A stretch of DNA of 59,509 bases from an uncultured Planctomycetia bacterium (GTDB lineage Bacteria > Omnitrophota > Gorgyraeia > 1-14-0-20-64-10). Location: positions 1-59,509 of the forward strand of contig CAZRTR010000003.1 of NCBI GenBank assembly GCA_964603095.1, written 5' to 3'. This document shows positions 1 through 59,509 of the stretch, one piece after another. Below the pieces are notes generated by a model, which saw only the letters and a list, made by a program, of their open reading frames with translations, did no database searches and was not told the origin of the DNA. The position numbers and the translations under genes are program-made. The stretch's first letter is position 1; each line of letters starts with the position of its first letter.

Positions 1-224
1 CTGATCCCGGCTATGTCGGCCCGGCCGCGATTGTGCAGGCCCACCGGTTCCTGTACGACAGCCGGGACCAGGGGAAGGAGGAGCGTCTGCGGGTCTTGAA
101 CGAGCAGGATGGGGTCTGGCGCTGCCGGACGATCTTCAACTGCACAGACGCTTGTCCGCGTGGGATCAACGTGACCCGCGCCATCGCCGAGGTCAAGCAG
201 GCGTTGCTGAGGGGCAAGGTCTGA
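1..224 (+). CDS. sdhB: succinate dehydrogenase/fumarate reductase iron-sulfur subunit, C-terminal fragment (5' end outside window)
   Basis: Frame open from the window edge. The CRTIFNCTDACPRGINV Cys motif is typical of the SdhB/FrdB C-terminus. Confidence 0.8.
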   Translation, partial: DPGYVGPAAIVQAHRFLYDSRDQGKEERLRVLNEQDGVWRCRTIFNCTDACPRGINVTRAIAEVKQALLRGKV

Positions 225-287
225 AGTGGGGAAAGAAGGGAAAGAGGAAGCGCTGCGGGCCAGACCTGGGATGTCGGGTGGGGAACA

Positions 288-296
288 TGGTAAAAT
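288..296 (+). promoter_or_regulatory. extended -10-like element TGGTAAAAT
   Basis: Lies 7 nt upstream of ATG 304. The same TGGTAnnnT signature precedes other accessory cassettes in this window. Confidence 0.35.
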
Positions 297-303
297 GGCT
301 GGG

Positions 304-498
304 ATGAGACGACGGACAAGGGTTCTTGCGTTAGATCGGGCGAACGAGTCCCGTGAGATCCAGTTTGAGCTGGATTTCCTGAGGTCTCTGACTATTGCCC
401 AGCGATTCCGTTTGATGCGGAAGAAAACCCGAGAGCTCCTCCAGCTTCTTCAGCACAGTGGACACCGAAGGCCTCCTCAAATTCTTCAAAGAGCATAA
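304..498 (+). CDS. small basic/helical protein, partner of nucleotidyltransferase (cassette 1)
   Basis: 64-aa ORF from an internal ATG of track ORF 226..498. It overlaps the downstream NTase by 41 nt. The same arrangement occurs at 7066 and 40692. Confidence 0.4.
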   Translation: MRRRTRVLALDRANESREIQFELDFLRSLTIAQRFRLMRKKTRELLQLLQHSGHRRPPQILQRA

Positions 499-922
499 GG
501 TCGATTTTGTCGTTATCGGGGCGACCGCCTTCCCGGTTCACGGTTATGCCCGCGCCACCCTCGACATCGACCTGTTCATTCGGCCGGCTCCAACCCATGC
601 CAAGCGGGCCTGGGTTGCTTTAAAGGCGTTCGGCTACGATATGGCCGACATTCCGATGGAGAGTCTTTTGCACAAGAAGCTCTTGATTCGCCAGTACGCG
701 GTGGAGGCCGATATTCATCCATTCGTGACCGGTGTGACATTCGACCGAATCTGGAAGAATAAGGTAGGGGCCAAATTCGGGAAGACAGCGGTCCACTTCG
801 CCTCCCTGGCTGATCTCATTGCTATGAAACGTGCTGCGGGTCGCCCCAAGGATCGGGAAGACCTGAAGTATCTCCTTCGCCTCAGGAAAGCGGAGTCCGA
901 CCTGCGCCGACAGGTAAAATAG
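458..922 (+). CDS. minimal nucleotidyltransferase-fold protein (paralog 1)
   Basis: Contains VVIGATAFPVHGYARATLDIDLF (G-x-D-x-D NTase core) and a C-terminal LIAMKRAAGRPKDREDLKYL motif. Both are shared with ORFs 7268 and 40901. The stop lies 2 nt before ATG 925. Confidence 0.75.
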   Translation: MDTEGLLKFFKEHKVDFVVIGATAFPVHGYARATLDIDLFIRPAPTHAKRAWVALKAFGYDMADIPMESLLHKKLLIRQYAVEADIHPFVTGVTFDRIWKNKVGAKFGKTAVHFASLADLIAMKRAAGRPKDREDLKYLLRLRKAESDLRRQVK

Positions 923-924
923 AG

Positions 925-3900
925 ATGTCGATGATCAGACGTCGGGTCGCTGCGATTTTCCTGATCCTTTCCTTATCCTTTCCAGATTCCAGCTACGCCC
1001 TGCGCCAGACCGGGCTGGAGGAATCCCGCCCCACCCGCCAGCAGCTGATCGACTCCCTTACCGGGGGTTTGGAGGAATCAGCGCAAGAGCCGGACGAAGA
1101 TCAACTCCTGGCAGAGGTGGGGAAGAGTTGGCAGTACCGGATCAAGGATGAGAGGGGCCTGCACATCGATGCGCTCGAGGGTGCCCTGGGCGGAAGTAAA
1201 GCCAGAACCCTGCTGCTTCATTCTGCCTTCAAACAGTTCGACGGGGACATCTATCGGCTGCCGCCGGGGCTGTTTGACCTTCCGGTCTGGCAGAGCCCGG
1301 AGACCGGCGCCCTCTACTGGGGTTGGGATACGCTGGCCCAGCTTTCGGATGGTGAAATCCAAGATGCCTTTTCGAACAGCGATTTTGAATCGATTGCGGT
1401 GGTGCATCCAAAAGAACAGCCCCCGCCATCTCCTCCGAAGCAGGAAGCTGTTCTTCCAGCCGTAGGGCCATCGTTTCCTCAAAACAGTGAACCTATACCC
1501 CAGTCCGTCTTGCCGGTGGGACAAGAGCCCAGGCAGGCATCGCCGGTCGATGAGAGGCCGTCTGAGCCAGGCCAGATTAAGGTGAAGGCACCTTCGGCTA
1601 GGGTATCCTACAAACCGGACGATCTGGAACAGCTTTCCTTTTTGGAGCTGGGCGAGGAGATCCTGGATTCGGAGAAGAGCCGCGGGCGCTCTGCGGGGAG
1701 AACCGGGCGGCTATACAAGGGATATCTCCAGGAATTCGAGGGGGACGAGAAGCGACTTCCCGGAGCGGTTGAGAACGACGAGCAAAAGGCACGAAGGGTT
1801 GCCTTGGCTGCCCTGAATGAAGCGAGGCGGTCCCGCCATCTGCCTTCGGTTACGGGGAAGATGCTCGTTGAGAACAGCCGCAATCCCAAGGTGCTGAGGC
1901 AGTTTGAGTTCGTTTTCCGACAGATCGTTTCCAGTGTCTCCAGGGTATATGAAGGACTCCGGTTTGATCGGGAGCAGGGCCTTCCTGCCAGACCAGAGCC
2001 GCCGGAGGGGTCCCGCTCTCCCCAGGAGTATCTGCAAGCGCTAAGGAGCTGGCTCCTCTATGAAGATTGGAAGGAAAGTCATCTGAGTGCCCCTACCTTT
2101 GGCGTTGGATTCGTGGATTTCGGTGCTGACCGTACCTTGGGCGATCCGGTTCCCTTTGGAATCCTTTCGGTACTGGCAGTTCGTCAGATAGGGATGGAGC
2201 CTTCGATCCGCTGTTTCCCGGAGCTTGCCAGGGGATTGGTCGAAAAGGGGGTGACGAAGGTCGAGTATCTCCCTCCGGTTCCAGGGAATCCCCCGGCCTT
2301 GCGGGTCCAGTTCAAAGATCCGATGAGGGATCGCGATACCGCGATGGTGCTTCCCGCTCTGGCTATGGCCGTGCTGAAGGTGCCCCTGCCGGATCTTCCC
2401 TCCCGAGAGGGCCAGAGGGAAGGGGTAGATCTGTCGGATGAGGAGCTTCTTGAGGAAGCCGACCGTTCCATTCGCCATGAGTTGGAATCGGTGGAGTGGG
2501 ATGAGCAGGAGCTCCGCTCACTCGTTTTCACAGAGGATGACCCGTTGGATCAGAGGGTGGCTCGGTTGGAGAAGCTCGTCCGTCTTGCTTTAGAGGGGAA
2601 ACTCCTCCCCCGCTCTGGCTACGACCTTTACTCCGAAGAAGGGAGCCGGCGCTTTGCCCGTTGGCTGGGCCGCACATCCCGAGAGCAAAGGGTCATTCAG
2701 CGGGATCTTAAGATCAAGTTCCAGGATGCCGCTGAGCGGTTGGGTTGGAGACGCCCCCCCGCCACTGCCCAGGTCCAGCAGGAATTGGCCGACCGCTTCG
2801 ATGAGTGGAGCCAGATTCAGCAGGCCTTGCTTCAGCTGGGTGTTCCGGAACGCACAGGCGATCCTCAGGCCGAAAGGAGAGTGCAGCGGATGGTTAAGCG
2901 TCACCTCCTTGATCTGGCCACCCTTGGCTATCTTCCTCTGCTGCGGCTTTTACTGGTGGCCCGAAGCCCGGAGGATTCCTGGCTGCTTTCCCAAGGGGAT
3001 GAGAGGCATCTCTCGAACCGGCTTGAGAAATTTCGTCGTACTCTTCAGGATGCCGGTTCGATTGTCAAAGAGCTGGCCTCTTCGCTGACGGAATCGGACC
3101 GGGCCATCTTCCTGGCTGAGCTGAACCATGCGGTTCTTCGTGCCTTACCTGCCAAGCCCAAGGAGCCGTTTAGGCAGACCACGATGGATGCCGTGCAAGG
3201 GACGTTGGTGCGGCTCAACGCTCAGCTCCTGGGGGCCGATCCGGAGCGGTCCCCTACCGCGCTGATGCTGAGGCGTCAAGAGCGGGATGCCCTGGTGGAA
3301 GCGGTCCGCTCAACGCAGGAACGGATCTGGGAATTGGCCCGCAGTGATATCAGCCGACCCGGAACGGATGAAATGGAGCGTGCCGTCTCCGAGCTGGAAA
3401 CCGCTGCTCGAGAATTGCCGGCCCTCGGGTTAACTCTCTCGCTGGATCCGCCTCCACCGGTTCGACTCGATTCCCCACCGGTGTTCCAGCAGGATCTCAC
3501 TCAACTTCGTTCATGGGTTGTCTCCTCTCTCCAACAGGCGCCGGAGACAGAGCCGGCGGCCGATTTGGCGCAAGCCGGCCTCTACCGGATGCTCCTGGAG
3601 CTGCGGATGCTGGAGGAGATGGGGGATGTCCAGGAAGCATTCCAAAAGAGTCAGGAGGTACTGTCCCGGCTGGGTCCTGCGCAGGGGGAGAAGTTCCTCC
3701 CCATCCGCAATCGAGCGCAGGCCGCCAAGCGTCGTGCCGACCAGCAGGCCCAAGAGGCGGCTTTGCAGCGCCCTTCTTCTCTCCAAGAGCGGGCCGCGGC
3801 GATATTGGGGAGCAGGGAATATCAGACTGCGATTGGAAACAACCGCCTGCTGCAAGAGTTTCTCGGCGCTGTTGCCGAAAACAGAGCGGGGTTCTTCTCA

Positions 3901-6900
3901 CCGGCTAAGCGGAAGCGGTTGGAGAGATTTCTCCGAGGGAAGGGGGCCCGCCTGGCCGAGCCGTTCCAAACCGTCTTAGATCTGCTTTCCGGAACCGAAC
4001 CCCGCGCCGGCCTGGAGGAGCAGGAGCTGAAGAGGTTCAACGCGGATGATCCCACCGGAGGAGCGGAGCAGGCGCTAGCACTGGCCCAAGCGGGGCAGCC
4101 GGCCCTTCTGGTGACCGATCAGACCGATCCATCGTTGATCAGGGACGATCGGATGCTCGTGATGAATCTCCAGATCCGAAACGAAAGTCCTTATGGGGCC
4201 AGACGGTACGTTGGCCGGATGAAGGCCTCTAGGATTGGAGAAGGAGAGTGGGCCTACTTCAAGATCGACTCCACCCTGAAGGGTCCGTGGGTGGAAGCGG
4301 CGAAACAACTGGCGGAGAAGCTCCAGCCGGAGATCCTCCTGGTGGCGCCGGCCAACGTGGCTCAGGGCCGAGTCACTCGTCAGGGAGTGCACGGGTTCCT
4401 CAAGGAGGAGGGTCGTCAGGAGACGTTTGTCCCTCTCCACCAAACGGAGTACGCCGGTTTCTTGGATGGGACACTGACCGAGGCAGGGTCCGATCTAACC
4501 GAATATCTCACCCGGCATCAGATTCGTCCCGTGGTCCATCTTGGGTTTTCGGTAATTGAACGTGGGGTGAAGGATGTGGGGATCTTCCTCCAAGGGATCC
4601 CCTCGGGGGCATGGGTGGTGGCGGATGCGGTGAAGCCGGAGCATCTGGCTGTGTTGGCCCAGGCGGTCAAAGAAACGGATCGTTCCTTCCTCTGCTGCGG
4701 ATCCGCAGGACTTTTCGTTGAACTGGTCAAACCGGATTCTCCGGTTCCGTTGGTCTCCTGGGTGGAACAGCTTCAGACGGCCCGGAGGGGCAGGGGAAAG
4801 ATTCTCGTCTTGGCCGGGTCCCGCAATTCCGTCTCTTTGGATCAGGTGAATCAGGCGTTGCGTGATTTCCCTGATCGGGGGAGCCGAGTCCTGGTGGAGA
4901 CCAAGCCCCTTTTCAGCCGGCGCAAGGGAAGTAGAGAAGGGGTCATCCGGAAGATCCAAGAGGAGGTGCGCCGCGGATGGCGCAAGGGGCAGGGGGTGAT
5001 CCTTCAACTGGACAATTCAATCATCCTTCGGCCCGGCACACCTCAGCAGCAGGCCCTTGGAGAACTTTATCGAGGGCTCATCGGGCCACAAGAGGGGAAG
5101 AATCCGTTGGGGCTCCTGGTCGTCTTTGGCGGCGATACCCTGGATACGGTCTTGAGGGCCTTTCACGCGGGCTACACCGCCAGGGCGGAGGTGACTTACC
5201 GAAGCGGCGAGCCGGCCACCAACGTCTCCTACGGGGAGCTGCTTGCCCCGGATCGGCCCCCTTTGCCGATGGTAGTCAAGTCGGAAGGGTTCGGGCGGCC
5301 GGAGCTTCTTTCGGATCTGTTGATCCAGACCAAGGTCATCGCCACTCCTCGGCTGGCGGTGACGATGGGGGATCCGGCAGGAAGCGGCCCGGAGCTACTT
5401 TGGAGGGCCCTGGTCGAGCAGCCGGAGCTTCTGGAGGAGTCGGATCTGATCGTGGTGGGGGATTCGGCGGTCTTGAAGAGGGCCAAGGAATACTGGGCGA
5501 TCCGGTCCCGACCAGGCAAGAGGTTACGGATCCGACCGATTCAACGGATCGAGGAGGCCGAATTCGGACCTGGAATTCTGAACGTTCTCGATCTGGGAAA
5601 CGTCGATCCGATCCTCTTGGAGCGAAGCTTCGGGCCCGTCGGGATCTCCGATCTGGACGACGAGACACGCCGACACTTTGGGCGGGCGGCGCTCCAGTAC
5701 CTGGATGCGGCGATCGAGTTGGCTTCGGCCGGGAACGTGGATGGCATCGTTACGCTGCCCGTCACCAAGGAGGACATCGCCTTGGTTGAACCCGGTTTCC
5801 GGGGCCACACCGAATACCTGGGGGAGCGGCTGGGCACCTTGAACGGCTCCGGCGAGGTGACGATCGCTTTGATCCACGGCCCCTTGAGAGTCCTTCATGT
5901 GACGACCCACAAGTCCCTGCAAGAAGTGGTCGAGCAATTCCAAGATCCGGCGATCACCGAGCAGATTCTGGAGCGGATTCGGATCGCCGCCCAGATGGGG
6001 AGACGGTATTTTGGATTGGAGAACCCCCGCATCGGAGTGTTGGGGCTGAATCCTCACGCGGGTGAGGGGGGCCTGCTGGGGGAGGAAGACCAGAAACGGA
6101 TCCAGCCGGCGATCGATCTCGCGTTGCAAGAGGGCCTGAACGTAAGCCCCCACCCGGTCCCGGCCGACACCGCTTTTTCTCCCGAGATGCGCGGCCAGTG
6201 GGATTTCCTGATCGCCATGTTCCATGACCAGGGCCACGGACCTTTCAAGACGGTCGCCGGCTTGAAAGGGGTCAACTTCACCGGGAACCTGGCGGTTCCC
6301 CGGATCAGCCCCGATTTTGGAACCGCCCGCAGGGAGGCGTGGAACCGGCAGCGATCCCGCGATCTTTCTCCCCAGGGCGTCGGTGTGGCGATCCGCACCT
6401 TGGCCCAGATGATCGCCGCCGGCCGACAAGTCGACCGCGCCGGGCTCGAGGAGAACCCGATGGATGCGCGGGTGGATCGGGCGTGGGCATGGGCGGCCGG
6501 GGGCCGGCGTCAGCTTCGAGAGGCGGCTCTGGAGGCGTTGAGAGTCGTTGAGTACGTGGCTTTAGAGGGGGTGCCGTTTACCCCTAGGGCGAGAGCCAGG
6601 GCTTGGGGGATCCTTTCGCAGGCGCACGTCCTCTTTGGGCTTTCGGATGCCTCTGTGTTCTTGCCGGCGGTGAGAGTGTCCTGGGGCTTGTCTCTCTTTG
6701 GAATCCGTTCCAGGTGGCTTCTTTCTGCAACCCTCCGGATGTACCATCGAAAACACAATGGCATGAATCCGTCCCGGGTTCTGGCGCAGCGTTGGTTCAG
6801 CGACCCCCAGGCCGGGCTGGAGGAGCCGATGATTCCCTTGCCGATGGGACTCCGGGACCTGTTCGAAGATTACCTTCAAAGCCAGGCCGGGCTGGAGGAG

Positions 6901-6909
6901 GCGGCCTGA
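925..6909 (+). CDS. giant 1,994-aa multidomain protein: signal-like N-terminus, ~1,000 aa unknown region, DUF1537-type acid-sugar kinase, PdxA-like dehydrogenase, C-terminal tail; six xGLEE motifs
   Basis: Uninterrupted 5,985-nt ORF. The N-terminus has RRR followed by hydrophobic AAIFLILSLSF..SSYA. Kinase signatures: ADDPTGG, FKIDSTLKG, VAPANVAQGR. PdxA signatures: GDPAGSGPE, GHTEYL, NPHAGEGG, FHDQGHGP. xGLEE codons lie at 1009, 1063, 4006, 6439, 6811 and 6886. Confidence 0.75.
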   Translation: MSMIRRRVAAIFLILSLSFPDSSYALRQTGLEESRPTRQQLIDSLTGGLEESAQEPDEDQLLAEVGKSWQYRIKDERGLHIDALEGALGGSKARTLLLHSAFKQFDGDIYRLPPGLFDLPVWQSPETGALYWGWDTLAQLSDGEIQDAFSNSDFESIAVVHPKEQPPPSPPKQEAVLPAVGPSFPQNSEPIPQSVLPVGQEPRQASPVDERPSEPGQIKVKAPSARVSYKPDDLEQLSFLELGEEILDSEKSRGRSAGRTGRLYKGYLQEFEGDEKRLPGAVENDEQKARRVALAALNEARRSRHLPSVTGKMLVENSRNPKVLRQFEFVFRQIVSSVSRVYEGLRFDREQGLPARPEPPEGSRSPQEYLQALRSWLLYEDWKESHLSAPTFGVGFVDFGADRTLGDPVPFGILSVLAVRQIGMEPSIRCFPELARGLVEKGVTKVEYLPPVPGNPPALRVQFKDPMRDRDTAMVLPALAMAVLKVPLPDLPSREGQREGVDLSDEELLEEADRSIRHELESVEWDEQELRSLVFTEDDPLDQRVARLEKLVRLALEGKLLPRSGYDLYSEEGSRRFARWLGRTSREQRVIQRDLKIKFQDAAERLGWRRPPATAQVQQELADRFDEWSQIQQALLQLGVPERTGDPQAERRVQRMVKRHLLDLATLGYLPLLRLLLVARSPEDSWLLSQGDERHLSNRLEKFRRTLQDAGSIVKELASSLTESDRAIFLAELNHAVLRALPAKPKEPFRQTTMDAVQGTLVRLNAQLLGADPERSPTALMLRRQERDALVEAVRSTQERIWELARSDISRPGTDEMERAVSELETAARELPALGLTLSLDPPPPVRLDSPPVFQQDLTQLRSWVVSSLQQAPETEPAADLAQAGLYRMLLELRMLEEMGDVQEAFQKSQEVLSRLGPAQGEKFLPIRNRAQAAKRRADQQAQEAALQRPSSLQERAAAILGSREYQTAIGNNRLLQEFLGAVAENRAGFFSPAKRKRLERFLRGKGARLAEPFQTVLDLLSGTEPRAGLEEQELKRFNADDPTGGAEQALALAQAGQPALLVTDQTDPSLIRDDRMLVMNLQIRNESPYGARRYVGRMKASRIGEGEWAYFKIDSTLKGPWVEAAKQLAEKLQPEILLVAPANVAQGRVTRQGVHGFLKEEGRQETFVPLHQTEYAGFLDGTLTEAGSDLTEYLTRHQIRPVVHLGFSVIERGVKDVGIFLQGIPSGAWVVADAVKPEHLAVLAQAVKETDRSFLCCGSAGLFVELVKPDSPVPLVSWVEQLQTARRGRGKILVLAGSRNSVSLDQVNQALRDFPDRGSRVLVETKPLFSRRKGSREGVIRKIQEEVRRGWRKGQGVILQLDNSIILRPGTPQQQALGELYRGLIGPQEGKNPLGLLVVFGGDTLDTVLRAFHAGYTARAEVTYRSGEPATNVSYGELLAPDRPPLPMVVKSEGFGRPELLSDLLIQTKVIATPRLAVTMGDPAGSGPELLWRALVEQPELLEESDLIVVGDSAVLKRAKEYWAIRSRPGKRLRIRPIQRIEEAEFGPGILNVLDLGNVDPILLERSFGPVGISDLDDETRRHFGRAALQYLDAAIELASAGNVDGIVTLPVTKEDIALVEPGFRGHTEYLGERLGTLNGSGEVTIALIHGPLRVLHVTTHKSLQEVVEQFQDPAITEQILERIRIAAQMGRRYFGLENPRIGVLGLNPHAGEGGLLGEEDQKRIQPAIDLALQEGLNVSPHPVPADTAFSPEMRGQWDFLIAMFHDQGHGPFKTVAGLKGVNFTGNLAVPRISPDFGTARREAWNRQRSRDLSPQGVGVAIRTLAQMIAAGRQVDRAGLEENPMDARVDRAWAWAAGGRRQLREAALEALRVVEYVALEGVPFTPRARARAWGILSQAHVLFGLSDASVFLPAVRVSWGLSLFGIRSRWLLSATLRMYHRKHNGMNPSRVLAQRWFSDPQAGLEEPMIPLPMGLRDLFEDYLQSQAGLEEAA
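4036..5340 (+). other. domain region: four-carbon acid sugar kinase (DUF1537) N- and C-terminal domains within the giant ORF
   Basis: aa ~1038-1472. NADDPTGGAEQALALAQAG matches the family's N-terminal DDxTG motif, alongside FKIDSTLKG. The nucleotide-binding half has VLAGSRNSVS...VFGGDT. Confidence 0.65.
5350..6420 (+). other. domain region: PdxA-family (4-phospho-hydroxy-acid) dehydrogenase within the giant ORF
   Basis: aa ~1476-1832 carry the PdxA motifs listed above. The usual D-H-G-T-A is D-F-G-T-A here. Confidence 0.7.
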
Positions 6910-7050
6910 GGACGGGCCACTTAAGGCGTCGATTCCCCGGTCATCTCCACTGCTCAGGGCATCTTTTCTGCTCCAGGCATCTGCTGTACGTTCATCGGTC
7001 GTGGCTCGCCTCGGCTACCCGGAGCGGGGGTGTCCTGTGCCAGAGCGCCG

Positions 7051-7059
7051 TGGTACAAT
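7051..7059 (+). promoter_or_regulatory. extended -10-like element TGGTACAAT
   Basis: Lies 6 nt upstream of ATG 7066, so the mRNA may be leaderless or have a very short leader. Confidence 0.35.
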
Positions 7060-7065
7060 TAACCC

Positions 7066-7347
7066 ATGAGCGTCGGACGTTCGAAGGTTCGGGTCGGGGA
7101 GCAGGCCGCCCAACGATATCAGGCCTTCAGGGATCTGTTGGATTTCTCTGAAGAGCTGGCCCTGGCCGGAATGAGGTCCCAGGGGCTTTCGGAAGACCAG
7201 GGTTGGCAGGTCTGGCGCCGACGCTGGGCGAAGGCATCTCTCGAACATCAGAAGACCAACCGGAAGGTTGCCAAACTCCTTGCGGCACGGGATAGGGTCC
7301 TCCAGCCCGCTCCACGAAGCGCTCGAGAAGATCGTCGAGCTGCTTGA
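7066..7347 (+). CDS. small protein, partner of nucleotidyltransferase (cassette 2)
   Basis: 93-aa ORF overlapping the NTase ORF. It occupies the same position as ORFs 304 and 40692. Confidence 0.4.
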   Translation: MSVGRSKVRVGEQAAQRYQAFRDLLDFSEELALAGMRSQGLSEDQGWQVWRRRWAKASLEHQKTNRKVAKLLAARDRVLQPAPRSAREDRRAA

Positions 7348-7843
7348 ACGCCGGCGTATCCCCTACATGGTGATGGGAGGGCTGTCTCTCTCCGTCTGGG
7401 GACGTGTCCGGGCGACCCAGGATGTTGATCTGGCGGTGGCGTTGGATCCGGGACAAGAGCCGGACTTCCTCCGGGCGATTCGGAAGCAACATTTTCTTCC
7501 TGCGCCTGCGCGGGCCATGCTGGGCCACCGGCTTCTGGTCTGTCGGTATCTGAAGCCGACTCGAGGATTGCCCTTACAGGTTGACCTCTTCCTTGCGCGG
7601 GGGGAGTATCAACAGCAGGCCCTGGCCCGGGCGGTATCCGTCCGGTTGGGCGCTCGATCTTTCCGGGTCATTGCGCCGGAGGATTTGATTCTGTACAAGC
7701 TCCTGGCCGATCGTCCCATTGACCATCTCGACATCCAGACGATCGTTCAGGAACAGAAAGGCCGGTTGGACAGGAGATATTTGATTCAATGGGCCAGGTC
7801 CCTCCGACTCTCCAGGCGACTGAGTTCCGTTCTAAAGGTCTGA
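7268..7843 (+). CDS. minimal nucleotidyltransferase-fold protein (paralog 2)
   Basis: Contains MVMGGLSLSVWGRVRATQDVDLAV and PEDLILYKLLADRPIDHLDIQTIV, and is clearly homologous to ORF 40901. The exact start is uncertain (ATG 7268 or TTG 7280). Confidence 0.75.
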   Translation: MPNSLRHGIGSSSPLHEALEKIVELLERRRIPYMVMGGLSLSVWGRVRATQDVDLAVALDPGQEPDFLRAIRKQHFLPAPARAMLGHRLLVCRYLKPTRGLPLQVDLFLARGEYQQQALARAVSVRLGARSFRVIAPEDLILYKLLADRPIDHLDIQTIVQEQKGRLDRRYLIQWARSLRLSRRLSSVLKV

Positions 7844-7847
7844 TCTG

Positions 7848-8801
7848 ATGGAAGCGGCGAGATCACCGTACATCAAGCATCTCTATGTCTGCGTGAACAG
7901 GCGGGATCCTGGGGTCACCTGCTGTTCGCATGGAGGTGGAGAGGCGATCAAGGAGAGGATAAAGGCCTTTGTCAAAGCCAACGGCTTGAAAGGCAAGGTG
8001 CGGGTCAGCTCCTCCGGCTGCATGGACCTGTGCGCCCAGGGGCCCAACGTGATGGTCACCCCGGACCACCTCTGGTACCACGGGGTCACCCTGGAGGATG
8101 TCGACCGGATCATTGAGGAGCAGCTGGCGCCGCTGGTGAATCAGGGACAGTCCCCTTCGGGGACAGTCCCGTCACCTCATTCCCACATCCGGGCTTTTCT
8201 CCTGGATCTGGGCAACGTTCTGATCCAGTTCGATCACATGCAGGCGGCTAGAACGATCACGGCCAACGCCAAGGCGACCCCGGAGGAGCTGTACCGGATG
8301 TTTTTCGAATCGCCGCTGATCGTCCAGCATGACGAGGGAAGGATCACCACCCGGGATTTCTACGAGGAGCTCAAGAGGATGATTGGGTTTACCCTCTCCT
8401 ACGGCGCCTTCCTCGCCGTTTGGAACGACATCTTCACGGAGAATCAGGAGATGACCGCTTTTGTACGACGGCTGCTGAGCCAATATCCCTGCTTTCTGAT
8501 CTCCAACACGAACCGGCCTCACTTTGAGTTCTGCCGGAAGCGGTTTTCGATCCTGAACGAGATGAACGGCTGGATCCTCTCCTACGAGGTGGGGGCCTTG
8601 AAGCCCAAGCCGATCATCTACCAGCGGGCGCTGGAGATGCTCAGGATTGCCCCTTCCCAGGTCTTCTACATCGATGACCGGACCGATCTGATCGAGGCGG
8701 GGCAGCGGATCGGATTCCAGACGCACCGGTTCACCGGGGTGGAGCCGCTCGTCGAGGAGCTGAAGCAAAGGGGAGTCGGCGGCCTTCCTCGGCTTGGCTA
8801 G
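7848..8801 (+). CDS. fusion protein: thioredoxin-like [2Fe-2S] ferredoxin domain + HAD-superfamily (YihX-like) phosphatase domain
   Basis: The N-terminal domain has Cys in VCVNRRDPGVTCC...GCMDLC. The C-terminal domain has the DLGNV motif I and a HAD-IA-like core. The linker is encoded by a palindromic repeat. Confidence 0.75.
   Translation: MEAARSPYIKHLYVCVNRRDPGVTCCSHGGGEAIKERIKAFVKANGLKGKVRVSSSGCMDLCAQGPNVMVTPDHLWYHGVTLEDVDRIIEEQLAPLVNQGQSPSGTVPSPHSHIRAFLLDLGNVLIQFDHMQAARTITANAKATPEELYRMFFESPLIVQHDEGRITTRDFYEELKRMIGFTLSYGAFLAVWNDIFTENQEMTAFVRRLLSQYPCFLISNTNRPHFEFCRKRFSILNEMNGWILSYEVGALKPKPIIYQRALEMLRIAPSQVFYIDDRTDLIEAGQRIGFQTHRFTGVEPLVEELKQRGVGGLPRLG
8144..8170. repeat. palindromic repeat family A (GGGACAGTCCC), 2 units, translated in frame
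   Basis: The sequence gggacagtcccc-ttc-ggggacagtccc encodes QGQSPSGTVPS in the inter-domain linker. Confidence 0.85.
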
Positions 8802-8813
8802 GGACGCCCTTCT

Positions 8814-9596
8814 TCAATATCGTTCGATTTGGGTGAGGAGGATGAGGCTCAAGTAGTCGCTCGCCGCGATGGCGCGCAGGGCCGCCTTGCGGCGGCGCCA
8901 GAAAGCGCAGCGGCTGATTCCTGCGGCGGAGAAGGCCGCCTCCTCCTTGTAGAAGTTGAAGTAATACAGCTCCACCACCTCCCGCTGCGGGCGCCGCAGT
9001 TGAGCCACCACCCGGTTGACCCTCTCGTGATGGTAAGGGTTGAGGAACTGGTACGGCACACAGCGCAGGTAGGAGTAGGGGGTCAGCCGCCGCTGACGGG
9101 GATCGGCCGGCTCAAGGAGCGCCCGGTAGGACCGCAGGATCATCCACCAAAAATGGTTCTCGACGTACTCCTTGAAGTCGGTGGGAAACAGAGACTCCAG
9201 GTAGCTGATCAGCAGATCCTTGAAGCAGCGGTGGGTGAGGGAATGGAAATCGTTCTCGCTGAAGACCCGGTAGTCGCCCCGGCAGTACCGCTTCTCATCC
9301 GGAGTTCGGGCCAGGAACCGGCAGCCCTGGGTGGAGAGGAGGTACTCCCAGCAGCTGAGGGCCCAGCGGATCGCCGGCTGGAACTCGGCCACCAGCTCCC
9401 CGTACGCCTTTCCCAGTCCGGGGCCGTCGCCTGCCCTGAGCGCTTGGCTCGCCCGCTGGACGATCTCCCTCACCGGGGCCTTGCCCCGGGCCAGGGGAGG
9501 GAGGGCCGGCCGCTGGAAGACCCGCGGCATGGAGATGTCCGCCGGCGGCTGCTCCTCTTCGATCGTCCACAAGATCGAATCGATCGGTCGAAACAT
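8814..9596 (-). CDS. hypothetical protein with C-terminal sigma-70 region-4-like HTH
   Basis: 260-aa ORF. PQREVVELYYFNFYKEEAAFSAAGISRCAFWRRRKAALRAIA resembles sigma region 4. The N-terminal part is not recognisable. Confidence 0.55.
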   Translation of the reverse strand: MFRPIDSILWTIEEEQPPADISMPRVFQRPALPPLARGKAPVREIVQRASQALRAGDGPGLGKAYGELVAEFQPAIRWALSCWEYLLSTQGCRFLARTPDEKRYCRGDYRVFSENDFHSLTHRCFKDLLISYLESLFPTDFKEYVENHFWWMILRSYRALLEPADPRQRRLTPYSYLRCVPYQFLNPYHHERVNRVVAQLRRPQREVVELYYFNFYKEEAAFSAAGISRCAFWRRRKAALRAIAASDYLSLILLTQIERY

Positions 9597-9670
9597 TCGA
9601 GTCCCTTCACGGAATATACCACATATTTCGCGACGTTGACAGGGCGTGGGGCATTCGATAGCATAGGGGC

Positions 9671-10522
9671 ATGCCCACCTCGGAGTCGAGCTTCAAAGCT
9701 CTCATCCATCTGCTGGCCGATGACCACGCGGAGATTGTCGAGGCGGCCCGCGCCAAGCTGGTGGAGCTGACGCCCGAGGCGATCCCGTTTCTCGAGGAGG
9801 CCGCCTCCAAGGATCCGGATCCCAAGGTCCGGGTGGAGGCCAAGGGGGTTCTGGAGCGGATCCGGCTGGCCGGGATTTGCCTGGAGTGGGATCGGATCTC
9901 CAAGCTGCCGGACGACCGGATCGATCTGGAGTCGGCCGCCTTCCTCCTGGCCAAGGTCCGAACCCCGGATCTGGACCCGGTCCCTTACCTGCGCCAGTTG
10001 GATCAGTTGGCCGACCGGATCCGGCCCGGTTTGAAGTCGGGGGCCCTCCCGATCGACCAACTGACGGTGATGAACCGGTTCCTCTTCCAGCAGGAGAAGT
10101 TCCGGGGGAACTGGGCCAACTACTTCGATCCGGAGAACAGCTACCTCAATCGGGTGCTGGACCGGAAGCTGGGGATCCCGATCTCGCTGTCGGTTCTGTA
10201 TCTGCTGGTGGCCCGGCGGCTGAGCATGCCCTTGCAGGGGGTCGGGATTCCGGGGCATTTCATGGTGAAGTACCGGGATGAGCGGACCGAGCTGTACGTC
10301 GATGTCTTTAATGGGGGGCGGTTCCTCACCCGGCCGGAGTGCGTCCAGTTCATCGTGGAGGCCGGCTACCCTTATCAGACGGAGTTTCTCGAAGGGGTCA
10401 GCCCCCGGGAGATCCTGGCCCGGATGCTCCGGAATCTGATCCTGATCTACGTCGATCGGCACGAGCAGACGCTGGAGCGAACGCTGACCCAGTTCCTGGA
10501 CGCTCTTTACCCGACCTCCTGA
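9671..10522 (+). CDS. SirB1/transglutaminase-like family protein with N-terminal HEAT-like repeats
   Basis: GIPISLSVLYLLVARRLSMPLQGVGIPGHFMVKY is typical of the UPF0162/SirB1 transglutaminase-like core. Confidence 0.65.
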   Translation: MPTSESSFKALIHLLADDHAEIVEAARAKLVELTPEAIPFLEEAASKDPDPKVRVEAKGVLERIRLAGICLEWDRISKLPDDRIDLESAAFLLAKVRTPDLDPVPYLRQLDQLADRIRPGLKSGALPIDQLTVMNRFLFQQEKFRGNWANYFDPENSYLNRVLDRKLGIPISLSVLYLLVARRLSMPLQGVGIPGHFMVKYRDERTELYVDVFNGGRFLTRPECVQFIVEAGYPYQTEFLEGVSPREILARMLRNLILIYVDRHEQTLERTLTQFLDALYPTS

Positions 10523-10528
10523 AATCCG

Positions 10529-11359
10529 ATGGATATCCGAATCGGCCACAGTCCGGATCCGGACGACGCCTTCCTCTTCTACGCGCTGACCCAGGGGAAA
10601 CTGGACTGCCCGGGGATGACGATCAGCCACCTGCTGGAGGGGATCGAGCAGCTCAACCAGCGGGCCCTCTCCGGAGAGCTGGAGATGACCGCGATTTCGC
10701 TGGCCGCCTACCCGTACTGCGCCGACCGATACCTCCTGCTTCCGACGGGGGCGAGCGTGGGGGAAGGTTACGGCCCGATCCTCGTGGCCCGGGAGCCGCT
10801 CGATTTGAAGGCACTCTCTCAGATCACCGTGGCGGTGCCGGGGCGGTTCACCACGGCGGCGTTGTTGCTTCGTCTCGCGGTCGGTCCGGTGCAGACGCAG
10901 ATCGTCCCGTTCGACCAGATCCTCCCCGCCGTGAAGGAGGGGCGGATTCCAGCCGGGGTTCTGATCCATGAAGGCCAACTGACCTACGCCGAGTGGGGCT
11001 TGAAGAAGATCCTGGACTTAGGGGAATGGTGGAAAGAGAGGACGGGGCTGCCTGTTCCGCTCGGGGTCAACGTGGTCCGGCGGGACCTGGGCCCCGACCT
11101 GATCCGGCGATTGGCCGGTTGCTTCAAGGATTCGCTCGATTACGCCTTCGCCCATCGGCCCGAGGCGCTGGCCTACGCGGGGGGCTTCGGCCGGGGGTTG
11201 GACCCGGCCCGCACCGACCGGTTCGTCGGGATGTACGTCAACCGGTGGAGCGTCGAGTGTCGGCCGGAGGGAGCGGCCGCCATGCAGCGGCTGCTCGATT
11301 GGGCCGCCGAGGAACAGCTGACTCCCCGCCCTGTTTCCATCCAGTTCGTCGAGTCCTAA
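10529..11359 (+). CDS. mqnD: 1,4-dihydroxy-6-naphthoate synthase-like protein (futalosine menaquinone pathway, MqnA/MqnD family)
   Basis: Motifs IGHSPDPDDAFLFYAL, VAVPGRFTTAALLLRL, IHEGQLTY, DLGEWWKERTGLPVPLG and MYVN match my recollection of MqnD-type proteins. Confidence 0.65.
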   Translation: MDIRIGHSPDPDDAFLFYALTQGKLDCPGMTISHLLEGIEQLNQRALSGELEMTAISLAAYPYCADRYLLLPTGASVGEGYGPILVAREPLDLKALSQITVAVPGRFTTAALLLRLAVGPVQTQIVPFDQILPAVKEGRIPAGVLIHEGQLTYAEWGLKKILDLGEWWKERTGLPVPLGVNVVRRDLGPDLIRRLAGCFKDSLDYAFAHRPEALAYAGGFGRGLDPARTDRFVGMYVNRWSVECRPEGAAAMQRLLDWAAEEQLTPRPVSIQFVES

Positions 11360-11368
11360 GGGCTCGGC

Positions 11369-12103
11369 ATGAATCTGAAGGGGAAGGTGGCGCTGGTGAC
11401 CGGTGGGGCCAAGCGGGTCGGGAAGGCGATCGCCCTGGGACTGGCCGCCCGGGGCTGCCACGTGGCGATCACCTACAACACCTCCGAGCGTCAAGCCCTC
11501 CAGACGGTGCGCGAGATCCGGAACAGGAAGGTGAAGGGGATCCCGGTTGCCGTGGATCAACGGGATGAATCCCAGGTCCGGCAGGCGGTCAAGGAGGTCC
11601 TCTCCACCTTCGGGCGGATCGACGTTCTGATCAACAACGCCTCCTCTTTTTACCCGACCCCGTGGGATCGGGTGACCGAGAGCCAGTGGGAGGATCTTCT
11701 GGCGAGCAACCTGACCGGCCCCTGGCGATTCTGTCAGCAGGTGGGGATGATCATGAAGCGGCGTCGGGCCGGCAAGATCATCAATATCGCCGATGTCTCG
11801 GTGGACTCTCCCTGGACGAACTACCTCCCTTATTGCGTGGCCAAGGGGGGCCTGGTGACCTTAACCCGGGGGTTGGCCAAGGCGCTGGCCCCGGAGGTTC
11901 AGGTCAACGGGATCGCTCCCGGGCCGATCCTGTTTCCGCCGGGGATCTCTTCGCGGGAGAAGGAACGCTCGGTCCGCAGGACCCTGCTGAAAAGGGCCGG
12001 ATCCCCCCGGGACATCCTGGCGGCGGCCCTCTTCTTCCTGGAGGGGTCCGATTTCGTGACGGGGGTGATCCTGCCGGTGGATGGGGGGCGGCTCCTTGCC
12101 TGA
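11369..12103 (+). CDS. SDR-family oxidoreductase (pteridine reductase-like)
   Basis: Contains the Rossmann motif VTGGAKRVGKAI and the YCVAK catalytic motif. Confidence 0.75.
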   Translation: MNLKGKVALVTGGAKRVGKAIALGLAARGCHVAITYNTSERQALQTVREIRNRKVKGIPVAVDQRDESQVRQAVKEVLSTFGRIDVLINNASSFYPTPWDRVTESQWEDLLASNLTGPWRFCQQVGMIMKRRRAGKIINIADVSVDSPWTNYLPYCVAKGGLVTLTRGLAKALAPEVQVNGIAPGPILFPPGISSREKERSVRRTLLKRAGSPRDILAAALFFLEGSDFVTGVILPVDGGRLLA

Positions 12104-12512
12104 TCAATTTCTGGACGTGGCGGTGGCGGTGATCGAGCGACAGGGCCTGTATCTGATCACCCAGCGGATGCCGCAAGATTCTTTCGGGGGATCGTGGGAG
12201 TTCCCCGGCGGAAAGGCGAATCCCGGCGAAGGGATGGAGGAATGCCTGATCCGTGAGATCCGGGAGGAGCTGGGGCTCTCGATTGCCGTGAACGTCAAGC
12301 TGGCCGAGGTGGAGCACCATTACCCTCACCGATCGATCCGCCTGCACTGTTATCGGTGCCGGATCCTGGAGGGGGAGCCGCAGACGATTGAATGCGCCGC
12401 CTGGCGCTGGGTGGTCCCGGAGGAGCTGAGCCAATTCCAGTTTCCACCCGCCAGCAGCCCCCTCATCGCCCAACTTCAGAAGTTCGGTCATGGTGAGCCT
12501 GTCGAACCATGA
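12081..12512 (+). CDS. NUDIX hydrolase (MutT-like)
   Basis: Nudix box GGKANPGEGMEECLIREIREELG. The last residues (GHGEPVEP) are encoded by a family C repeat. Confidence 0.75.
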   Translation: MGGGSLPDQFLDVAVAVIERQGLYLITQRMPQDSFGGSWEFPGGKANPGEGMEECLIREIREELGLSIAVNVKLAEVEHHYPHRSIRLHCYRCRILEGEPQTIECAAWRWVVPEELSQFQFPPASSPLIAQLQKFGHGEPVEP

Positions 12513-12547
12513 CCGTCCATCCTTCGACGGGCTCAGGATGAACGGAC
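12486..12547. repeat. hairpin repeat family C, two adjacent units
   Basis: First unit: ggtcatggt-gagcctgtcga-accatgacc. Second, imperfect hairpin has the loop ttcgacgggctca (reverse orientation of the same loop). Confidence 0.8.
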
Positions 12548-12614
12548 GCTGAACGAGCAAGCTCGCTATTTAGGCGTCGCGGTCGACGCGGCCCAAGAGG
12601 CGGGCCGGATCCTG

Positions 12615-13352
12615 ATGCGGCACCTGGGCCGGCTCAAGACAGGGGAGGTGGTCCGTAAGGGGAAATCGGACTGGGTCACCCGGATCGATCACGCTTCCGA
12701 GGATGCGATCATCCGTGTGTTGGCCAAGGCCTTTCCCAACCACTCGATGAAGGCGGAGGAATCCTCCCCTGAAGCCAAGGCGAGCCCCTATCAGTGGCTG
12801 ATCGATCCGCTGGACGGCACCGTCAACTACATCCACAGCTTCCCGTTTTTCGGCGTGTCGATCGCCCTCATGAAGGAAGGGGTTCTGGAGGTGGGGGCTG
12901 TCTACGACCCTTGCCGACAGGAGCTGTTCACCGCCCGGCGGGGCCGGGGGGCCTGGCTCAACGGCCGTCGCATTCGGGTTTCGCGCCACCCCGGTTTAAG
13001 GGAATCGCTGCTGGCCACCGGTTTCCCGTTCAGGGCCCGGGAGAATCTGGACCTTTATCTGAAGTCGTTCCGCCGGGTCTTCCTGGAAACCGGATCGATC
13101 CGCCGGGCCGGCTCCGCCGCCATCGACCTGGCCTACACCGCCTGCGGCCGGTTCGACGGCTTCTGGGAGATGGCCCTCTCCAGCTGGGACATGGCGGCCG
13201 GGGCTCTGCTGATTCAGGAAGCGGGCGGCAAGGTGAGCGACTTCTTAGGAAAACAAACCTACCTCGAAACGGGACACATCACCGCCGGGAATCCGGCGGT
13301 TCACCCCCGGTTGGTGAGGATCCTTCGGCCGATCTTCCGAGGGAAGATCTAA
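12615..13352 (+). CDS. suhB: inositol monophosphatase family protein (SuhB-like); N-terminus probably extends upstream
   Basis: Contains WLIDPLDGTVNY and WDMAAG motifs. The in-frame upstream stretch AVDAAQEAGRIL looks like a genuine N-terminal helix but has no ATG/GTG/TTG start; CTG 12549 is possible. Confidence 0.75.
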   Translation: MRHLGRLKTGEVVRKGKSDWVTRIDHASEDAIIRVLAKAFPNHSMKAEESSPEAKASPYQWLIDPLDGTVNYIHSFPFFGVSIALMKEGVLEVGAVYDPCRQELFTARRGRGAWLNGRRIRVSRHPGLRESLLATGFPFRARENLDLYLKSFRRVFLETGSIRRAGSAAIDLAYTACGRFDGFWEMALSSWDMAAGALLIQEAGGKVSDFLGKQTYLETGHITAGNPAVHPRLVRILRPIFRGKI

Positions 13353-13353
13353 T

Positions 13354-13380
13354 GGGGTCTGACCCCGCGGGGTCAGACCC
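13354..13380. terminator. palindromic repeat (GGGGTCTGACCCC x2) between convergent genes, likely bidirectional terminator
   Basis: The hairpin ggggtctgacccc-gc-ggggtcagaccc sits exactly between the stop codons of suhB and ORF 13380..13994. Confidence 0.5.
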
Positions 13381-13994
13381 TAAAGCTTCCCGACGGTGGC
13401 GGAGGCGCGGATGCTTGCCCAGATGGCCAAGCATCCCAGGAGGATCGCCATCCCCAGGGCCTGCGCGCTGATCGCCCCGTAATGAGAGGGGGCCAGCATC
13501 CCGAACAGCATCGGGCCGGAGAGGTAGGTGTTGATCCGGGAGGTCAGCAGGGCCTTCTTCCGCAGGGCCGGTGCCTGGTCGCCCGCCTTGCCGGTCAGTA
13601 GCTTTTTCTGGATCGGCCAGATCACGAACCAGACGTTGAACCACATGATCGTTCCCAGCAGCATCCCGAACAGGATCCACATCGCCCGCTGGGTGAGGTG
13701 TCCGGTTTCGATCAGAAGGGAAGTGGGGCCCAGCCCTGCGCCCGGGGTATAAAAATAGGTGAGGGTGAACAGGGTCAGCCCCGCCAGGAAAGTGATCATC
13801 GCTCCCCAGCGGAACCACCAGAGGGCCCGGGGCATCAGCTGCGGGTTCACCGCCTTCTTGGCGGCATCGTCCAGGGCTCCCTGCAGGGGGACGTTGACGA
13901 AATTGAAGAAGTACAGGTGTCCGATCCAGGTGATACCGGCGATCACATGCAACCATCGCACGACCAGGTGAAAGTTGCTGTACAGATCTGGCAT
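13380..13994 (-). CDS. integral membrane protein (resembles the membrane domain family of urate hydroxylase PuuD / COG3748)
   Basis: 204 aa with 4-5 hydrophobic helices and WLHVIAGITWIGHLYFFNF. The family assignment is from memory. Confidence 0.6.
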   Translation of the reverse strand: MPDLYSNFHLVVRWLHVIAGITWIGHLYFFNFVNVPLQGALDDAAKKAVNPQLMPRALWWFRWGAMITFLAGLTLFTLTYFYTPGAGLGPTSLLIETGHLTQRAMWILFGMLLGTIMWFNVWFVIWPIQKKLLTGKAGDQAPALRKKALLTSRINTYLSGPMLFGMLAPSHYGAISAQALGMAILLGCLAIWASIRASATVGKL

Positions 13995-14070
13995 CGCTTT
14001 CCTCCCTAAACAGGTTTGGCAAAGCTAAAACAAAACCCTTTCAGCGTGATACTATAACAGAATCTTTCAG

Positions 14071-15015
14071 ATGGAACAAGTTTACGATCTGATCATCATC
14101 GGAGGGGGGCCGGCCGGCGCGACCGCGGCCCTCTATGCCGCCCGGGCATCACTCAAAACCCTGGTGCTCGACAAGTCGTTGACCTCCGGCGCCCTCGGCG
14201 TGACCGCCAAGATCGCCAACTATCCCGGCGTCCCCGAGGTCCTGACCGGGGCGCAGTTGCTCAAGATCATGTGGGACCAGGCGGCCAGCTTCGGGGCGGA
14301 GATCAAAGCGGAGCAGGTCTTCACCGTCGATCTGTCCGGGGAGATCAAGAAGGTTTACACCGGAACGGGTGAATTCCAGGCCAAGAGTATCATCCTTTGC
14401 ACCGGGGCGATGGGGAGGAAGAACCGGGTTCCCGGGGAGGAGCCCCTCTGGGGCAAGGGGATCTCCAACTGCGGGACCTGCGACGCCGCCTTTTACAAAG
14501 ATCAGGAGGTGGCGGTGGTGGGGGACAACGAGGAGGCGCTGGAGGAGACGCTGTTCCTGACCCGGTACGTGAGCAAGGCCCACCTGGCGCTGCCATCGAA
14601 GAAGGTCAAGGCGAGCGAAGAGACGATTGCCCAGGTCAAGCAGAACCCCAAGGTCCGGTGGCTTTCGGAGTGGCGCTTGAAGTCGGTGGCGGGCAAAGAT
14701 CATCTGGAGTCGGTCACCTTCTTAAGCCCGGAGGGAGCTCAGACCCTGACGGTCAAGGGGCTGTTCATCTACCTTCAAGGGGGCCAGCCGATCACCGAGT
14801 TCCTGAAGGACAGCGGCGTCGAGATGGACCCGGCCGGATTCATCAAGGTCAACAAGGAGATGGCCACCAACTTGCCCGGGGTCTTCGCCTGCGGGGATGT
14901 CTTGGGCCATGAGGTGAAGCAGGCGGTGGTGGCGGCCGGGGAAGGGTGCATCGCCGCCCTGGCGGCCGACAAGTTCATCCACAAGCGGACCCGCGTCATC
15001 GCCGACTACAAATGA
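14071..15015 (+). CDS. thioredoxin reductase-like flavoprotein lacking the NADPH-binding motifs
   Basis: FAD motif GGGPAG and redox CGTCD are present. VVGDNEEALEE replaces GGGDxAxEE, and no HRRxxxR motif is present. Confidence 0.75.
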   Translation: MEQVYDLIIIGGGPAGATAALYAARASLKTLVLDKSLTSGALGVTAKIANYPGVPEVLTGAQLLKIMWDQAASFGAEIKAEQVFTVDLSGEIKKVYTGTGEFQAKSIILCTGAMGRKNRVPGEEPLWGKGISNCGTCDAAFYKDQEVAVVGDNEEALEETLFLTRYVSKAHLALPSKKVKASEETIAQVKQNPKVRWLSEWRLKSVAGKDHLESVTFLSPEGAQTLTVKGLFIYLQGGQPITEFLKDSGVEMDPAGFIKVNKEMATNLPGVFACGDVLGHEVKQAVVAAGEGCIAALAADKFIHKRTRVIADYK

Positions 15016-15053
15016 CCCCGCCCCTCCGGTTCCATGACCTCGCCCCAGCGCCA

Positions 15054-15104
15054 GGGACTGTCCCCGTCTTGTTACCAGCAGGTAGCTCCAAAGGGGACTG
15101 TCCC
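15054..15104. repeat. palindromic repeat family A, 2 units, intergenic
   Basis: Units gggactgtcccc (15054-15065) and ggggactgtccc (15093-15104) lie between the two trxB-like genes. Confidence 0.8.
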
Positions 15105-15226
15105 TTTTCAGTGGCCCACCCCCAGAAAGGGCGAGGTCACTCTGCCGAGCGGACGCTCGGCAGAGGCGCCGTCCAGGTTCTTCTTTATGCTGCGCCGAAC
15201 GACGGCGCAGGAACCGGAGGGGCGGG

Positions 15227-16162
15227 GTGAGCGTCGAGAATGTCGTCATCCTCGGCTCCGGCTGCGCCGGTTTGACGGCGGCGATCTACACCGCCCGGGC
15301 CGACTTGAAACCGCTTCTGGTCGAGGGTTCTTTGATGGGCGGGCAGCTGGCCATCACGACCGACGTGGAGAACTTTCCCGGATTCCCGGAGGGGATCCAG
15401 GGCCCGGAGCTGATGGAGCGGATGAAGAAGCAGGCCGAGCGCTTCGGCACCCGGTTCATCTCCGGCAGCGCCACGAAGGTGGATGTCCGGCAGCGCCCCT
15501 TTACCGTGGAGGTGGAGGATCAGGTTTTCAAGACCAAGGCCCTGATCGTGGCCACCGGCGCCTCGGCCAAGTTCCTGGGGTTGGAATCGGAGCAGGCCTT
15601 GATCGGCCACGGCGTCTCCGCCTGCGCTACCTGTGACGGCTTTTTCTTCAAAGGCAAAGAGGTAGTGGTGATCGGCGGCGGTGACACCGCCATGGAGGAG
15701 GCCACCTTCCTGACGAAGTTCGCCAACAAGGTGACGGTGGTCCACCGGCGGGAGGCCCTCCGGGCCTCCAAGATCATGCAGGAGCGGGCCAAGCAAAACC
15801 CGAAGATCCAATGGATTTTCAACTCGGAGGTAGTGGATGTCCGGGATCCGGCTATAAAAAAGGTCACCGGTGTCCGATTGAAGGATGTCAACGGCGGCAA
15901 GGAGACCGACCTCCCTTGTCAGGGGCTGTTCGTGGCGATCGGGCATGAGCCGAATACCGGGTTCCTCAAAGGGCAGGTGGAGTTGGACGAGAAGGGGTAT
16001 CTTATCTTAAAGAAGGGAACGCAGACGTCGGTGGAGGGGGTCTTCGGCTGCGGGGACATCCACGATGTCCGGTACAAGCAGGCGGTCTCCGCCGCCGGCT
16101 GGGGCTGCATGGCGGCGCTGGACTGCGAGCGGTACATTCAGGAACATGACGCATCCAACTGA
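15227..16162 (+). CDS. trxB: thioredoxin-disulfide reductase
   Basis: GTG start. Contains CATCDG, VIGGGDTAMEEA and VHRREALRAS motifs. Confidence 0.88.
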   Translation: MSVENVVILGSGCAGLTAAIYTARADLKPLLVEGSLMGGQLAITTDVENFPGFPEGIQGPELMERMKKQAERFGTRFISGSATKVDVRQRPFTVEVEDQVFKTKALIVATGASAKFLGLESEQALIGHGVSACATCDGFFFKGKEVVVIGGGDTAMEEATFLTKFANKVTVVHRREALRASKIMQERAKQNPKIQWIFNSEVVDVRDPAIKKVTGVRLKDVNGGKETDLPCQGLFVAIGHEPNTGFLKGQVELDEKGYLILKKGTQTSVEGVFGCGDIHDVRYKQAVSAAGWGCMAALDCERYIQEHDASN

Positions 16163-16919
16163 TTCCCTGTTCGATCTGACGGATAAGGTGGCCCTGGTGA
16201 CCGGGGCCTCCCGCGGTTTGGGCAAGGCGATGGCGGTGGCGCTGGCAAAGGCCGGATGCCATGTCGCGCTGAACGCCCGGGCGGCCGAGTCGCTCAAGGA
16301 GGTGTCCGAGGAGATCCAGCGGCTGGGCCGCCGGACCTTTCTCGCCGTGGGGGACGTGTCGGATGAGTCGCAGGTCGACTCGTTCGTCAAGGCGACCCAC
16401 CAGGAGTTCGGCCGGATCGACATCCTGGTGAACAACGCCGGGGTCTGGGAAGGAACTTACCTGGTCCGTTTGAAGAAGGAAGACTGGGACAAAGTGATTG
16501 AGACGAATCTGACCGGCGCCTTCCTCGTGGCCAAGGCGGTGGCCCGGATCATGCTGAAAGCCCGCTCCGGCAAGATCATCAACATCTCCTCCGTCTCCGG
16601 ATTTCGGGGCTCCCCCGAGTCGCTCGCCTACTGCGCGGCCAAGGCCGGGGTGATCCAGATGACCCGCGTCATGGCGATCGAGATGGGTCCGGCCGGCGTC
16701 CAGGTCAACGGCATCGCGCCGGGGCTGTTCGCCACCGACATGACGAAGGAGTACACCGAGGATCCGGAGGCGATGAAACAATACCTCCCCCGGATTCCTT
16801 CGCAGCGGTACGGGCAGCCGGAGGAGCTGGCCGGAACGGTCGTTTTCCTTTGCTCCAAGGCCTCGGACCACATCACCGGCCAGACGATCGTGATCGACGG
16901 CGGAGCGTCGCTCGTTTAA
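16146..16919 (+). CDS. SDR-family oxidoreductase (FabG/gluconate 5-dehydrogenase-like)
   Basis: Internal ATG of track ORF 16065. Contains VTGASRGLGKAM, NNAG and YCAAK. Confidence 0.8.
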   Translation: MTHPTDSLFDLTDKVALVTGASRGLGKAMAVALAKAGCHVALNARAAESLKEVSEEIQRLGRRTFLAVGDVSDESQVDSFVKATHQEFGRIDILVNNAGVWEGTYLVRLKKEDWDKVIETNLTGAFLVAKAVARIMLKARSGKIINISSVSGFRGSPESLAYCAAKAGVIQMTRVMAIEMGPAGVQVNGIAPGLFATDMTKEYTEDPEAMKQYLPRIPSQRYGQPEELAGTVVFLCSKASDHITGQTIVIDGGASLV

Positions 16920-16968
16920 GGTGTCTGACACCGTTTTGTCTGTTGAAAAGGTGTCTGACACCGTTTTT
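16918..16968. repeat. palindromic repeat family B (GGTGTCTGACACC), tandem 30-nt units
   Basis: aaggtgtctgacaccgtttt occurs twice, between the SDR stop and the glpK start. Confidence 0.85.
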
Positions 16969-16972
16969 AACA

Positions 16973-18445
16973 ATGAGTGACTTTATTCTGGCGATCGATC
17001 AGGGGACCACCGGAACCCGGGCCATCCTTTACGATCGCCGGGGCAGAGCCGTCTCCTCCTCCTACCAGGAGATCCGCCAGCATTTCCCGAAACCCGGCTG
17101 GGTGGAGCATGATCCGCAGGAGCTGTGGGCCTCCACCCTTCAAGTGATTCGCAAGGCGCTCGCGCAAAGCCGGACTCGGCCCGGCTCCATCGCGGCGATC
17201 GGGATCACCAACCAGCGGGAGACCACCCTCCTGTGGGACCGTCGGACCGGCCGCCCCGTCCATCGGGCGATCGTCTGGCAGGACCGCCGCACCGCCGAGA
17301 TCTGCCGGGCTCTCAAACGCCACGAGCCGTCCACCCGCCGGATCACCGGGCTGGTTCTGGACCCCTATTTCTCCGGCACCAAGATCGCCTGGCTCCTCAG
17401 ACATTCCCCCTCGATCGCCTCCGCCGCGAAAAAAGGGCGGCTCTGCTTCGGAACCGTCGACTCCTGGCTCCTCTGGAAACTGACCGGCGGCAGGGTGCAC
17501 GCCACCGACGTCACGAACGCCTCCCGGACTCTCTTGATGGATTTGAAGAGCAGCCGATGGTCCGACCCGATGCTCCGGATGCTTGATGTTCCAAAGGGGC
17601 TGCTCCCCCGGATCCTTCCCTCTAGTGGCCGGTTCGGCGCCACCGTCTCCGTGGGCCCTTTGCCGGCCGGCATCCCGATCACCGGGATCGCCGGGGACCA
17701 GCAGGCGGCCCTGTTCGGGCAGGGCTGCGTCCGGCCGGGCCAGGCCAAGAACACCTACGGGACCGGCTGTTTTCTTTTGATGCAGACCGGCCGCCGGCGG
17801 ATCCGGTCGACCCACGGCCTGATCACCACCGCCACCTGCGACGCGGCGGGGCAGCCGGCCTTTGGCCTGGAAGGTTCGGTCTTCATCGCGGGGGCGGCGA
17901 TCCAATGGCTGCGGGACGGCCTGGGGCTCATCCGGAAGGCGGCCGAGTCGGAACGGCTGGCCCGTTCGGTTCCGGATACCGGCGGGGTCTATTTCGTGCC
18001 CGCCTTCGTCGGGTTGGGGGCTCCTTACTGGCGGCCGGATGCCAGGGGCTTGATCTGCGGTTTGACCCGGGGGACGACGCGGGCCCATCTGGTGCGGGCC
18101 GCTCTGGAGGCGATCGCCTTCCAGTCGCAGGAGCTCCTCCAGGCAATGGAGCAGGATTCGAAGATTCGGCTTAAATCCCTCCGGGTTGACGGCGGTGCGG
18201 TGAGGAACAACTTCCTCCTCCAGTTCCAGGCCGATCTGGCCGGCCTCCCGGTGGTCCGGCCCAGGATCATCGAGACGACCGCGCTCGGGGCCGCCCAGTT
18301 GGCCGGGCTCGGGGTTGGCTTCTGGAGCCAGACCGATCTTGCCCGGATGCGGGCGGTCGACCGGTCCTTCCGCCCGGCCTGGAACCGCTCCCAGCGTGAG
18401 TCGGCCTTGAGCCGTTGGGAAGCCGCCATCCAGCGCGCATTATGA
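16973..18445 (+). CDS. glpK: glycerol kinase
   Basis: ILAIDQGTTGTRAILYD, GITNQRETT and FGTVDSWLLWKLTGG support the call. The start is an internal ATG of track ORF 16850. Confidence 0.92.
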   Translation: MSDFILAIDQGTTGTRAILYDRRGRAVSSSYQEIRQHFPKPGWVEHDPQELWASTLQVIRKALAQSRTRPGSIAAIGITNQRETTLLWDRRTGRPVHRAIVWQDRRTAEICRALKRHEPSTRRITGLVLDPYFSGTKIAWLLRHSPSIASAAKKGRLCFGTVDSWLLWKLTGGRVHATDVTNASRTLLMDLKSSRWSDPMLRMLDVPKGLLPRILPSSGRFGATVSVGPLPAGIPITGIAGDQQAALFGQGCVRPGQAKNTYGTGCFLLMQTGRRRIRSTHGLITTATCDAAGQPAFGLEGSVFIAGAAIQWLRDGLGLIRKAAESERLARSVPDTGGVYFVPAFVGLGAPYWRPDARGLICGLTRGTTRAHLVRAALEAIAFQSQELLQAMEQDSKIRLKSLRVDGGAVRNNFLLQFQADLAGLPVVRPRIIETTALGAAQLAGLGVGFWSQTDLARMRAVDRSFRPAWNRSQRESALSRWEAAIQRAL

Positions 18446-18460
18446 TCAATCCACGCGCCG

Positions 18461-18487
18461 TTCGCCCTGAGCTTGTCGAAGGGCGAA
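18461..18487. repeat. hairpin repeat family C, intergenic glpK-glpD
   Basis: ttcgccc-tgagcttgtcgaa-gggcgaa. Confidence 0.8.
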
Positions 18488-18494
18488 TGAGCTG

Positions 18495-19994
18495 ATGACT
18501 CGCGACCTCCCCCAGCTCTCCAACCAAACCTTCGACCTCCTGGTCATCGGCGGGGGCATCCTCGGCGCCGGCATCGCGTGGGACGCCGCCACCCGGGGGC
18601 TCTCCTGCGCCTTGGTGGAGCAGGGGGACTTCGCCGGCGGAACCTCCTCCAAGACGACCAAGCTGATCCACGGCGGGATCCGTTATCTTGAAAATCTGGA
18701 GTTCAAACTGGTCCGGCAATCGATCCGGGAGCGCTGGTGGCTGCTGCGCTTCGCCCCGAACCTGGTCAAGCCGTTGCCGTTCCTCGTCCCTGTGGTCGGG
18801 AACTCTCCCCGGCCCTGGCCGTTGGTGAAGATCGGCGTTTTCCTGTACGACCTTCTGGCCGGCAAGCGCTCGATCCACCCCCACCGGTTCCTGAACCGAT
18901 CTGAAGTGGAACAGATGGAGCCGCTCCTGCGTCAGGTGAAGGTCCGGAAGGGGGCCCTCTATTACGACGCCCAGATGGATGACGCCGGTCTCGTTCTGGA
19001 GGCGCTCAAGGCCGCCTCCCAGGCCGGGGCGAAGGCGGCCAATTACTGTCCGGTCACCCGGTTCCTTTCGCAAGGGGGCCGCCTGGTCGCAGCGGAGGTG
19101 GAGGATCGGTTGACCGGCAAACGGTTCGAGGTCCGCGCCCGGCTGCTGATCAACGCCACCGGCCCCTGGGTCGACCGCCTGCGCCGGTTAGCCGATCCCG
19201 CCGCCAAGCCGATCGTCCGCCCCTCCAAGGGGATTCATCTCCTCTATCCGGATTTGGGGCTCAGGCAGGCGCTGCTCCTCTCCTCCCCCAGCGACCAGAG
19301 GATCTTCTTCTTAATCCCCTGGCGGGGGATGACCCTGATCGGCACCACCGACACCGACTATTCCGGCGATCCGGGCGCCGCCCGCGCCGAGCCGTCCGAC
19401 GTGGAATATCTGATCCGTGAGACGAACCGGCTCCTCCCGAAGCTTCGGCTCGACCCCAAGAAGATTATCTCCACCTTCGCCGGGGTCCGTCCCCTCGTTG
19501 CCCAGGAGAAGAAAGATCCCTGGGCGGTCAGCCGCGGCCACCTCATCCACGAAGATTCCAACGGTCTCCTCAGCATTGTCGGCGGCAAGTTCACCACCTT
19601 CCGGATGATCGCGCAGGATCTCGTCGACCGGGTTTCTCCCCGACTGCCGGGAAAAGGGATCGGCCCCTGCCGGACCGGGCAGCTTCCCCTGGGTCGCGCC
19701 GAGGAGAAAGAGAGGATGATCCGAGGATGGATCGAGCAGGATCCCTCCCTAGCGCAGCCCCTGTGCCCCCACCATGCGTTCCGCAAGGCCGATCTCCGCT
19801 ACGCCGTAGAGGAAGAGATGGCCCTCCACCTCTCCGGCCTCCTGTTCCGCCGTCTCGGAGTCGCCTGGTCCCCCTGCCAGGGCCTCGACTCTCTCGACTC
19901 CGCCGCCGACTACCTCGGCCATCTCCTCGGCTGGGACCCCGCCGAGCGCCAGCGCCAAATCGCCGCCTACCGCCAGGAGATCTCGCTCGGGTAA
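18495..19994 (+). CDS. glpD: FAD-dependent glycerol-3-phosphate dehydrogenase
   Basis: DLLVIGGGILGAGIAWDAATRG, TSSKTTKLIHGGIRYL and position next to glpK support the call. Confidence 0.88.
   Translation: MTRDLPQLSNQTFDLLVIGGGILGAGIAWDAATRGLSCALVEQGDFAGGTSSKTTKLIHGGIRYLENLEFKLVRQSIRERWWLLRFAPNLVKPLPFLVPVVGNSPRPWPLVKIGVFLYDLLAGKRSIHPHRFLNRSEVEQMEPLLRQVKVRKGALYYDAQMDDAGLVLEALKAASQAGAKAANYCPVTRFLSQGGRLVAAEVEDRLTGKRFEVRARLLINATGPWVDRLRRLADPAAKPIVRPSKGIHLLYPDLGLRQALLLSSPSDQRIFFLIPWRGMTLIGTTDTDYSGDPGAARAEPSDVEYLIRETNRLLPKLRLDPKKIISTFAGVRPLVAQEKKDPWAVSRGHLIHEDSNGLLSIVGGKFTTFRMIAQDLVDRVSPRLPGKGIGPCRTGQLPLGRAEEKERMIRGWIEQDPSLAQPLCPHHAFRKADLRYAVEEEMALHLSGLLFRRLGVAWSPCQGLDSLDSAADYLGHLLGWDPAERQRQIAAYRQEISLG
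19919..19972. repeat. 54-bp perfect direct repeat, left copy (inside glpD 3' end)
   Basis: Identical to 21377..21430. Its flanks are similar but diverged, mostly at synonymous positions. Confidence 0.9.
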
Positions 19995-20095
19995 GCAGCC
20001 GGGTTTCCTTATTAAACGTTCCGCCCGTTTTGTTTAATAACGATTTTGCTTATGAAACGATCGTGAGATAAGGAACCGCAACTACTCGATGCGTT

Positions 20096-20127
20096 TGTGT
20101 AAAGTAATCGCTAAATTACTTTACACA
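20096..20127. promoter_or_regulatory. 13-bp perfect inverted repeat (putative operator) upstream of fic
   Basis: tgtgtaaagtaat-cgctaa-attactttacaca, with a TATAGT -10-like hexamer at 20140..20145. Confidence 0.5.
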
Positions 20128-20159
20128 AAATGGATTGCGTATAGTATACTTGACACAGG

Positions 20160-21272
20160 ATGGAACCCTTTATCGCTCAGTCTGTTCCGGTTACCAACGT
20201 CGACCTGGTTTCGCTGATTCCGCTCATCGGTCCAGCCAACCGAGCCGTAGCGCATTATGACGGCCTGCTCTATGGGATCCGGAACCCCCACGTTCTTTTA
20301 TCACCCTTGACGACGCAAGAAGCAGTCCTGTCCTCCCGCATTGAGGGAACTCAGGCGACGCTGGGAGAAGTGCTGAAATATGAAGCAGGTGAAGAGCCGG
20401 CGCAGGAGTCCAGGCGGCAGGACATCCAGGAAATCATCAATTACCGCCATGCCCTGCGCAGGGCGCAAGAGATCCTCAAGACCAAGCCGTTCCATCTGAA
20501 CCTGCTGTTGGAACTGCATGCCATCCTGCTGAACAGCGTGCGCGGTCGAGACAAGGAGCGTGGCCGGTTCCGGACAAAGCAGAATTGGATCGGTCCTCCG
20601 GACTGCCCCATCGAGCAGGCCCGCTTCGTACCGCCGGAACCGATGAGTGTCCCCGGACTGCTGGACAACTGGGAAAAGTATTATCACCGCGAAGAGCCCG
20701 ATGTGTTGGTGCAGCTGGCCGTCCTCCATGCGCAGTTCGAGATCATCCATCCGTTCGTGGATGGCAACGGTCGCATCGGCCGGCTGCTCCTGCCGCTGTT
20801 TCTCTACGAGAGGCGGCTGCTGTCCAAACCGATGTTCTATTTGTCCGCCTACTTCGAACGGCATCGTGACGAATATTACGAGCGCCTCCGCCCTCTCGGC
20901 GCATCGCAGGATGCCTGGAACCAATGGATTGCCTTCTTCTTGAAGGCGGTGTGTGAACAAGCCGATGAAAATACCAAGAAGGCGCGCCAGATCCTTGATC
21001 TCTATGAGCGGTTGAAAGATCGGGTGCGCGAGCTGACCCACTCGCAGTTTGCCGTGCCTTTATTGGATCGGTTGTTCGATCAACCCATCGTGCAGACCAC
21101 CGAACTTGCCCGTCATCGGTCCATGCCGAGCCGCCCGATGGTGATGGTCCTTTTGGGGAAGCTGAGAGCCGCCGGAATTCTGAAAACGGTTCGCCCCGGC
21201 AGCGGCCGCAGGGCCGAGGTGCTGGCCCTGGCCGAGCTCATCAATCTCTGCGAAGGGAGAAAGGTGTTTTGA
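20160..21272 (+). CDS. Fic family protein (AMPylase-type) with N-terminal inhibitory motif and C-terminal wHTH-like region
   Basis: Fic motif HPFVDGNGRIGR. SSRIEG matches the [ST]xxxE[GN] inhibitory helix. Confidence 0.88.
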   Translation: MEPFIAQSVPVTNVDLVSLIPLIGPANRAVAHYDGLLYGIRNPHVLLSPLTTQEAVLSSRIEGTQATLGEVLKYEAGEEPAQESRRQDIQEIINYRHALRRAQEILKTKPFHLNLLLELHAILLNSVRGRDKERGRFRTKQNWIGPPDCPIEQARFVPPEPMSVPGLLDNWEKYYHREEPDVLVQLAVLHAQFEIIHPFVDGNGRIGRLLLPLFLYERRLLSKPMFYLSAYFERHRDEYYERLRPLGASQDAWNQWIAFFLKAVCEQADENTKKARQILDLYERLKDRVRELTHSQFAVPLLDRLFDQPIVQTTELARHRSMPSRPMVMVLLGKLRAAGILKTVRPGSGRRAEVLALAELINLCEGRKVF

Positions 21273-21376
21273 CCAGAACTAAGCAGACTGCACACATCGG
21301 TATGTCTCAGGTCGGCTGAAAGCCGCTTAGACCGGTTCACCGGCAGAAAGATCAGCCCCTGTCAGGGCCTCGCCTC

Positions 21377-21430
21377 CCATCTCCTCGGCTGGGACCCCGC
21401 CGAGCGCCAGCGCCAAATCGCCGCCTACCG
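21377..21430. repeat. 54-bp perfect direct repeat, right copy (displaced glpD 3' remnant)
   Basis: Reads HLLGWDPAERQRQIAAYREEISLAG-stop, compared with the glpD end HLLGWDPAERQRQIAAYRQEISLG-stop. Confidence 0.9.
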
Positions 21431-21648
21431 GGAGGAAATATCTCTTGCCGGTTGATAGCAAATTTCCTTCCAACGGGACCTTTCTTCTGTTACAATTTGA
21501 ATCACTTTACCGTCACCCGTCTGGCTAGGGGGATAGAAGTAGTGGAAGCCGATAACCTGTCCCTCGGTACGCGGTGCCGATTGGGCGCGCGAACTATAAC
21601 TTTGAGTGCCTTATTTTGAACAGGAAGGATGTTGGGAGCCTTCTGCTG

Positions 21649-22563
21649 CTAGCGGATGAACTGTCCTCCCGGTATGTCTCCCCCGGAACTGCTTGGCATG
21701 GTCAAAGGGGCCACTTTTATGGCCCACTCGCAGAAACCGCACTCGCTGTCGGCCGACGGGCATGAGCGCTTGGAAAGCAGATCAACCGCTTCCCTGAAAA
21801 TCTTCCGTGCCCGTTCGGGGTCGGTGTCCACCTTGACCGGATGCATGTGGAAGGTGATCCGGCCCCCGTCGTTCTGCTCGAGAGGATGGTAGAAGACCAG
21901 GTAGGCGCAGCCGGCGGTCTGGTAGCCGTTTTCCTGTAGCAGCAGCGTGTAGATGTTGAGCTGATCCTGGTAGTAGGACGGCGTATCCTCCTTTACGGGG
22001 TAGCCCCGGGTTTTGTAGTCCAGCGGAAGGTAACGGTCCTCCTGAACCAGGCAATCGTCCAGAAGCCCCATGAGAGTCGCCCCGACCTCCTTGTCGGAAT
22101 ACCGCAGGCCCCGGTGGCGGGCACGCCAGAGGTCCAGCAGCTTCTGGTCCGGGAACAGCGTCCCTTCCAGTTTCCCTTCGAGCTCGGGCGGGAGCTTCCC
22201 CAGGACCCGGAACCGGTCGAAGTACTTTTTGATGATGCCGTCCATGCCCCCCGGCAGCGAAGGAAAGATCGTATCGGGCCGGCTGATCCCCTTGACCTTT
22301 TCCAGCCAGAAGCAGCGTGGACACTCCGTAAAGAGACTCAGCGAACTGTAGGAGAGGCAGATCTGCTTTTCGGCCACAGACCGGATACTACCACTCAGGA
22401 GGCGTGGGTGACAACCCGGAGATTTTGCTTGCCCCCTTGGCGCCGGGGGTCTCTTGGGCTGGGACCCCCCCTCCAACGTCAGATCGATTCCTACCGCCAG
22501 GAATGCAGCGCCTGACAGGATGCGTGAGGCGTATAATGTGGGAATACAGGAGGTTTGAGACAT
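21649..22563 (-). CDS. PD-(D/E)XK nuclease, Cas4/RecB-like with Cys cluster
   Basis: Contains CPRCFW...LPLDYK...QLNIYTLLL...CPSADSECGFCEW (1+3 Cys, D..D/ExK, QxxxY). The true start may be GTG 22377. Confidence 0.7.
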   Translation of the reverse strand: MSQTSCIPTLYASRILSGAAFLAVGIDLTLEGGSQPKRPPAPRGQAKSPGCHPRLLSGSIRSVAEKQICLSYSSLSLFTECPRCFWLEKVKGISRPDTIFPSLPGGMDGIIKKYFDRFRVLGKLPPELEGKLEGTLFPDQKLLDLWRARHRGLRYSDKEVGATLMGLLDDCLVQEDRYLPLDYKTRGYPVKEDTPSYYQDQLNIYTLLLQENGYQTAGCAYLVFYHPLEQNDGGRITFHMHPVKVDTDPERARKIFREAVDLLSKRSCPSADSECGFCEWAIKVAPLTMPSSSGGDIPGGQFIR

Positions 22564-22637
22564 GGCGGATGGCGGGTTTTTAGTCAGGTTTGAGGGAAAG
22601 GAACCCCAAAGGTGTTACGCGGTAGAATTCGATTACG

Positions 22638-24113
22638 ATGAGCGGTCCTACGCGATCAACGGAGGAAAAAAGGAGGAGATACCCAAGGGGATCCAGAGGA
22701 TCATTATTGAGGTCGAGGAGACCGGCCTTTGACTTGAAACGCGTCGCCCCCGCTTTTCTGCTGCCCCTCCTCTTGGCAACCGCCGCCTCCGCCCATCCCG
22801 CCGACGTCGAAAACATCCTGCCTGACCGCTACTTTGAAGTCGCACGGAACGAGATCCAACGGGCGGAATCCTCCATCCGCCTCTACATGTACCTGATCGC
22901 CCTTCCGCCGAACCGGCTGAATTCCAAGGTCTACCGCCTGGTAGACGCGCTGGTGGAGGCCAAAGACAGGGGTGTGGACGTTCAGGTGATGCTGGACCGG
23001 AATATTGACTGGAAGGATGAAAGCAACCTCGGTTTCTGGGACTCCGCCGGCAAGAATGCCAGGGCCTACAGTTACCTCCGGGAGAAGGGAATCAGCGCCT
23101 ATTTTGATGACGAGGCGATCTTCACGCACGCCAAGGTGCTGGTGATCGACCGGAAAACCGTGATTCTGGGCTCGGCAAATTGGAGCGAGGCGGCATTGGC
23201 CCGCAACCTGGAAGCCAATGTTCTGATCCGGTCCGAGGAGTTCGCCAAGGAGGTCCTGGAGCGCTTTGAGGGGTTGGAGCTCCACACCCCGGAGGGTGGG
23301 AACTCTGAGACCGTCGCGGTGCCGCAGCCCTTCTTGAGCAGTAAACACCTGTTGGGACGGATGGTGACCGATGCTGATGAACGGGCTTTTGACGCCTACC
23401 TCTTTCTACTAAGGGTCTTCGGCGAGGAAGAGCAAGGGAAAGAAAAGGTTGTGGATTACGAGCCGCTCAAGGTGGCGCTTGGAATTCGGGGCAAGAGCGA
23501 ATGGAATAACAGGCGGGCTGTCAGAAGGGTTCTGGATCGGCTACAGGACAAGTATAGGTTGATCGCCGTCTCTTACAGGCGGGGAGATGAGCCGGCGGTC
23601 TCTCTAAAGGCGATAGAAGGCCGGACCGGGCCAGGCGTCGCTTCAGAGACGGCACCGGTGGAGATTCCCGTCACCTACTGGGAATGGGATTGGAATAAAG
23701 AGCTGAGCTTCGCGGGGAAGGTGATGTACGTTCTGGGGGCTATGTATTCCTCCGCGTCGACGACGGCCCCGAGATGGTTCAGGTCAACGGGCGATCTGGC
23801 GAAGAGGCACGGTTTCACAAGGAGTTTTGTTGAGGATGGATTTATGGACTTGCGGCGGCGTAACCTGGTGGAGGTGGAACCGGGCCGGCTCAACCCGGCA
23901 AACTACAGCGACCGGAAGGCGAACCGGTACGCTCCAAACCCGTTGTACGATCCCAAGGAGCTGGAACAGGCATTCCGCAGACTGGAGGAACGGCATGGAG
24001 CGGAGAAGGTGAAGAAGGCCGCTGGCTACGCTGCGCTGGTTTATGAGGGTAGCGATGAAGATGGGAAGGTGATGAAAGGTGGCGGGTCGACCCGACCCCT
24101 TGGAAATGGTTGA
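22638..24113 (+). CDS. secreted phospholipase D/Nuc-like (single HKD) protein with ~270-aa C-terminal extension
   Basis: HKD motif HAKVLVIDRKTVILGSANWS. Signal-like KRVAPAFLLPLLLATAASAHPA. The probable real start is TTG 22734. Confidence 0.75.
   Translation: MSGPTRSTEEKRRRYPRGSRGSLLRSRRPAFDLKRVAPAFLLPLLLATAASAHPADVENILPDRYFEVARNEIQRAESSIRLYMYLIALPPNRLNSKVYRLVDALVEAKDRGVDVQVMLDRNIDWKDESNLGFWDSAGKNARAYSYLREKGISAYFDDEAIFTHAKVLVIDRKTVILGSANWSEAALARNLEANVLIRSEEFAKEVLERFEGLELHTPEGGNSETVAVPQPFLSSKHLLGRMVTDADERAFDAYLFLLRVFGEEEQGKEKVVDYEPLKVALGIRGKSEWNNRRAVRRVLDRLQDKYRLIAVSYRRGDEPAVSLKAIEGRTGPGVASETAPVEIPVTYWEWDWNKELSFAGKVMYVLGAMYSSASTTAPRWFRSTGDLAKRHGFTRSFVEDGFMDLRRRNLVEVEPGRLNPANYSDRKANRYAPNPLYDPKELEQAFRRLEERHGAEKVKKAAGYAALVYEGSDEDGKVMKGGGSTRPLGNG
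24072..24094. repeat. 23-bp perfect direct repeat, left copy (inside PLD gene 3' end)
   Basis: atgaaaggtggcgggtcgacccg, identical to 24798..24820. Confidence 0.9.
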
Positions 24114-24135
24114 AAGAGCGTGACTCAAGTGGTAT

Positions 24136-24166
24136 CCTATGTATGGTAGTGTGTACCATACATAGG
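24136..24166. promoter_or_regulatory. 13-bp perfect inverted repeat (putative VapB operator)
   Basis: cctatgtatggta-gtgtg-taccatacatagg overlaps the TGGTATCCT -10-like element (24130..24138), 12 nt before ATG 24178. Confidence 0.55.
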
Positions 24167-24177
24167 AGGGTTGACCA

Positions 24178-24381
24178 ATGACGACGAAGATCACCACCTA
24201 TATCGATGAGCAGTTGCTCAAGAAGGCCCTGAAGGTGTCCCGGTCCAAGTCGAAACGGGAGGTTTTGGAGAGCGGCCTGCGTACCCTGTTGGCGGAGGTC
24301 CAGCGCAACACCTTCGTCAGGGAATTTGACCACCTGCGCCTGCGCCTTTCTCCGGAGGAGCTTGCGCGGTCCCGCCGTTAG
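24178..24381 (+). CDS. vapB: type II antitoxin, VapB-like
   Basis: 67 aa with N-terminal TTYIDEQLLKKALK, located 3 nt upstream of a PIN gene. Confidence 0.8.
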   Translation: MTTKITTYIDEQLLKKALKVSRSKSKREVLESGLRTLLAEVQRNTFVREFDHLRLRLSPEELARSRR

Positions 24382-24384
24382 AGA

Positions 24385-24801
24385 ATGGCGCTGGTTCTGA
24401 TCGACACCTCGGCCTGGATCTTTAACTTCCCACCCAGAACCGTACCGGCCATCCGGACTCGGATCACGGAGTTGCTTCAGCGGGATCAGGCCGCGGTGAC
24501 CTCTCCCATCCTCTTTGAGCTCCTGCAGGGAGCTCGATCGGGCGACCAGTTTCGGCAGATGCACCAGCGCCTCTCCGGCCTTCACCCGTTTCCTCTCACG
24601 GAGGTGGATTGGCTGAAGGCGGCCCAGTGGGCCTGCCGGCTCCGGGCCGGCGGAATCACGGTGAAGACCGTCGATTTCCTCATTGCCTACAAGGCGATGA
24701 GGCATAGGCTGACCCTGCTTCATGCGGATGCAGATTTCGATCGTTTGGCCCGCTTGGTTCCATTAAAGGTGGAAAGTTTCGTCCGGCAGGTGCGTTCATG
24801 A
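24385..24801 (+). CDS. vapC: PIN-domain toxin, VapC-like
   Basis: LIDTSAWI at the N-terminus, with conserved acidic residues (E in ILFELLQG, D in TVDFLIA, D in HADADFD). Confidence 0.85.
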   Translation: MALVLIDTSAWIFNFPPRTVPAIRTRITELLQRDQAAVTSPILFELLQGARSGDQFRQMHQRLSGLHPFPLTEVDWLKAAQWACRLRAGGITVKTVDFLIAYKAMRHRLTLLHADADFDRLARLVPLKVESFVRQVRS

Positions 24802-24820
24802 AAGGTGGCGGGTCGACCCG
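24798..24820. repeat. 23-bp perfect direct repeat, right copy
   Basis: Overlaps the vapC stop codon. Confidence 0.9.
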
Positions 24821-24914
24821 GGAAACGCGGACCGGGGACGAGGGAGATAGCTGATGGAGGCGGACGGGGTTTTTGAGGGGGGCGGGGAATCACCCTTGCG
24901 GAGTGAGATTTTTT

Positions 24915-24959
24915 GGGGTATAATTTCAACGTGGAGATGATTTCAACGGATGTTGAAAT
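24915..24959 (+). promoter_or_regulatory. promoter/operator region of the AbiE-like pair
   Basis: Contains GGGGTATAAT, the direct repeat atttcaac at 24923 and 24940, and the inverted pair atttcaac-ggat-gttgaaat ending 1 nt before ATG 24960. Confidence 0.45.
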
Positions 24960-25661
24960 ATGGTTGACAGTGAAACTATGACTCGACCGGTGCAGAACAT
25001 CTTCAGCGACCGGGCCTCCCTGGTCCTGCGCGCCTTCCTCAGGCAGCCGGAGAAGAAGTGGGTCATTCCCGACTTCTGTCGAGAGGGGCTCTCGGCAGGG
25101 CTGGCCAGCGGGGTGCTCAACCGGGCGGAGGCCCTGGGGTACATTCACCGGTCCAGGAGGGGGAGGGAGAGTCATTCCCGGCTGGTCCGGAAGGAGCTTC
25201 TTCTGAAGGATTGGTGCCAGGCCTATCGGTTCGACCGCAACGTCACCGCCACCTACTTCTATCCCGGGGAGGATTTCCTGAAAAGGGTCGTTCGACGGCT
25301 TGCCCAGGACAAGGTGGAGTATGCCCTGACCCTCTTCAGCGCCAGCCGCCTCATTTCACCCTACGTCAAGGATGCCCGTCATTTCGTCTATCTGAATCGG
25401 CGCGGGGAGGCGTTCTGGAGGTGCCTGGACCAGATGGAGCGGGAGCAGCTCATCTACAAGCTGGCCCGGGGTGGAAACGTCTGGTTCATTTCGCCCTTTT
25501 ATCGCAGCTGCGTCTTTCGGGATTCCCGGACGCTGAAAGGGTGCCGGGCGGTCTCCAACCTTCAGCTGTATCTGGATTTGATCGGTTTTCCCCCCACCGG
25601 TCCCGAGGAGGCCAGGCACCTGGAGGAGTTCTTCAAGAAGCGGGGAGAGCCCTTTGTCTGA
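24960..25661 (+). CDS. AbiEi-like putative antitoxin/transcriptional regulator (wHTH N-terminus)
   Basis: 233-aa ORF overlapping the downstream NTase by 8 nt, the architecture of type IV AbiE modules. The family call is tentative. Confidence 0.55.
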   Translation: MVDSETMTRPVQNIFSDRASLVLRAFLRQPEKKWVIPDFCREGLSAGLASGVLNRAEALGYIHRSRRGRESHSRLVRKELLLKDWCQAYRFDRNVTATYFYPGEDFLKRVVRRLAQDKVEYALTLFSASRLISPYVKDARHFVYLNRRGEAFWRCLDQMEREQLIYKLARGGNVWFISPFYRSCVFRDSRTLKGCRAVSNLQLYLDLIGFPPTGPEEARHLEEFFKKRGEPFV

Positions 25662-26448
25662 GCCGAGAGGATTGGAGCGTGCCTTTCTGGATACCTTGGT
25701 TGCCTTAGACCCGGAGCTGCCCCGTCTGGTGATTGTCGGCGGTTGGTGTCCCTACCTTTACGCCACCTACCTCTGGAGGAAGAAAATACCGAACATTCCC
25801 ACGACGATGGACGTCGATTTGGGTGTCACCGAGACCGGCTCCAGGAAGTTTGAGACAACCGTTTACGACCGGCTTAAGGCGATGGGATTGGCCATGGAGC
25901 GGATTCACGAAGAGGAACCGGAGCCAATCGAGTTCATCTACAAGGAGAAGAACCTGGAGATGAAGCTGGAGTTCATCACCTCCTTTGAAACTTCCGATGA
26001 TACGCTGAACCGGTTCTTGGGGCAGAAACTGGCTTGCCACCGGATCGAGGCCTTTGAGATCCTACTGAAGGACCCTCTCACGCTTCAGGTTGACGCTGGC
26101 CCGAGGAGACTGCATGTGCAGGTGCCCAGGCCGGAGCTGTTCCTCTTTCACAAGGGGATCACCTTTGTCGGCCGGCCTGACTCCATCAAGCGGGACAAGG
26201 ATCTGTTCTACGTCTACTTCTTCCTCCGGTTCAGCCCGGATCCTCCTGCGCTGTTGGAGGCGATTGTCGGCCTTAAATCCCACGACTATTTCGGGACCTT
26301 TCGCCGGAACCTGGCCGACCATCTTTCGGACCCATCCCGCCCAGGGTACCTCATGCTTCGGCCTTTTGTCTCCCGGTGGGTCGAGGAGCGGGATGTCAGC
26401 CGGGAAATCGAGGAAACCTTCCGGGATCTGCTGCGGGTCGTGGGGTGA
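25654..26448 (+). CDS. AbiEii-like nucleotidyltransferase (putative toxin)
   Basis: Contains VIVGGWCPYLY...TMDVDLGV (G-x-D-x-D) and KRDKDLFYVYFFL motifs. Confidence 0.65.
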   Translation: MSEPRGLERAFLDTLVALDPELPRLVIVGGWCPYLYATYLWRKKIPNIPTTMDVDLGVTETGSRKFETTVYDRLKAMGLAMERIHEEEPEPIEFIYKEKNLEMKLEFITSFETSDDTLNRFLGQKLACHRIEAFEILLKDPLTLQVDAGPRRLHVQVPRPELFLFHKGITFVGRPDSIKRDKDLFYVYFFLRFSPDPPALLEAIVGLKSHDYFGTFRRNLADHLSDPSRPGYLMLRPFVSRWVEERDVSREIEETFRDLLRVVG

Positions 26449-26538
26449 TAGGGAGCTTGCGGAGTCCCGCCGGTAAGTAACAGGACCGCCTTTCCCTTCC
26501 ACATTCCAGGAAAGCCGATTAGAATGGTGGGGTCTTTT

Positions 26539-27264
26539 TTAGAGGCGGAAGGTCCAGGCCGGGTCGGAGTAGCGGGTGGTGACGAGGCGGGCGATCCGGG
26601 CGGAGAGGGAGCCGTTCAAGGGGAGGGGCTCGGCGACGGCCCAGCCGGAGGAGAGGGCCTGTTTAACAACCTGGGGAGGAAGGTCAAGCTGGGTCAGGAA
26701 TTGGGTGTGGGGGCGGTCGGAACGGTAAGCAGGCCGGCGGCTGGGCAGGGGCAGGATCCTCTCCATGAGCGGAAAATCCACCCGCAGGAGGAAGGAGCCG
26801 TGGAACAGGAGGTGGCTCTTCTTTCGGCGCTGCGAGTTGCCGGAGAATTTCCGATTTCCCAGGGTGAGGTCGGTATCCCCCTGGAGTTGGACCGGCTTAT
26901 TCAGGAGCGGTTCAAGGATTTGGCGATGGCGCTCGAGGATGAAGCGGTTGGCACGGGCGATGGTGGTGAGAGGGCCGGGATTCCGGATCTTGAGGATCAG
27001 CGCATAGTTGAGAACGCCAGGGCCTTGGAGAACGGCGCCGCCGCCGCTGACGCGGCGCAGGATCGGGATCTGATGGAAGCGGCAGTGGTCGAGGGCCGCC
27101 TCCGACGCATGGCGGCCGGAGATCCCCAGCACGATGAACGGCTGGGCCGGCTCCCAGAAACGGAGGATCTCCTCCTCCGGTCCCGCTTCGCATTCTTCCA
27201 GCAGGGCCTCGTCGCAGGCCAGGTTCTCCTCGGGGGTGGGGAGGGTCAAGTCGAGGATCTGCAT
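26539..27264 (-). CDS. lipoate-protein ligase / octanoyltransferase family protein (BPL_LplA_LipB)
   Basis: RRVSGGGAVLQGPG and KFSGNSQRR motifs. It is divergent from the PDH operon. Confidence 0.75.
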   Translation of the reverse strand: MQILDLTLPTPEENLACDEALLEECEAGPEEEILRFWEPAQPFIVLGISGRHASEAALDHCRFHQIPILRRVSGGGAVLQGPGVLNYALILKIRNPGPLTTIARANRFILERHRQILEPLLNKPVQLQGDTDLTLGNRKFSGNSQRRKKSHLLFHGSFLLRVDFPLMERILPLPSRRPAYRSDRPHTQFLTQLDLPPQVVKQALSSGWAVAEPLPLNGSLSARIARLVTTRYSDPAWTFRL

Positions 27265-27283
27265 AGGATCTATTATAAGATTG

Positions 27284-27303
27284 ATCCTCGCTTTCGCGAG
27301 GAT
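27284..27303. repeat. hairpin repeat family D
   Basis: atcctcgc-tttc-gcgaggat lies in the divergent lplA/aceE intergenic region. Confidence 0.8.
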
Positions 27304-27308
27304 GACGT

Positions 27309-29810
27309 TTGAACACTCCGTACGTTAACACGATCCCGCCGGGGGAGGAGCCGCCCTACCCGGGAGATCGGGAGATCGAGCGGCGGATCAAGAGCACCAT
27401 CCGCTGGAACGCGATGGCGATGGTGGTGAAGGCCAACCGGACCCACGACGGGATCGGCGGACACATCTCCACCTACGCCTCCTGCGCCACCCTGTATGAG
27501 GTGGGGTTCAACCATTTCTTCCGGGGGCCGGAGGGGGAGAGGCCCGGAGATCTGGTCTATTTCCAGGGGCACGCGGCGCCGGGCAACTACGCCCGGGCCT
27601 ACCTGGAAAGGCGCATGGAGCCGAAGCAGCTTCACAATTTTCGGCAGGAGCTGGCCGAAGGGGGAGGGCTCTCCTCCTATCCGCATCCCTACCTGATGCC
27701 GAAGTTCTGGCAGTTCCCGACCGTCTCGATGGGGCTCTCCCCGATCCTGTCGATCTACCAGGCCCGGTTCATCCGATATCTGAAGGCGCGGGGGTTTCTG
27801 GCGGAGGAGCCGAAGGTTTGGTGCTTCGTCGGGGACGGGGAGATGGATGAGCCGGAGTCGATGGGGGCGCTGACGCTGGGGGGGAGGGAGACGCTGGACA
27901 ACCTGATCTGGGTGGTCAACTGCAACCTGCAGCGGCTGGATGGGCCGGTCCGGGGAAACGGGAAGATCATCCAGGAGCTGGAGGCGATCTTCCGGGGGGC
28001 CGGCTGGAACGTGATCAAGGTGATCTGGGGGGTCGCCTGGGATCCGTTGCTTCAATCCGACACGAAGGGGCTTCTCGTCAAAAGGATGTCGGAGGCGGTC
28101 GACGGGGATTACCAGAAATACTCGGTGGAGCCGGGCAGCTACGTCCGGAAACATTTCTTCGGGAAATATCCGGAGCTTCTGGAGATGGTCAACCGGATGA
28201 CCGACGATGAGATCGAGAAGCTGTTGCGGGGCGGGCACGATCCTCAGAAGGTTCACGCCGCCTACAAGAAAGCGGCGGAGCATCGGGGAAGCCCCACCGT
28301 GATCCTGGCCAAGACGGTCAAGGGGTACGGCCTGGGGGAGGCGGGGGAGGGGCGCAACGTCACCCATCAGCAGAAGAAGCTGAACGAGAAGGAGCTTCGG
28401 GAGTTCCGGGCCCGGTTCGACATTCCGCTCAGCGACGGGGAGGTGGTGAAGGCCCCCTTCTACCGGCCGGCGCCGGAGAGTGTGGAAACCCAGTATCTTC
28501 TGGAGCGACGCAAGGAGCTGGGCGGATTCCTCCCCCAGCGGTTGGTGAAGAAACAGTCGCTCAACGTCCCGAAGATCGGCTTTTTCAGCGAGTTCCTGAA
28601 AGGGGCCGGGCATCGGACCCTCTCCACCACGATGGCCTTCGTCCGGATCCTGACGAAGCTGCTGGGCCACCCGGAGATCGGGAGGCGGGTGGTGCCGATC
28701 ATCCCGGACGAGGCCCGGACCTTCGGGATGGATGCCTTGTTCCGGCAGATCGGGATCTACTCCCCGAAAGGACAGCTGTACGAGCCGGTCGATCGGGAGA
28801 CGCTTCTCTACTATCAGGAGGCCAAGGACGGCCAGCTTCTGGAGGAGGGGATCACCGAGGCGGGGGCGATGAGCTCCTTCATCGCGGCCGGGACCTCCTA
28901 CGCCAACCACGGGGTCCCGATGATTCCGTTTTACATCTACTACGCGATGTTCGGATTCCAGAGGATCGGGGATCTGATCTGGGCGGCGGCCGACAGCCGG
29001 GCGAAAGGATTCCTCCTGGGGGCGACGGCCGGGCGGACCACGTTGAACGGGGAAGGGCTGCAGCACCAGGATGGGCACAGCCACCTGATGGCCGGGGCGA
29101 TTCCGACGCTGCTGTCGTACGATCCGGCCTTCGGCTACGAGATCGCCGTGATCCTGCAGGAGGGGATGCGGCGGATGTTTGACAAGGGGGAGGATCTGTT
29201 TTACTACCTGACCCTGTACAATGAGAATATCCCGATGCCGTCGATGCCGAAGGGAGCGGAGGAAGGGATTCTTGAGGGAATCTATCGGTTCCGGCAGGGG
29301 CGGGGGAAGGGGCACAAGGCCCATCTGTTGGGAAGTGGGCCTCTGCTTCTGGAGGCGCTCAGGGCGCAGGAGATTCTGGGGGAGCGTTATGGGATCTCCG
29401 CCGATGTCTGGTCGGTGACCAGCTACCGGCAGCTGCGGGTGGGGGCGTTGGAGGCGAGGCGCTGGAACATGCTGCACCCGACGGAGAAACCGAGGGTCTC
29501 CTATCTGGAGCGGACGCTGGAGGGGGAGAAAGGAGTCTTCGTGGCCGTCTCCGACTACCTGAAGACGGTGGCGGATCAGATCGCCCCCTGGGTGGCCGGA
29601 GGCCTGACGACGCTGGGAACCGACGGGTTCGGCCGAAGCGATACCCGACCTGCTTTAAGGCGATTCTTCGAGGTGGATGCCGAGATGATCACGGTGGCGA
29701 CGCTGCACGCCCTTTCACAGAAGGGTCGGGTCAAGCCGAAGGCGGTGCAGAAGGCGATCCGAGAGCTGAAGATCGATCCGGAGAAGCCGTTTCCGGCGGT
29801 GGTGGCTTAG
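27309..29810 (+). CDS. aceE: pyruvate dehydrogenase E1 component, homodimeric type
   Basis: 833 aa. Contains GGHISTYAS, GDGEMDEPES and NCNLQRLDGPVRGN. TTG start directly after an in-frame stop. Confidence 0.9.
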   Translation: MNTPYVNTIPPGEEPPYPGDREIERRIKSTIRWNAMAMVVKANRTHDGIGGHISTYASCATLYEVGFNHFFRGPEGERPGDLVYFQGHAAPGNYARAYLERRMEPKQLHNFRQELAEGGGLSSYPHPYLMPKFWQFPTVSMGLSPILSIYQARFIRYLKARGFLAEEPKVWCFVGDGEMDEPESMGALTLGGRETLDNLIWVVNCNLQRLDGPVRGNGKIIQELEAIFRGAGWNVIKVIWGVAWDPLLQSDTKGLLVKRMSEAVDGDYQKYSVEPGSYVRKHFFGKYPELLEMVNRMTDDEIEKLLRGGHDPQKVHAAYKKAAEHRGSPTVILAKTVKGYGLGEAGEGRNVTHQQKKLNEKELREFRARFDIPLSDGEVVKAPFYRPAPESVETQYLLERRKELGGFLPQRLVKKQSLNVPKIGFFSEFLKGAGHRTLSTTMAFVRILTKLLGHPEIGRRVVPIIPDEARTFGMDALFRQIGIYSPKGQLYEPVDRETLLYYQEAKDGQLLEEGITEAGAMSSFIAAGTSYANHGVPMIPFYIYYAMFGFQRIGDLIWAAADSRAKGFLLGATAGRTTLNGEGLQHQDGHSHLMAGAIPTLLSYDPAFGYEIAVILQEGMRRMFDKGEDLFYYLTLYNENIPMPSMPKGAEEGILEGIYRFRQGRGKGHKAHLLGSGPLLLEALRAQEILGERYGISADVWSVTSYRQLRVGALEARRWNMLHPTEKPRVSYLERTLEGEKGVFVAVSDYLKTVADQIAPWVAGGLTTLGTDGFGRSDTRPALRRFFEVDAEMITVATLHALSQKGRVKPKAVQKAIRELKIDPEKPFPAVVA

Positions 29811-29813
29811 CCG

Positions 29814-31016
29814 ATGGAGATCCGGGTTCCTCAACTGGCCGAAGGGGCCGACACCGGGACGGTGGTGAATATCCTGGTCTCGGAAGGGGACCGGATCCGG
29901 AAGGGGCAGACGATCCTGGAGCTGGAGAACCAGAAGGCGGTGGCCCCGATCCCCTCTCCGCAGGCCGGCGCCGTCTCGAGGATCCATGTGAAGGTGGGGG
30001 ATCCGGTGTCGGTGGGGCAGGTGCTGATCACCCTTTCCGAGGGGGAAGGGGAAGCCCTTCGACGCGCCGGCCCTGAGCGACGTTCGTCCTTCGACTATGC
30101 TCAGGACGAACGGAGTCGAAGGGCTCAGGACGAACGGAGGGGGCAATTGGCGCCGGTCTCCGCCAGCGGAGCCCCGCCGCCGGCCTCTCCCTCCATCCGG
30201 AAGATGGCGGCCCAGTTGGGGATTGACCTGACCCGGGTCAAAGGGTCGGAGCCGGGCGGGCGGATCACGGTGAAAGATCTTCAGGATTACCTGAAGGAGA
30301 TTCAAAAGGGGGCCCCGCCCCCCCATCGGAGGATCGATTTCGCCCAATGGGGGCCGGTCACGAGGAAACCGCTGACCTCGCTGCGAAAAGCGATCGCATC
30401 CGGTGTCACCGACTCCTGGAGGACGATCCCCCACGTCACCCTGTTCGACGAGATCAACATCGCCCGGATCCTGGAGCTGAAGGAGAGATACACTCCCGGC
30501 TACCAGGCGCAGGGAGTCTCTCTCACGATCACCGGCTTTTTCCTGAAAGGGGTCGTCTCGGTTCTCAAGATCTACCCGATTTTCAATTCTTCGCTGGATG
30601 AGGAGACCGAGGAGATCATCTTGAAAGGGTATCACCATATCGGCGTGGCGGTCGACACCAAGGCGGGGCTGATCGTCCCGGTCTTGAAGGATGTGGACAA
30701 GAAGTCTCTCCTGGTCCTTTCGCGGGAGCTGGACCAGCTGGCGCAGCGGACCCGGGAACGGAAGATCTCTTTGGAGGAGCTTCAAGGGGGAACCTTCACC
30801 ATCTCGAACCAGGGGGGGATCGGAGGGGGGCACTTCACCCCGATCATCCGGAAACCGGAGGTGGCGATCTTGGGGGTGGGCCGAGGAAAAGAGAATCGGG
30901 CGCCGGTCTCACTCTCCTACGATCACCGGGTGATCGACGGGGCGGACGCGGCCCGTTTCATGGTGGCTCTGGCCAAGGCGCTGGAGTCATTCCCCGAGGA
31001 ACAGGTGAGGATTTAA
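29814..31016 (+). CDS. aceF: dihydrolipoamide acetyltransferase (E2)
   Basis: Lipoyl domain (LENQKAVAPIPSP), PSBD (PSIRKMAAQLGIDL) and catalytic SYDHRVIDGADAARF. Confidence 0.88.
   Translation: MEIRVPQLAEGADTGTVVNILVSEGDRIRKGQTILELENQKAVAPIPSPQAGAVSRIHVKVGDPVSVGQVLITLSEGEGEALRRAGPERRSSFDYAQDERSRRAQDERRGQLAPVSASGAPPPASPSIRKMAAQLGIDLTRVKGSEPGGRITVKDLQDYLKEIQKGAPPPHRRIDFAQWGPVTRKPLTSLRKAIASGVTDSWRTIPHVTLFDEINIARILELKERYTPGYQAQGVSLTITGFFLKGVVSVLKIYPIFNSSLDEETEEIILKGYHHIGVAVDTKAGLIVPVLKDVDKKSLLVLSRELDQLAQRTRERKISLEELQGGTFTISNQGGIGGGHFTPIIRKPEVAILGVGRGKENRAPVSLSYDHRVIDGADAARFMVALAKALESFPEEQVRI
30081..30137. repeat. hairpin repeat family C, 1.5 units, translated in the E2 linker
   Basis: cgttcgtcc-ttcgactatgctca-ggacgaacg plus a partial copy, encoding SSFDYAQDERSRRAQDERR. 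Confidence 0.85.
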
Positions 31017-31024
31017 TGGGAATC

Positions 31025-31057
31025 CCGTTCGTGGTTCGACAGGCTCACCACGAACGG
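31025..31057. repeat. hairpin repeat family C, intergenic E2-E3
   Basis: ccgttcgtgg-ttcgacaggctca-ccacgaacgg. Confidence 0.85.
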
Positions 31058-31073
31058 TACCCATGGACTTAAG

Positions 31074-32492
31074 ATGAAACCGATCGAGACAGAAATTCTC
31101 GTGGTGGGAGCGGGCCCGGGAGGATACACCGCCGCCTTCTACGCCGCCGATCTAGGAAAGAAGGTGATCCTGGTGGAGCAGGAGAAACGGCTGGGAGGGG
31201 TCTGCTTGAACCGGGGATGCATTCCGTCCAAGGCGCTGCTGCACGCCACTGAGATGATTCGTGATGAGGAAAGATCGAAGGATCGGGGAATCGCCTTCGG
31301 GCCCCCCGTGATCGAGCTGGAGAAGCTTCGCGGCTGGAAGGAGTCGGTTCTGGAGAGGATGGGGGGCGGGATCCGAATGCTGGCCCAGAAAAGGGGAGTG
31401 GACCTTTGGACCGGGCGGGGCCATTTCGAGGATTCGCGGACCCTCCGGGTGGAGACCTCCGAGGGGCAGAAGTTCATCCGGTTTGAGAAGGCGATCATCG
31501 CCGTCGGATCGAAGCCGGCCATGCCGCAGCCCTTTGATCTGGGGAACAAACGGATTATGACCTCCACCGAGGCGTTGGAGCTGGAGGAGATCCCCAAGGA
31601 GCTGCTGGTGATCGGAGGCGGCTACGTCGGGATGGAGCTGGGGACGGTGTATGCGACCTTGGGGAGCAAGGTGGTTCTGGTCGAGGCGACCGATTCGATC
31701 CTGATCGGGGCCGACCCGGACCTGGCCCGGCCGGTCCTCCAGGTTTTGCAAAACCTATTCAGCGAGGTTCGTCTGAAGACCAAGGTTTCCAAGATGGAGA
31801 CGGCCGGGAAAGAGATCAAGGTTTACCTGGATCTGGAGGGGAAGGAGACGGAAGAGATGTACGACCGGGTCCTGGTGGCGGTGGGGCGGGTGGCGAACTG
31901 CGACGATCTGGGGTTGGAGAACACGAAGGTGAGCCGGGACGGAAAAGGATTCATCCAGGTGGATGACCAACAGCGAACCTCCGATCCGATGATCTGCGCC
32001 ATCGGGGACGTGGTGGGTGGAGCGATGCTCGCCCACAAGGCCTCCAAGGAGGCCCGGATCGCGGTGGAGGGGATCGCGGGGGAGCCGGCCGGATCGATCC
32101 GGGAGGTGGTGATCCCGGCGGTCGTCTTCACCGACCCGGAGGTGGCCTGGTGCGGGCTGACGGAGACGGAGGCGGGGCAGAAGCAGATCCCGGTGGAGGT
32201 GGTCCGGTTTCCCTGGGCCGCTTCCGGCCGGGCGGTGAGCATCGACCGGCCGGAGGGGATGACGAAGCTGATCCTGGAGCCGGAGACGGAGCGGGTCCTC
32301 GGGGTCGGGATCGTCGGGGCCCGGGCCGGCGACCTGATCAGCGAGGGGATCCTGGCCGTGGAGATGGGGGCCACGGCGAAGGATCTGGCCGAGACGGTCC
32401 ATCCGCACCCGACCCTGTCGGAGACCCTGATGGAGTGCGCGGAACTTTTCTATGGAACAGCCACACACATGATGTCGAGGAGGAGGTCATGA
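31074..32492 (+). CDS. lpdA: dihydrolipoyl dehydrogenase (E3)
   Basis: Contains GAGPGGY, the redox centre GGVCLNRGCIPSKALL, and C-terminal HPHPTLSE. Confidence 0.92.
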   Translation: MKPIETEILVVGAGPGGYTAAFYAADLGKKVILVEQEKRLGGVCLNRGCIPSKALLHATEMIRDEERSKDRGIAFGPPVIELEKLRGWKESVLERMGGGIRMLAQKRGVDLWTGRGHFEDSRTLRVETSEGQKFIRFEKAIIAVGSKPAMPQPFDLGNKRIMTSTEALELEEIPKELLVIGGGYVGMELGTVYATLGSKVVLVEATDSILIGADPDLARPVLQVLQNLFSEVRLKTKVSKMETAGKEIKVYLDLEGKETEEMYDRVLVAVGRVANCDDLGLENTKVSRDGKGFIQVDDQQRTSDPMICAIGDVVGGAMLAHKASKEARIAVEGIAGEPAGSIREVVIPAVVFTDPEVAWCGLTETEAGQKQIPVEVVRFPWAASGRAVSIDRPEGMTKLILEPETERVLGVGIVGARAGDLISEGILAVEMGATAKDLAETVHPHPTLSETLMECAELFYGTATHMMSRRRS

Positions 32493-32878
32493 GCGAGAAG
32501 AAGCGTATCCTGGTGGTGGACGACGAGGTGGACTTCACGAACCAGATCAAATATTTCCTTGAGACGAAAGGCGACTACGAGGTGAAGGAGGAGAACAAGG
32601 GAAGCCGCGCCTTGGTGACGGCCCGGATCTTCAAGCCGGACCTGATCCTGCTGGATGTGATGCTCCCGGGGGCCGATGGGGGGGAGATCGCCTCCAAGAT
32701 CAAGACCGACCCGGAGCTGGCCGGGACCCCGGTCGTCTTCCTGACGGCGGCGCTGTTAAAGGAGGAGGCGGAGAAACGGTCCGGATGGATCGGGGGTCAG
32801 CCGTTCCTGGCCAAACCGACCAACCTGGATGAGGTGGTCGCCTGCATCCAGAAGCATCTCAAGCCAGAAGCTCCTTGA
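32489..32878 (+). CDS. single-domain response regulator (receiver)
   Basis: ATGA overlap with the lpd stop. Contains ILVVDDE, LILLDVMLPG and LAKP. Confidence 0.8.
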   Translation: MSEKKRILVVDDEVDFTNQIKYFLETKGDYEVKEENKGSRALVTARIFKPDLILLDVMLPGADGGEIASKIKTDPELAGTPVVFLTAALLKEEAEKRSGWIGGQPFLAKPTNLDEVVACIQKHLKPEAP

Positions 32879-33752
32879 GGGCCGGTTCCAGCAGCGGGTG
32901 CTTCCAGCGGAAGCCGCCGGCCGCCAGCTTGACCGGAGAGACCTTGGCGCTGGCCAGAAGCGCCTCGTCGGCCAGCTCGCCGAACAGCAGCCGCACCGCG
33001 AAGGCCGGAACCGGGAATCGGGCCGGGCGGCCCAACGCCTTTCCCAGCGTGGTGGTGAATTCCAAGTTGATCACCGGGTTGGGGGAGACGGCGTTGACCG
33101 GCCCCTGAACGCTCTCAACGGCCAGGGCGTGAAGGACCGCTCCGACCGCGTCGTCGATCGAGATCCAGCTCATGAACTGCTTCCCGCTGCCCAGCCGCCC
33201 GCCCAGCCCCATCTTGAAAGGGGGCAGCATCATCCTCAAGGCCCCTCCCTGGATCCCAAGAATGATCCCGTAGCGCAGGTGAACCACCCGGATTCCGTTC
33301 CGGGCCGCCTCTGAAGCCGCCTGCTCCCACTCCTGCCCCACCCGCGCGAGGAATCCTTTTCCGGGAGCGCTTTGTTCCGTCAGCATCTCCGCGCCCCGGT
33401 TTCCGTAGATGCCGATCGCCGAGGCGCAGACAAGGATCTTGGGACGGCTGTTCAGCCGGGCCAGATTCTCGGCCAACAGCTGGGTTCCCTGGACTCGGCT
33501 GTCCCGGATCAAGGCCTTCTTCTGCGCGGTCCAGCGGCCGGTGGCGATCGGTTCGCCGGCCAAGTGGACCACCGCGTCGAACCGATCCAGGCGCGAGGAA
33601 TCCAACTTTCCGGTAGATGGGTCCCATTCGATCTCCGAGTCGGACCGAGGGGTAGAACGCACCAGGCGGACCACCGAATGCCCCTCCCGAGTTAAAGAAG
33701 GGATCAGGGCGGAACCGACGAAACCGCGCGAACCGCTCACGAGGATTCTCAT
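32859..33752 (-). CDS. epimerase family protein (TIGR01777/YfcH-like, SDR39U1)
   Basis: N-terminal ILVSGSRGFVGSAL and a C-terminal DUF1731-like region. Confidence 0.8.
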   Translation of the reverse strand: MRILVSGSRGFVGSALIPSLTREGHSVVRLVRSTPRSDSEIEWDPSTGKLDSSRLDRFDAVVHLAGEPIATGRWTAQKKALIRDSRVQGTQLLAENLARLNSRPKILVCASAIGIYGNRGAEMLTEQSAPGKGFLARVGQEWEQAASEAARNGIRVVHLRYGIILGIQGGALRMMLPPFKMGLGGRLGSGKQFMSWISIDDAVGAVLHALAVESVQGPVNAVSPNPVINLEFTTTLGKALGRPARFPVPAFAVRLLFGELADEALLASAKVSPVKLAAGGFRWKHPLLEPALKELLA

Positions 33753-33782
33753 ACAGCGGGATTGTAACAGCCCGGTGTTACA

Positions 33783-34979
33783 ATGGCAATCCGAATGAAT
33801 CGCACAATCCTCTCCTGGTGCCTGTACGACCTGGCCAACACGATCTTCGCCATGAACATGACCAGCTACTATTTCCCGGTTTGGGTGGTGGTCGACCGGG
33901 GCGGGACGGAGCTGGCGTACAGTTTGGCCTTCGGGCTGTCGATGTTCGTTTCGGCCCTGTTCATGCCCCGGGTGGGGGCCGACTCGGATCGCAGCGGCGG
34001 GAGGATCCCCGCCTTGATCGGCTGGACGTTGGGCTGCGTCGGATTGACCGCCGCCTTAGGAAGCATCTCCCACCTGCCGCTGGCGTTGATCGTCTTCGCC
34101 GGAGCCAACTTCTGCTATCAGTTGGCCGGGATCTTCTACAATGCGCTGCTTCCGTTTGTCTCCCCGTCCGATCGGATCGGGAAGGTCTCCGGCTACGGGG
34201 TCGCTCTGGGGTACGTCGGGACCTTGGTCGGGATCCTGGCCACCACCCCGATCGCTTTCCACTGGGGCCGGCAAGCGACTTTTCTGCCCACCGCACTCCT
34301 GTTCCTGATCTTGTCGCTCCCCTGCTTCTTCTGGGTGAAGGACACACCCCTGTTGAAAACGGTGTCAGACACTGTTTTCAACAGGGTGTCTGACACCGAA
34401 GTGCGTGGTTTCCTCTTGGCCTCATTCTGGGGCCTGAGCGCCGTCAGCACCGTCATCCTGTTCATGTCGGTCTACGCCAAACAGGCGATCGGTTTCAACG
34501 ACGCGACTCTGCACCGGTTCCTCCTGTTTTCCACCGGTGTGACGATCGTCGGCTCCCTCGGCTGGGGCTGGCTCACGGATCGGATCGGCGGCTACCGAAC
34601 CTTAGGGATCGTTTGGGCTCTGTGGGCTTTCGTTTTCGCCTTGGCGGCGGTCAGCAGAAATCCGATCCTGTTCTGGGGGCTGGGAAGTTTGGCCGGGGTG
34701 GCGCTGGGCGGGACCTGGGTCGCCTCCCGGGTGCTGCTGGTCGAGTGGGTCGGCCCGGAGAGGGTGGGGGAGGCCTTCGGGCAGTTCGGGCTGGTGAGCC
34801 GGCTCTCGTCGATCCCGGGCCCGGTCGTCTGGGGATTGATCCTCTGGGGGGCGGCGCCCCTGGGGATGGAGCGGTACCGGCTCGGGATGGCGGCCCTTCT
34901 GGGGTTCGTTCTCGTCGGTGGATGGCTGTACTTTCGATTGTCCAAAGGAATCTCTGATACAATGGAGAGAAAGCGATGA
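33783..34979 (+). CDS. MFS transporter (UMF1/Atg22-like)
   Basis: About 12 hydrophobic helices and N-terminal SWCLYDLANTIF. The central loop carries a family B repeat. Confidence 0.8.
   Translation: MAIRMNRTILSWCLYDLANTIFAMNMTSYYFPVWVVVDRGGTELAYSLAFGLSMFVSALFMPRVGADSDRSGGRIPALIGWTLGCVGLTAALGSISHLPLALIVFAGANFCYQLAGIFYNALLPFVSPSDRIGKVSGYGVALGYVGTLVGILATTPIAFHWGRQATFLPTALLFLILSLPCFFWVKDTPLLKTVSDTVFNRVSDTEVRGFLLASFWGLSAVSTVILFMSVYAKQAIGFNDATLHRFLLFSTGVTIVGSLGWGWLTDRIGGYRTLGIVWALWAFVFALAAVSRNPILFWGLGSLAGVALGGTWVASRVLLVEWVGPERVGEAFGQFGLVSRLSSIPGPVVWGLILWGAAPLGMERYRLGMAALLGFVLVGGWLYFRLSKGISDTMERKR
34349..34398. repeat. palindromic repeat family B, translated inside the MFS central loop
   Basis: tgttgaaaac-ggtgtcagacact-gttttcaaca-gggtgtctgacacc encodes LLKTVSDTVFNRVSDT. 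Confidence 0.85.
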
Positions 34980-36004
34980 AAGCCGTTCTTCTGAATCAGC
35001 ATGGCGGGTTGGAGGCCCTCAAGTACGGCGAGGTTCCGATCCCGAAGTTGGATGAAACCCAAGCCCTCGTCGAGGTGGAGGCCTGCGGGCTGAATCACCT
35101 GGACCTGTGGATCCGCCGGGGGCTGCCGGGGATCCAGATCCCGCTTCCCCACGTGCTCGGATGCGAGGTCGTCGGGAGGGTCTCCAAGGTGGGGGCCAAG
35201 GTGACCCATGTCAAGCCGGGGGATCGGGTCCTGGTGGCTCCTGGAATCAACTGCGGTTCCTGCCCCGCCTGCCTGAACGGCCGGGAGTCGCTGTGCCGGG
35301 AGTTCAAGATCATGGGGCTTCAGGTCGACGGCGGCTACGCCGAAGTGACCGCCGCACCGGGAAGGAACCTGATCCCTGTCTCCTCGAAGCTCAAGCCGGA
35401 GGAGTGGGCCGCGGTTCCGCTGGTTTTCATGACCGCCTGGCACATGCTGGTGACCCGGGGAGGGTTGAAGGCGGGGGAATCGGTTCTGGTCCATGCCGGC
35501 GGCTCCGGTGTCGGATCGGCGGCGATCCAGGTGGCCAAGCTGTGCGGGGCGACGGTCTTCACCACCGTCGGTTCCGAGGGAAAGATGCGCAAGGCCCGGC
35601 TCTTGGGGGCCGACTGGGTGATCAATTACCACAAGAGGGACTTCGCCGAGGAGATCCACCGCCTGACCGAAGGGCGGGGGGTGGATCTGGTTCTGGAGCA
35701 TATTGGCCCGGCCACCTGGCGAGACAGCATGAAGTGTCTGGCCCGGGGAGCGCGGCTGGTCACCTGCGGGGCCACCACCGGCCCGATCGTGGAGATCGAC
35801 CTGCGCTTCTTCTTCACCAAGGAGCTGAGCGTCATCGGCTGCTACATGGGCAGCCGCCGGGAGCTGGAGGAGGTGCTGCGCCTGGTGGCGGAGGGGCGCT
35901 TGAAGCCGGTGGTCGACACCGTCTTTCCTTTAAAGGAGGCGGCCAAGGCCCAGGCGAAGATGGAGAGCCGGGAATTCTTCGGGAAGCTGGTTCTGAAAGT
36001 GTGA
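34976..36004 (+). CDS. zinc-type alcohol dehydrogenase/quinone oxidoreductase family protein
   Basis: GCEVVGRV, the structural-Zn motif CGSCPACLNGRESLC, and GGSGVGSAAIQ. Confidence 0.85.
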   Translation: MKAVLLNQHGGLEALKYGEVPIPKLDETQALVEVEACGLNHLDLWIRRGLPGIQIPLPHVLGCEVVGRVSKVGAKVTHVKPGDRVLVAPGINCGSCPACLNGRESLCREFKIMGLQVDGGYAEVTAAPGRNLIPVSSKLKPEEWAAVPLVFMTAWHMLVTRGGLKAGESVLVHAGGSGVGSAAIQVAKLCGATVFTTVGSEGKMRKARLLGADWVINYHKRDFAEEIHRLTEGRGVDLVLEHIGPATWRDSMKCLARGARLVTCGATTGPIVEIDLRFFFTKELSVIGCYMGSRRELEEVLRLVAEGRLKPVVDTVFPLKEAAKAQAKMESREFFGKLVLKV

Positions 36005-36005
36005 C

Positions 36006-37079
36006 ATGGTGACCGAGCAGGCGGTCTGGGAGGCGTTAGCCAAGGTGGAGGATCCGGAACTCCACCGGGATGTCGTCTCTCTTGGCATGATCCAGAATCT
36101 GAAGGTGGAGGGGGATCAGGTTTCCTTGACTTTAGTCCTGACCACCCCCGCCTGCCCGGTTCGGGGGAAGTTTGAGCAGGATGTCCGGGCCGCTGTCGCT
36201 TCGATTCCGGGGATTTCCAAGGTGGAGCTGGCCACCTCCGCCATGGTCAGGTCGACCCGCCCCTTTGACCAGCAGGGGATGCCCGGCGTCCGGAACGTCA
36301 TCGCCGTCGCCAGCGGCAAAGGGGGAGTCGGCAAGACCACGGTGTCGGTCAACATCGCTGTGGCCCTGGCGAAAGAGGGGGCCAAGGTGGGACTGATGGA
36401 CGCCGACATCTACGGCCCGAACGTCCCCCTCATGATGGGGTTGACTGCCGTGCCGGCCCTGAAGGATCAGAGAATCGTCCCGGCGGAGAATTTCGGGGTC
36501 AAGGTGATGTCGATGGGGTTCCTGATCCGGCAGGAGGAGGCGGTGATCTGGCGGGGGCCGATGCTCCACGGGGCGATCAACAAGTTCTTGAAAGAGGTGG
36601 AGTGGGGGGATCTGGATTACCTCGTGGTGGATCTTCCGCCCGGGACCGGCGACGTGCAGTTGTCCCTCTCCCAATCGATCCCGCTGACCGGAGCCCTCAT
36701 CGTCACCACCCCGCAGGACGTGGCCCTGCAGGATGTCCGCCGCTCGATCGCCATGTTCGAGAAGGTGAAGGTTCCGATTCTGGGTGTCGTGGAGAACATG
36801 TCCGGGTTTGTTTGCCCCCACTGCGGCAAGCCGACCGACATCTTCTCCAAGGGGGGCGGGGCGGAGGCGGCGCGGCGGCTGAAGATTCCGTTTCTGGGGG
36901 AGGTCCCGCTCGTCCCGGAGGTCCGGATCGGCTCCGACACCGGGCACCCGATCGTCCTGACCCACCCCGATTCTCCGGCGGCGGCGGCGTTGATCCAAGC
37001 GGCGAAGAGGATGGCGGCGCAGGTCTCCATCCTGGCGGTCGATGAGGCGGAGCATCGCAAAACCGTATGGAAAGTGTAG
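36006..37079 (+). CDS. apbC: Mrp/NBP35 (ApbC) Fe-S cluster carrier ATPase
   Basis: N-terminal DUF59-like domain, the deviant Walker A SGKGGVGKTT, and CPHCG. Confidence 0.88.
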   Translation: MVTEQAVWEALAKVEDPELHRDVVSLGMIQNLKVEGDQVSLTLVLTTPACPVRGKFEQDVRAAVASIPGISKVELATSAMVRSTRPFDQQGMPGVRNVIAVASGKGGVGKTTVSVNIAVALAKEGAKVGLMDADIYGPNVPLMMGLTAVPALKDQRIVPAENFGVKVMSMGFLIRQEEAVIWRGPMLHGAINKFLKEVEWGDLDYLVVDLPPGTGDVQLSLSQSIPLTGALIVTTPQDVALQDVRRSIAMFEKVKVPILGVVENMSGFVCPHCGKPTDIFSKGGGAEAARRLKIPFLGEVPLVPEVRIGSDTGHPIVLTHPDSPAAAALIQAAKRMAAQVSILAVDEAEHRKTVWKV

Positions 37080-37303
37080 CGGCGGACGAGGTGCTGGACT
37101 GCTATGGGCTCCTGTGCCCGGTTCCGGTGCGCAAGACGGCGCAGGCGATTGCGGGACTCCTCCGGGGCCAGGTGCTGCACGTGGTCGCCACCGACGAATG
37201 GTTCGGCCCGGATCTGGAGGCCTGGCTTCGCCACCAGCCCCATCAGCTTCTTGGCCTGGAGCAGGTCGGGCAGGAGATCCACGCCTACCTTAAGAAGCAG
37301 TGA
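37067..37303 (+). CDS. TusA/SirA-like sulfurtransferase
   Basis: 78 aa with the LDCYGLLCPVP active-site Cys-Pro motif. Confidence 0.75.
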   Translation: MESVAADEVLDCYGLLCPVPVRKTAQAIAGLLRGQVLHVVATDEWFGPDLEAWLRHQPHQLLGLEQVGQEIHAYLKKQ

Positions 37304-38100
37304 CTCCCGCCATCGTTGTTGAACATCTCGTCAAGACCTTCAATGGGCTGACGGCGGTCGACGATCTTTCCTTTGACGTTCCCACCGGAGAGCTGTTCGG
37401 GTTCCTCGGGCCCAACGGGGCGGGGAAGACCACCACGATCAACATCCTGTGCACCCTGCTCACCCCCAACAAGGGCCGATGCTCCGTGGCCGGGTTCGAT
37501 TGCCTCACCCAGCCGTTTCAGGTCCGGCGGTCGATCGGGATCGTCTTCCAGGATCCGTCGCTGGACGAGCGGCTGACCGCCTGGGAGAACCTGGAGTTCC
37601 ACGGGATGATCTACCATCTTCCGAAGAAGGTCCGCCGGCGGCGGATGGAAGAGGTTCTGAACCTGGTGGAGCTGACGGAGCGGCGCCATTCGATCGTGCG
37701 CACCTTCTCCGGCGGAATGAAACGGCGACTGGAGGTGGCCCGGGGCCTGATGCACCAGCCAAAGGTCCTCTTTTTGGACGAGCCGACGATCGGGCTGGAT
37801 CCCCAGACCCGGCACCGGATCTGGGAGACGATCGACAATCTGCGCAGGGAGCATCGGGTGACCCTGTTCCTCACCACCCACTCGATGGAGGAGGCGACCC
37901 GCTGCGCCCGGGTGGCGATCCTGGACCGGGGGAAGCTCCTGGCGCTGGATCAGCCGAAGAATCTGATTGAGCGGCACCGAACCGGGAATCTGGAGGAGGT
38001 CTTCCTGAAGATCACCGGCCACGACCTGAGAGACAACCAGACCGCCTCCGAGGGAGAGATGGCCAGGCAAAGTCTGCGCCGCCTCAAGCGATGGCGTTGA
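37300..38100 (+). CDS. ABC transporter ATP-binding protein (ABC-2/DrrA-like)
   Basis: Walker A GPNGAGKTT, signature FSGGMKRRL, and Walker B LFLDEP. Confidence 0.9.
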   Translation: MTPAIVVEHLVKTFNGLTAVDDLSFDVPTGELFGFLGPNGAGKTTTINILCTLLTPNKGRCSVAGFDCLTQPFQVRRSIGIVFQDPSLDERLTAWENLEFHGMIYHLPKKVRRRRMEEVLNLVELTERRHSIVRTFSGGMKRRLEVARGLMHQPKVLFLDEPTIGLDPQTRHRIWETIDNLRREHRVTLFLTTHSMEEATRCARVAILDRGKLLALDQPKNLIERHRTGNLEEVFLKITGHDLRDNQTASEGEMARQSLRRLKRWR

Positions 38101-38843
38101 CGCTGGCTCCGATTTGGATGATCTGGAGGCGGGACCTGATCCGCCTCTCCCGGGACCGGGCCCAGATCGCCGGGTCGCTGGCCCGGCCGCTCCTGTGGCT
38201 GGTCCTGCTGGGCCTGGGGATGGGCTCCGCCTTTCCCGGCTTCGGCGGCGTCCGGTACATCGAGTATCTTTTCCCCGGGGTGGTGGCCTTGAACCTGTTG
38301 TTCGCCTCCTTTCTGTCGGCCATCTCCGTGATCTGGGACCGGGAATTCGGATTCCTGAAAGAGATGCTCGTCGCCCCGATCTCCCGCTCCGCGATCGCCT
38401 TCGGAAAGACGGCCAGCGGGGCGACGGTCTCCTGCATCCAGGGGTGCCTCGTCCTGGCCTTCCTGCCGTTGGTGGGGATCTCGGTGGAGCCGTGGCGGCT
38501 TTTGTCAGCGATCCCGGTGATGCTGCTCATCTCCTTCACCATGACCTCTCTGGGGTTGGTCGTCTCCTCCCGGATGACCTCCTTCGAGGGGTTCGGGACG
38601 ATCGCCAACTTCCTGATCATGCCGATGTTCTTCCTCTCCGGGGCGATCTTCCCCCTGGAGACGGCCCCCCCGTGGATCCGGCTCGTCTCCCGGATCAACC
38701 CGATGAGCTTCGCGGTCGATGGGCTGCGGACCGTCTTCCTGGGAACTCACCGGTTCCCCCTCCTCTGGGACCTGGCGGTTTTGTTCGCCTTCGCCGCCGT
38801 GGCGGTGACCCTCGCCGTCCGCTCCTTCCGCCGCCTCGCGTAG
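38091..38843 (+). CDS. ABC-2 type transporter permease
   Basis: 250 aa with 6 hydrophobic helices. It overlaps the ATPase gene. Confidence 0.85.
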   Translation: MALTLAPIWMIWRRDLIRLSRDRAQIAGSLARPLLWLVLLGLGMGSAFPGFGGVRYIEYLFPGVVALNLLFASFLSAISVIWDREFGFLKEMLVAPISRSAIAFGKTASGATVSCIQGCLVLAFLPLVGISVEPWRLLSAIPVMLLISFTMTSLGLVVSSRMTSFEGFGTIANFLIMPMFFLSGAIFPLETAPPWIRLVSRINPMSFAVDGLRTVFLGTHRFPLLWDLAVLFAFAAVAVTLAVRSFRRLA

Positions 38844-38883
38844 ATTTTTTGCAATTAATTTTGTTGCTCTGACAATCGATCTG

Positions 38884-38892
38884 TGGTATCTT
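38884..38892 (+). promoter_or_regulatory. extended -10-like element TGGTATCTT
   Basis: Upstream of the retropepsin-like gene. An RBS, gaggagga, precedes ATG 38918. Confidence 0.35.
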
Positions 38893-38917
38893 AATGAGTA
38901 GAGAAGAGGAGGAATGG

Positions 38918-39280
38918 ATGGGTGCTGTCCACGTTAAGGTAAAGTTGTTGGGGTTGCCGGACCGCCCAGTTGAGCCGCAAACGGTTGAGGCGCTGGTCGA
39001 TACCGGAGCTACTCTTTCTATTCTGCCAGGAGCGCTGTTGAGGAAAGTGGGTGTTAAATCGCTTCATTCAGTAAGGACCCGGCTAGCGGACGGAACCATT
39101 GTCCGGCGGTCTGTCGGTGAGGCAAGATTAAAACTGAACGGCGAAATCGTCACTACGCGCGTCCTTTTCGGTCAGAAACATGATGCCACCGTCATCGGTC
39201 TGGTCACTCTGGAGAGCTTAGGTCTTACCGTGGATCCTGTCCGCCGCCGCCTCGTCCACACCGATTATCTGATGCTGTAG
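38918..39280 (+). CDS. retropepsin-like aspartic protease (single domain)
   Basis: ALVDTGATLSILP (D-T-G-A catalytic motif) and the later VIGLVTLESLGL. AT-richer than its neighbours. ATG 38894 is an alternative start. Confidence 0.75.
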   Translation: MGAVHVKVKLLGLPDRPVEPQTVEALVDTGATLSILPGALLRKVGVKSLHSVRTRLADGTIVRRSVGEARLKLNGEIVTTRVLFGQKHDATVIGLVTLESLGLTVDPVRRRLVHTDYLML

Positions 39281-39306
39281 TCTCCTTCCGGGTATCCCTT
39301 CCTCTG

Positions 39307-39335
39307 TTGACAAGTGGAATGGGCCTTGGTAACCT
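39307..39335 (+). promoter_or_regulatory. sigma-70-like promoter TTGACA-N17-TAACCT
   Basis: Read directly from the sequence, about 37 nt upstream of ATG 39372. Confidence 0.4.
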
Positions 39336-39371
39336 ACCGTTAGTGTTTTCTAAAGACTTAAGAACTCCCCG

Positions 39372-40634
39372 ATGATCAAGCAAACGAAGATTCAAGCTAT
39401 CCCGATCTGGCTACTCATCTTCACGCTGGCCATCCCGCCTACTTCCGCCCACGCCCTGCGGCACGCCGTTCGCCCTGAGCCTGTCGAAGGGCAGACCCTG
39501 TGCAACATGAACGCCGAGCGTGCCGGCCTCGAGGAGGAGCTCACGCGAGCCCTCACCGGCTCCGCCGGGCTGGAGGAGAAGAAGCGGATCGCGAGGAGGG
39601 ATCTGCTGGCATGGGGCATTGGGGTGGCATCCGGGGTGCCGGCCACGTTGGCGGCCCTGGCGGTCAGAGAGGCCCTGTGGAGGGGTCACTCGACACTACC
39701 GATGGTTCGACTTCCCATCCCCCTGCCCAAGGCGTCTGTCGGAGAGAAGGACCTCCGGGTGAATCTGCCTGAGGTGTTGGCAGGTCGGGTGGCGGTCCCG
39801 TATCTGCTGATCGGTGACCGGTATCAGCCGCAGCCCTCCCTCAAGACCGTTCCGAGCGATGGAGTTGTGACGTTCCGCATCCAATCCGAGGATCCGGAGG
39901 AATTGTACGTTAACTGGTGGAAGGCCAGAGGGATTCGTATCGTCGTCTTTGAGGACCCAAAAGAGGCGCGGAAGGGCAAAGAAGCGATCATTGTCGTTGC
40001 GATTGGAAAACCAACCATTTTTGGACGTGCCTCGGCCGCCATCATCCGGGGCAAGCTGCCTTCTCTATCGGTTGAGCCGGAGGTGACGATTCAGCCGCCC
40101 GCTGGGTTGGAGGAGGTTCCTCGACTGGCCTCAGCCCTCCGGGGTTTCTTCGCCAACCAGCGATTGACTTCCGCCCCTGTTCCCCAAGAAACGTTGACCG
40201 TTGTGGATTTGACGGCGCCGACAGGGGTCTTGTTGGCGCCGGAACTGCCTCCCGGTGTCATCGGAATCGTCCGGCGGGAGGATTATCCGACGATTCTGCA
40301 GGTGGTTTCTGCAGAGCGGGCCCTTCCGAGGCAAAACGAGCATCTCTTCTTCCTTGAAGACTACCCGGATTTCGTCGAGGCGGTCTGGAGCGTTGTTTCA
40401 AGAAGCGGGTCGGATTTGGAGGGGCTGCGGCTCATCACTGGGCGATCGGGTGAGGAGTTAGGCGGTTTGATCCAGCGATTGAGTGGGCAAGGCCTGGAGA
40501 TCCATCTCGTTCGTGTCAAAACGGCGCAGGATATCCTCAAGCTCCTCTGGGTAAACGACCAGTCCCGTTCCGGTCTGGAAGAACTCCTCCAGCGATCCCA
40601 AGCCAACTGGGTTGCCCTGGCCGATTATCTCTAA
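39372..40634 (+). CDS. hypothetical protein with four xGLEE motifs, N-terminal signal-like segment and RR-hydrophobic segment
   Basis: 420-aa ORF. Its N-terminus resembles the giant ORF's (..SAHALRHA vs ..SYALRQT, followed by GLEE motifs). xGLEE codons lie at 39522, 39564, 40101 and 40569. ARRDLLAWGIGVASGVPATLAALA is Tat-signal-like. ATG 39507 is an alternative start. Confidence 0.65.
   Translation: MIKQTKIQAIPIWLLIFTLAIPPTSAHALRHAVRPEPVEGQTLCNMNAERAGLEEELTRALTGSAGLEEKKRIARRDLLAWGIGVASGVPATLAALAVREALWRGHSTLPMVRLPIPLPKASVGEKDLRVNLPEVLAGRVAVPYLLIGDRYQPQPSLKTVPSDGVVTFRIQSEDPEELYVNWWKARGIRIVVFEDPKEARKGKEAIIVVAIGKPTIFGRASAAIIRGKLPSLSVEPEVTIQPPAGLEEVPRLASALRGFFANQRLTSAPVPQETLTVVDLTAPTGVLLAPELPPGVIGIVRREDYPTILQVVSAERALPRQNEHLFFLEDYPDFVEAVWSVVSRSGSDLEGLRLITGRSGEELGGLIQRLSGQGLEIHLVRVKTAQDILKLLWVNDQSRSGLEELLQRSQANWVALADYL
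39468..39492. repeat. hairpin repeat family C (partial), translated
   Basis: gttcgccc-tgagcctgtcgaa-gggc encodes VRPEPVEG, inserted right after the HALRHA segment. Confidence 0.8.
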
Positions 40635-40660
40635 GCAGGTTCCTCAGGATGACATGGCTA

Positions 40661-40669
40661 TGGTATCCT
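40661..40669 (+). promoter_or_regulatory. extended -10-like element TGGTATCCT
   Basis: Lies 22 nt upstream of ATG 40692. An RBS, ggaggg, lies between them. Confidence 0.35.
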
Positions 40670-40691
40670 AAGAAGTGGAGGGAAGGACCCG

Positions 40692-40904
40692 ATGGTGAAA
40701 TCAATTCGTCGTTACACCGAGGAGTCGGAGCGTCAACGTGTCCGCCACTTGCAGCAGCTCACCTGCCGAGAATCTGCAGCGATCTTGGAACTCCTCCTTC
40801 GCTCTCGTCTGGCGTTTGAACTCCATTTTGCGGAAGACGACCATCCCATAGCTCTGTCTCATTACCACCGTTTTCATCCGAACAGACGTCGAAAAGCGGC
40901 GTGA
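40692..40904 (+). CDS. small protein, partner of nucleotidyltransferase (cassette 3)
   Basis: 70 aa with a GTGA overlap onto the downstream NTase. Confidence 0.45.
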   Translation: MVKSIRRYTEESERQRVRHLQQLTCRESAAILELLLRSRLAFELHFAEDDHPIALSHYHRFHPNRRRKAA

Positions 40905-41473
40905 AGGCACCCACCCTTGAGGATGTCTACGGAACCTTTCTGGGCGTCCTCCATTCCTCTCGACAGCGCTACCTGGTGATCGGTGCATTGGCCGTGGGAA
41001 TGCTGGGCGAGGCTCGCCTCACGCACGACCTGGATTTCCTGCTGTTCCTGTCCTCGGAGGAGCTTCCCCGATTTCTTCGGCGGGTCAAGCAGCGAGGATT
41101 CCAGTTCGATTCCAAGACGATTCATCAGCACGCCAGCGAAACGGGAGCTTTTCGATTGTCCTATCACGGGGTTCCCGTTGACTGTTTGATGGCGACCACT
41201 TCTCTGGAAGAACAGATGTGGCATCGGTCCAAGAAGCTGCGCCTTCACCGGCGGCTGGCCCATTTCCCTTCTCCTGAAGATCTGATTCTGCTCAAGCTGC
41301 TGCCCGGGCGCCCCAAGGACCTCCTGGATGTGGAGAGCATCTTTACCCGCCGCGGAAAAGGTTTAGATGTGGGGTATCTGAAGAAAACGGCCCAACGGAT
41401 GGCCGATGAGCTTCAAGATGCCCGGATTTGGCACCGACTCCAGCCCCTCTTAAAGTCCGCGAGCTCCCGTTAG
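40901..41473 (+). CDS. minimal nucleotidyltransferase-fold protein (paralog 3)
   Basis: LVIGALAVGMLGEARLTHDLDFLL and PEDLILLKLLPGRPKDLLDVESIF. Confidence 0.78.
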   Translation: MKAPTLEDVYGTFLGVLHSSRQRYLVIGALAVGMLGEARLTHDLDFLLFLSSEELPRFLRRVKQRGFQFDSKTIHQHASETGAFRLSYHGVPVDCLMATTSLEEQMWHRSKKLRLHRRLAHFPSPEDLILLKLLPGRPKDLLDVESIFTRRGKGLDVGYLKKTAQRMADELQDARIWHRLQPLLKSASSR

Positions 41474-41511
41474 GTTCCCGCCGGAAGTCATTGCGCCTCA
41501 TTCGATAAATT

Positions 41512-41520
41512 CGGTACAAT
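41512..41520 (+). promoter_or_regulatory. -10-like element CGGTACAAT
   Basis: Lies 6 nt upstream of GTG 41527, so the mRNA may be leaderless. Confidence 0.3.
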
Positions 41521-41526
41521 AACGAA

Positions 41527-42312
41527 GTGCGCCGAGTTTACGTCGATGTCGGGGGATTGACCTGCCCGAAGAAAGGATCGAAGTCGGTGGTGGAGGCGCT
41601 GAACCGGGCGATCCGGCGGGCCGGGTTGGAGCAGGAGGTTCAGGTGATTCCCCGGGGCTGCTTCGGGCTGTGCAACCTGGCCCCGAACCTGTACATCGAG
41701 CCGGACGGGATCTGGTACTCCCGATTCACCGTCCGGGACGCCTCGATCATCGTCCGGAAGCATCTGGTGAAGGGAAAGCCGGTCACCCGGCTCATCCATT
41801 ATCCGGTTCGGCGGGAAATCAACGGAAAGAGAGGAGGTGTTCGGATGCCGGAGACACTCGTGGCACGGGAAGTGGAGGTGGGGGAGATCGCCCCCGATTT
41901 CGCCCTCAAGGATCAGGACGGCAAAGAGGTGGCCCTCTCCAGCTTTCGGGGGAAGAAGAATGTGGCGCTTTGCTTTTACCCCTTCGACTGGAGCCCGGTC
42001 TGCACGACGGAGAACTGCGCCTTGACGGAGGATCTGCCGAAGTTTGAAGGCAAGGACACGGTGATCCTCGGGGTCAGCTGCGACTCCCATTTCTCCCACA
42101 AGGCCTGGAGGGAGAGCATGGGGTTGAAGCAGACCTTGTTGAGCGATCTGAAGCGGGAGGTGTCGAAGAAGTACGGGCTTTTCTTCGAGGATCTGAACTG
42201 CTCGAAGAGGGCCACCGTGGTGATCGACCGGTCGGGGAAGGTGATCTTCAAGAAGGTTCAGGAGATCAAAGTGCCGAGGAACAATCAAGAGATTATCGCT
42301 GCGCTCAAGTGA
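41527..42312 (+). CDS. fusion protein: thioredoxin-like ferredoxin domain (3 Cys) + peroxiredoxin (Bcp/AhpC-TSA) domain
   Basis: The N-terminal domain aligns with ORF 7848 (LTC...GCFGLC, WY). The Prx part has [13 protein letters not shown]. Confidence 0.78.
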
Positions 42313-42319
42313 CGAAGGC

Positions 42320-42362
42320 ATCCTCGCGCAAGCGAGGATCTGATTCCCGCTTTCGCGGGAAT
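42320..42362. repeat. hairpin repeat family D, two tandem units
   Basis: atcctcgc-gcaa-gcgaggat and attcccgc-tttc-gcgggaat lie between the Prx stop and the nuoB start. Confidence 0.85.
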
Positions 42363-42371
42363 GACGGAGAA

Positions 42372-44816
42372 ATGTCAGGACAGTCGGTAGAGCAAGGGCT
42401 AACGGAGGATCAGATTTTGGAGCAGGAGGTCCGCCGGCATGTGCTGGTGACCCCGTGGGACCAGCTTCTTAAACTGGTCGACCCGATCTACAACTGGGGC
42501 CGGAGGAACTCCCTCTGGCCGCTCCAGTTCGGGCTGGCCTGCTGCGCGATCGAGATGATCTGCACCGCCGCCTCACGCTTCGACATCGCCCGGTTCGGGG
42601 CGGAGCTGTTCCGGGCCTCCCCCCGCCAGGCCGATCTGATGATCGTCTCCGGAACCGTGACGAAGAAGATGGTCCCGATGATCGTCCGGCTGTACGACCA
42701 GATGCCGGAGCCGAAGTATGTGATCTCGATGGGGGCCTGCGCCACCGCCGGCGGGCCGTTCAAGGAGGGGTACAACGTCGTCTCCGGGATCGACAAGTTC
42801 CTTCCGGTCGATGTCTACATCCCCGGCTGCCCCCCCACTCCCCAGGCGCTGCTTCACGCCCTGATCACGCTGCAGAAGAAGATCGACGGGCAGTCGATCG
42901 GCCAGGTTCGCTGGTACGCCAAGGAGGCGCCGCCGGAGATTCCGGTGCCGGAGCTGGGCCCGGATCTGGTGGATGTCCGACGGGCGGAGGAGATCAAGCA
43001 AAAGTGCGCCGGGCCAGGCGTCGAGCAGAAACCGGCGGCCCTTCCGACGATGATCCCGGCCCCGACGAAGACGGATGAGCGGACCCGGATCGTCGAGCCG
43101 AGCCGGCTTCTGGAGACGGCCCGGGAGATGAGGAACAACCCCGATTCGGCGTTGGATTACCTGGCCAATCTCACCTGCGTCGATTACCAGGACTGTTACG
43201 AACTGGTCTACCACCTTTACTCCATCAAACATTACCGTCCGCCGCTGGCTCTCAAGGTGCGGGCGAAGAAGGAGGACCCGAGGATTCCATCGGTCGTTTC
43301 CATCTGGCCCGGGGCCGATCTGCAGGAGCGGGAGGTCTGGGACCTGTACGGGGTCCGGTTCGAGGGTCACCCGAACCTGAAACGGATCCTGATGTGGGAA
43401 GGGTTCGAGGGCCACCCGATGCGGAAAGATTACCTGGAGCCGTATTACGAAGCGCCGGGGAAGATCTTCCCCAGCCGGTGGAAGGAGGGGCGCCATCAGC
43501 GGGCGGAAGAACGGGTTGCTTTTTCCGATAACGTTAGATACCCACCTGGATTTGATCCGACACAGGGACAGTCCCCTTTGGAAAAGGGACAGTCCCCTTT
43601 AGATCGCCTCCCAGAGGGCGCTACTTCGGGGACAGTCCCTGCGGGGACAATCCTTGGGGGGACTGTCCCTTATGAAGAATTGACTCCGGTCACCTCCCAG
43701 TCGCTCGAGTCCCTCAAGACCGACACCCTGGTGATCAACCTCGGCCCCCAGCACCCTTCCACCCCTGGGGTCTTCCGGATGAAGGTGGTGGTGGACGGCG
43801 AACGGATTGTGAAGCTGGAGCCGGTGATGGGCTACATGCACCGGAACCACGAGAAGATCGGGGAGCGGAACACCTATCTCATGAACTTCCCCTACACCGA
43901 CCGGCTGGATTACATCTGCTCGATGTCGAACAACCTGGGCTACGCCCTGACGGTCGAAAAGATGCTGGGGTTGAAGCCCCCGGAGCGGGCCGAGTATATC
44001 CGGGTGATCATGGCGGAGCTGACCCGGATCGTCAACCATTTCTGGGCGATCGGGTTTCTCCTGAACGATCTGGGGGCCTTCTTCACCCCGGCCCTGTACG
44101 CCATCGAGGAGCGGGAGCTGATCCTGGACCTGTTCGAGATGGCCTCCGGCTCCCGGATGATGTGCAACTACATGCGCTTCGGCGGAGTGGCGGCCGATCT
44201 GCCGGACGAATTCTTCCCGATCTTCACCTCCCTGATCCATGACCGGCTGCCGAAGGGGATCGAGCAGATCGACCGGTATCTGACCCGCAACGAAATTCTG
44301 CTCAGCCGCTGCCGGGGGGTGGGGGTGCTTCCCCGGGACGCGGCGGTCGCCTATTCCGCGGCCGGGCCGGTTCTGCGGGGTTCCGGCGTCCCGTACGACG
44401 TCCGGAAAGCGGAGCCCTACTCGATCTACGACCGGTTCGATTTCGAGATCCCCACCTTCCCGGAGGGGGATGTCTACGCCCGGTACCGGGTCCGGATCGC
44501 GGAGATGTGGCAGTCTTTGAAGATCCTCCGCCAGGCCTTCCGGGACCTTCCGAAGGGGGAGATCCTGGCCGGCAAGAAGCTCTGGAACATCCGGGTGCTG
44601 GCCGGGGAGGCGTACGGGCGGGTGGAGAATCCGAAGGGGGAGCTGGGTTTCTATATCGTGAGCGATGGGACCGACCACCCGTACCGGTACCATGTGCGGG
44701 CCCCTTCCTTTATCAACCTAACCGCATTGGGGCTGATGTGCCAGGGGCATCTGGTGGCCGACGTGGTGGCGATCCTGGGCTCGATCGACATCGTTCTCGG
44801 CGAGACGGATCGATAA
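42372..44816 (+). CDS. nuoBCD: fused NADH-quinone oxidoreductase subunits B, C and D
   Basis: NuoB: [22 protein letters not shown]. NuoC: [18 protein letters not shown]. NuoD: [16 protein letters not shown] 42372 with a ggaga RBS is preferred over track start 42309, which would translate the repeats. Confidence 0.88.
43565..43669. repeat. palindromic repeat family A, five units, translated in the NuoC-NuoD linker
   Basis: Units at 43565, 43586, 43628, 43643 and 43656 encode [36 protein letters not shown]. Confidence 0.88.
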
Positions 44817-44855
44817 TGGGGTCTGGCTCTTTTTTACTGGGGATCAGGAGGGTTG

Positions 44856-44882
44856 GTGAAAAAGTGCCTGGCCCCTTTTCAC
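44856..44882. repeat. degenerate palindromic repeat (gtgaaaa-core-ttttcac), intergenic nuoD-nuoI
   Basis: 7-bp inverted arms flank agtgcctggcccc. A further degenerate unit, ggggtctggctc, lies at 44818. Confidence 0.55.
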
Positions 44883-44883
44883 A

Positions 44884-45513
44884 ATGAAGATTTATGGCTT
44901 AGAGCTTTTACGGGGCCTCGGAATAACGCTGAAGCACTTCATCTTCAGCTACACGGCCGGGATCCGGCGGGGTTTCCGCAATCGGCTGCGGGGGCATGTT
45001 CGCCAACACCCGGGGGAGAAGGGGATCTTCACCGTCCAGTACCCGGAGGAACGGCTGAAGGTTCCGGAGCGGTTCCGGGTGCTGCCGGTCCTGATCTTTG
45101 ACGGCAAGCAGGGGGAGAGTTGGGCGACCGAGACGGAACGGTGCACCGCCTGCGGAATCTGCGCCAAGGTCTGCCCTCCGCAGTGCATCTGGATCGTGCA
45201 GGGAAAGGATCCGACGGGGAAGCCGATCGCCAAGGCCTCCGAGTTTACCATCGATGTGGATGTCTGCATGAACTGCGGCTTCTGCGCCGAGTACTGCCCC
45301 TTCGACGCGATCAAGATGGATCACAAGTTCGAATGGGGCTCCGGTGAGCGGCAGAATTCCCACATCTTCGACATCGACAAGCTTCATGTCTCGACCGAAT
45401 ATTACGCCAAGACCCACCCGAAGGCCTGGGCCGAAGAAGAAGCCCATCGCAAGGCGGAGCAAGCGAAGAAGGCGGCCGCCGCGGCCGCCAAACCGGCGGG
45501 AGGGCAGGGGTGA
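44884..45513 (+). CDS. nuoI: NADH-quinone oxidoreductase subunit I (2x[4Fe-4S])
   Basis: CTACGICAKVCP and CMNCGFCAEYCP, plus an Ala/Lys-rich C-terminal tail. Confidence 0.88.
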   Translation: MKIYGLELLRGLGITLKHFIFSYTAGIRRGFRNRLRGHVRQHPGEKGIFTVQYPEERLKVPERFRVLPVLIFDGKQGESWATETERCTACGICAKVCPPQCIWIVQGKDPTGKPIAKASEFTIDVDVCMNCGFCAEYCPFDAIKMDHKFEWGSGERQNSHIFDIDKLHVSTEYYAKTHPKAWAEEEAHRKAEQAKKAAAAAAKPAGGQG

Positions 45514-45872
45514 GCTACAATCTGAATTACCTGTTCCTGGGGTTGTTCTTCATCGGGGCGATGGTGGTGCCGCTTCTGCCGATCGTTCTGGCCCGATTCG
45601 TCGCTCCCAAGAGGCCGGGGCCGAACAAACTGGATTCTTATGAGTGCGGGATGGAGACCGAGGGGGACACCTGGGTCCAGTTCCGGATCCAGTATTACCT
45701 GTTCGCGATCCTGTTCGTGATCTTCGATGTGGAGGCCCTCTTCCTCTTCCCCTGGGCGGTGATCTTCCGGGAGGCCGGGATCTCCGGGTTGATCGCCATG
45801 GGGGTTTTCCTGGGGGTGCTGGCGTTGGGGCTGGTCTACGCCTGGCAGGAGGGGGCGTTGGAATGGGACTGA
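45510..45872 (+). CDS. nuoA: NADH-quinone oxidoreductase subunit A
   Basis: 120 aa, 3 TM, with YECGME and FDVEALFLFPW. GTG start overlaps the nuoI stop. Confidence 0.88.
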   Translation: MSYNLNYLFLGLFFIGAMVVPLLPIVLARFVAPKRPGPNKLDSYECGMETEGDTWVQFRIQYYLFAILFVIFDVEALFLFPWAVIFREAGISGLIAMGVFLGVLALGLVYAWQEGALEWD

Positions 45873-46990
45873 CGCTGCCGGCTTGGCTCCTCACGCTGAT
45901 TCAACTGATTGTGCCGATGGCGGTGATCCTGGCGGCGGCGCCGGTCGGGATGATGTACCTGACTTGGGCAGAGCGGAAGGTGATCGCCCGGATGCAGGAC
46001 CGGTTCGGCCCGAACCGGGTCGGACCCTATGGATTGCTCCAGCCGGTCGCCGATATGATCAAGATGTTGACGAAGGAGGATATCGTTCCCTCCGGAGCCG
46101 ATCGGTTGTGCCATTTCCTGGCCCCGGTGCTGATCGTGGTGCCGGCCCTGTTCCTCTTCACGGTGCTTCCGTTCGGGGAGGAGTTGGTCGCAGCGCCGCT
46201 GACGACGGGGCTGCTTTTCTTTGTGGCGATCGGATCGGCCGAGACGCTGACGATCTTCATGGCCGGCTGGGGATCCCGGAACAAGTTCTCCTTGCTTGGT
46301 GCCGTCCGGACCGCTGCGCAGCTGGTGGCCTACGAGGTGCCGTTTGTTCTGGCCCTGGTGGTGGTGCCGATGGTGACGGGGTCTCTCAACCTGGTGGAGA
46401 TTGTCCGGCAACAGCAGGGGCATTGGTTCTTCTTCACCCCGTGGGGGTTCGTCGCCTTCTTCCTGGTTCTGACGGCCGGCCTGGCGGAGGTGAACCGGAC
46501 CCCGTTCGACCTGCCGGAGGCGGAGTCGGAGATCGTGGCCGGGTTCCACACCGAGTACAGCGGGATGAAGTTCGCCCTCTTCTACATGGCGGAGTTCTTG
46601 AGCGCCTTGGCGCTGGGGGCCCTGTTGAGCGTCCTGTTCCTCGGAGGGTGGGACGGTCCGGCCCCGGTCGCCGGTTGGATCTGGATGGTTTTCAAGACCT
46701 TGGGGATGGTTTTCGTGATGATCTGGATCCGGGGGACCTTCCCCCGCTTCCGGATCGATCAGCTGATGCGGATGGCCTGGGTGGTGATGATCCCGATGAC
46801 CCTGGCGAACCTGGTGGGAGCGGCGATCTGGTGTCTGGCAGAGGGAATGGGTCGGATTTTCTGGTCGGCCTCGGCGCCGGCGGTCACCTTCCTGGTGACG
46901 ACCCAACTGTGGCTCCGCCCGAAGCCGCATCTGACGGCGAAATGGGTCGAACCGGTTCTAGAGGGCTTGACGGAACCGCCGCGGGAATGA
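45863..46990 (+). CDS. nuoH: NADH-quinone oxidoreductase subunit H
   Basis: Internal ATG of track ORF 45644. Contains AERKVIARMQDRFGPNRVGPYGLLQP and PFDLPEAESEIVAGFHTEYSG. Confidence 0.9.
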   Translation: MGLTLPAWLLTLIQLIVPMAVILAAAPVGMMYLTWAERKVIARMQDRFGPNRVGPYGLLQPVADMIKMLTKEDIVPSGADRLCHFLAPVLIVVPALFLFTVLPFGEELVAAPLTTGLLFFVAIGSAETLTIFMAGWGSRNKFSLLGAVRTAAQLVAYEVPFVLALVVVPMVTGSLNLVEIVRQQQGHWFFFTPWGFVAFFLVLTAGLAEVNRTPFDLPEAESEIVAGFHTEYSGMKFALFYMAEFLSALALGALLSVLFLGGWDGPAPVAGWIWMVFKTLGMVFVMIWIRGTFPRFRIDQLMRMAWVVMIPMTLANLVGAAIWCLAEGMGRIFWSASAPAVTFLVTTQLWLRPKPHLTAKWVEPVLEGLTEPPRE

Positions 46991-47017
46991 GATACTGAGT
47001 ATAAAAGGGAGGAGAGG

Positions 47018-47335
47018 ATGGAGACAACTGGAAAGTTTGTTAGGGTAGCGGCCACGTCCGAGATTCCGCCGGGGGAAGGGCGGTGCTTCGAGACGGAGGG
47101 GCGGGAAATCGCCGTTTTCAATCTGGGCGGCAGTTTCTATTGTATCGACAACACCTGCACCCACGCCGGCGGCCCTCTGGGAGAGGGAACGGTGCAGGGG
47201 GAGCAGGTGGAGTGTCCGTGGCATGGCGCCAACTTTAACGTGAAAACGGGTCAGGTCTTGAGCGCCCCGGCCGCCGAGGGGGTGGCCTGCCACAAGGTTC
47301 GAGTCAACGGCTCGGACATCGAGGTCGAGTTTTAG
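47018..47335 (+). CDS. small Rieske-type [2Fe-2S] protein (NirD/ferredoxin-like)
   Basis: CTHAGGPL...CPWHGANF. Confidence 0.85.
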   Translation: METTGKFVRVAATSEIPPGEGRCFETEGREIAVFNLGGSFYCIDNTCTHAGGPLGEGTVQGEQVECPWHGANFNVKTGQVLSAPAAEGVACHKVRVNGSDIEVEF

Positions 47336-47408
47336 TTTCCAGCTTTGCCAGGTTTCTAACTTTGCCAAACCTATCCTGGCGAGCTCAACAGGGAGGACTG
47401 AGGGAACG

Positions 47409-47720
47409 ATGTCTTACGTGATTACCGGCAAGTGCTTAGGGGAACAGTACGCTTCCTGTGTGGAGGTTTGTCCCGTGGATTGCATCTATCCCGGGGATCA
47501 CCAGGGGGAAAAATTCATGGTGATTGACCCGGAGATCTGCATCACCTGCGGGGCCTGCCTGCCCGTCTGTCCGATCGGGGCGATCGTCGAGTCGGAGGAT
47601 TACGATCCGGAGTTCGCCAAGGTGAACGCGGAGTTGTCCCCGAAGTTCAAGGTGAACCCCAAGGTGACCCCGCGGCCTTCGAACGATCCTCCTCGAAAGC
47701 CGACCAACAAACTCGTCTAG
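47409..47720 (+). CDS. ferredoxin, 7Fe (3Fe-4S + 4Fe-4S) FdxA-like
   Basis: CLGEQYASCVEVCPVDCI and CITCGACLPVCP. Confidence 0.85.
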   Translation: MSYVITGKCLGEQYASCVEVCPVDCIYPGDHQGEKFMVIDPEICITCGACLPVCPIGAIVESEDYDPEFAKVNAELSPKFKVNPKVTPRPSNDPPRKPTNKLV

Positions 47721-47729
47721 CCGCTTCAT

Positions 47730-49304
47730 TTGCCCAACTCCCAGGAGCAGATTAAGGAGAGGATCGGCAATCCTTTCCTGGTCCGCGAACGAATCGAGGC
47801 CGCGGCGAAGGAGGGGTTCACCACCTTAACCGAAGACGACAAGTTTCTGGCCAAGTGGTACGGGCTGTACACGCACCGCAAGGAGCCCGGCTTTTTTATG
47901 CTCCGGCTCAAGATCCCCAACGGCTTCCTGACCTCGGCTCAATTAAAGACGATCGCCCGGATCGCGACGGAGCAGAATAAAGATTTCGGGGACATCACCA
48001 CCCGCCAGGATATCCAGCTCCACTGGATCAAGACGGAGGAGGCCCCGGCGATTCTGGAAGAACTCAAAGGGGTCGGGATCTCCACGCTGGGGGCCTGCGG
48101 GGACATCATGCGCAACCTGGTCGGCTGCCCGGTGGCCGGGGTGGACGCTCAGGAGTATTTCGACGCTTCCCCGGTCTTGATGGAGGCGAACCGCTTCTTC
48201 CTGGGCAACACGGAGTTCGCCAACCTTCCGCGGAAATACAAGATCTCCATCGCGGGCTGCCGGGACCAGTGCCAGCAGCCGGAGATCCAGTGCGTCAGCT
48301 TTGTCGGGATGGAGCGGCGAAGAAACGGGACGGCGGAACTCGGCTTCGATCTGCGCGCCGGCGGGGGGCTCTCCACCAAATGGTACTACGGACAGCGGCT
48401 GAACGCCTTCGTCAGACCGGAGCAGGTCCTCCCGGTCTTGAAGGTAATCACCGAGATCTACCGGGACGCGCCGGACTACCGGAAGAGTCGGGCCCGGGCT
48501 CGGCTGAAGTATCTGGTGGCCGACTGGGGGGTGGAGAAGTTCCGGGCGGCGATCCAGGCGAGGATGGAGTTCCCCCTGGAGGAGACCGGCCCTTATGAGG
48601 AGCCGCTCGACACCTACAAGGATCATGTGGGGGTGCATGAGCAGAAGCAGCCGGGGCTGTTCTACGTCGGAGTCCCGGTGCCGGTGGGGCGGATCACCGG
48701 GGGGCAGATGAGGAAGGTGGCGGAGCTGGCGGAGCGGCACGGGAATGGGACGGTCCGGCTCACCGTCCGTCAGAATCTCCTAATCCTGAATATCCCGAGG
48801 GACCGAGTGGCGGCCGTTCTGGAGGGGTTGGAGTCGGTGGAGCTCAAAGTCAACGCCTCCCCGATTCTTCGGGGGGTGCTGGCCTGCACCGGGATCGAGT
48901 TCTGCCGCCTAGCCGTCACCGAGACCAAGGCCCGGGCGATGGAGATTGTTCGGTACCTGGAGTCCCGCGTTGCTCTGGAGGAGCCGCTTCGGATCCATGT
49001 GACCGGGTGTCCCAACACCTGCGCCCAATCCCCGATCGCCCATATCGGGCTGCAGGGCTCCCAAACCAAGGTGGGGGATCAGACGGTGGAGTCGTACGAT
49101 GTCGCGGTGGGAGGGCAGCTGGGCCGCGACCGGGCGTTCAACCATTTCGTTCTTCGGAAGATCCCCGCCACGGAGGTCAAGGTTCGGCTGGAGCGGCTGC
49201 TGCTGGGATACAAGAGGAACCGCAATCCGGGAGAGCTGTTCAACGACTTCTGCAAGCGGGTGGGGGATCAGACGGTGGTGAAACTCCTTTCCGCGGAAGA
49301 GTGA
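47730..49304 (+). CDS. ferredoxin-dependent nitrite/sulfite reductase (NirA/Sir family, siroheme-[4Fe-4S])
   Basis: Duplicated NiR/SiR ferredoxin-like and 4Fe-4S domains, with CTGIEFCRLA...GCPNTCAQ. TTG start. Confidence 0.85.
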   Translation: MPNSQEQIKERIGNPFLVRERIEAAAKEGFTTLTEDDKFLAKWYGLYTHRKEPGFFMLRLKIPNGFLTSAQLKTIARIATEQNKDFGDITTRQDIQLHWIKTEEAPAILEELKGVGISTLGACGDIMRNLVGCPVAGVDAQEYFDASPVLMEANRFFLGNTEFANLPRKYKISIAGCRDQCQQPEIQCVSFVGMERRRNGTAELGFDLRAGGGLSTKWYYGQRLNAFVRPEQVLPVLKVITEIYRDAPDYRKSRARARLKYLVADWGVEKFRAAIQARMEFPLEETGPYEEPLDTYKDHVGVHEQKQPGLFYVGVPVPVGRITGGQMRKVAELAERHGNGTVRLTVRQNLLILNIPRDRVAAVLEGLESVELKVNASPILRGVLACTGIEFCRLAVTETKARAMEIVRYLESRVALEEPLRIHVTGCPNTCAQSPIAHIGLQGSQTKVGDQTVESYDVAVGGQLGRDRAFNHFVLRKIPATEVKVRLERLLLGYKRNRNPGELFNDFCKRVGDQTVVKLLSAEE

Positions 49305-50398
49305 GAGTCCTCCTCGTCGGGGCGGGAATCATCGGCCTGAGCATCGCGGAGGAGCTGACCCGCCGGGGCGTGGAGGTGGAGCTGTTCGAGAAAGGGGCCA
49401 GGCCGGGGTGTGAGGCCTCCTCCGCCGCGGCGGGGATCCTCTCCCCACAAGGTGAGGCCGACGGGCCCGGTCCATTCCTTAACCTGCTGCTGGCCGGCTA
49501 CCCACTGATCCCGGAGGCGGTGGCCCGCCTGAGCGCTTTGACCCAGGTCGACTTAAGATACCGGGCCAGCGGAATGATCTTGGTCGCTCTGACCGAGCGG
49601 GATGAGGAGGAGCTGGACCGGCAGATCGCCTGGCAGCAGAGGGCCGGCCTGCGGTTGGAGCGGTTGACCGCCGGACAGATCAAGGAGATGGAGCCGGCCA
49701 TCGACGGCCCGGTCCGATCCGGCGTCTGGTGGCCCCAGACGGCCCAGATCGACAATACCCGGCTGGTGGAGGCGATCGCGGAGGTGGTTCAGGCCCAGGG
49801 AGGGACAATCCATACCGACGCTCCGGTCAGCCGCTTCCTTCTCGAGGGAAACCGGGTGACCGGAGTGGAGACGGCCCATGGAGAGGTCCGGGCCGATTGG
49901 GTGGTCAACAGCTCCGGTTCCTGGGCCGGGTTTGATGAGAGCTTGTCGCTGACGATCCCCGCCGTTCCGGTCAAAGGGCAGATCCTCCAGTATCGGACCG
50001 ACGGTCCCGTGGTTGAGCGGATCATCAAGTCCCCCCGGGCCTATCTCGTCCAACGCTCCGACCGGGAGTTGATCGTCGGAACCACCGTCGAGCATGCCGG
50101 GTACGATAAGCGGGTAACCGATGAAGGTCGCCGCCAGATCCAGGCCGGAGCGCGGGAGATCAGTTCCCGGTTAGACACGTTGACCCTGGAAAGTTCCTGG
50201 GCCGGCTTAAGGCCGGGGACCCCGGATCGGCTTCCGATTCTGGGACCCACTCCTCTGGATCGGCTCCTGGTGGCCGCCGGCCATTATCGCAACGGGATCC
50301 TCCTGGCTCCCTTGACCGGACGGCTGATCGCCGATTGGATCACCCGGGGCGACTGTTCCGTCGACTTGTCCCCCTTCGGGTTGGCCCGGTTTTTATGA
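49301..50398 (+). CDS. FAD-dependent oxidoreductase (glycine oxidase ThiO/DAO family)
   Basis: GTGA overlap with the upstream stop. Contains VLLVGAGIIGLSIAEEL and C-terminal GHYRNGILLAP. Confidence 0.78.
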   Translation: MRVLLVGAGIIGLSIAEELTRRGVEVELFEKGARPGCEASSAAAGILSPQGEADGPGPFLNLLLAGYPLIPEAVARLSALTQVDLRYRASGMILVALTERDEEELDRQIAWQQRAGLRLERLTAGQIKEMEPAIDGPVRSGVWWPQTAQIDNTRLVEAIAEVVQAQGGTIHTDAPVSRFLLEGNRVTGVETAHGEVRADWVVNSSGSWAGFDESLSLTIPAVPVKGQILQYRTDGPVVERIIKSPRAYLVQRSDRELIVGTTVEHAGYDKRVTDEGRRQIQAGAREISSRLDTLTLESSWAGLRPGTPDRLPILGPTPLDRLLVAAGHYRNGILLAPLTGRLIADWITRGDCSVDLSPFGLARFL

Positions 50399-50424
50399 TA
50401 TCCTATTAACCATGGAGTCATGGG

Positions 50425-54098
<3,674 letters not shown>

Positions 54099-54153
54099 AA
54101 ACCGTCCCACAGGGACTTCACTCTACTGGCCGCTGGCGCGGCCAAAAACGTAG

Positions 54154-54798
54154 ATGATGTTGCGACGGGCGTCCTACTGGGTGACGGGGTGGGTTCTGGC
54201 GATGCTCTTGACGGCGCCGATCCTGCTGTTTCAGGGCCGCGCCGCCTCCCACCGGGTTTCCTTCTCCTCTTCAGAGATGGCCCGGACCCAGGGACCTTTG
54301 GCCGCGCCGGTCCGGCTGGTGGAATACAGCAACTTCCGGTGTCCCGCCTGCCATGAGGTTCAGCCGACCCTGGCTCATCTTCTCGGCCGATACCCCGGCA
54401 AGATCCGGTATGAGTTCCGGCATTTCCCGGCGGCGAACGACCGCCGCTCGGTGATGGCCCATCTGGCGGCCGAGGCGGCGGCCGCCCAAGGCCGATTCTG
54501 GCCTTACCACCATCGGTTGTTTCAAGACCGGGCCCGACGGATGAACGCCTCGAACCCGTTGGAGTCGTTCCTCCAGTTCGCCGTGGAGTTGGGTTTGGAT
54601 GAAGATCGTTTCTCGATGGCGTTCGTCGATCCGGAGACATTGAAGCGTGTGGAGCAGGATCTGAACGCCGGTCGGGCGCTGGGGGTACGGGCCACTCCGG
54701 CCTTTTTCATCCAGGGCCATGTCCTGGTCGGGCCCCGTCAGTTCGAGCAGGAGGCGGAGAAATGGATCCAGGAAGCCCTTCAACCACCGGCAGCCTAG
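54154..54798 (+). CDS. DsbA-family thiol:disulfide oxidoreductase, membrane-anchored
   Basis: N-terminal TM helix and a FRCPAC active site. Confidence 0.8.
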   Translation: MMLRRASYWVTGWVLAMLLTAPILLFQGRAASHRVSFSSSEMARTQGPLAAPVRLVEYSNFRCPACHEVQPTLAHLLGRYPGKIRYEFRHFPAANDRRSVMAHLAAEAAAAQGRFWPYHHRLFQDRARRMNASNPLESFLQFAVELGLDEDRFSMAFVDPETLKRVEQDLNAGRALGVRATPAFFIQGHVLVGPRQFEQEAEKWIQEALQPPAA

Positions 54799-55223
54799 TG
54801 GTCCGCCTCTGCGCCCGGGCGCTTGTGGGGGCCGTCTTCGCCTACGCCGGGTTTTTGAAGCTGATGGAGCCCCCCGCCAACTTCCAGGCGGTTCTGGAGC
54901 ATTATCCGCTCCTGCCGGCGGCTCTAGCGCCGTTCCTGGCCCGGACGGTTCCTTGGGCGGAATGGCTGGGCGGGATGTTCCTGCTCATCGGCTACATGAC
55001 GCGGGCCGGCGCGCTGCTGCTGACGCTGCTGTCCCTGGGCTTCGTGGCGGTGTTGACCGGTTCGGTTTTCGGCCCCAAGGCGGCCGAATCGTGCGGCTGC
55101 TTCGGCTCCGGGCTGGCCTTGACCGTCCGCCAGGCCTATCTGCTCGACTGGGCCACCCTCCTTCTTGGGATTTTTCTTTTTCGGTTGGAGAGCCATCCTT
55201 TCGCGCTGGAGAATCGGTTATGA
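54798..55223 (+). CDS. DoxX/MauE-family membrane protein
   Basis: A GTG overlapping the DsbA stop is preferred over track start 54762. Four TM helices. Confidence 0.7.
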   Translation: MVRLCARALVGAVFAYAGFLKLMEPPANFQAVLEHYPLLPAALAPFLARTVPWAEWLGGMFLLIGYMTRAGALLLTLLSLGFVAVLTGSVFGPKAAESCGCFGSGLALTVRQAYLLDWATLLLGIFLFRLESHPFALENRL

Positions 55224-56175
55224 AGAGACGCGCACCCGCGCGCCAAATCAAGAAGGTCTGGAAGAGCATACCCACGATCGAAGGGGCCGGGGTCCGGCTG
55301 CGGCGTGTCTTCGGCTTCCATCAGGTGCCGCAGCTGGATCCGTTCCTGCTGCTGGACTGCTTTGATTCCGACAACCGGGATGACTACGTCAGGGGCTTCC
55401 CCTGGCACCCGCACCGGGGGATTGAGACGATCACCTACGTCTTGGACGGCGATGTAGAGCACCAGGACAGTCTGGGCAACAAAGGCGTCATCCGGCCGGG
55501 CGACGCGCAGTGGATGACGGCGGGCATCGGCATCATCCACCAGGAGATGCCGCAGGGATCTCCCACCGGTCGGATGTGGGGATTCCAGCTCTGGGCGAAC
55601 CTGCCCCGGAAGCAGAAGATGATGGATCCCAGGTACCGGGAGGTGACCGCCCAGCAGATCCCGGCGGTCAAGACCCCCGAGGGAGCGACGGTGCGGATCA
55701 TCTGCGGGGCGGTAGGCGGCGTGCAAGGGCCGGTCCGGGAGATCGTGACCGATCCGGAGTACCTGGATGTCTCACTGCCGGCGGGGAAAACCTTTACGCA
55801 TTCGGTCAAGCCGGGCTACAGGTTTTCGCCTACGTCGTTGAGGGGGAGGGCTACTTTGATCCGGGGCGCAATCCGTTCGACCGGCAAGTTATCGGGGAGA
55901 GCTATTTCGACATGAAGCCGTCGTGCGTCTGCAAGGAGGGGGAGATCGCCCTTTATGAGTCGGACGGAGACACCGTGCTGGTCGCGGCCGACAAGAAGCC
56001 CGTTCGCTTCCTGCTGGTATCCGGCAAGCCGCTCAAAGAGCCGGTCGCCTGGTACTGCCCGATCGTCATGAACAGCCAGGAGGAGCTGGAAACCGCCTTC
56101 CGGGAGTACCGAGCCGGAACCTTCGTCAAAGAGGTCGGCGCGCCGAGAGAAAAAACAAAGGAAAGGAGGAGCTAG
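55220..56175 (+). pseudogene. pirin-family protein interrupted by a frameshift near 55820
   Basis: The N-half (HPHRGIETITYV...) is in the frame of track ORF 54719. The C-half (VFAYVVEGEGYF...) is in the frame of ORF 55510. Total length is 956 nt, not a multiple of 3. Confidence 0.75.
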
Positions 56176-56178
56176 CCG

Positions 56179-56703
56179 ATGGGATTCCCTGAAGAGGCCA
56201 TGCTGGCGGCGTGCGCCGCCATGGAACAGGCGGCGGAGCGGGTTGTCATCACCGATCGGAAAGGGACCATTCTCTACGTCAACCCGGCTTTTGAAAGAAC
56301 GACCGGCTACAGCAAGACCGAGGCGATCGGGAAGAACCCGCGCATCGTGAAATCGGGCCAGCACGACCAGCGGTTCTATCAGGGGTTATGGAAGGCCTTG
56401 CTCAGCGGGCGGTCGTTCCATGCGCGCTTCTTGAACCGGAGGAAGAACGGCGAGCTGTACTACGAGGAGCAGACCATCTCTCCCCTCCGGGACGGGCGGG
56501 GGGAGGTGGCCTATTTTATCTCCACCGCGATCGATCTGACGCCTCGGGTCGAGCGGGAGCAGGGGCGCAAGCTCGCGGAGGAGAGCCTGCGGCGTCTCGA
56601 AGAAATCAGTGTGAGCCGGGAGGGCCGCGTCGTGGAGTTGAAGCTGGAGGTCAACGCCCTGTTGAAGGAGCTGGGAAGGGCGCCCAAATACCATCTGGGG
56701 TAG
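56179..56703 (+). CDS. single PAS-domain protein with conserved C-terminal helix motif
   Basis: PAS core (ITDRKGTILYVNPAFERTTGYSKTEAIGKNPR) and the tail REGRVVELKLEVNALLKELGRAPKY. Confidence 0.8.
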   Translation: MGFPEEAMLAACAAMEQAAERVVITDRKGTILYVNPAFERTTGYSKTEAIGKNPRIVKSGQHDQRFYQGLWKALLSGRSFHARFLNRRKNGELYYEEQTISPLRDGRGEVAYFISTAIDLTPRVEREQGRKLAEESLRRLEEISVSREGRVVELKLEVNALLKELGRAPKYHLG

Positions 56704-56793
56704 CGGAGTCACCTGTGGTCAGCGACCATACCGGGAGCTAGCATAGTGGTACCCGGTACCGAGGAGACAGGTTGAAAAGATTATTTCTCCAAA

Positions 56794-56928
56794 CCTACGG
56801 CTGACCATAGTGGTGGAATACCTGGACTTTCTGAACCACCCCGACAAGCGCCAGGGGAGGACGCCAGTCAGGTGCTCCAGGCGCTGGCGGAGGGGTTGCA
56901 GGTGGCGCTGGCTACCCTAGACTCATGA
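56794..56928 (+). repeat. cassette-boundary module copy R1 (codon-periodic, in frame with upstream gene)
   Basis: Encodes ..HSGGIPGLSEPP..QVLQALAEGLQVALATLDS-stop. Contains the 35-bp core at 56878..56912. Confidence 0.8.
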
Positions 56929-57029
56929 GGGGTATGATTGTTCGGATTGGAGCGAGATCGAGTCATCGGGTGATGGCCGCGTGCCGTTGGTAGACATGCT
57001 GGAGGTGGATGATGTCGGTTGAGCGCATT

Positions 57030-57041
57030 GGGGGGGGGGGG
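57030..57041. repeat. homopolymeric G12 tract
   Basis: Twelve consecutive G ending 1 nt before ATG 57043. Confidence 0.95.
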
Positions 57042-57042
57042 C

Positions 57043-57930
57043 ATGCAAGCACTTCTTGAACTGTTGCCGGATGCGGCCATTCTTACCGATCACGAAGGTC
57101 GGATCGTGCAGGCCAGCCGGCAAGCCGAGGTCATGTTCGGTTACGGCTCTGGCGAACTGCTGAACCAGCCCGTTGAGATGTTGATGCCGGAGCGCCTGCG
57201 TCGGCACCACGTCAAGCAGCGCCAGGGGTACGTCCGGCAGCCGACCAAGCGCCTCATGGGCCAGCGGGGGGTGGAGTTGTGGGGTCGGCGCAAGGACGGC
57301 AGCGAGTTCCCGGTGGACATCGCCATCGGCCCGTTCGAGGCAGCGGGCAACGGCCCGTTGGTGCTGGCGCTTGTCCGTGATATGACACTCCGAAGGAAGA
57401 TGGAATCACAGTTAAGCGAGCACCGGGAGCGCCTGCGCGCCATCGTGGAGACCTCCCGCGATGCCATCGTGGCCGCTGACCAGCAGGGGCGCGTGACCTA
57501 CTGGAATCCGACAGCCGAGTCCATGTTCGGGTACAGCGCAGAGGAGATGCACGGCCAGCCCCTCACACGGATTATGCCGGAGCGGTTCAAAGAGGCCCAT
57601 ACCGCAGGCATGAGCCGCTTCCTGACGACCGGAAAGTCGCGGGTCATCGGCCAGACGGTCGAGTTGGCAGGTCTGCGGAAAGACGGCACGGAGTTTCCGC
57701 TAGAGCTGTCGTTGGCAAGCTGGAAGCGAGACAGCGAGGCGATGTTCGCCGCCATCATCCGGGACATCACCGAGCGCAAACGAATCGAAGAGACGCTCAG
57801 GAAAGACAAAGACGCCCTGGAACGGGACATGAAGATCATGATGGATCGAGAGGGGCGCGTCGTGGAACTCAAACAAGAAATCAACGCCCTACTCAAAGAA
57901 CTGGGCCGCCCGCCGCAGTACGGGGCGTAA
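57043..57930 (+). CDS. tandem PAS-domain protein with the same C-terminal helix motif
   Basis: Two PAS cores and the tail REGRVVELKQEINALLKELGRPPQY. ATG 57043 is preferred. Track start TTG 57019 would translate the G tract. Confidence 0.8.
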   Translation: MQALLELLPDAAILTDHEGRIVQASRQAEVMFGYGSGELLNQPVEMLMPERLRRHHVKQRQGYVRQPTKRLMGQRGVELWGRRKDGSEFPVDIAIGPFEAAGNGPLVLALVRDMTLRRKMESQLSEHRERLRAIVETSRDAIVAADQQGRVTYWNPTAESMFGYSAEEMHGQPLTRIMPERFKEAHTAGMSRFLTTGKSRVIGQTVELAGLRKDGTEFPLELSLASWKRDSEAMFAAIIRDITERKRIEETLRKDKDALERDMKIMMDREGRVVELKQEINALLKELGRPPQYGA

Positions 57931-57951
57931 ACCGCATGGCACAACATATCT

Positions 57952-58119
57952 ACCTACGGTCATTCGGGTGACCGTTGTTCCGAGAACATAGAACTTTCTG
58001 AGCCAGGTGGGGACGTGGTATCGGCGGACACACTGCTGGTCTTTCAGGCGCTGGCGGAGGGGTTGCAGGTGGCGCTGGCGAACACAACAGAGGGCCGTCT
58101 CAACAATGACAACGCGTAG
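57952..58119 (+). repeat. cassette-boundary module copy R2
   Basis: Encodes TYGHSGDRCSENIELSEPGGD..LLVFQALAEGLQVALAN.. with no stop between the PAS gene's TAA and the module. The 35-bp core lies at 58045..58079. Confidence 0.8.
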
Positions 58120-58627
58120 CAGGAGGGTGTGGTGGCTGTTGTGGGCAGCCGTAGGGGGGGCAGTGGCTGGTGCATGGCTTCTGCTCCAACCTGGATATGC
58201 GGGGGAACCCGTGACCGATGAGGAAATCACGGAAATGTTCAAGCGGTCGCATAATGTCATGAAAGGGCAGAGCCAGCGCATCCATGCGATACTGGATGGT
58301 TTCTTCGCAGGCGATCTTGGGGCTGTCCAACGCCACGCTGAGGAACTTGCGCAAAGCGTAGATGCGGCGTCTCGCTTGTTTCCTCCCCAGGTGGGGAAGG
58401 AGGCTGATCAATGGGAGGCGATGGCGGAACTTGTTCGTCATGCAGCTCAGATGAAACAGGAAGCTGGGCGCGGGAACTACGGAGCAGCCTATCAGCACTT
58501 TTCGGCCATGACCTATCAGTGTCTCAAATGTCATCAGGTACGGAGAGACTGGGGCACTTTCCCTGAACCGAAGCTGCCTGACGAGAAGGAAGCCGACGCC
58601 AAGCAACAGGATCGACAGACCAATTGA
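58106..58627 (+). CDS. secreted class II (cytochrome c'-like) c-type cytochrome
   Basis: Internal ATG of track ORF 58007. Signal peptide, helical body, and a C-terminal CLKCH haem motif. Confidence 0.7.
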   Translation: MTTRSRRVWWLLWAAVGGAVAGAWLLLQPGYAGEPVTDEEITEMFKRSHNVMKGQSQRIHAILDGFFAGDLGAVQRHAEELAQSVDAASRLFPPQVGKEADQWEAMAELVRHAAQMKQEAGRGNYGAAYQHFSAMTYQCLKCHQVRRDWGTFPEPKLPDEKEADAKQQDRQTN

Positions 58628-58660
58628 TCTGTGAGATGAAACGTATCTGGTTGCAGACTT

Positions 58661-58795
58661 TTGGCTGGCCGTTGTTCCGGAATACCAGGATTATCCCAGT
58701 CCCCTCAGCCGGCTATGGCGGATCTAAACAGGGTCCTTCAAGTGGTTGCTGAGGGTTTACAGGTCGCCTTTGGCCGTGAATTAGAAATGGTATAA
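58661..58795 (+). repeat. cassette-boundary module copy R3 (diverged)
   Basis: Encodes ..GRCSGIPGLSQSPQPAMADLNRVLQVVAEGLQVAFGRELEMV-stop. It differs from the R1/R2 core mainly at third codon positions. Confidence 0.75.
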
Positions 58796-58796
58796 T
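58788..58796 (+). promoter_or_regulatory. extended -10 element TGGTATAAT
   Basis: Lies 17 nt upstream of ATG 58814. An RBS, ggag, lies between them. Confidence 0.45.
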
Positions 58797-58813
58797 CTCA
58801 GACGGAGTTCGTC

Positions 58814-59152
58814 ATGACGCCACTGTGGGCTATAACGCCGGAGAAGATCGAGGAAGCTGTTCAGAAGATCATCGCTTTCGAACAGCCGAAGAGGATCATT
58901 CTGTTCGGTTCCGTTGCTCGGGGAGATACGAACATTCACAGCGATGTGGATTTCCTTGTTGTGACAAAGGATGAGGTCGAAAGTCCGCGCAAAGAAAGTG
59001 TTCGGATCCGCCAAGCGCTGGACAGCGTTTCGATGCCAATGGATATCCTGGTGATCTCGGAAAAGCGGCTGAAAGAGTTGGGAGAGCAGCCGGGTTTGGT
59101 CTATCGAGAGGCATTACGTGCCGGAAAAGTAGTTTATGAATCCGCCGCTTAG
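58814..59152 (+). CDS. MNT-type nucleotidyltransferase (type VII antitoxin-like)
   Basis: ILFGSVARGDTNIHSDVDFLV. Confidence 0.85.
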   Translation: MTPLWAITPEKIEEAVQKIIAFEQPKRIILFGSVARGDTNIHSDVDFLVVTKDEVESPRKESVRIRQALDSVSMPMDILVISEKRLKELGEQPGLVYREALRAGKVVYESAA

Positions 59153-59492
59153 ACGCGACCCTCCCGGTTCTCCCAAGGATTGGCTGGTTCACGCCGAGAG
59201 CGATCTTAAATTGGCACGTGTCGCCGGAGAGCGGAACGATATTCTTCCTGAGCAAGCGTGCTTCCATGCTCAACAATCAGCTGAGAAAGCTCTCAAGGCC
59301 GTCCTTCTCTTTAAGCGCATAGAGTTCCCTCTCGTTCACGACATTAAAACGCTTGTTGGCCTCCTGCAAGGGAATGCCATCCCTTTCCCTCCGGAGATCC
59401 GCGAGGCCGGCTCGCTTACTCCTTACGCCGTGGAAGCCCGTTATCCGGGGCATCTTGAACCTGAAAACGCCGCGAAGCGGCCCATTTTTTGA
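59136..59492 (+). CDS. HEPN-domain protein (toxin-like partner of MNT)
   Basis: Overlaps the MNT gene by 17 nt. Contains the HEPN-like helices AEKALKAVLL...HDIKTL. Confidence 0.8.
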   Translation: MNPPLRRDPPGSPKDWLVHAESDLKLARVAGERNDILPEQACFHAQQSAEKALKAVLLFKRIEFPLVHDIKTLVGLLQGNAIPFPPEIREAGSLTPYAVEARYPGHLEPENAAKRPIF

Positions 59493-59509
59493 GCCCGCCC
59501 GTCGGAAGG

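Follow-up and report, generated by a model that had tools for sequence, protein, structure and literature searches.

A partial complex I gene cluster

Across the whole 59,509-bp stretch analysed here (the window, which appears to be an entire contig, since the longest contig listed in the database entry of its BCD protein has just that length), complex I is represented by its quinone-reducing part only, namely a fused NuoBCD, NuoI, NuoA and NuoH. Pfam domain content confirmed an earlier note that had placed a partial complex I cluster at 42372-46990, and bore out its gene order, with a fused B/C/D ORF followed by nuoI, nuoA and nuoH. The downstream end at 46990 is exact; the start at 42372, an ATG, is one among three possible. 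The genes nuoBCD (42417..44816; Pfam NuoB, NuoC and NuoD in one protein), nuoI (44884..45513; Fer4 domains, TIGR01971), nuoA (45510..45872; Oxidored_q4, 4.1e-38; a three-helix membrane subunit) and nuoH (45863..46990; NADHdh, 1e-115; a membrane subunit) all lie on the plus strand. All four are full length, intact and conserved, and their ends overlap or nearly abut (4 nt shared by nuoI and nuoA, 10 nt by nuoA and nuoH).

The nuoBCD ORF (42309/42417-44816, plus strand, 799-835 codons) is a single reading frame that spans NuoB (Oxidored_q6, 1.6e-28), NuoC (Complex1_30kDa, 8.4e-40) and NuoD (Complex1_49kDa, 1.3e-90). Its candidate starts are GTG 42309, ATG 42372 and TTG 42417; a GGAGG lies 8 nt before the TTG, where the database copy of the protein (P0001, 799 aa) also begins. 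The closest solved structure is Thermus thermophilus Nqo4 (1.7e-99, 336 bits). The top NCBIfam match, NF009808 (PRK13292, NADH-quinone oxidoreductase subunit B/C/D), shares the three-domain fusion architecture, but its score of 662 bits is below the cut-off of 1156 bits, which places the window protein outside the lineage behind that model.

NuoB carries cluster N2 and NuoD the quinone site. Of the ligand residues that the earlier note had singled out for inspection, the four N2 cysteines of NuoB (CC...GAC...GCPP; YIPGCPP) and the quinone-site tyrosine of NuoD (Tyr87 in T. thermophilus numbering, within DRLDY) are intact in the translation, but the quinone-site histidine (His38) is replaced by proline (codon CCT, 43764-43766). 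Histidine stands at this position in each of the 80 other ORFs with NuoD that were examined across the collected loci. Logan contigs from runs X1 and X3 carry A at 43765, giving a histidine codon, and none supports the C. The proline is confined to the window contig and probably reflects either a mistake in assembly or a rare variant.

NuoI is of the 2x[4Fe-4S] type (TIGR01971, 3.7e-26; 91 bits, below the NCBIfam cut-off of 113 bits), and its translation shows both four-cysteine cluster motifs, CTACGICAKVCP and CMNCGFCAEYCP. Where enzymes lack NuoEFG, NuoI is the point of electron entry. NuoA and NuoH are the two membrane subunits of the quinone tunnel, and NuoH also forms the start of the E-channel. 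The conserved loops of both are kept: NuoA has the YECG loop and the FDVE motif in translation, and NuoH, alignable with T. thermophilus Nqo8 from residue 6 to 347 (2.3e-73), retains the PFDLPEAExE loop.

A phmmer search of the 59,509-bp window, taking in every ORF of 45 aa or more in six frames and using seeds for NuoE, F, G, J, K, L, M and N, found no similar ORF. The NADH module and the antiporter-like subunits, said to be missing from this locus, are thus missing contig-wide, that is, over 42 kb upstream and 12.5 kb downstream of the cluster. No N-module genes, together with a Q-module that is of the complex I and not of the hydrogenase type, is the combination of the 11-subunit enzymes. 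A group 4 membrane-bound [NiFe] hydrogenase (Ech/Mbh/FHL) was rejected: the NuoD part ends in ...VLGETDR, its translation lacks the CxxC pairs that bind NiFe, and the Mbh and FHL large subunits were the weakest PDB matches listed (197 and 132 bits vs 336 for Nqo4).

Genes around the cluster

An Mrp/NUBPL-type Fe-S cluster carrier ATPase is encoded upstream (36006..37079, plus strand; Pfam ParA/NUBPL, 4.6e-105, and FeS_assembly_P). Such a gene also lies upstream of BCD in the related loci L003, L004/5 and L090, and among some 30 sampled loci of the Anaerolineae type it stands directly 3' of nuoI in about 20; its product probably loads Fe-S clusters into NuoB and NuoI. Immediately before the cluster is a fusion of a thioredoxin-like, [2Fe-2S]-ferredoxin-like domain with an AhpC/TSA peroxiredoxin (41527..42312, plus strand; AhpC-TSA, 3.1e-38), whose stop codon overlaps the earliest possible BCD start. 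The small N-terminal domain (about 100 aa) matches PF01257 below threshold, as do all three of its orthologues (E 0.0003-0.012). The two parts share one frame in the window and are separate genes in L004 and L090.

The genes downstream are as first described, according to Pfam and NCBIfam. They encode a soluble Rieske-type [2Fe-2S] protein (47018..47335, plus strand; Pfam Rieske, 4.2e-21), a 7Fe-type, FdxA-like ferredoxin (47409..47720, plus strand), a sirohaem reductase of the NirA family (47730-49304), a flavoprotein (about 49304-50398) called glycine oxidase ThiO by NCBIfam, and a two-subunit, KorA/KorB-like 2-oxoacid:ferredoxin oxidoreductase (50425..53227, plus strand), for which the scores of TIGR03710 (659 bits) and TIGR02177 (387 bits) both exceed the cut-off. 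The ferredoxin was assigned by its cysteine pattern in translation (C-x7-C-x3-CP ... C-x2-C-x2-C-x3-CP) and an FdxA match below the NCBIfam cut-off (5.4e-24). The idea that this block forms a unit of ferredoxin enzymes did not hold up: ThiO serves thiamine synthesis, and the ferredoxin alone is consistently adjacent. Its 103-aa orthologue lies 3' of nuoH in L003, L004/5 and L090, and the Rieske gene recurs, among the relatives, in the closest one only (L003). KorAB, 3 kb downstream of nuoH, occurs in only two out of five loci in the window's lineage, L003 and the window itself. It also adjoins nuoA in four Acidobacteriaceae loci and lies 2.5-4 kb downstream in five Anaerolineae loci, with unrelated genes between it and nuoI. 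A pirin gene of the contig carries a frameshift.

Related loci and phylogeny

Four independent loci of about 63% GC keep the synteny of the window, from Mrp/NUBPL through the peroxiredoxin and BCD-I-A-H to the 7Fe-type ferredoxin, with identities to the window of 69-81% for NuoBCD and 63-73% for NuoH. The triple fusion is common: 119 of the 120 best database matches listed have the B, C and D domains together.

In the uncharacterised Isosphaeraceae-type clusters (BCD-I-x87-A-H-J-K-N-x138; L006, L021, L096-L100), which share the fusion, the order BCD-I-A-H and the subclade of the NuoD tree with the window at 57-59% identity, the run continues straight into J, K, one NuoN-like gene and a conserved HEPN-like gene, whereas the window stops at nuoH. 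This continuation indicates that in a close relative the module works with distal membrane subunits. Unlike the window, these clusters have an extra small gene between I and A and no ferredoxin gene. The antiporter-like gene is single (J-K-N-x138) in six Planctomycete-type loci (L006, L096, L098, L099, L100 and L021, the last of which breaks off after K), and a seed search of the 4.6-10 kb downstream flanks of L006, L096, L098 and L099 found no further nuo-like ORF. The cluster stops at nuoH, with unrelated genes after it, in the window type, in the 43%-GC type of L001 and L094 and in Blackallbacteria (L007).

In neighbour-joining trees of NuoD (n=81 sequences) and NuoH (n=48), which carry no support values, the window falls among the fused-BCD types. 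Their nest lies alongside the B-CD-I loci of Anaerolineae, with operons of the order A-B-C-D-I-H-J-K-L-M1-M2-N from Verrucomicrobia and Acidobacteria as the next neighbours. The phylogeny asked for in the earlier note thus places the locus in a superclade without EFG that includes the 2M complex I of Chloroflexi, Verrucomicrobia and Acidobacteria, and not in the canonical EFG clade. The 2M-type grouping of the Q-module comes from the NuoD neighbour-joining tree, without support values; related operons encode a NuoL of 687-748 aa and two M genes. Every operon that contains EFG is placed in the opposite half, at only 35-41% identity to the window, and none of the roughly 75 loci of the superclade has E/F/G between D and H. 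Since its complete operons lack nuoEFG and have nuoI ahead of nuoH, the locus is not a fragment of the standard 14-subunit enzyme. Canonical 14-subunit complex I was rejected on the same grounds: there is no E/F/G on the contig, and NuoD and NuoH lie outside the EFG-containing half of the trees.

Among known systems, the branch closest to the window in the NuoD tree is the Anaerolinea-like 2M complex I of Chloroflexi, whose NuoD is 51-63% identical to that of the window. This enzyme likewise lacks nuoEFG, and operon splitting is documented for it (PMC7117926, citing Chadwick 2018). We saw both halves as separate operons: about 30 Anaerolineae loci carry B, CD, I and Mrp, with A, H and J-N absent within 10 kb, and the Chloroflexi loci L091 and L092 carry A-H-J-K-L-M1-M2-N followed by ATP synthase genes, without B, C, D or I. 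As in the window, the Q-module genes stand apart from J-N, have a fusion (CD there, BCD in the window) and lie beside an Mrp/NUBPL gene. In contrast to the Chloroflexi arrangement, nuoA and nuoH of the window travel with the Q-module and not with J-N, and a ferredoxin gene comes after nuoH.

The 11-subunit enzymes (nuoABCDHIJKLMN, for example in Desulfitobacterium and Chlorobi; PMC3144371, PMC11238625) also lack the N-module and conserve the Q-module cofactor sites, with ferredoxin or PFOR proposed as their donor (PMC11238625); theirs is a single operon in which H precedes I and B, C and D are unfused, whereas the window has BCD-I-A-H and no J-N at the locus. Cyanobacterial and chloroplast NDH-1 (PDB 6HUM and relatives) is ferredoxin-dependent, EFG-less and encoded in scattered clusters, and its NdhH and NdhA were the second-best solved-structure matches (321 and 245 bits). 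However, it belongs to another clade with another gene grouping (ndhC-K-J, ndhA-I-G-E), and nothing of the type of its docking subunits NdhS/NdhV/NdhO was among the annotations of the loci read.

A probable ferredoxin-fed complex I with its pump encoded elsewhere

The earlier note weighed a split operon against a ferredoxin-linked derivative of complex I. The two appear to hold together, and the locus is not a fragment of canonical complex I. We consider it reasonably probable that the locus is one piece of the split operon of a ferredoxin-fed complex I that has no NADH module and whose pump genes lie elsewhere in the genome. For the window's lineage we infer the split by analogy with the neighbouring Chloroflexi branch. 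The ferredoxin link is probable from the 7Fe-type ferredoxin gene, which all four 63%-GC relatives have immediately behind nuoH, and is suggested more weakly by the recurrent KorAB neighbours, gene adjacency being its only basis. Counting against this reading are the proline at the quinone site of the window's own NuoD and the narrow spread of KorAB within the lineage.

In such an enzyme, NuoB-C-D and NuoI would form the quinone-reduction module, with NuoA and NuoH as the membrane subunits of the quinone tunnel, and NuoJ, K, N and probably L and M would be supplied by an operon at another place in the genome, which is the arrangement of the neighbouring Chloroflexi. Electrons would enter at NuoI from the 7Fe-type ferredoxin, a candidate donor that may be reduced by enzymes such as the KorAB-like oxidoreductase 3 kb downstream, a possible source of reduced ferredoxin. 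Their path would run over the clusters of NuoI and then N2 to the NuoD/NuoH site, where quinone is reduced, and quinone reduction would drive proton pumping via the distal arm, the upstream Mrp/NUBPL protein probably inserting the Fe-S clusters.

Alternatively, BCD, I, A and H with the adjacent ferredoxin could be a stand-alone, membrane-anchored ferredoxin:quinone oxidoreductase that pumps few or no protons and has no antiporter-like subunits. The arrest of the cluster at nuoH in three separate lineages fits this, as do the six loci with one antiporter-like gene, from which the fused-BCD clade appears to tend toward reduced membrane arms. Two homology searches for J, K, L, M and N of the window's lineage found none, returning only Planctomycetes and Chloroflexi among the best matches listed; the failure to find NuoN is uninformative because the best 120 matches listed were filled by the query's own phylum. 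We know of no member of the complex I and group 4 hydrogenase superfamily without an antiporter-like subunit. Moreover, the E-channel motifs for protons are kept (FDVE in NuoA, PEAExE in NuoH) and the neighbouring branch demonstrably has a split operon, so that a stand-alone enzyme seems unlikely.

BCD-I-A-H might instead be a second Q-module and heel that assembles on the J-N arm of a canonical complex I encoded elsewhere, as an alternative front end to a pump driven by NADH or ferredoxin. In the Chloroflexi loci L008, L020, L088 and L089, fused or split BCD-I of the window's clade does lie directly upstream of canonical nuoA-B-C-D-E-F-G-H on the same strand. To this we give little credence: complex I clades are reported to mix their subunits only rarely (PMC4453560), the window's lineage brings an A and an H of its own, J-N sets of their own are present in further members of the superclade, and we saw no canonical operon for the lineage.

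A further reading has the enzyme run in reverse, spending proton-motive force to reduce ferredoxin with electrons of quinol so that CO2 can be fixed. This direction has been proposed for the 2M enzyme of Nitrospira (PMC6606698, PMC9040806), and likewise for that of Nitrospina. In its favour are the 2M-type operons with four antiporter-like genes within the superclade and a KorAB that could act as synthase. For the window it is hardly credible, and nothing favours the earlier hint at an autotroph: the NuoD of the Nitrospira 2M enzyme shares just 38% identity and is placed in the opposite half of the tree, KorAB is of the two-subunit type grouped by NCBIfam with archaeal 2-oxoacid:ferredoxin oxidoreductases, and the contig has no rTCA marker gene but carries a pyruvate dehydrogenase complex, glycerol kinase and glycerol-3-phosphate dehydrogenase, typical of organotrophs.

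A decaying remnant of an inactivated complex I, which the loss of the essential quinone-site histidine and the frameshifted pirin gene might suggest, is most improbable given four full-length genes, their identity to the four related loci, otherwise intact cofactor ligands, and a histidine in every relative and in the Logan contigs.

The nuo cluster and its neighbours

The window is apparently an entire contig, as the database record of its BCD protein lists 59,509 bp for the longest contig, and it encodes NuoB, NuoC and NuoD as a single protein. The nuoBCD open reading frame ends at 44816 and starts at GTG 42309, ATG 42372 or TTG 42417; a GGAGG lies 8 nt before TTG 42417, the codon at which the database copy of the protein starts. 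The Pfam domains NuoB, NuoC and NuoD are found in one frame (E-values of 1.6e-28, 8.4e-40 and 1.3e-90 for the ORF to 44816). After 67 nt follows nuoI (44884-45513), encoding a NuoI-type 2x[4Fe-4S] protein; nuoA (45510-45872) overlaps nuoI by 4 nt and nuoH (45863-46990) overlaps nuoA by 10 nt. An earlier note had described a partial cluster of the order BCD-I-A-H with no nuoEFG or nuoJKLMN nearby. This observation is correct, since a phmmer search with seeds from related loci, run on every six-frame ORF of 45 aa or longer across the entire window, gave no match to NuoE, F, G, J, K, L, M or N. "Nearby" here covers 42 kb upstream and 12.5 kb downstream of the cluster. Terminators on the window were as numerous as expected from shuffled sequence and promoter-like sites were in slight excess (6 vs 2.6 ± 1.7 shuffled), and operon limits are not definable from these scans. 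The linker between NuoC and NuoD (43560-43680) is of low complexity, with a short peptide present as a direct repeat ([13 protein letters not shown]), and 3-nt length variants occur at 43580-43582 in Logan contigs.

The triple fusion is common: all three domains are present in 119 of the best 120 matches to the fused protein (52-100% identity). NCBI holds a 'subunit B/C/D' model, against which the protein of the window scores 662 bits, below the cut-off of 1156. The loci of the window's own lineage (L003, L004/5 and L090; ~63% GC, 69-81% BCD identity) carry the NCBI label Candidatus Omnitrophota and derive from groundwater and subsurface metagenomes. They have a gene order in common with the window: Mrp/NUBPL, (TusA, ABC-2), a small thioredoxin-like-ferredoxin-like gene, an AhpC peroxiredoxin, BCD, I, A, H and a 103-aa 7Fe-type ferredoxin. 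The Rieske protein, the full NirA-family gene and KorAB are common only to the window and its closest relative, L003. The downstream flavoprotein is the glycine oxidase ThiO, in whose place L090 carries a Thi4 gene. Thus, the 7Fe-type ferredoxin is the only constant downstream partner, and the earlier description of a block of ferredoxin-dependent enzymes was overstated. We therefore rejected the idea that the downstream genes form one ferredoxin-enzyme module.

Directly upstream of nuoBCD, the window encodes the peroxiredoxin fused to the small domain (41527-42312), which are two separate genes in the relatives. The small domain has a weak, sub-threshold likeness to the thioredoxin-like [2Fe-2S] ferredoxin (NuoE fold; PF01257), and a second copy is fused to a HAD hydrolase (7848-8801). 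Nucleotidyltransferase (DUF6036/DUF2204/NTP_transf_2) and HEPN genes of the toxin-antitoxin type were found at 458-922, 7268-7843, 40901-41473 and 58814-59492, one pair being located at the 3' end of the contig.

Place among complex I relatives

We annotated nuo genes across some 90 related loci. Among the matches listed in a scan of genome contigs with the BCD protein were 80 usable loci from other phyla, a sample that lies outside the window's own lineage. The fused-BCD types show several arrangements (NuoD identity to the window 57-81%). They comprise the window's lineage, a 43%-GC lineage (L001, L094; BCD-I-x-A-H), a Blackallbacteria locus (L007; BCD-I-A-H), Isosphaeraceae-type Planctomycetes (BCD-I-x87-A-H-J-K-N-x138) and Ardenticatenia-like Chloroflexi (L008, L088, L089, and L020, which is unfused), where BCD-I stands directly upstream of a canonical nuoA-N operon. 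About 30 Anaerolineae loci carry B, a fused CD, I and Mrp, and within 10 kb they have no further nuo gene (NuoD identity 51-63%). Verrucomicrobia, Acidobacteriaceae and some Chloroflexia have the order A-B-C-D-I-H-J-K-L-M1-(M2)-N without E, F or G and with a NuoL of 687-720 aa (NuoD identity 53-61%). Canonical operons carry E-F-G between D and H (NuoD identity 35-41%).

In neighbour-joining trees of NuoD and NuoH, which carry no support values, the fused-BCD types, the Anaerolineae and the E/F/G-free operons of Verrucomicrobia, Acidobacteriaceae and some Chloroflexia fall together and the canonical operons occupy the other half. The window's lineage lies among the fused types, beside the Anaerolineae; phylogeny thus places the window with the EFG-less types, those without the NADH module. 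A hydrogenase-like reading was rejected, as NiFe motifs are absent and PDB matches are weak. The cluster is real and conserved; it does not represent a new kind of system, nor is it a piece of a standard complex I. What is new is the gene arrangement: B, C and D are fused, the Q-module genes are accompanied by A and H, and the cluster has a ferredoxin of its own. This arrangement falls within the known, biochemically uncharacterised EFG-less/2M branch of complex I (2M denoting a second NuoM). The locus also illustrates that genes matching the Q-module/ND1/ND3 assembly intermediate can be passed on together, B, C and D being a single chain.

The nuo clusters of two lineages that are far apart include the gene of a conserved, HEPN-like protein (130-170 aa; x171/x138; L001 13350-13865, L094 10001-10393, L006 18521-18937), placed either between nuoI and nuoA/H or after nuoN. 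It is possibly an accessory subunit; no homologue was found in the window.

Functional residues and a candidate electron donor

The window encodes an intact Q-module and quinone tunnel of the EFG-less type. All four ligands of cluster N2 are present in the NuoB part ([18 protein letters not shown]), NuoI keeps both 4-Cys motifs and NuoA keeps FDVE and the YECG loop. The alignment of NuoH with Nqo8 of T. thermophilus spans the full length, and the PFDLPEAExE loop is retained. The best structure match of the NuoD part is Nqo4 (1.7e-99), followed by cyanobacterial NdhH. At the quinone site the Tyr (DRLDY) is kept, but the essential His of the Nqo4 motif HPSTHGV reads Pro in the window (HPSTPGV; codon CCT, 43764-43766), the sole deviating residue. 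The His is present in 80/80 other NuoD-containing ORFs examined in the related loci, among them that of L003, which is 80% identical. Moreover, in Logan contigs of the sequencing runs X1 and X3, which contain closely related strains, position 43765 is A (CAT, His), and none reads C. On the same contig, a pirin gene (about 55235-56133) is split over two frames, residues 6-216 of the L090 orthologue matching frame 1 and residues 197-305 frame 3. The frameshift lies near 55.81-55.87 kb and points to an indel error or, alternatively, to a pseudogene. Given these three observations, the Pro probably reflects an error in the assembly or a rare variant, and we do not regard the enzyme as inactive.

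The electron donor of complex I enzymes without the NADH module is an open question (PMC3144371, PMC11238625). The window's lineage, in which a 7Fe-type ferredoxin is conserved right after nuoH, with the gene of an Fe-S carrier upstream of the cluster and that of a 2-oxoacid:ferredoxin oxidoreductase nearby, offers a concrete donor-enzyme pair for biochemical testing, and the ferredoxin is a testable candidate for this long-sought donor. We propose that the reduced 7Fe ferredoxin would dock at NuoI, from where electrons would pass through the two NuoI clusters to N2 and on to quinone. Distal subunits encoded elsewhere would pump protons, and Mrp/NUBPL probably loads the clusters. The KorAB-type enzyme encoded 3 kb downstream could be one example of a reductant for the ferredoxin. 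KorAB lies near EFG-less complex I genes in three lineages: in the window and L003, in four Acidobacteriaceae loci (L059, L060, L062, L064; immediate neighbour of nuoA, 0.2-1.5 kb from it, in an EFG-less 2M-type operon) and in five Anaerolineae loci (2.5-4 kb downstream, in a syntenic block with unrelated genes between). This linkage (11 of ~75 superclade loci vs 0 of ~14 canonical loci; not significant) is suggestive, a hint only.

The membrane arm, probably encoded elsewhere

A split complex I operon is documented for Chloroflexi in a passage of PMC7117926 that cites Chadwick et al., 2018. Consistent with this, two loci, L091 (GCA_975250935.1) and L092, carry A-H-J-K-L(724-746 aa)-M1-M2-N with ATP synthase genes behind it, but no B, C, D or I, and in Planctomycetes the same fused BCD-I-A-H continues into J-K-N. 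A split operon, one of the two options raised in the earlier note, is therefore plausible for the window's lineage; on the simplest reading, the cut would lie after nuoH here versus after nuoI in Anaerolineae. Both halves occur as separate loci in Chloroflexi, but the lineage's own nuoJ-N were not among the best 120 matches to NuoN of Isosphaeraceae or of the Chloroflexia locus L048. As these were all from Planctomycetes or Chloroflexi, the NuoN searches are uninformative on absence. A metagenome scan with x171/x138 yielded Planctomycete-type and low-GC L001-type loci only, and no orphan J-K-N operon of the window's lineage. Since the membrane-arm genes were not located in these searches, we infer the split from the relatives.

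A reading that we consider unlikely is that BCD-I-A-H and its dedicated 7Fe ferredoxin make up a membrane-bound ferredoxin:quinone oxidoreductase of minimal composition, devoid of any antiporter-like subunit. The fused-BCD clade would then be an undescribed family of reduced complex I, whose Planctomycete members work with only one antiporter-like subunit (BCD-I-A-H-J-K-N and two small accessory proteins). Such an enzyme is conceivable because the cluster ends at nuoH in three lineages and because six Planctomycete-type loci (L006, L021, L096, L098, L099, L100; BCD-I-x87-A-H-J-K-N-x138) have only one antiporter-like gene. A seed search found no further nuo-like ORF in the 4.6-10 kb downstream flanks of L006, L096, L098 and L099. 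Either the complex I of the Isosphaeraceae-type clusters may have just one pump module, or their L and M may be encoded at another site. Were the distal membrane genes of the window's lineage truly absent, no earlier relative of complex I would be known to lack antiporter-like subunits altogether.

For the Nitrospira 2M complex I, running in reverse to fix CO2 has been proposed (PMC6606698, PMC9040806). This is not favoured for the window's lineage because the Nitrospira enzyme is distant (38% identity, in the opposite half of the tree) and the gene content of the contig suggests an organotroph: it codes for a pyruvate dehydrogenase complex, glycerol kinase and glycerol-3-phosphate dehydrogenase, and nothing on it marks an autotroph. 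Of the ferredoxin-linked derivative suggested in the earlier note, the ferredoxin link is supported by the gene conserved after nuoH; a role in autotrophy is not supported.

In the Ardenticatenia-like Chloroflexi L008, L020, L088 and L089, the EFG-less-type BCD-I lies immediately upstream of, and on the same strand as, a complete canonical nuoA-B-C-D-E-F-G-H... operon, so that two Q-modules possibly share one membrane arm.

Follow-up and report, generated by a model that had tools for sequence, protein, structure and literature searches.

What placed three related, codon-periodic repeats between the last genes of this contig? The window, by which we mean the whole stretch of DNA analyzed here (59,509 nt), had been described in a first-pass annotation as closing with a cassette array whose modules always share the reading frame of the preceding gene, and serial insertion at a protein-coding attachment site or an unrecognized cassette system had been put forward. 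We consider it probable, at roughly 0.72, that the modules are attL-type junctions, left in Candidatus Omnitrophota by a family of mobile elements that integrated repeatedly and site-specifically into the 5′ end of miaB, which encodes tRNA i6A37 methylthiotransferase. The directly observed features behind this reading are the anatomy of the modules, their place beside miaB in other genomes, the overlap of a large serine recombinase (LSR) integrase gene and its frame, integrase stubs that read into the module body, and the boundaries of blocks common to different genomes.

Anatomy of the modules in the window

Three related modules of ~145 nt are present where they had been placed, and they separate PAS gene 2, a cytochrome c′ gene and an MNT/HEPN pair (Table 1). 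R1 and R2 have an exact core in common, of which a 26-nt piece was matched in 0 of 100 shuffles, and R3 retains the peptide AEGLQVA despite five synonymous changes. We moved the module starts ~15–25 nt upstream of those first proposed, each onto a start codon. Every module then consists of a head, which is a start codon plus 10–11 miaB-like codons ending in ..TAYGGNTG, and a body of ~110 nt that is open in the +1 frame. A module is made up of two coding sequences in two frames, namely miaB codons 1–11 and an integrase tail. The crossover in R1 would lie after position 56803, and the first ~25 nt of the R1 body would represent the P′ half-site. The R2 head resembles the native miaB heads ..VYVRSFG of two related loci (L002 and L006), and the R2 body extends, stop codon included, 14 nt into the cytochrome gene.

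Table 1 Features at the right end of the window. Conserved end, last position of the conserved part; stop, stop codon in the +1 frame.
Feature	Position (nt)	Strand	Description
Left edge of variable region	56130..56178	+	blastn
PAS1 gene, 174 aa	56179..56703	+	Pfam; left side without module
R1 head	56772..56803	+	Copy of miaB start, TTG (56772) KRLFLQTYG then TG; compare real miaB N-termini
R1 body, type 1a	56804..56928	+	+1-frame remnant of integrase tail, DHSGGIPGLSEPP..QALAEGLQVALATLDS then stop; conserved end 56912; stop 56926–56928
PAS2, cargo of cassette A (56804–57970)	57043..57930	+	Two PAS domains (Pfam)
R2 head	57936..57970	+	ATG (57936) AQHIYLRSFG then TG; 3′ end of cassette A
R2 body, type 1b	57971..58119	+	DRCSENIELSEPGG..FQALAEGLQVALANTT.. 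then stop; conserved end 58079; stop 58117–58119
Cytochrome c′-like protein, cargo of cassette B (57971–58667)	58106..58627	+	Gene call and Pfam
R3 head	58636..58667	+	ATG (58636) KRIWLQTFG then TG; 3′ end of cassette B
R3 body, 1b/1a hybrid subtype	58668..58795	+	GRCSGIPGLSQSP..LQVVAEGLQVAFGRELEMV then stop; conserved end ~58770; stop 58793–58795
MNT/HEPN toxin–antitoxin pair, cargo of cassette C (58668 to past contig end)	58814..59492	+	Pfam
MNT	58814..59152	+	
HEPN	59136..59492	+	

Translations confirmed that all three bodies share the frame of the gene upstream; one TAA intervenes at R2, and an additional stop at R1 and R3. The extra stop of R1 and R3 is a +1-frame TGA within the head's own start (TTGA or ATGA), and R2 lacks it because its head starts with ATGG. 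As a general rule the frame relation did not survive: among 25 modules elsewhere, 9 were in frame with the preceding gene, and the rest split 6 and 10 between the two alternative frames. That the bodies here match the cargo gene before them is coincidental and peculiar to this window.

The cytochrome c′-like protein carries a signal peptide and a C-terminal CLKCH motif, and its match to PF01322 (E 3.7e-5) falls slightly under the curated cut-off. Pfam domains agree with the MNT/HEPN assignment after R3. On the left, the pirin homology of four related loci (L004, L006, L019, and L037) stops in every case at 56129/56130, ~45 nt before the pirin stop codon (blastn). Positions 56234–56478 of the window, within PAS1, match positions 829–1073 of locus L012, where modules lie at 565 and 1307. 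Since the L012 homologue is a cassette with modules on both sides, PAS1 probably represents an old cassette or else belongs to the flank.

The window is the whole contig and ends 17 nt past the HEPN gene, inside the array; the 86 nt added by a sister assembly contained no further head. The window contains no miaB, and no recombinase was found in it when small serine, LSR, and Xer-type recombinases served as tblastn queries. Because the contig ends within the array, what connects it to miaB is pirin synteny together with the identity of the modules, and we predict that miaB lies past the contig end with the array abutting it. As a side observation, not only the window but also several related contigs stop at a module, no more than ~250 nt from one, or a short way before miaB.

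Module arrays in other Omnitrophota genomes

The suggested search for further copies in relatives yielded same-strand arrays in ~15 Candidatus Omnitrophota metagenome loci (MAGs and metagenome contigs), and 42 small ORFs were found that all end in ..FQALAEGLQVALA. At six loci (L002, L005, L006, L033, L036, and L037) the array runs directly into intact miaB, followed by miaA, hflX, and hrcA, with grpE and dnaK further downstream confirmed in five of the six; at a seventh (L004) it ends at a 54-nt miaB stub. Pirin lies upstream of the array in the window and in L004, L006, L019, and L037 (78–84% nucleotide identity). Some modules of L008, L023, and L032 have no miaB within 7–10 kb downstream, which counts against integration into miaB as the explanation. 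IMG/VR protein and DNA scans contained no module, and a viral origin was rejected.

Most units measure 0.5–1.5 kb and hold one or two genes, and the cargo is rich in toxin–antitoxin and defense genes, with transporter and sensor genes as well. A Na+/H+ exchanger cassette is common to L006 and L019 (87% identity over 1368 nt); its homology begins just past one head and stops just past the next, and the flanks of the two loci differ. Other cassettes are also common to different genomes and occur there in different orders, and the blocks common between genomes have both ends exactly after GGNTG.

Short, co-oriented, tightly packed cassettes that are rich in toxin–antitoxin and defense genes and separated by a repeat of ~140 nt are also what an integron or CALIN would present, in which case the modules would be taxon-specific attC sites on which an IntI tyrosine recombinase acts in their folded, single-stranded form. 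The hairpin of attC is absent, however: neither strand folded better than shuffled sequences (z from −1.0 to +1.2), and RNAalifold on 29 copies gave a consensus energy of ~0 kcal/mol for both strands with RNA and DNA parameters. RYYYAAC or GTTRRRY boxes did not occur at cassette boundaries, the genes scanned around the arrays, which abut pirin and miaB, included no intI-like gene, and tblastn and Pfam revealed no tyrosine recombinase in the window or beside the arrays. We regard the integron reading as hardly tenable.

Several other element classes were screened as well. Rfam yielded two sub-threshold chance matches at a permissive E-value and none above the gathering score, ARAGORN found no tRNA or tmRNA, and a structured RNA was rejected by RNAalifold, which gave no consensus structure on either strand. 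Promoters or terminators inside modules did not exceed the shuffle level. Diversity-generating retroelements, CRISPR, REP, and MITE were discarded too: reverse transcriptase, adenine-specific differences, and terminal inverted repeats were all lacking, and the 0.5–1.5 kb spacing is filled by intact genes.

The head as a displaced miaB start

Modules begin with ATG..M[KS]K..[FY][LV]QTYG then TG, and real miaB N-termini read MSKTVFLQTYGCQMN.. and MKRAVYVRSFGCQMN.. The module boundaries follow the pattern ATG..TAYGGNTG/RCCRTWG (the slash marks the junction) and ..GGTGGCGCTGGC. The mapped junction directly follows GGNTG; identity across it amounts to a few bases only, and an imperfect dyad, AGACCTACGGC-TG-GCCGTTGTTCC, is present. 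The T and G at the presumed crossover correspond to codon positions 1 and 2 of the Cys in the TYGC motif of MiaB. In one array (L031, 7239) a head hardly differs from the authentic miaB head of L002. Of the original proposal, serial insertion, the protein-coding nature of the site, and the cassette-like system all stand, but the site is not the 3′ end of the upstream gene: array position and real miaB N-termini place it at the 5′ end of the downstream miaB.

On one 361-kb contig, a 13.1-kb element lies between a module site (L019, 11826) and miaB (L033). Insertion took place within the 5′ coding region, the element supplies a new in-frame 5′ end, and a displaced remnant lies upstream. The current miaB head, MRKSLYIATYG, is of the element type, and the displaced head at L019 11826, MKKSVYVRSFG, matches the orthologous miaB heads of L006 and L002.

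The miaB-like segment at the start of every module, together with longer miaB 5′ stubs at L004 10059 and L036 6265, could also have arisen without a dedicated recombinase, if the 5′ region of miaB had undergone segmental duplication and homologous recombination and genes had been caught between the copies. The miaB stubs aside, however, all junctions fall at the one point after GGNTG with only those few bases of identity across it, the bodies have no significant similarity to miaB, and an LSR gene spans the site, so that we judge this course of events very improbable. Two candidate observations for a miaB-derived body were likewise rejected. The peptide DASQVLQALAEGLQVA resembles DSEEVLGMLTAQGYEIA and would make the body a diverged copy of miaB codons 19–36, but the DNA alignment was no better than that of random windows (p ~0.02–0.7), and the only Pfam UPF0004 match was to a chimera with artificially inserted CQMNE.

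The body as a detached integrase tail

The proposal that the codon-periodic substitutions had a translated origin was upheld, and the periodicity persisted when ~30 copies from other loci were added. In these copies the third-position entropy of the 3′ half of the body was 1.36 versus 0.91 and 0.79. The +1 frame of the body had a synonymous/non-synonymous ratio of 0.74 and one stop in 544 codons, compared with ratios of 0.09–0.36 and 7–14 stops in the other five frames. The coding signatures sit in the frames that the integration reading predicts, namely that of miaB for the head and +1 for the 3′ body, and the 5′ body, the presumed half-site, showed no periodicity. Minus-strand coding as the source of the periodicity was rejected (13 stops and a ratio of 0.36 in that frame), as was a programmed +1 frameshift at GGC-TGA-C joining head and body, because type-1b copies have TGG there and GGC is not a slippery codon.

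The 13.1-kb element ends with a gene for a 549-aa LSR (L033, 8394–10043) with the domains Resolvase (PF00239), Recombinase (PF07508), and Zn_ribbon_recom (PF13408) and the N-terminal motif YTRVSTEDQ. Among solved structures, the closest to it are the TP901-1, SPbeta SprA, and A118 integrases (PDB matches). The gene overlaps miaB by 43 nt in the +1 frame, which is the frame of the module bodies. A nearby recombinase was to be looked for, and one with a catalytic serine, recombinase and zinc-ribbon domains, and a position at the element end by att was found at this related locus and not in the window (tblastn). An intact parent gene ending in ..QALAEGLQVALA had been expected too. What we recovered were LSR integrase stubs: residues 1–79 of the C-terminal stub P0023 match LSR residues 471–549 (46% identity, E 6e-20), and P0023 continues in frame through a head into RCSGNIELSGPSGEGMSADTLLVFQALAEGL, as does stub P0016. 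At L005 a decayed LSR N-terminal fragment abuts the first module. The LSR gene over the miaB head in the +1 frame and the stubs that read into the body together identify the body as a detached integrase 3′ tail and the head as a displaced miaB start. No full-length LSR with a type-1 tail was present among the matches of an exhaustive profile search of 1.84 billion proteins (51 matches, all ≤147 aa), nor was an intact parent protein with this tail found among 5.8 billion word-indexed proteins. The only intact LSR seen pairs with a different body type (type 2).

The open body frame invites the thought that it is a working small upstream ORF, translationally coupled to promoterless cargo in the manner of ORF-11 in attI1 of class 1 integrons, and this would be compatible with integration into miaB. 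It stays open in the ~30 diverged copies with conservative L/F/I replacements, extends through unique sequence to reach the cargo start, and has its stop ≤25 nt from that start in 18 of 25 cases, often overlapping it (TAAATG, ATGA). Most copies, however, have no ATG, GTG, or TTG in the body frame near the junction, and stops of the two alternative frames also fall close to where the cargo begins fairly often (14/25 and 7/25), which makes the coupling test suggestive only. As descent from an integrase tail already accounts for the coding signature, we rate this function as rather unlikely.

A different enzyme was considered as well, namely a small serine recombinase of the resolvase/invertase type (~225 aa, with a divergent HTH_17 gene). 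The 145-nt module would then be a res-like site with the crossover subsite on the left and accessory subsites on the right, and cassettes would be resolved as circles. The res site of Tn3 measures ~114 bp, to which the module length is near. In L019 such a recombinase is encoded 2.7 kb from the last site, and in L023, a locus found starting from the recombinase and not from the module, 1.5–2.3 kb from two modules. Of three distinct long-contig contexts of the recombinase that were examined, one had modules nearby. Against this reading, the homologues in L020, L021, and L022 reside inside phage-like or Prim-Pol elements without modules. The element of L019/L033 carries the small recombinase as an internal gene, whereas the LSR gene is physically continuous with the site, and the right half of the module bears a coding signature and not a binding-site signature. 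Resolvases also seldom integrate DNA. Action of this enzyme on the modules appears improbable to us.

A model of repeated integration at miaB

Under the integration reading, parent elements would encode an LSR, the likely catalyst, whose gene crosses attP. To the left of the crossover would lie the element's own copy of miaB codons 1–11, the head, which would serve both as a miaB start in its own frame and, at +1, as part of the integrase C-terminus; to the right would follow the P′ half-site and ~37 more integrase codons, the body. Integration would cross over directly after ..TAYGGNTG, with TG as the presumable central dinucleotide. The element head would thereby be joined to miaB, which remains intact, and the integrase gene would lose its tail. 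At the opposite end of the insert the old miaB head and the body would come together, and their joint would be the module. If heads are interchangeable, the new joint of head and miaB would again be a target and each module would again be equivalent to attP; further insertions would therefore stack by miaB and push older ones toward pirin, which is the presumed order of insertion. Units that lack an integrase and carry one or two genes between a body and a head should be movable in trans. In the window the product would be cassettes A (PAS2), B (cytochrome c′), and C (MNT/HEPN, cut by the contig end).

Besides the lack of miaB and of a recombinase in the window and of a full-length LSR with a type-1 tail, further points weigh against this model. 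Most cassettes carry no integrase debris, and the model does not account for the origin of the compact one- and two-gene units. Neither an excised circle nor an empty allele with pirin next to miaB was seen. By the usual LSR rules attP-like sites should not recombine with each other, and the excision of a single internal cassette is therefore hard to explain.

A bolder version, which we offer as a tentative possibility with the odds against it, is a working, serine-recombinase-based, integron-like capture system. Integrase-less one- or two-gene cassettes with a full attP equivalent (the miaB-mimic head and the P′ half-site) would be caught and released at the miaB start in trans, and the integrase tail, lost on integration and restored when a cassette lands downstream, would act as a sensor of the integration state or as a directionality switch.

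Relation to known systems and significance

The closest kinds already known are SCC-like accretion and islands that target the 5′ ends of genes. In Firmicutes, LSR-type integrases insert SCC elements of many kilobases at the 3′ end of rlmH, a housekeeping RNA-modification gene, with repeats of 15–20 bp. Composite SCC islands and ccr-less pseudo-SCC elements have been described (e.g., PMC7029136, PMC12648241). Tandem stacking, direct repeats holding target-gene codons, and integrase-less units in the same array are found in both systems. SCC uses the rlmH 3′ end, whereas the arrays described here occupy the miaB 5′ end in Omnitrophota and consist mostly of units of 0.5–1.5 kb, and their repeat is ~145 nt long because it carries the integrase tail.

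SXT/R391 integrates in the 5′ end of prfC. Genomic islands and prophages integrate in the 5′ end of dusA, and the only MiaB-like target named in that work is rimO (PMC4482086). In both cases insertion occurs within the 5′ coding region, the element supplies a replacement 5′ end, and a remnant is left; dusA and miaB, unlike prfC, are tRNA-modification genes. Those islands are single and large and use tyrosine integrases, and mini-cassette arrays and an attP inside the integrase gene are undescribed for them. As the integrase here is a serine recombinase, the arrays are an analogue and not a member of the dusA/SXT type.

CIMEs (cis-mobilizable elements) grow by tandem accretion. Tycheposon islands likewise grow by repeated integration at one site (bioRxiv 10.1101/2020.12.28.424599). 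Newer elements push older ones inward in these systems as well, and partial target-gene copies and integrase fragments are left between them; the targets are tRNA genes with partial-tRNA repeats, however, in contrast to the protein-coding target and the piece of integrase gene in the repeat described here. In mycobacteriophages, integration cuts the repressor gene, and the tail that is lost is a degradation tag. This integration-dependent immunity has attP inside the repressor gene (e.g., PMC9635641). An attP within a coding sequence of the element is the common trait, and integration therefore alters the C-terminus of the encoded protein; there the repressor is cut, and here the integrase itself.

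With integrons the arrays share a fixed capture site and short, co-oriented, mostly promoterless cassettes that are common to, and reordered between, genomes. They differ in having no attC hairpin, IntI, or attI/Pc platform, in their likely enzyme, a serine recombinase, and in their capture site, the beginning of an essential-type gene, which each cassette has to rebuild.

Resolving a codon-periodic intergenic repeat into two displaced coding pieces in two frames offers a template for similar repeats elsewhere, and the module repeats are themselves a cause of breaks in metagenome assemblies. The arrays represent a second enzymatic route to an integron-like architecture, whose likely agent is an LSR and not a tyrosine integrase with folded attC. 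An attP inside the integrase gene, with the C-terminus swapped, suggests from the sequence that a serine integrase could possibly sense its own integration, and such self-regulation would be of interest to mobile-element biologists and to users of serine integrases in genome engineering. For the Omnitrophota, a poorly known phylum, the miaB start marks a hot spot that gathers toxin–antitoxin, defense, transporter, and sensor genes.

Repeat modules in the window and in related arrays

The repeats are genuine, and most of the feature can now be explained. As the first-pass annotation had described, three modules (R1, R2 and R3) follow PAS1, PAS2 and a cytochrome c'-like gene, and an MNT/HEPN pair lies downstream of the third. 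The modules are related to one another: R1 and R2 have an exact core in common, a 26-nt piece of which matched in 0 of 100 shuffles, R3 differs from this core mainly at third codon positions, and the three bodies show clear relatedness when translated (..HSGGIPGLSEPP..QALAEGLQVALA; ..RCSENIELSEPGG..FQALAEGLQVALA; ..RCSGIPGLSQSP..LQVVAEGLQVAF). At 59,509 nt the window is a complete contig, ending 17 nt past HEPN, and the 86 nt added by a sister assembly contain no further module.

Further copies, which the annotation had proposed to look for, were found outside the window in arrays. With a profile built on the peptides of R1, R2 and R3, 42 small predicted metagenome proteins were matched, each of them terminating in ..FQALAEGLQVALA followed by a small number of variable residues. 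Genome and metagenome scans followed by nhmmer recovered arrays of two to five same-strand copies from MAGs of Candidatus Omnitrophota and from related contigs, one of which is labeled Planctomycetales. Modules are typically spaced 0.5–1.5 kb apart, each interval containing one or two intact co-oriented genes, and contig ends frequently fall at a module. The cargo includes RelE/HTH, PIN, Gp49/HTH, Fic and TIR-domain proteins, DUF488, DoxX, a Na+/H+ exchanger and PAS proteins. At other sites the same head is joined to different bodies (“type 2”, as opposed to type 1 of the window, or the TGTCCGARCGTGTC type) or belongs to empty units of roughly 80 nt.

An attC or structured-RNA reading was excluded: the modules matched no Rfam family, tRNA or tmRNA, neither strand folded better than shuffled sequence, the consensus folding energy of 29 copies was about zero on both strands, and integron R boxes were absent from the module boundaries.

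The module head and the miaB locus

Aligned copies start with a start codon and 10–11 codons, M[KS]K.[IVL][FYW][LV]QT[YF]G, then TG (the head), and finish at ..GGTGGCGCTGGC. Sequence comparison identifies the head as the start of miaB, a tRNA-modification gene. An intact MiaB gene directly follows the array in six related loci (L002, L005, L006, L033, L036 and L037), with UPF0004 and radical SAM domains in all six, TRAM in all except L033, and N-termini reading MSKTVFLQTYGCQMN.. or MKRAVYVRSFGCQMN... Downstream of it lie miaA, hflX and hrcA, and further on grpE and dnaK (confirmed in five of the six loci). The array of locus L004 terminates at a 54-nt miaB stub, not an intact gene, and L008, L023 and L032 carry modules without miaB within 7–10 kb.

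The window itself lacks miaB. It has in common with L004, L006, L019 and L037 an upstream pirin gene (78–84% nucleotide identity), and the homology ends at window position 56129/30 in every case, which would place the window array at the same pirin...miaB locus, with adjacency to miaB presumed.

Coordinates of features in the window and in related loci
Sequence	Positions	Feature	Remarks
Window	925-6909	Giant ORF	1994 aa
Window	55221-56175	Pirin gene, split by frameshift near 55800-55915	ORFs 54719..55915 and 55510..56175; same split in sister assembly, L006 orthologue intact (337 aa); either pseudogene or shared assembly error
Window	56617-56691; 57847-57921	C-terminal motif common to PAS1 and PAS2	REGRVVELK.E.NALLKELGR.P.Y; 71% nucleotide identity
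Window	57029-57041	Run of 13 G directly upstream of PAS2 ATG (57043)	Also inside alternative TTG-start ORF from 57019; could be slipped-strand phase-variation tract or sequencing artefact
Window	59469-59490	Terminator-like GC hairpin and T-run at HEPN end	Just before contig end
L002	14-5878	Giant ORF directly upstream of array	1954 aa
L023	12968-20672	Giant ORF directly upstream of array	3394 aa, GGDEF domain
L004	9220-9335	Empty unit (~115 nt): head, short body with hairpin, next head directly	Hairpin GATTTGGC..GCCAAATC; units of this kind may represent minimal cassettes or a further att type
L031	5998-6112	Empty unit, as in L004	
L004	10059-10112	miaB 5' stub of 54 nt with in-frame TAG	Longer than 33-nt head; long stubs suggest other elements using crossover points deeper in miaB
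L036	6265-6399	miaB 5' stub of at least 65 nt inside 44-aa ORF matching UPF0004	Longer than 33-nt head
L012	768-1295	Small PAS protein, recurrent cassette cargo	
L013	13237-13821	Small PAS protein, recurrent cassette cargo	
L021	11482-13302	Different LSR element, groundwater contig, between dprA and thiS-topA	Prim-Pol, HTH_17, small serine recombinase, 606-aa LSR
L022	13334-15154	Same element as in L021	

The integrase and the origin of the coding signal

In the source genome of L019, MiaB is encoded on the same 361-kb contig, and a 13.1-kb element lies between a type-2 site (L019 11826) and miaB. Its last gene encodes a 549-aa large serine recombinase (LSR) with Resolvase, Recombinase and Zn_ribbon_recom domains. 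Among proteins of solved structure, the TP901-1, SprA and A118 integrases are its closest relatives. The LSR gene ends with a stop codon 43 nt into miaB and is read in frame +1 relative to miaB, exactly as the module body is. Residues 1–79 of the metagenomic ORF P0023 match LSR residues 471–549 (46% identity, E 6e-20); past residue 79, P0023 continues in frame across a head (..ECILVPMAG) into RCSGNIELSGPSGEGMSADTLLVFQALAEGL, and a second ORF, P0016, likewise reads from the LSR C-terminus through a head into the body. It follows from this shared frame and read-through that the body is the ~37-codon 3' tail of an integrase gene, severed on integration since attP would lie inside that gene. In L005, a decayed LSR N-terminal fragment adjoins the first module. 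Searches of the window by tblastn with small serine, large serine and Xer-type recombinases found none, and an exhaustive profile search of 1.84 billion proteins returned no full-length LSR with a type-1 tail.

The codon-periodic pattern noted in the window persisted when more copies were aligned. Its source is two genes in two frames, the miaB start and the integrase tail, which accounts for the frame-specific statistics. In the head, variable sites are largely third positions of codons read as in miaB, and the 3' body has a synonymous/non-synonymous ratio of 0.74 with one stop in 544 codons in frame +1, compared with ratios of 0.09–0.36 and 7–14 stops in the remaining frames. Periodicity is absent from the opening ~45 nt of the body, a stretch that includes the presumed P' half-site.

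All three window modules share the frame of their upstream gene, but the claim that this always holds did not extend to other arrays, where 9 of 25 modules were in frame and the other two frames accounted for 6 and 10. An integrase as the upstream gene is the one case with a fixed frame; the three of three in the window are chance. An additional role of the body ORF in translational coupling, for which the evidence is at most suggestive, seems unlikely. The “extra stop” reported for R1 and R3 arises because a head start of ATGA or TTGA reads TGA in frame +1; ATGG in R2 gives none.

The joint and the exchange of cassettes

A 1368-nt block with the Na+/H+ exchanger is common to L006 and L019 (87% identity). 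Its homology begins right after one head (..GGNTG, followed by GCCG..) and stops right after the next, while heads and neighbours outside are not alike; the unit of exchange is therefore body, cargo and head. Cassettes with RelE/HTH, DoxX, AHSA1, a 179-aa ORF or a PAS1-like gene recur in different genomes in varied order. The genuine miaB head of L002 has a near-identical counterpart in one cassette head of L031; heads therefore move between miaB and array. The joint is surrounded by an imperfect dyad (AGACCTACGGC-TG-GCCGTTGTTCC), and site types have very little identity around it, which we consider consistent with a serine-recombinase core.

Known systems and proposed mechanism

In the literature searched, we came across no account of miaB-directed cassette arrays in Omnitrophota. 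The arrays resemble SCC and pseudo-SCC composite islands in having an LSR, the end of an RNA-modification gene and tandem units between target-derived repeats. They are also like prfC islands and dusA islands (PMC4482086), where the element gives the target gene a new 5' end, and like tycheposon-type accretion at one site. The resulting architecture recalls an integron, although none of the defining integron features tested here was found. In integration-dependent immunity of mycobacteriophages, attP lies inside a gene of the element, a further likeness.

Module anatomy, miaB adjacency, the fixed joint, interchangeable heads, the LSR gene across the site and the LSR stubs running into the body are direct observations. 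A small serine recombinase is located near modules in L019 and L023, but its action on them is improbable; the L021/L022 element shows this recombinase family travelling within LSR elements with other targets. The LSR would instead catalyse a crossover within the Cys codon of TYGC, at its TG. miaB would be rebuilt by the head that arrives with the element, and the displaced old head, now next to the element's body, would form a module. The new joint between head and miaB would be a target once more and every module would be attP-like, and for these reasons insertions would stack beside miaB and integrase-less cassettes may be movable in trans.
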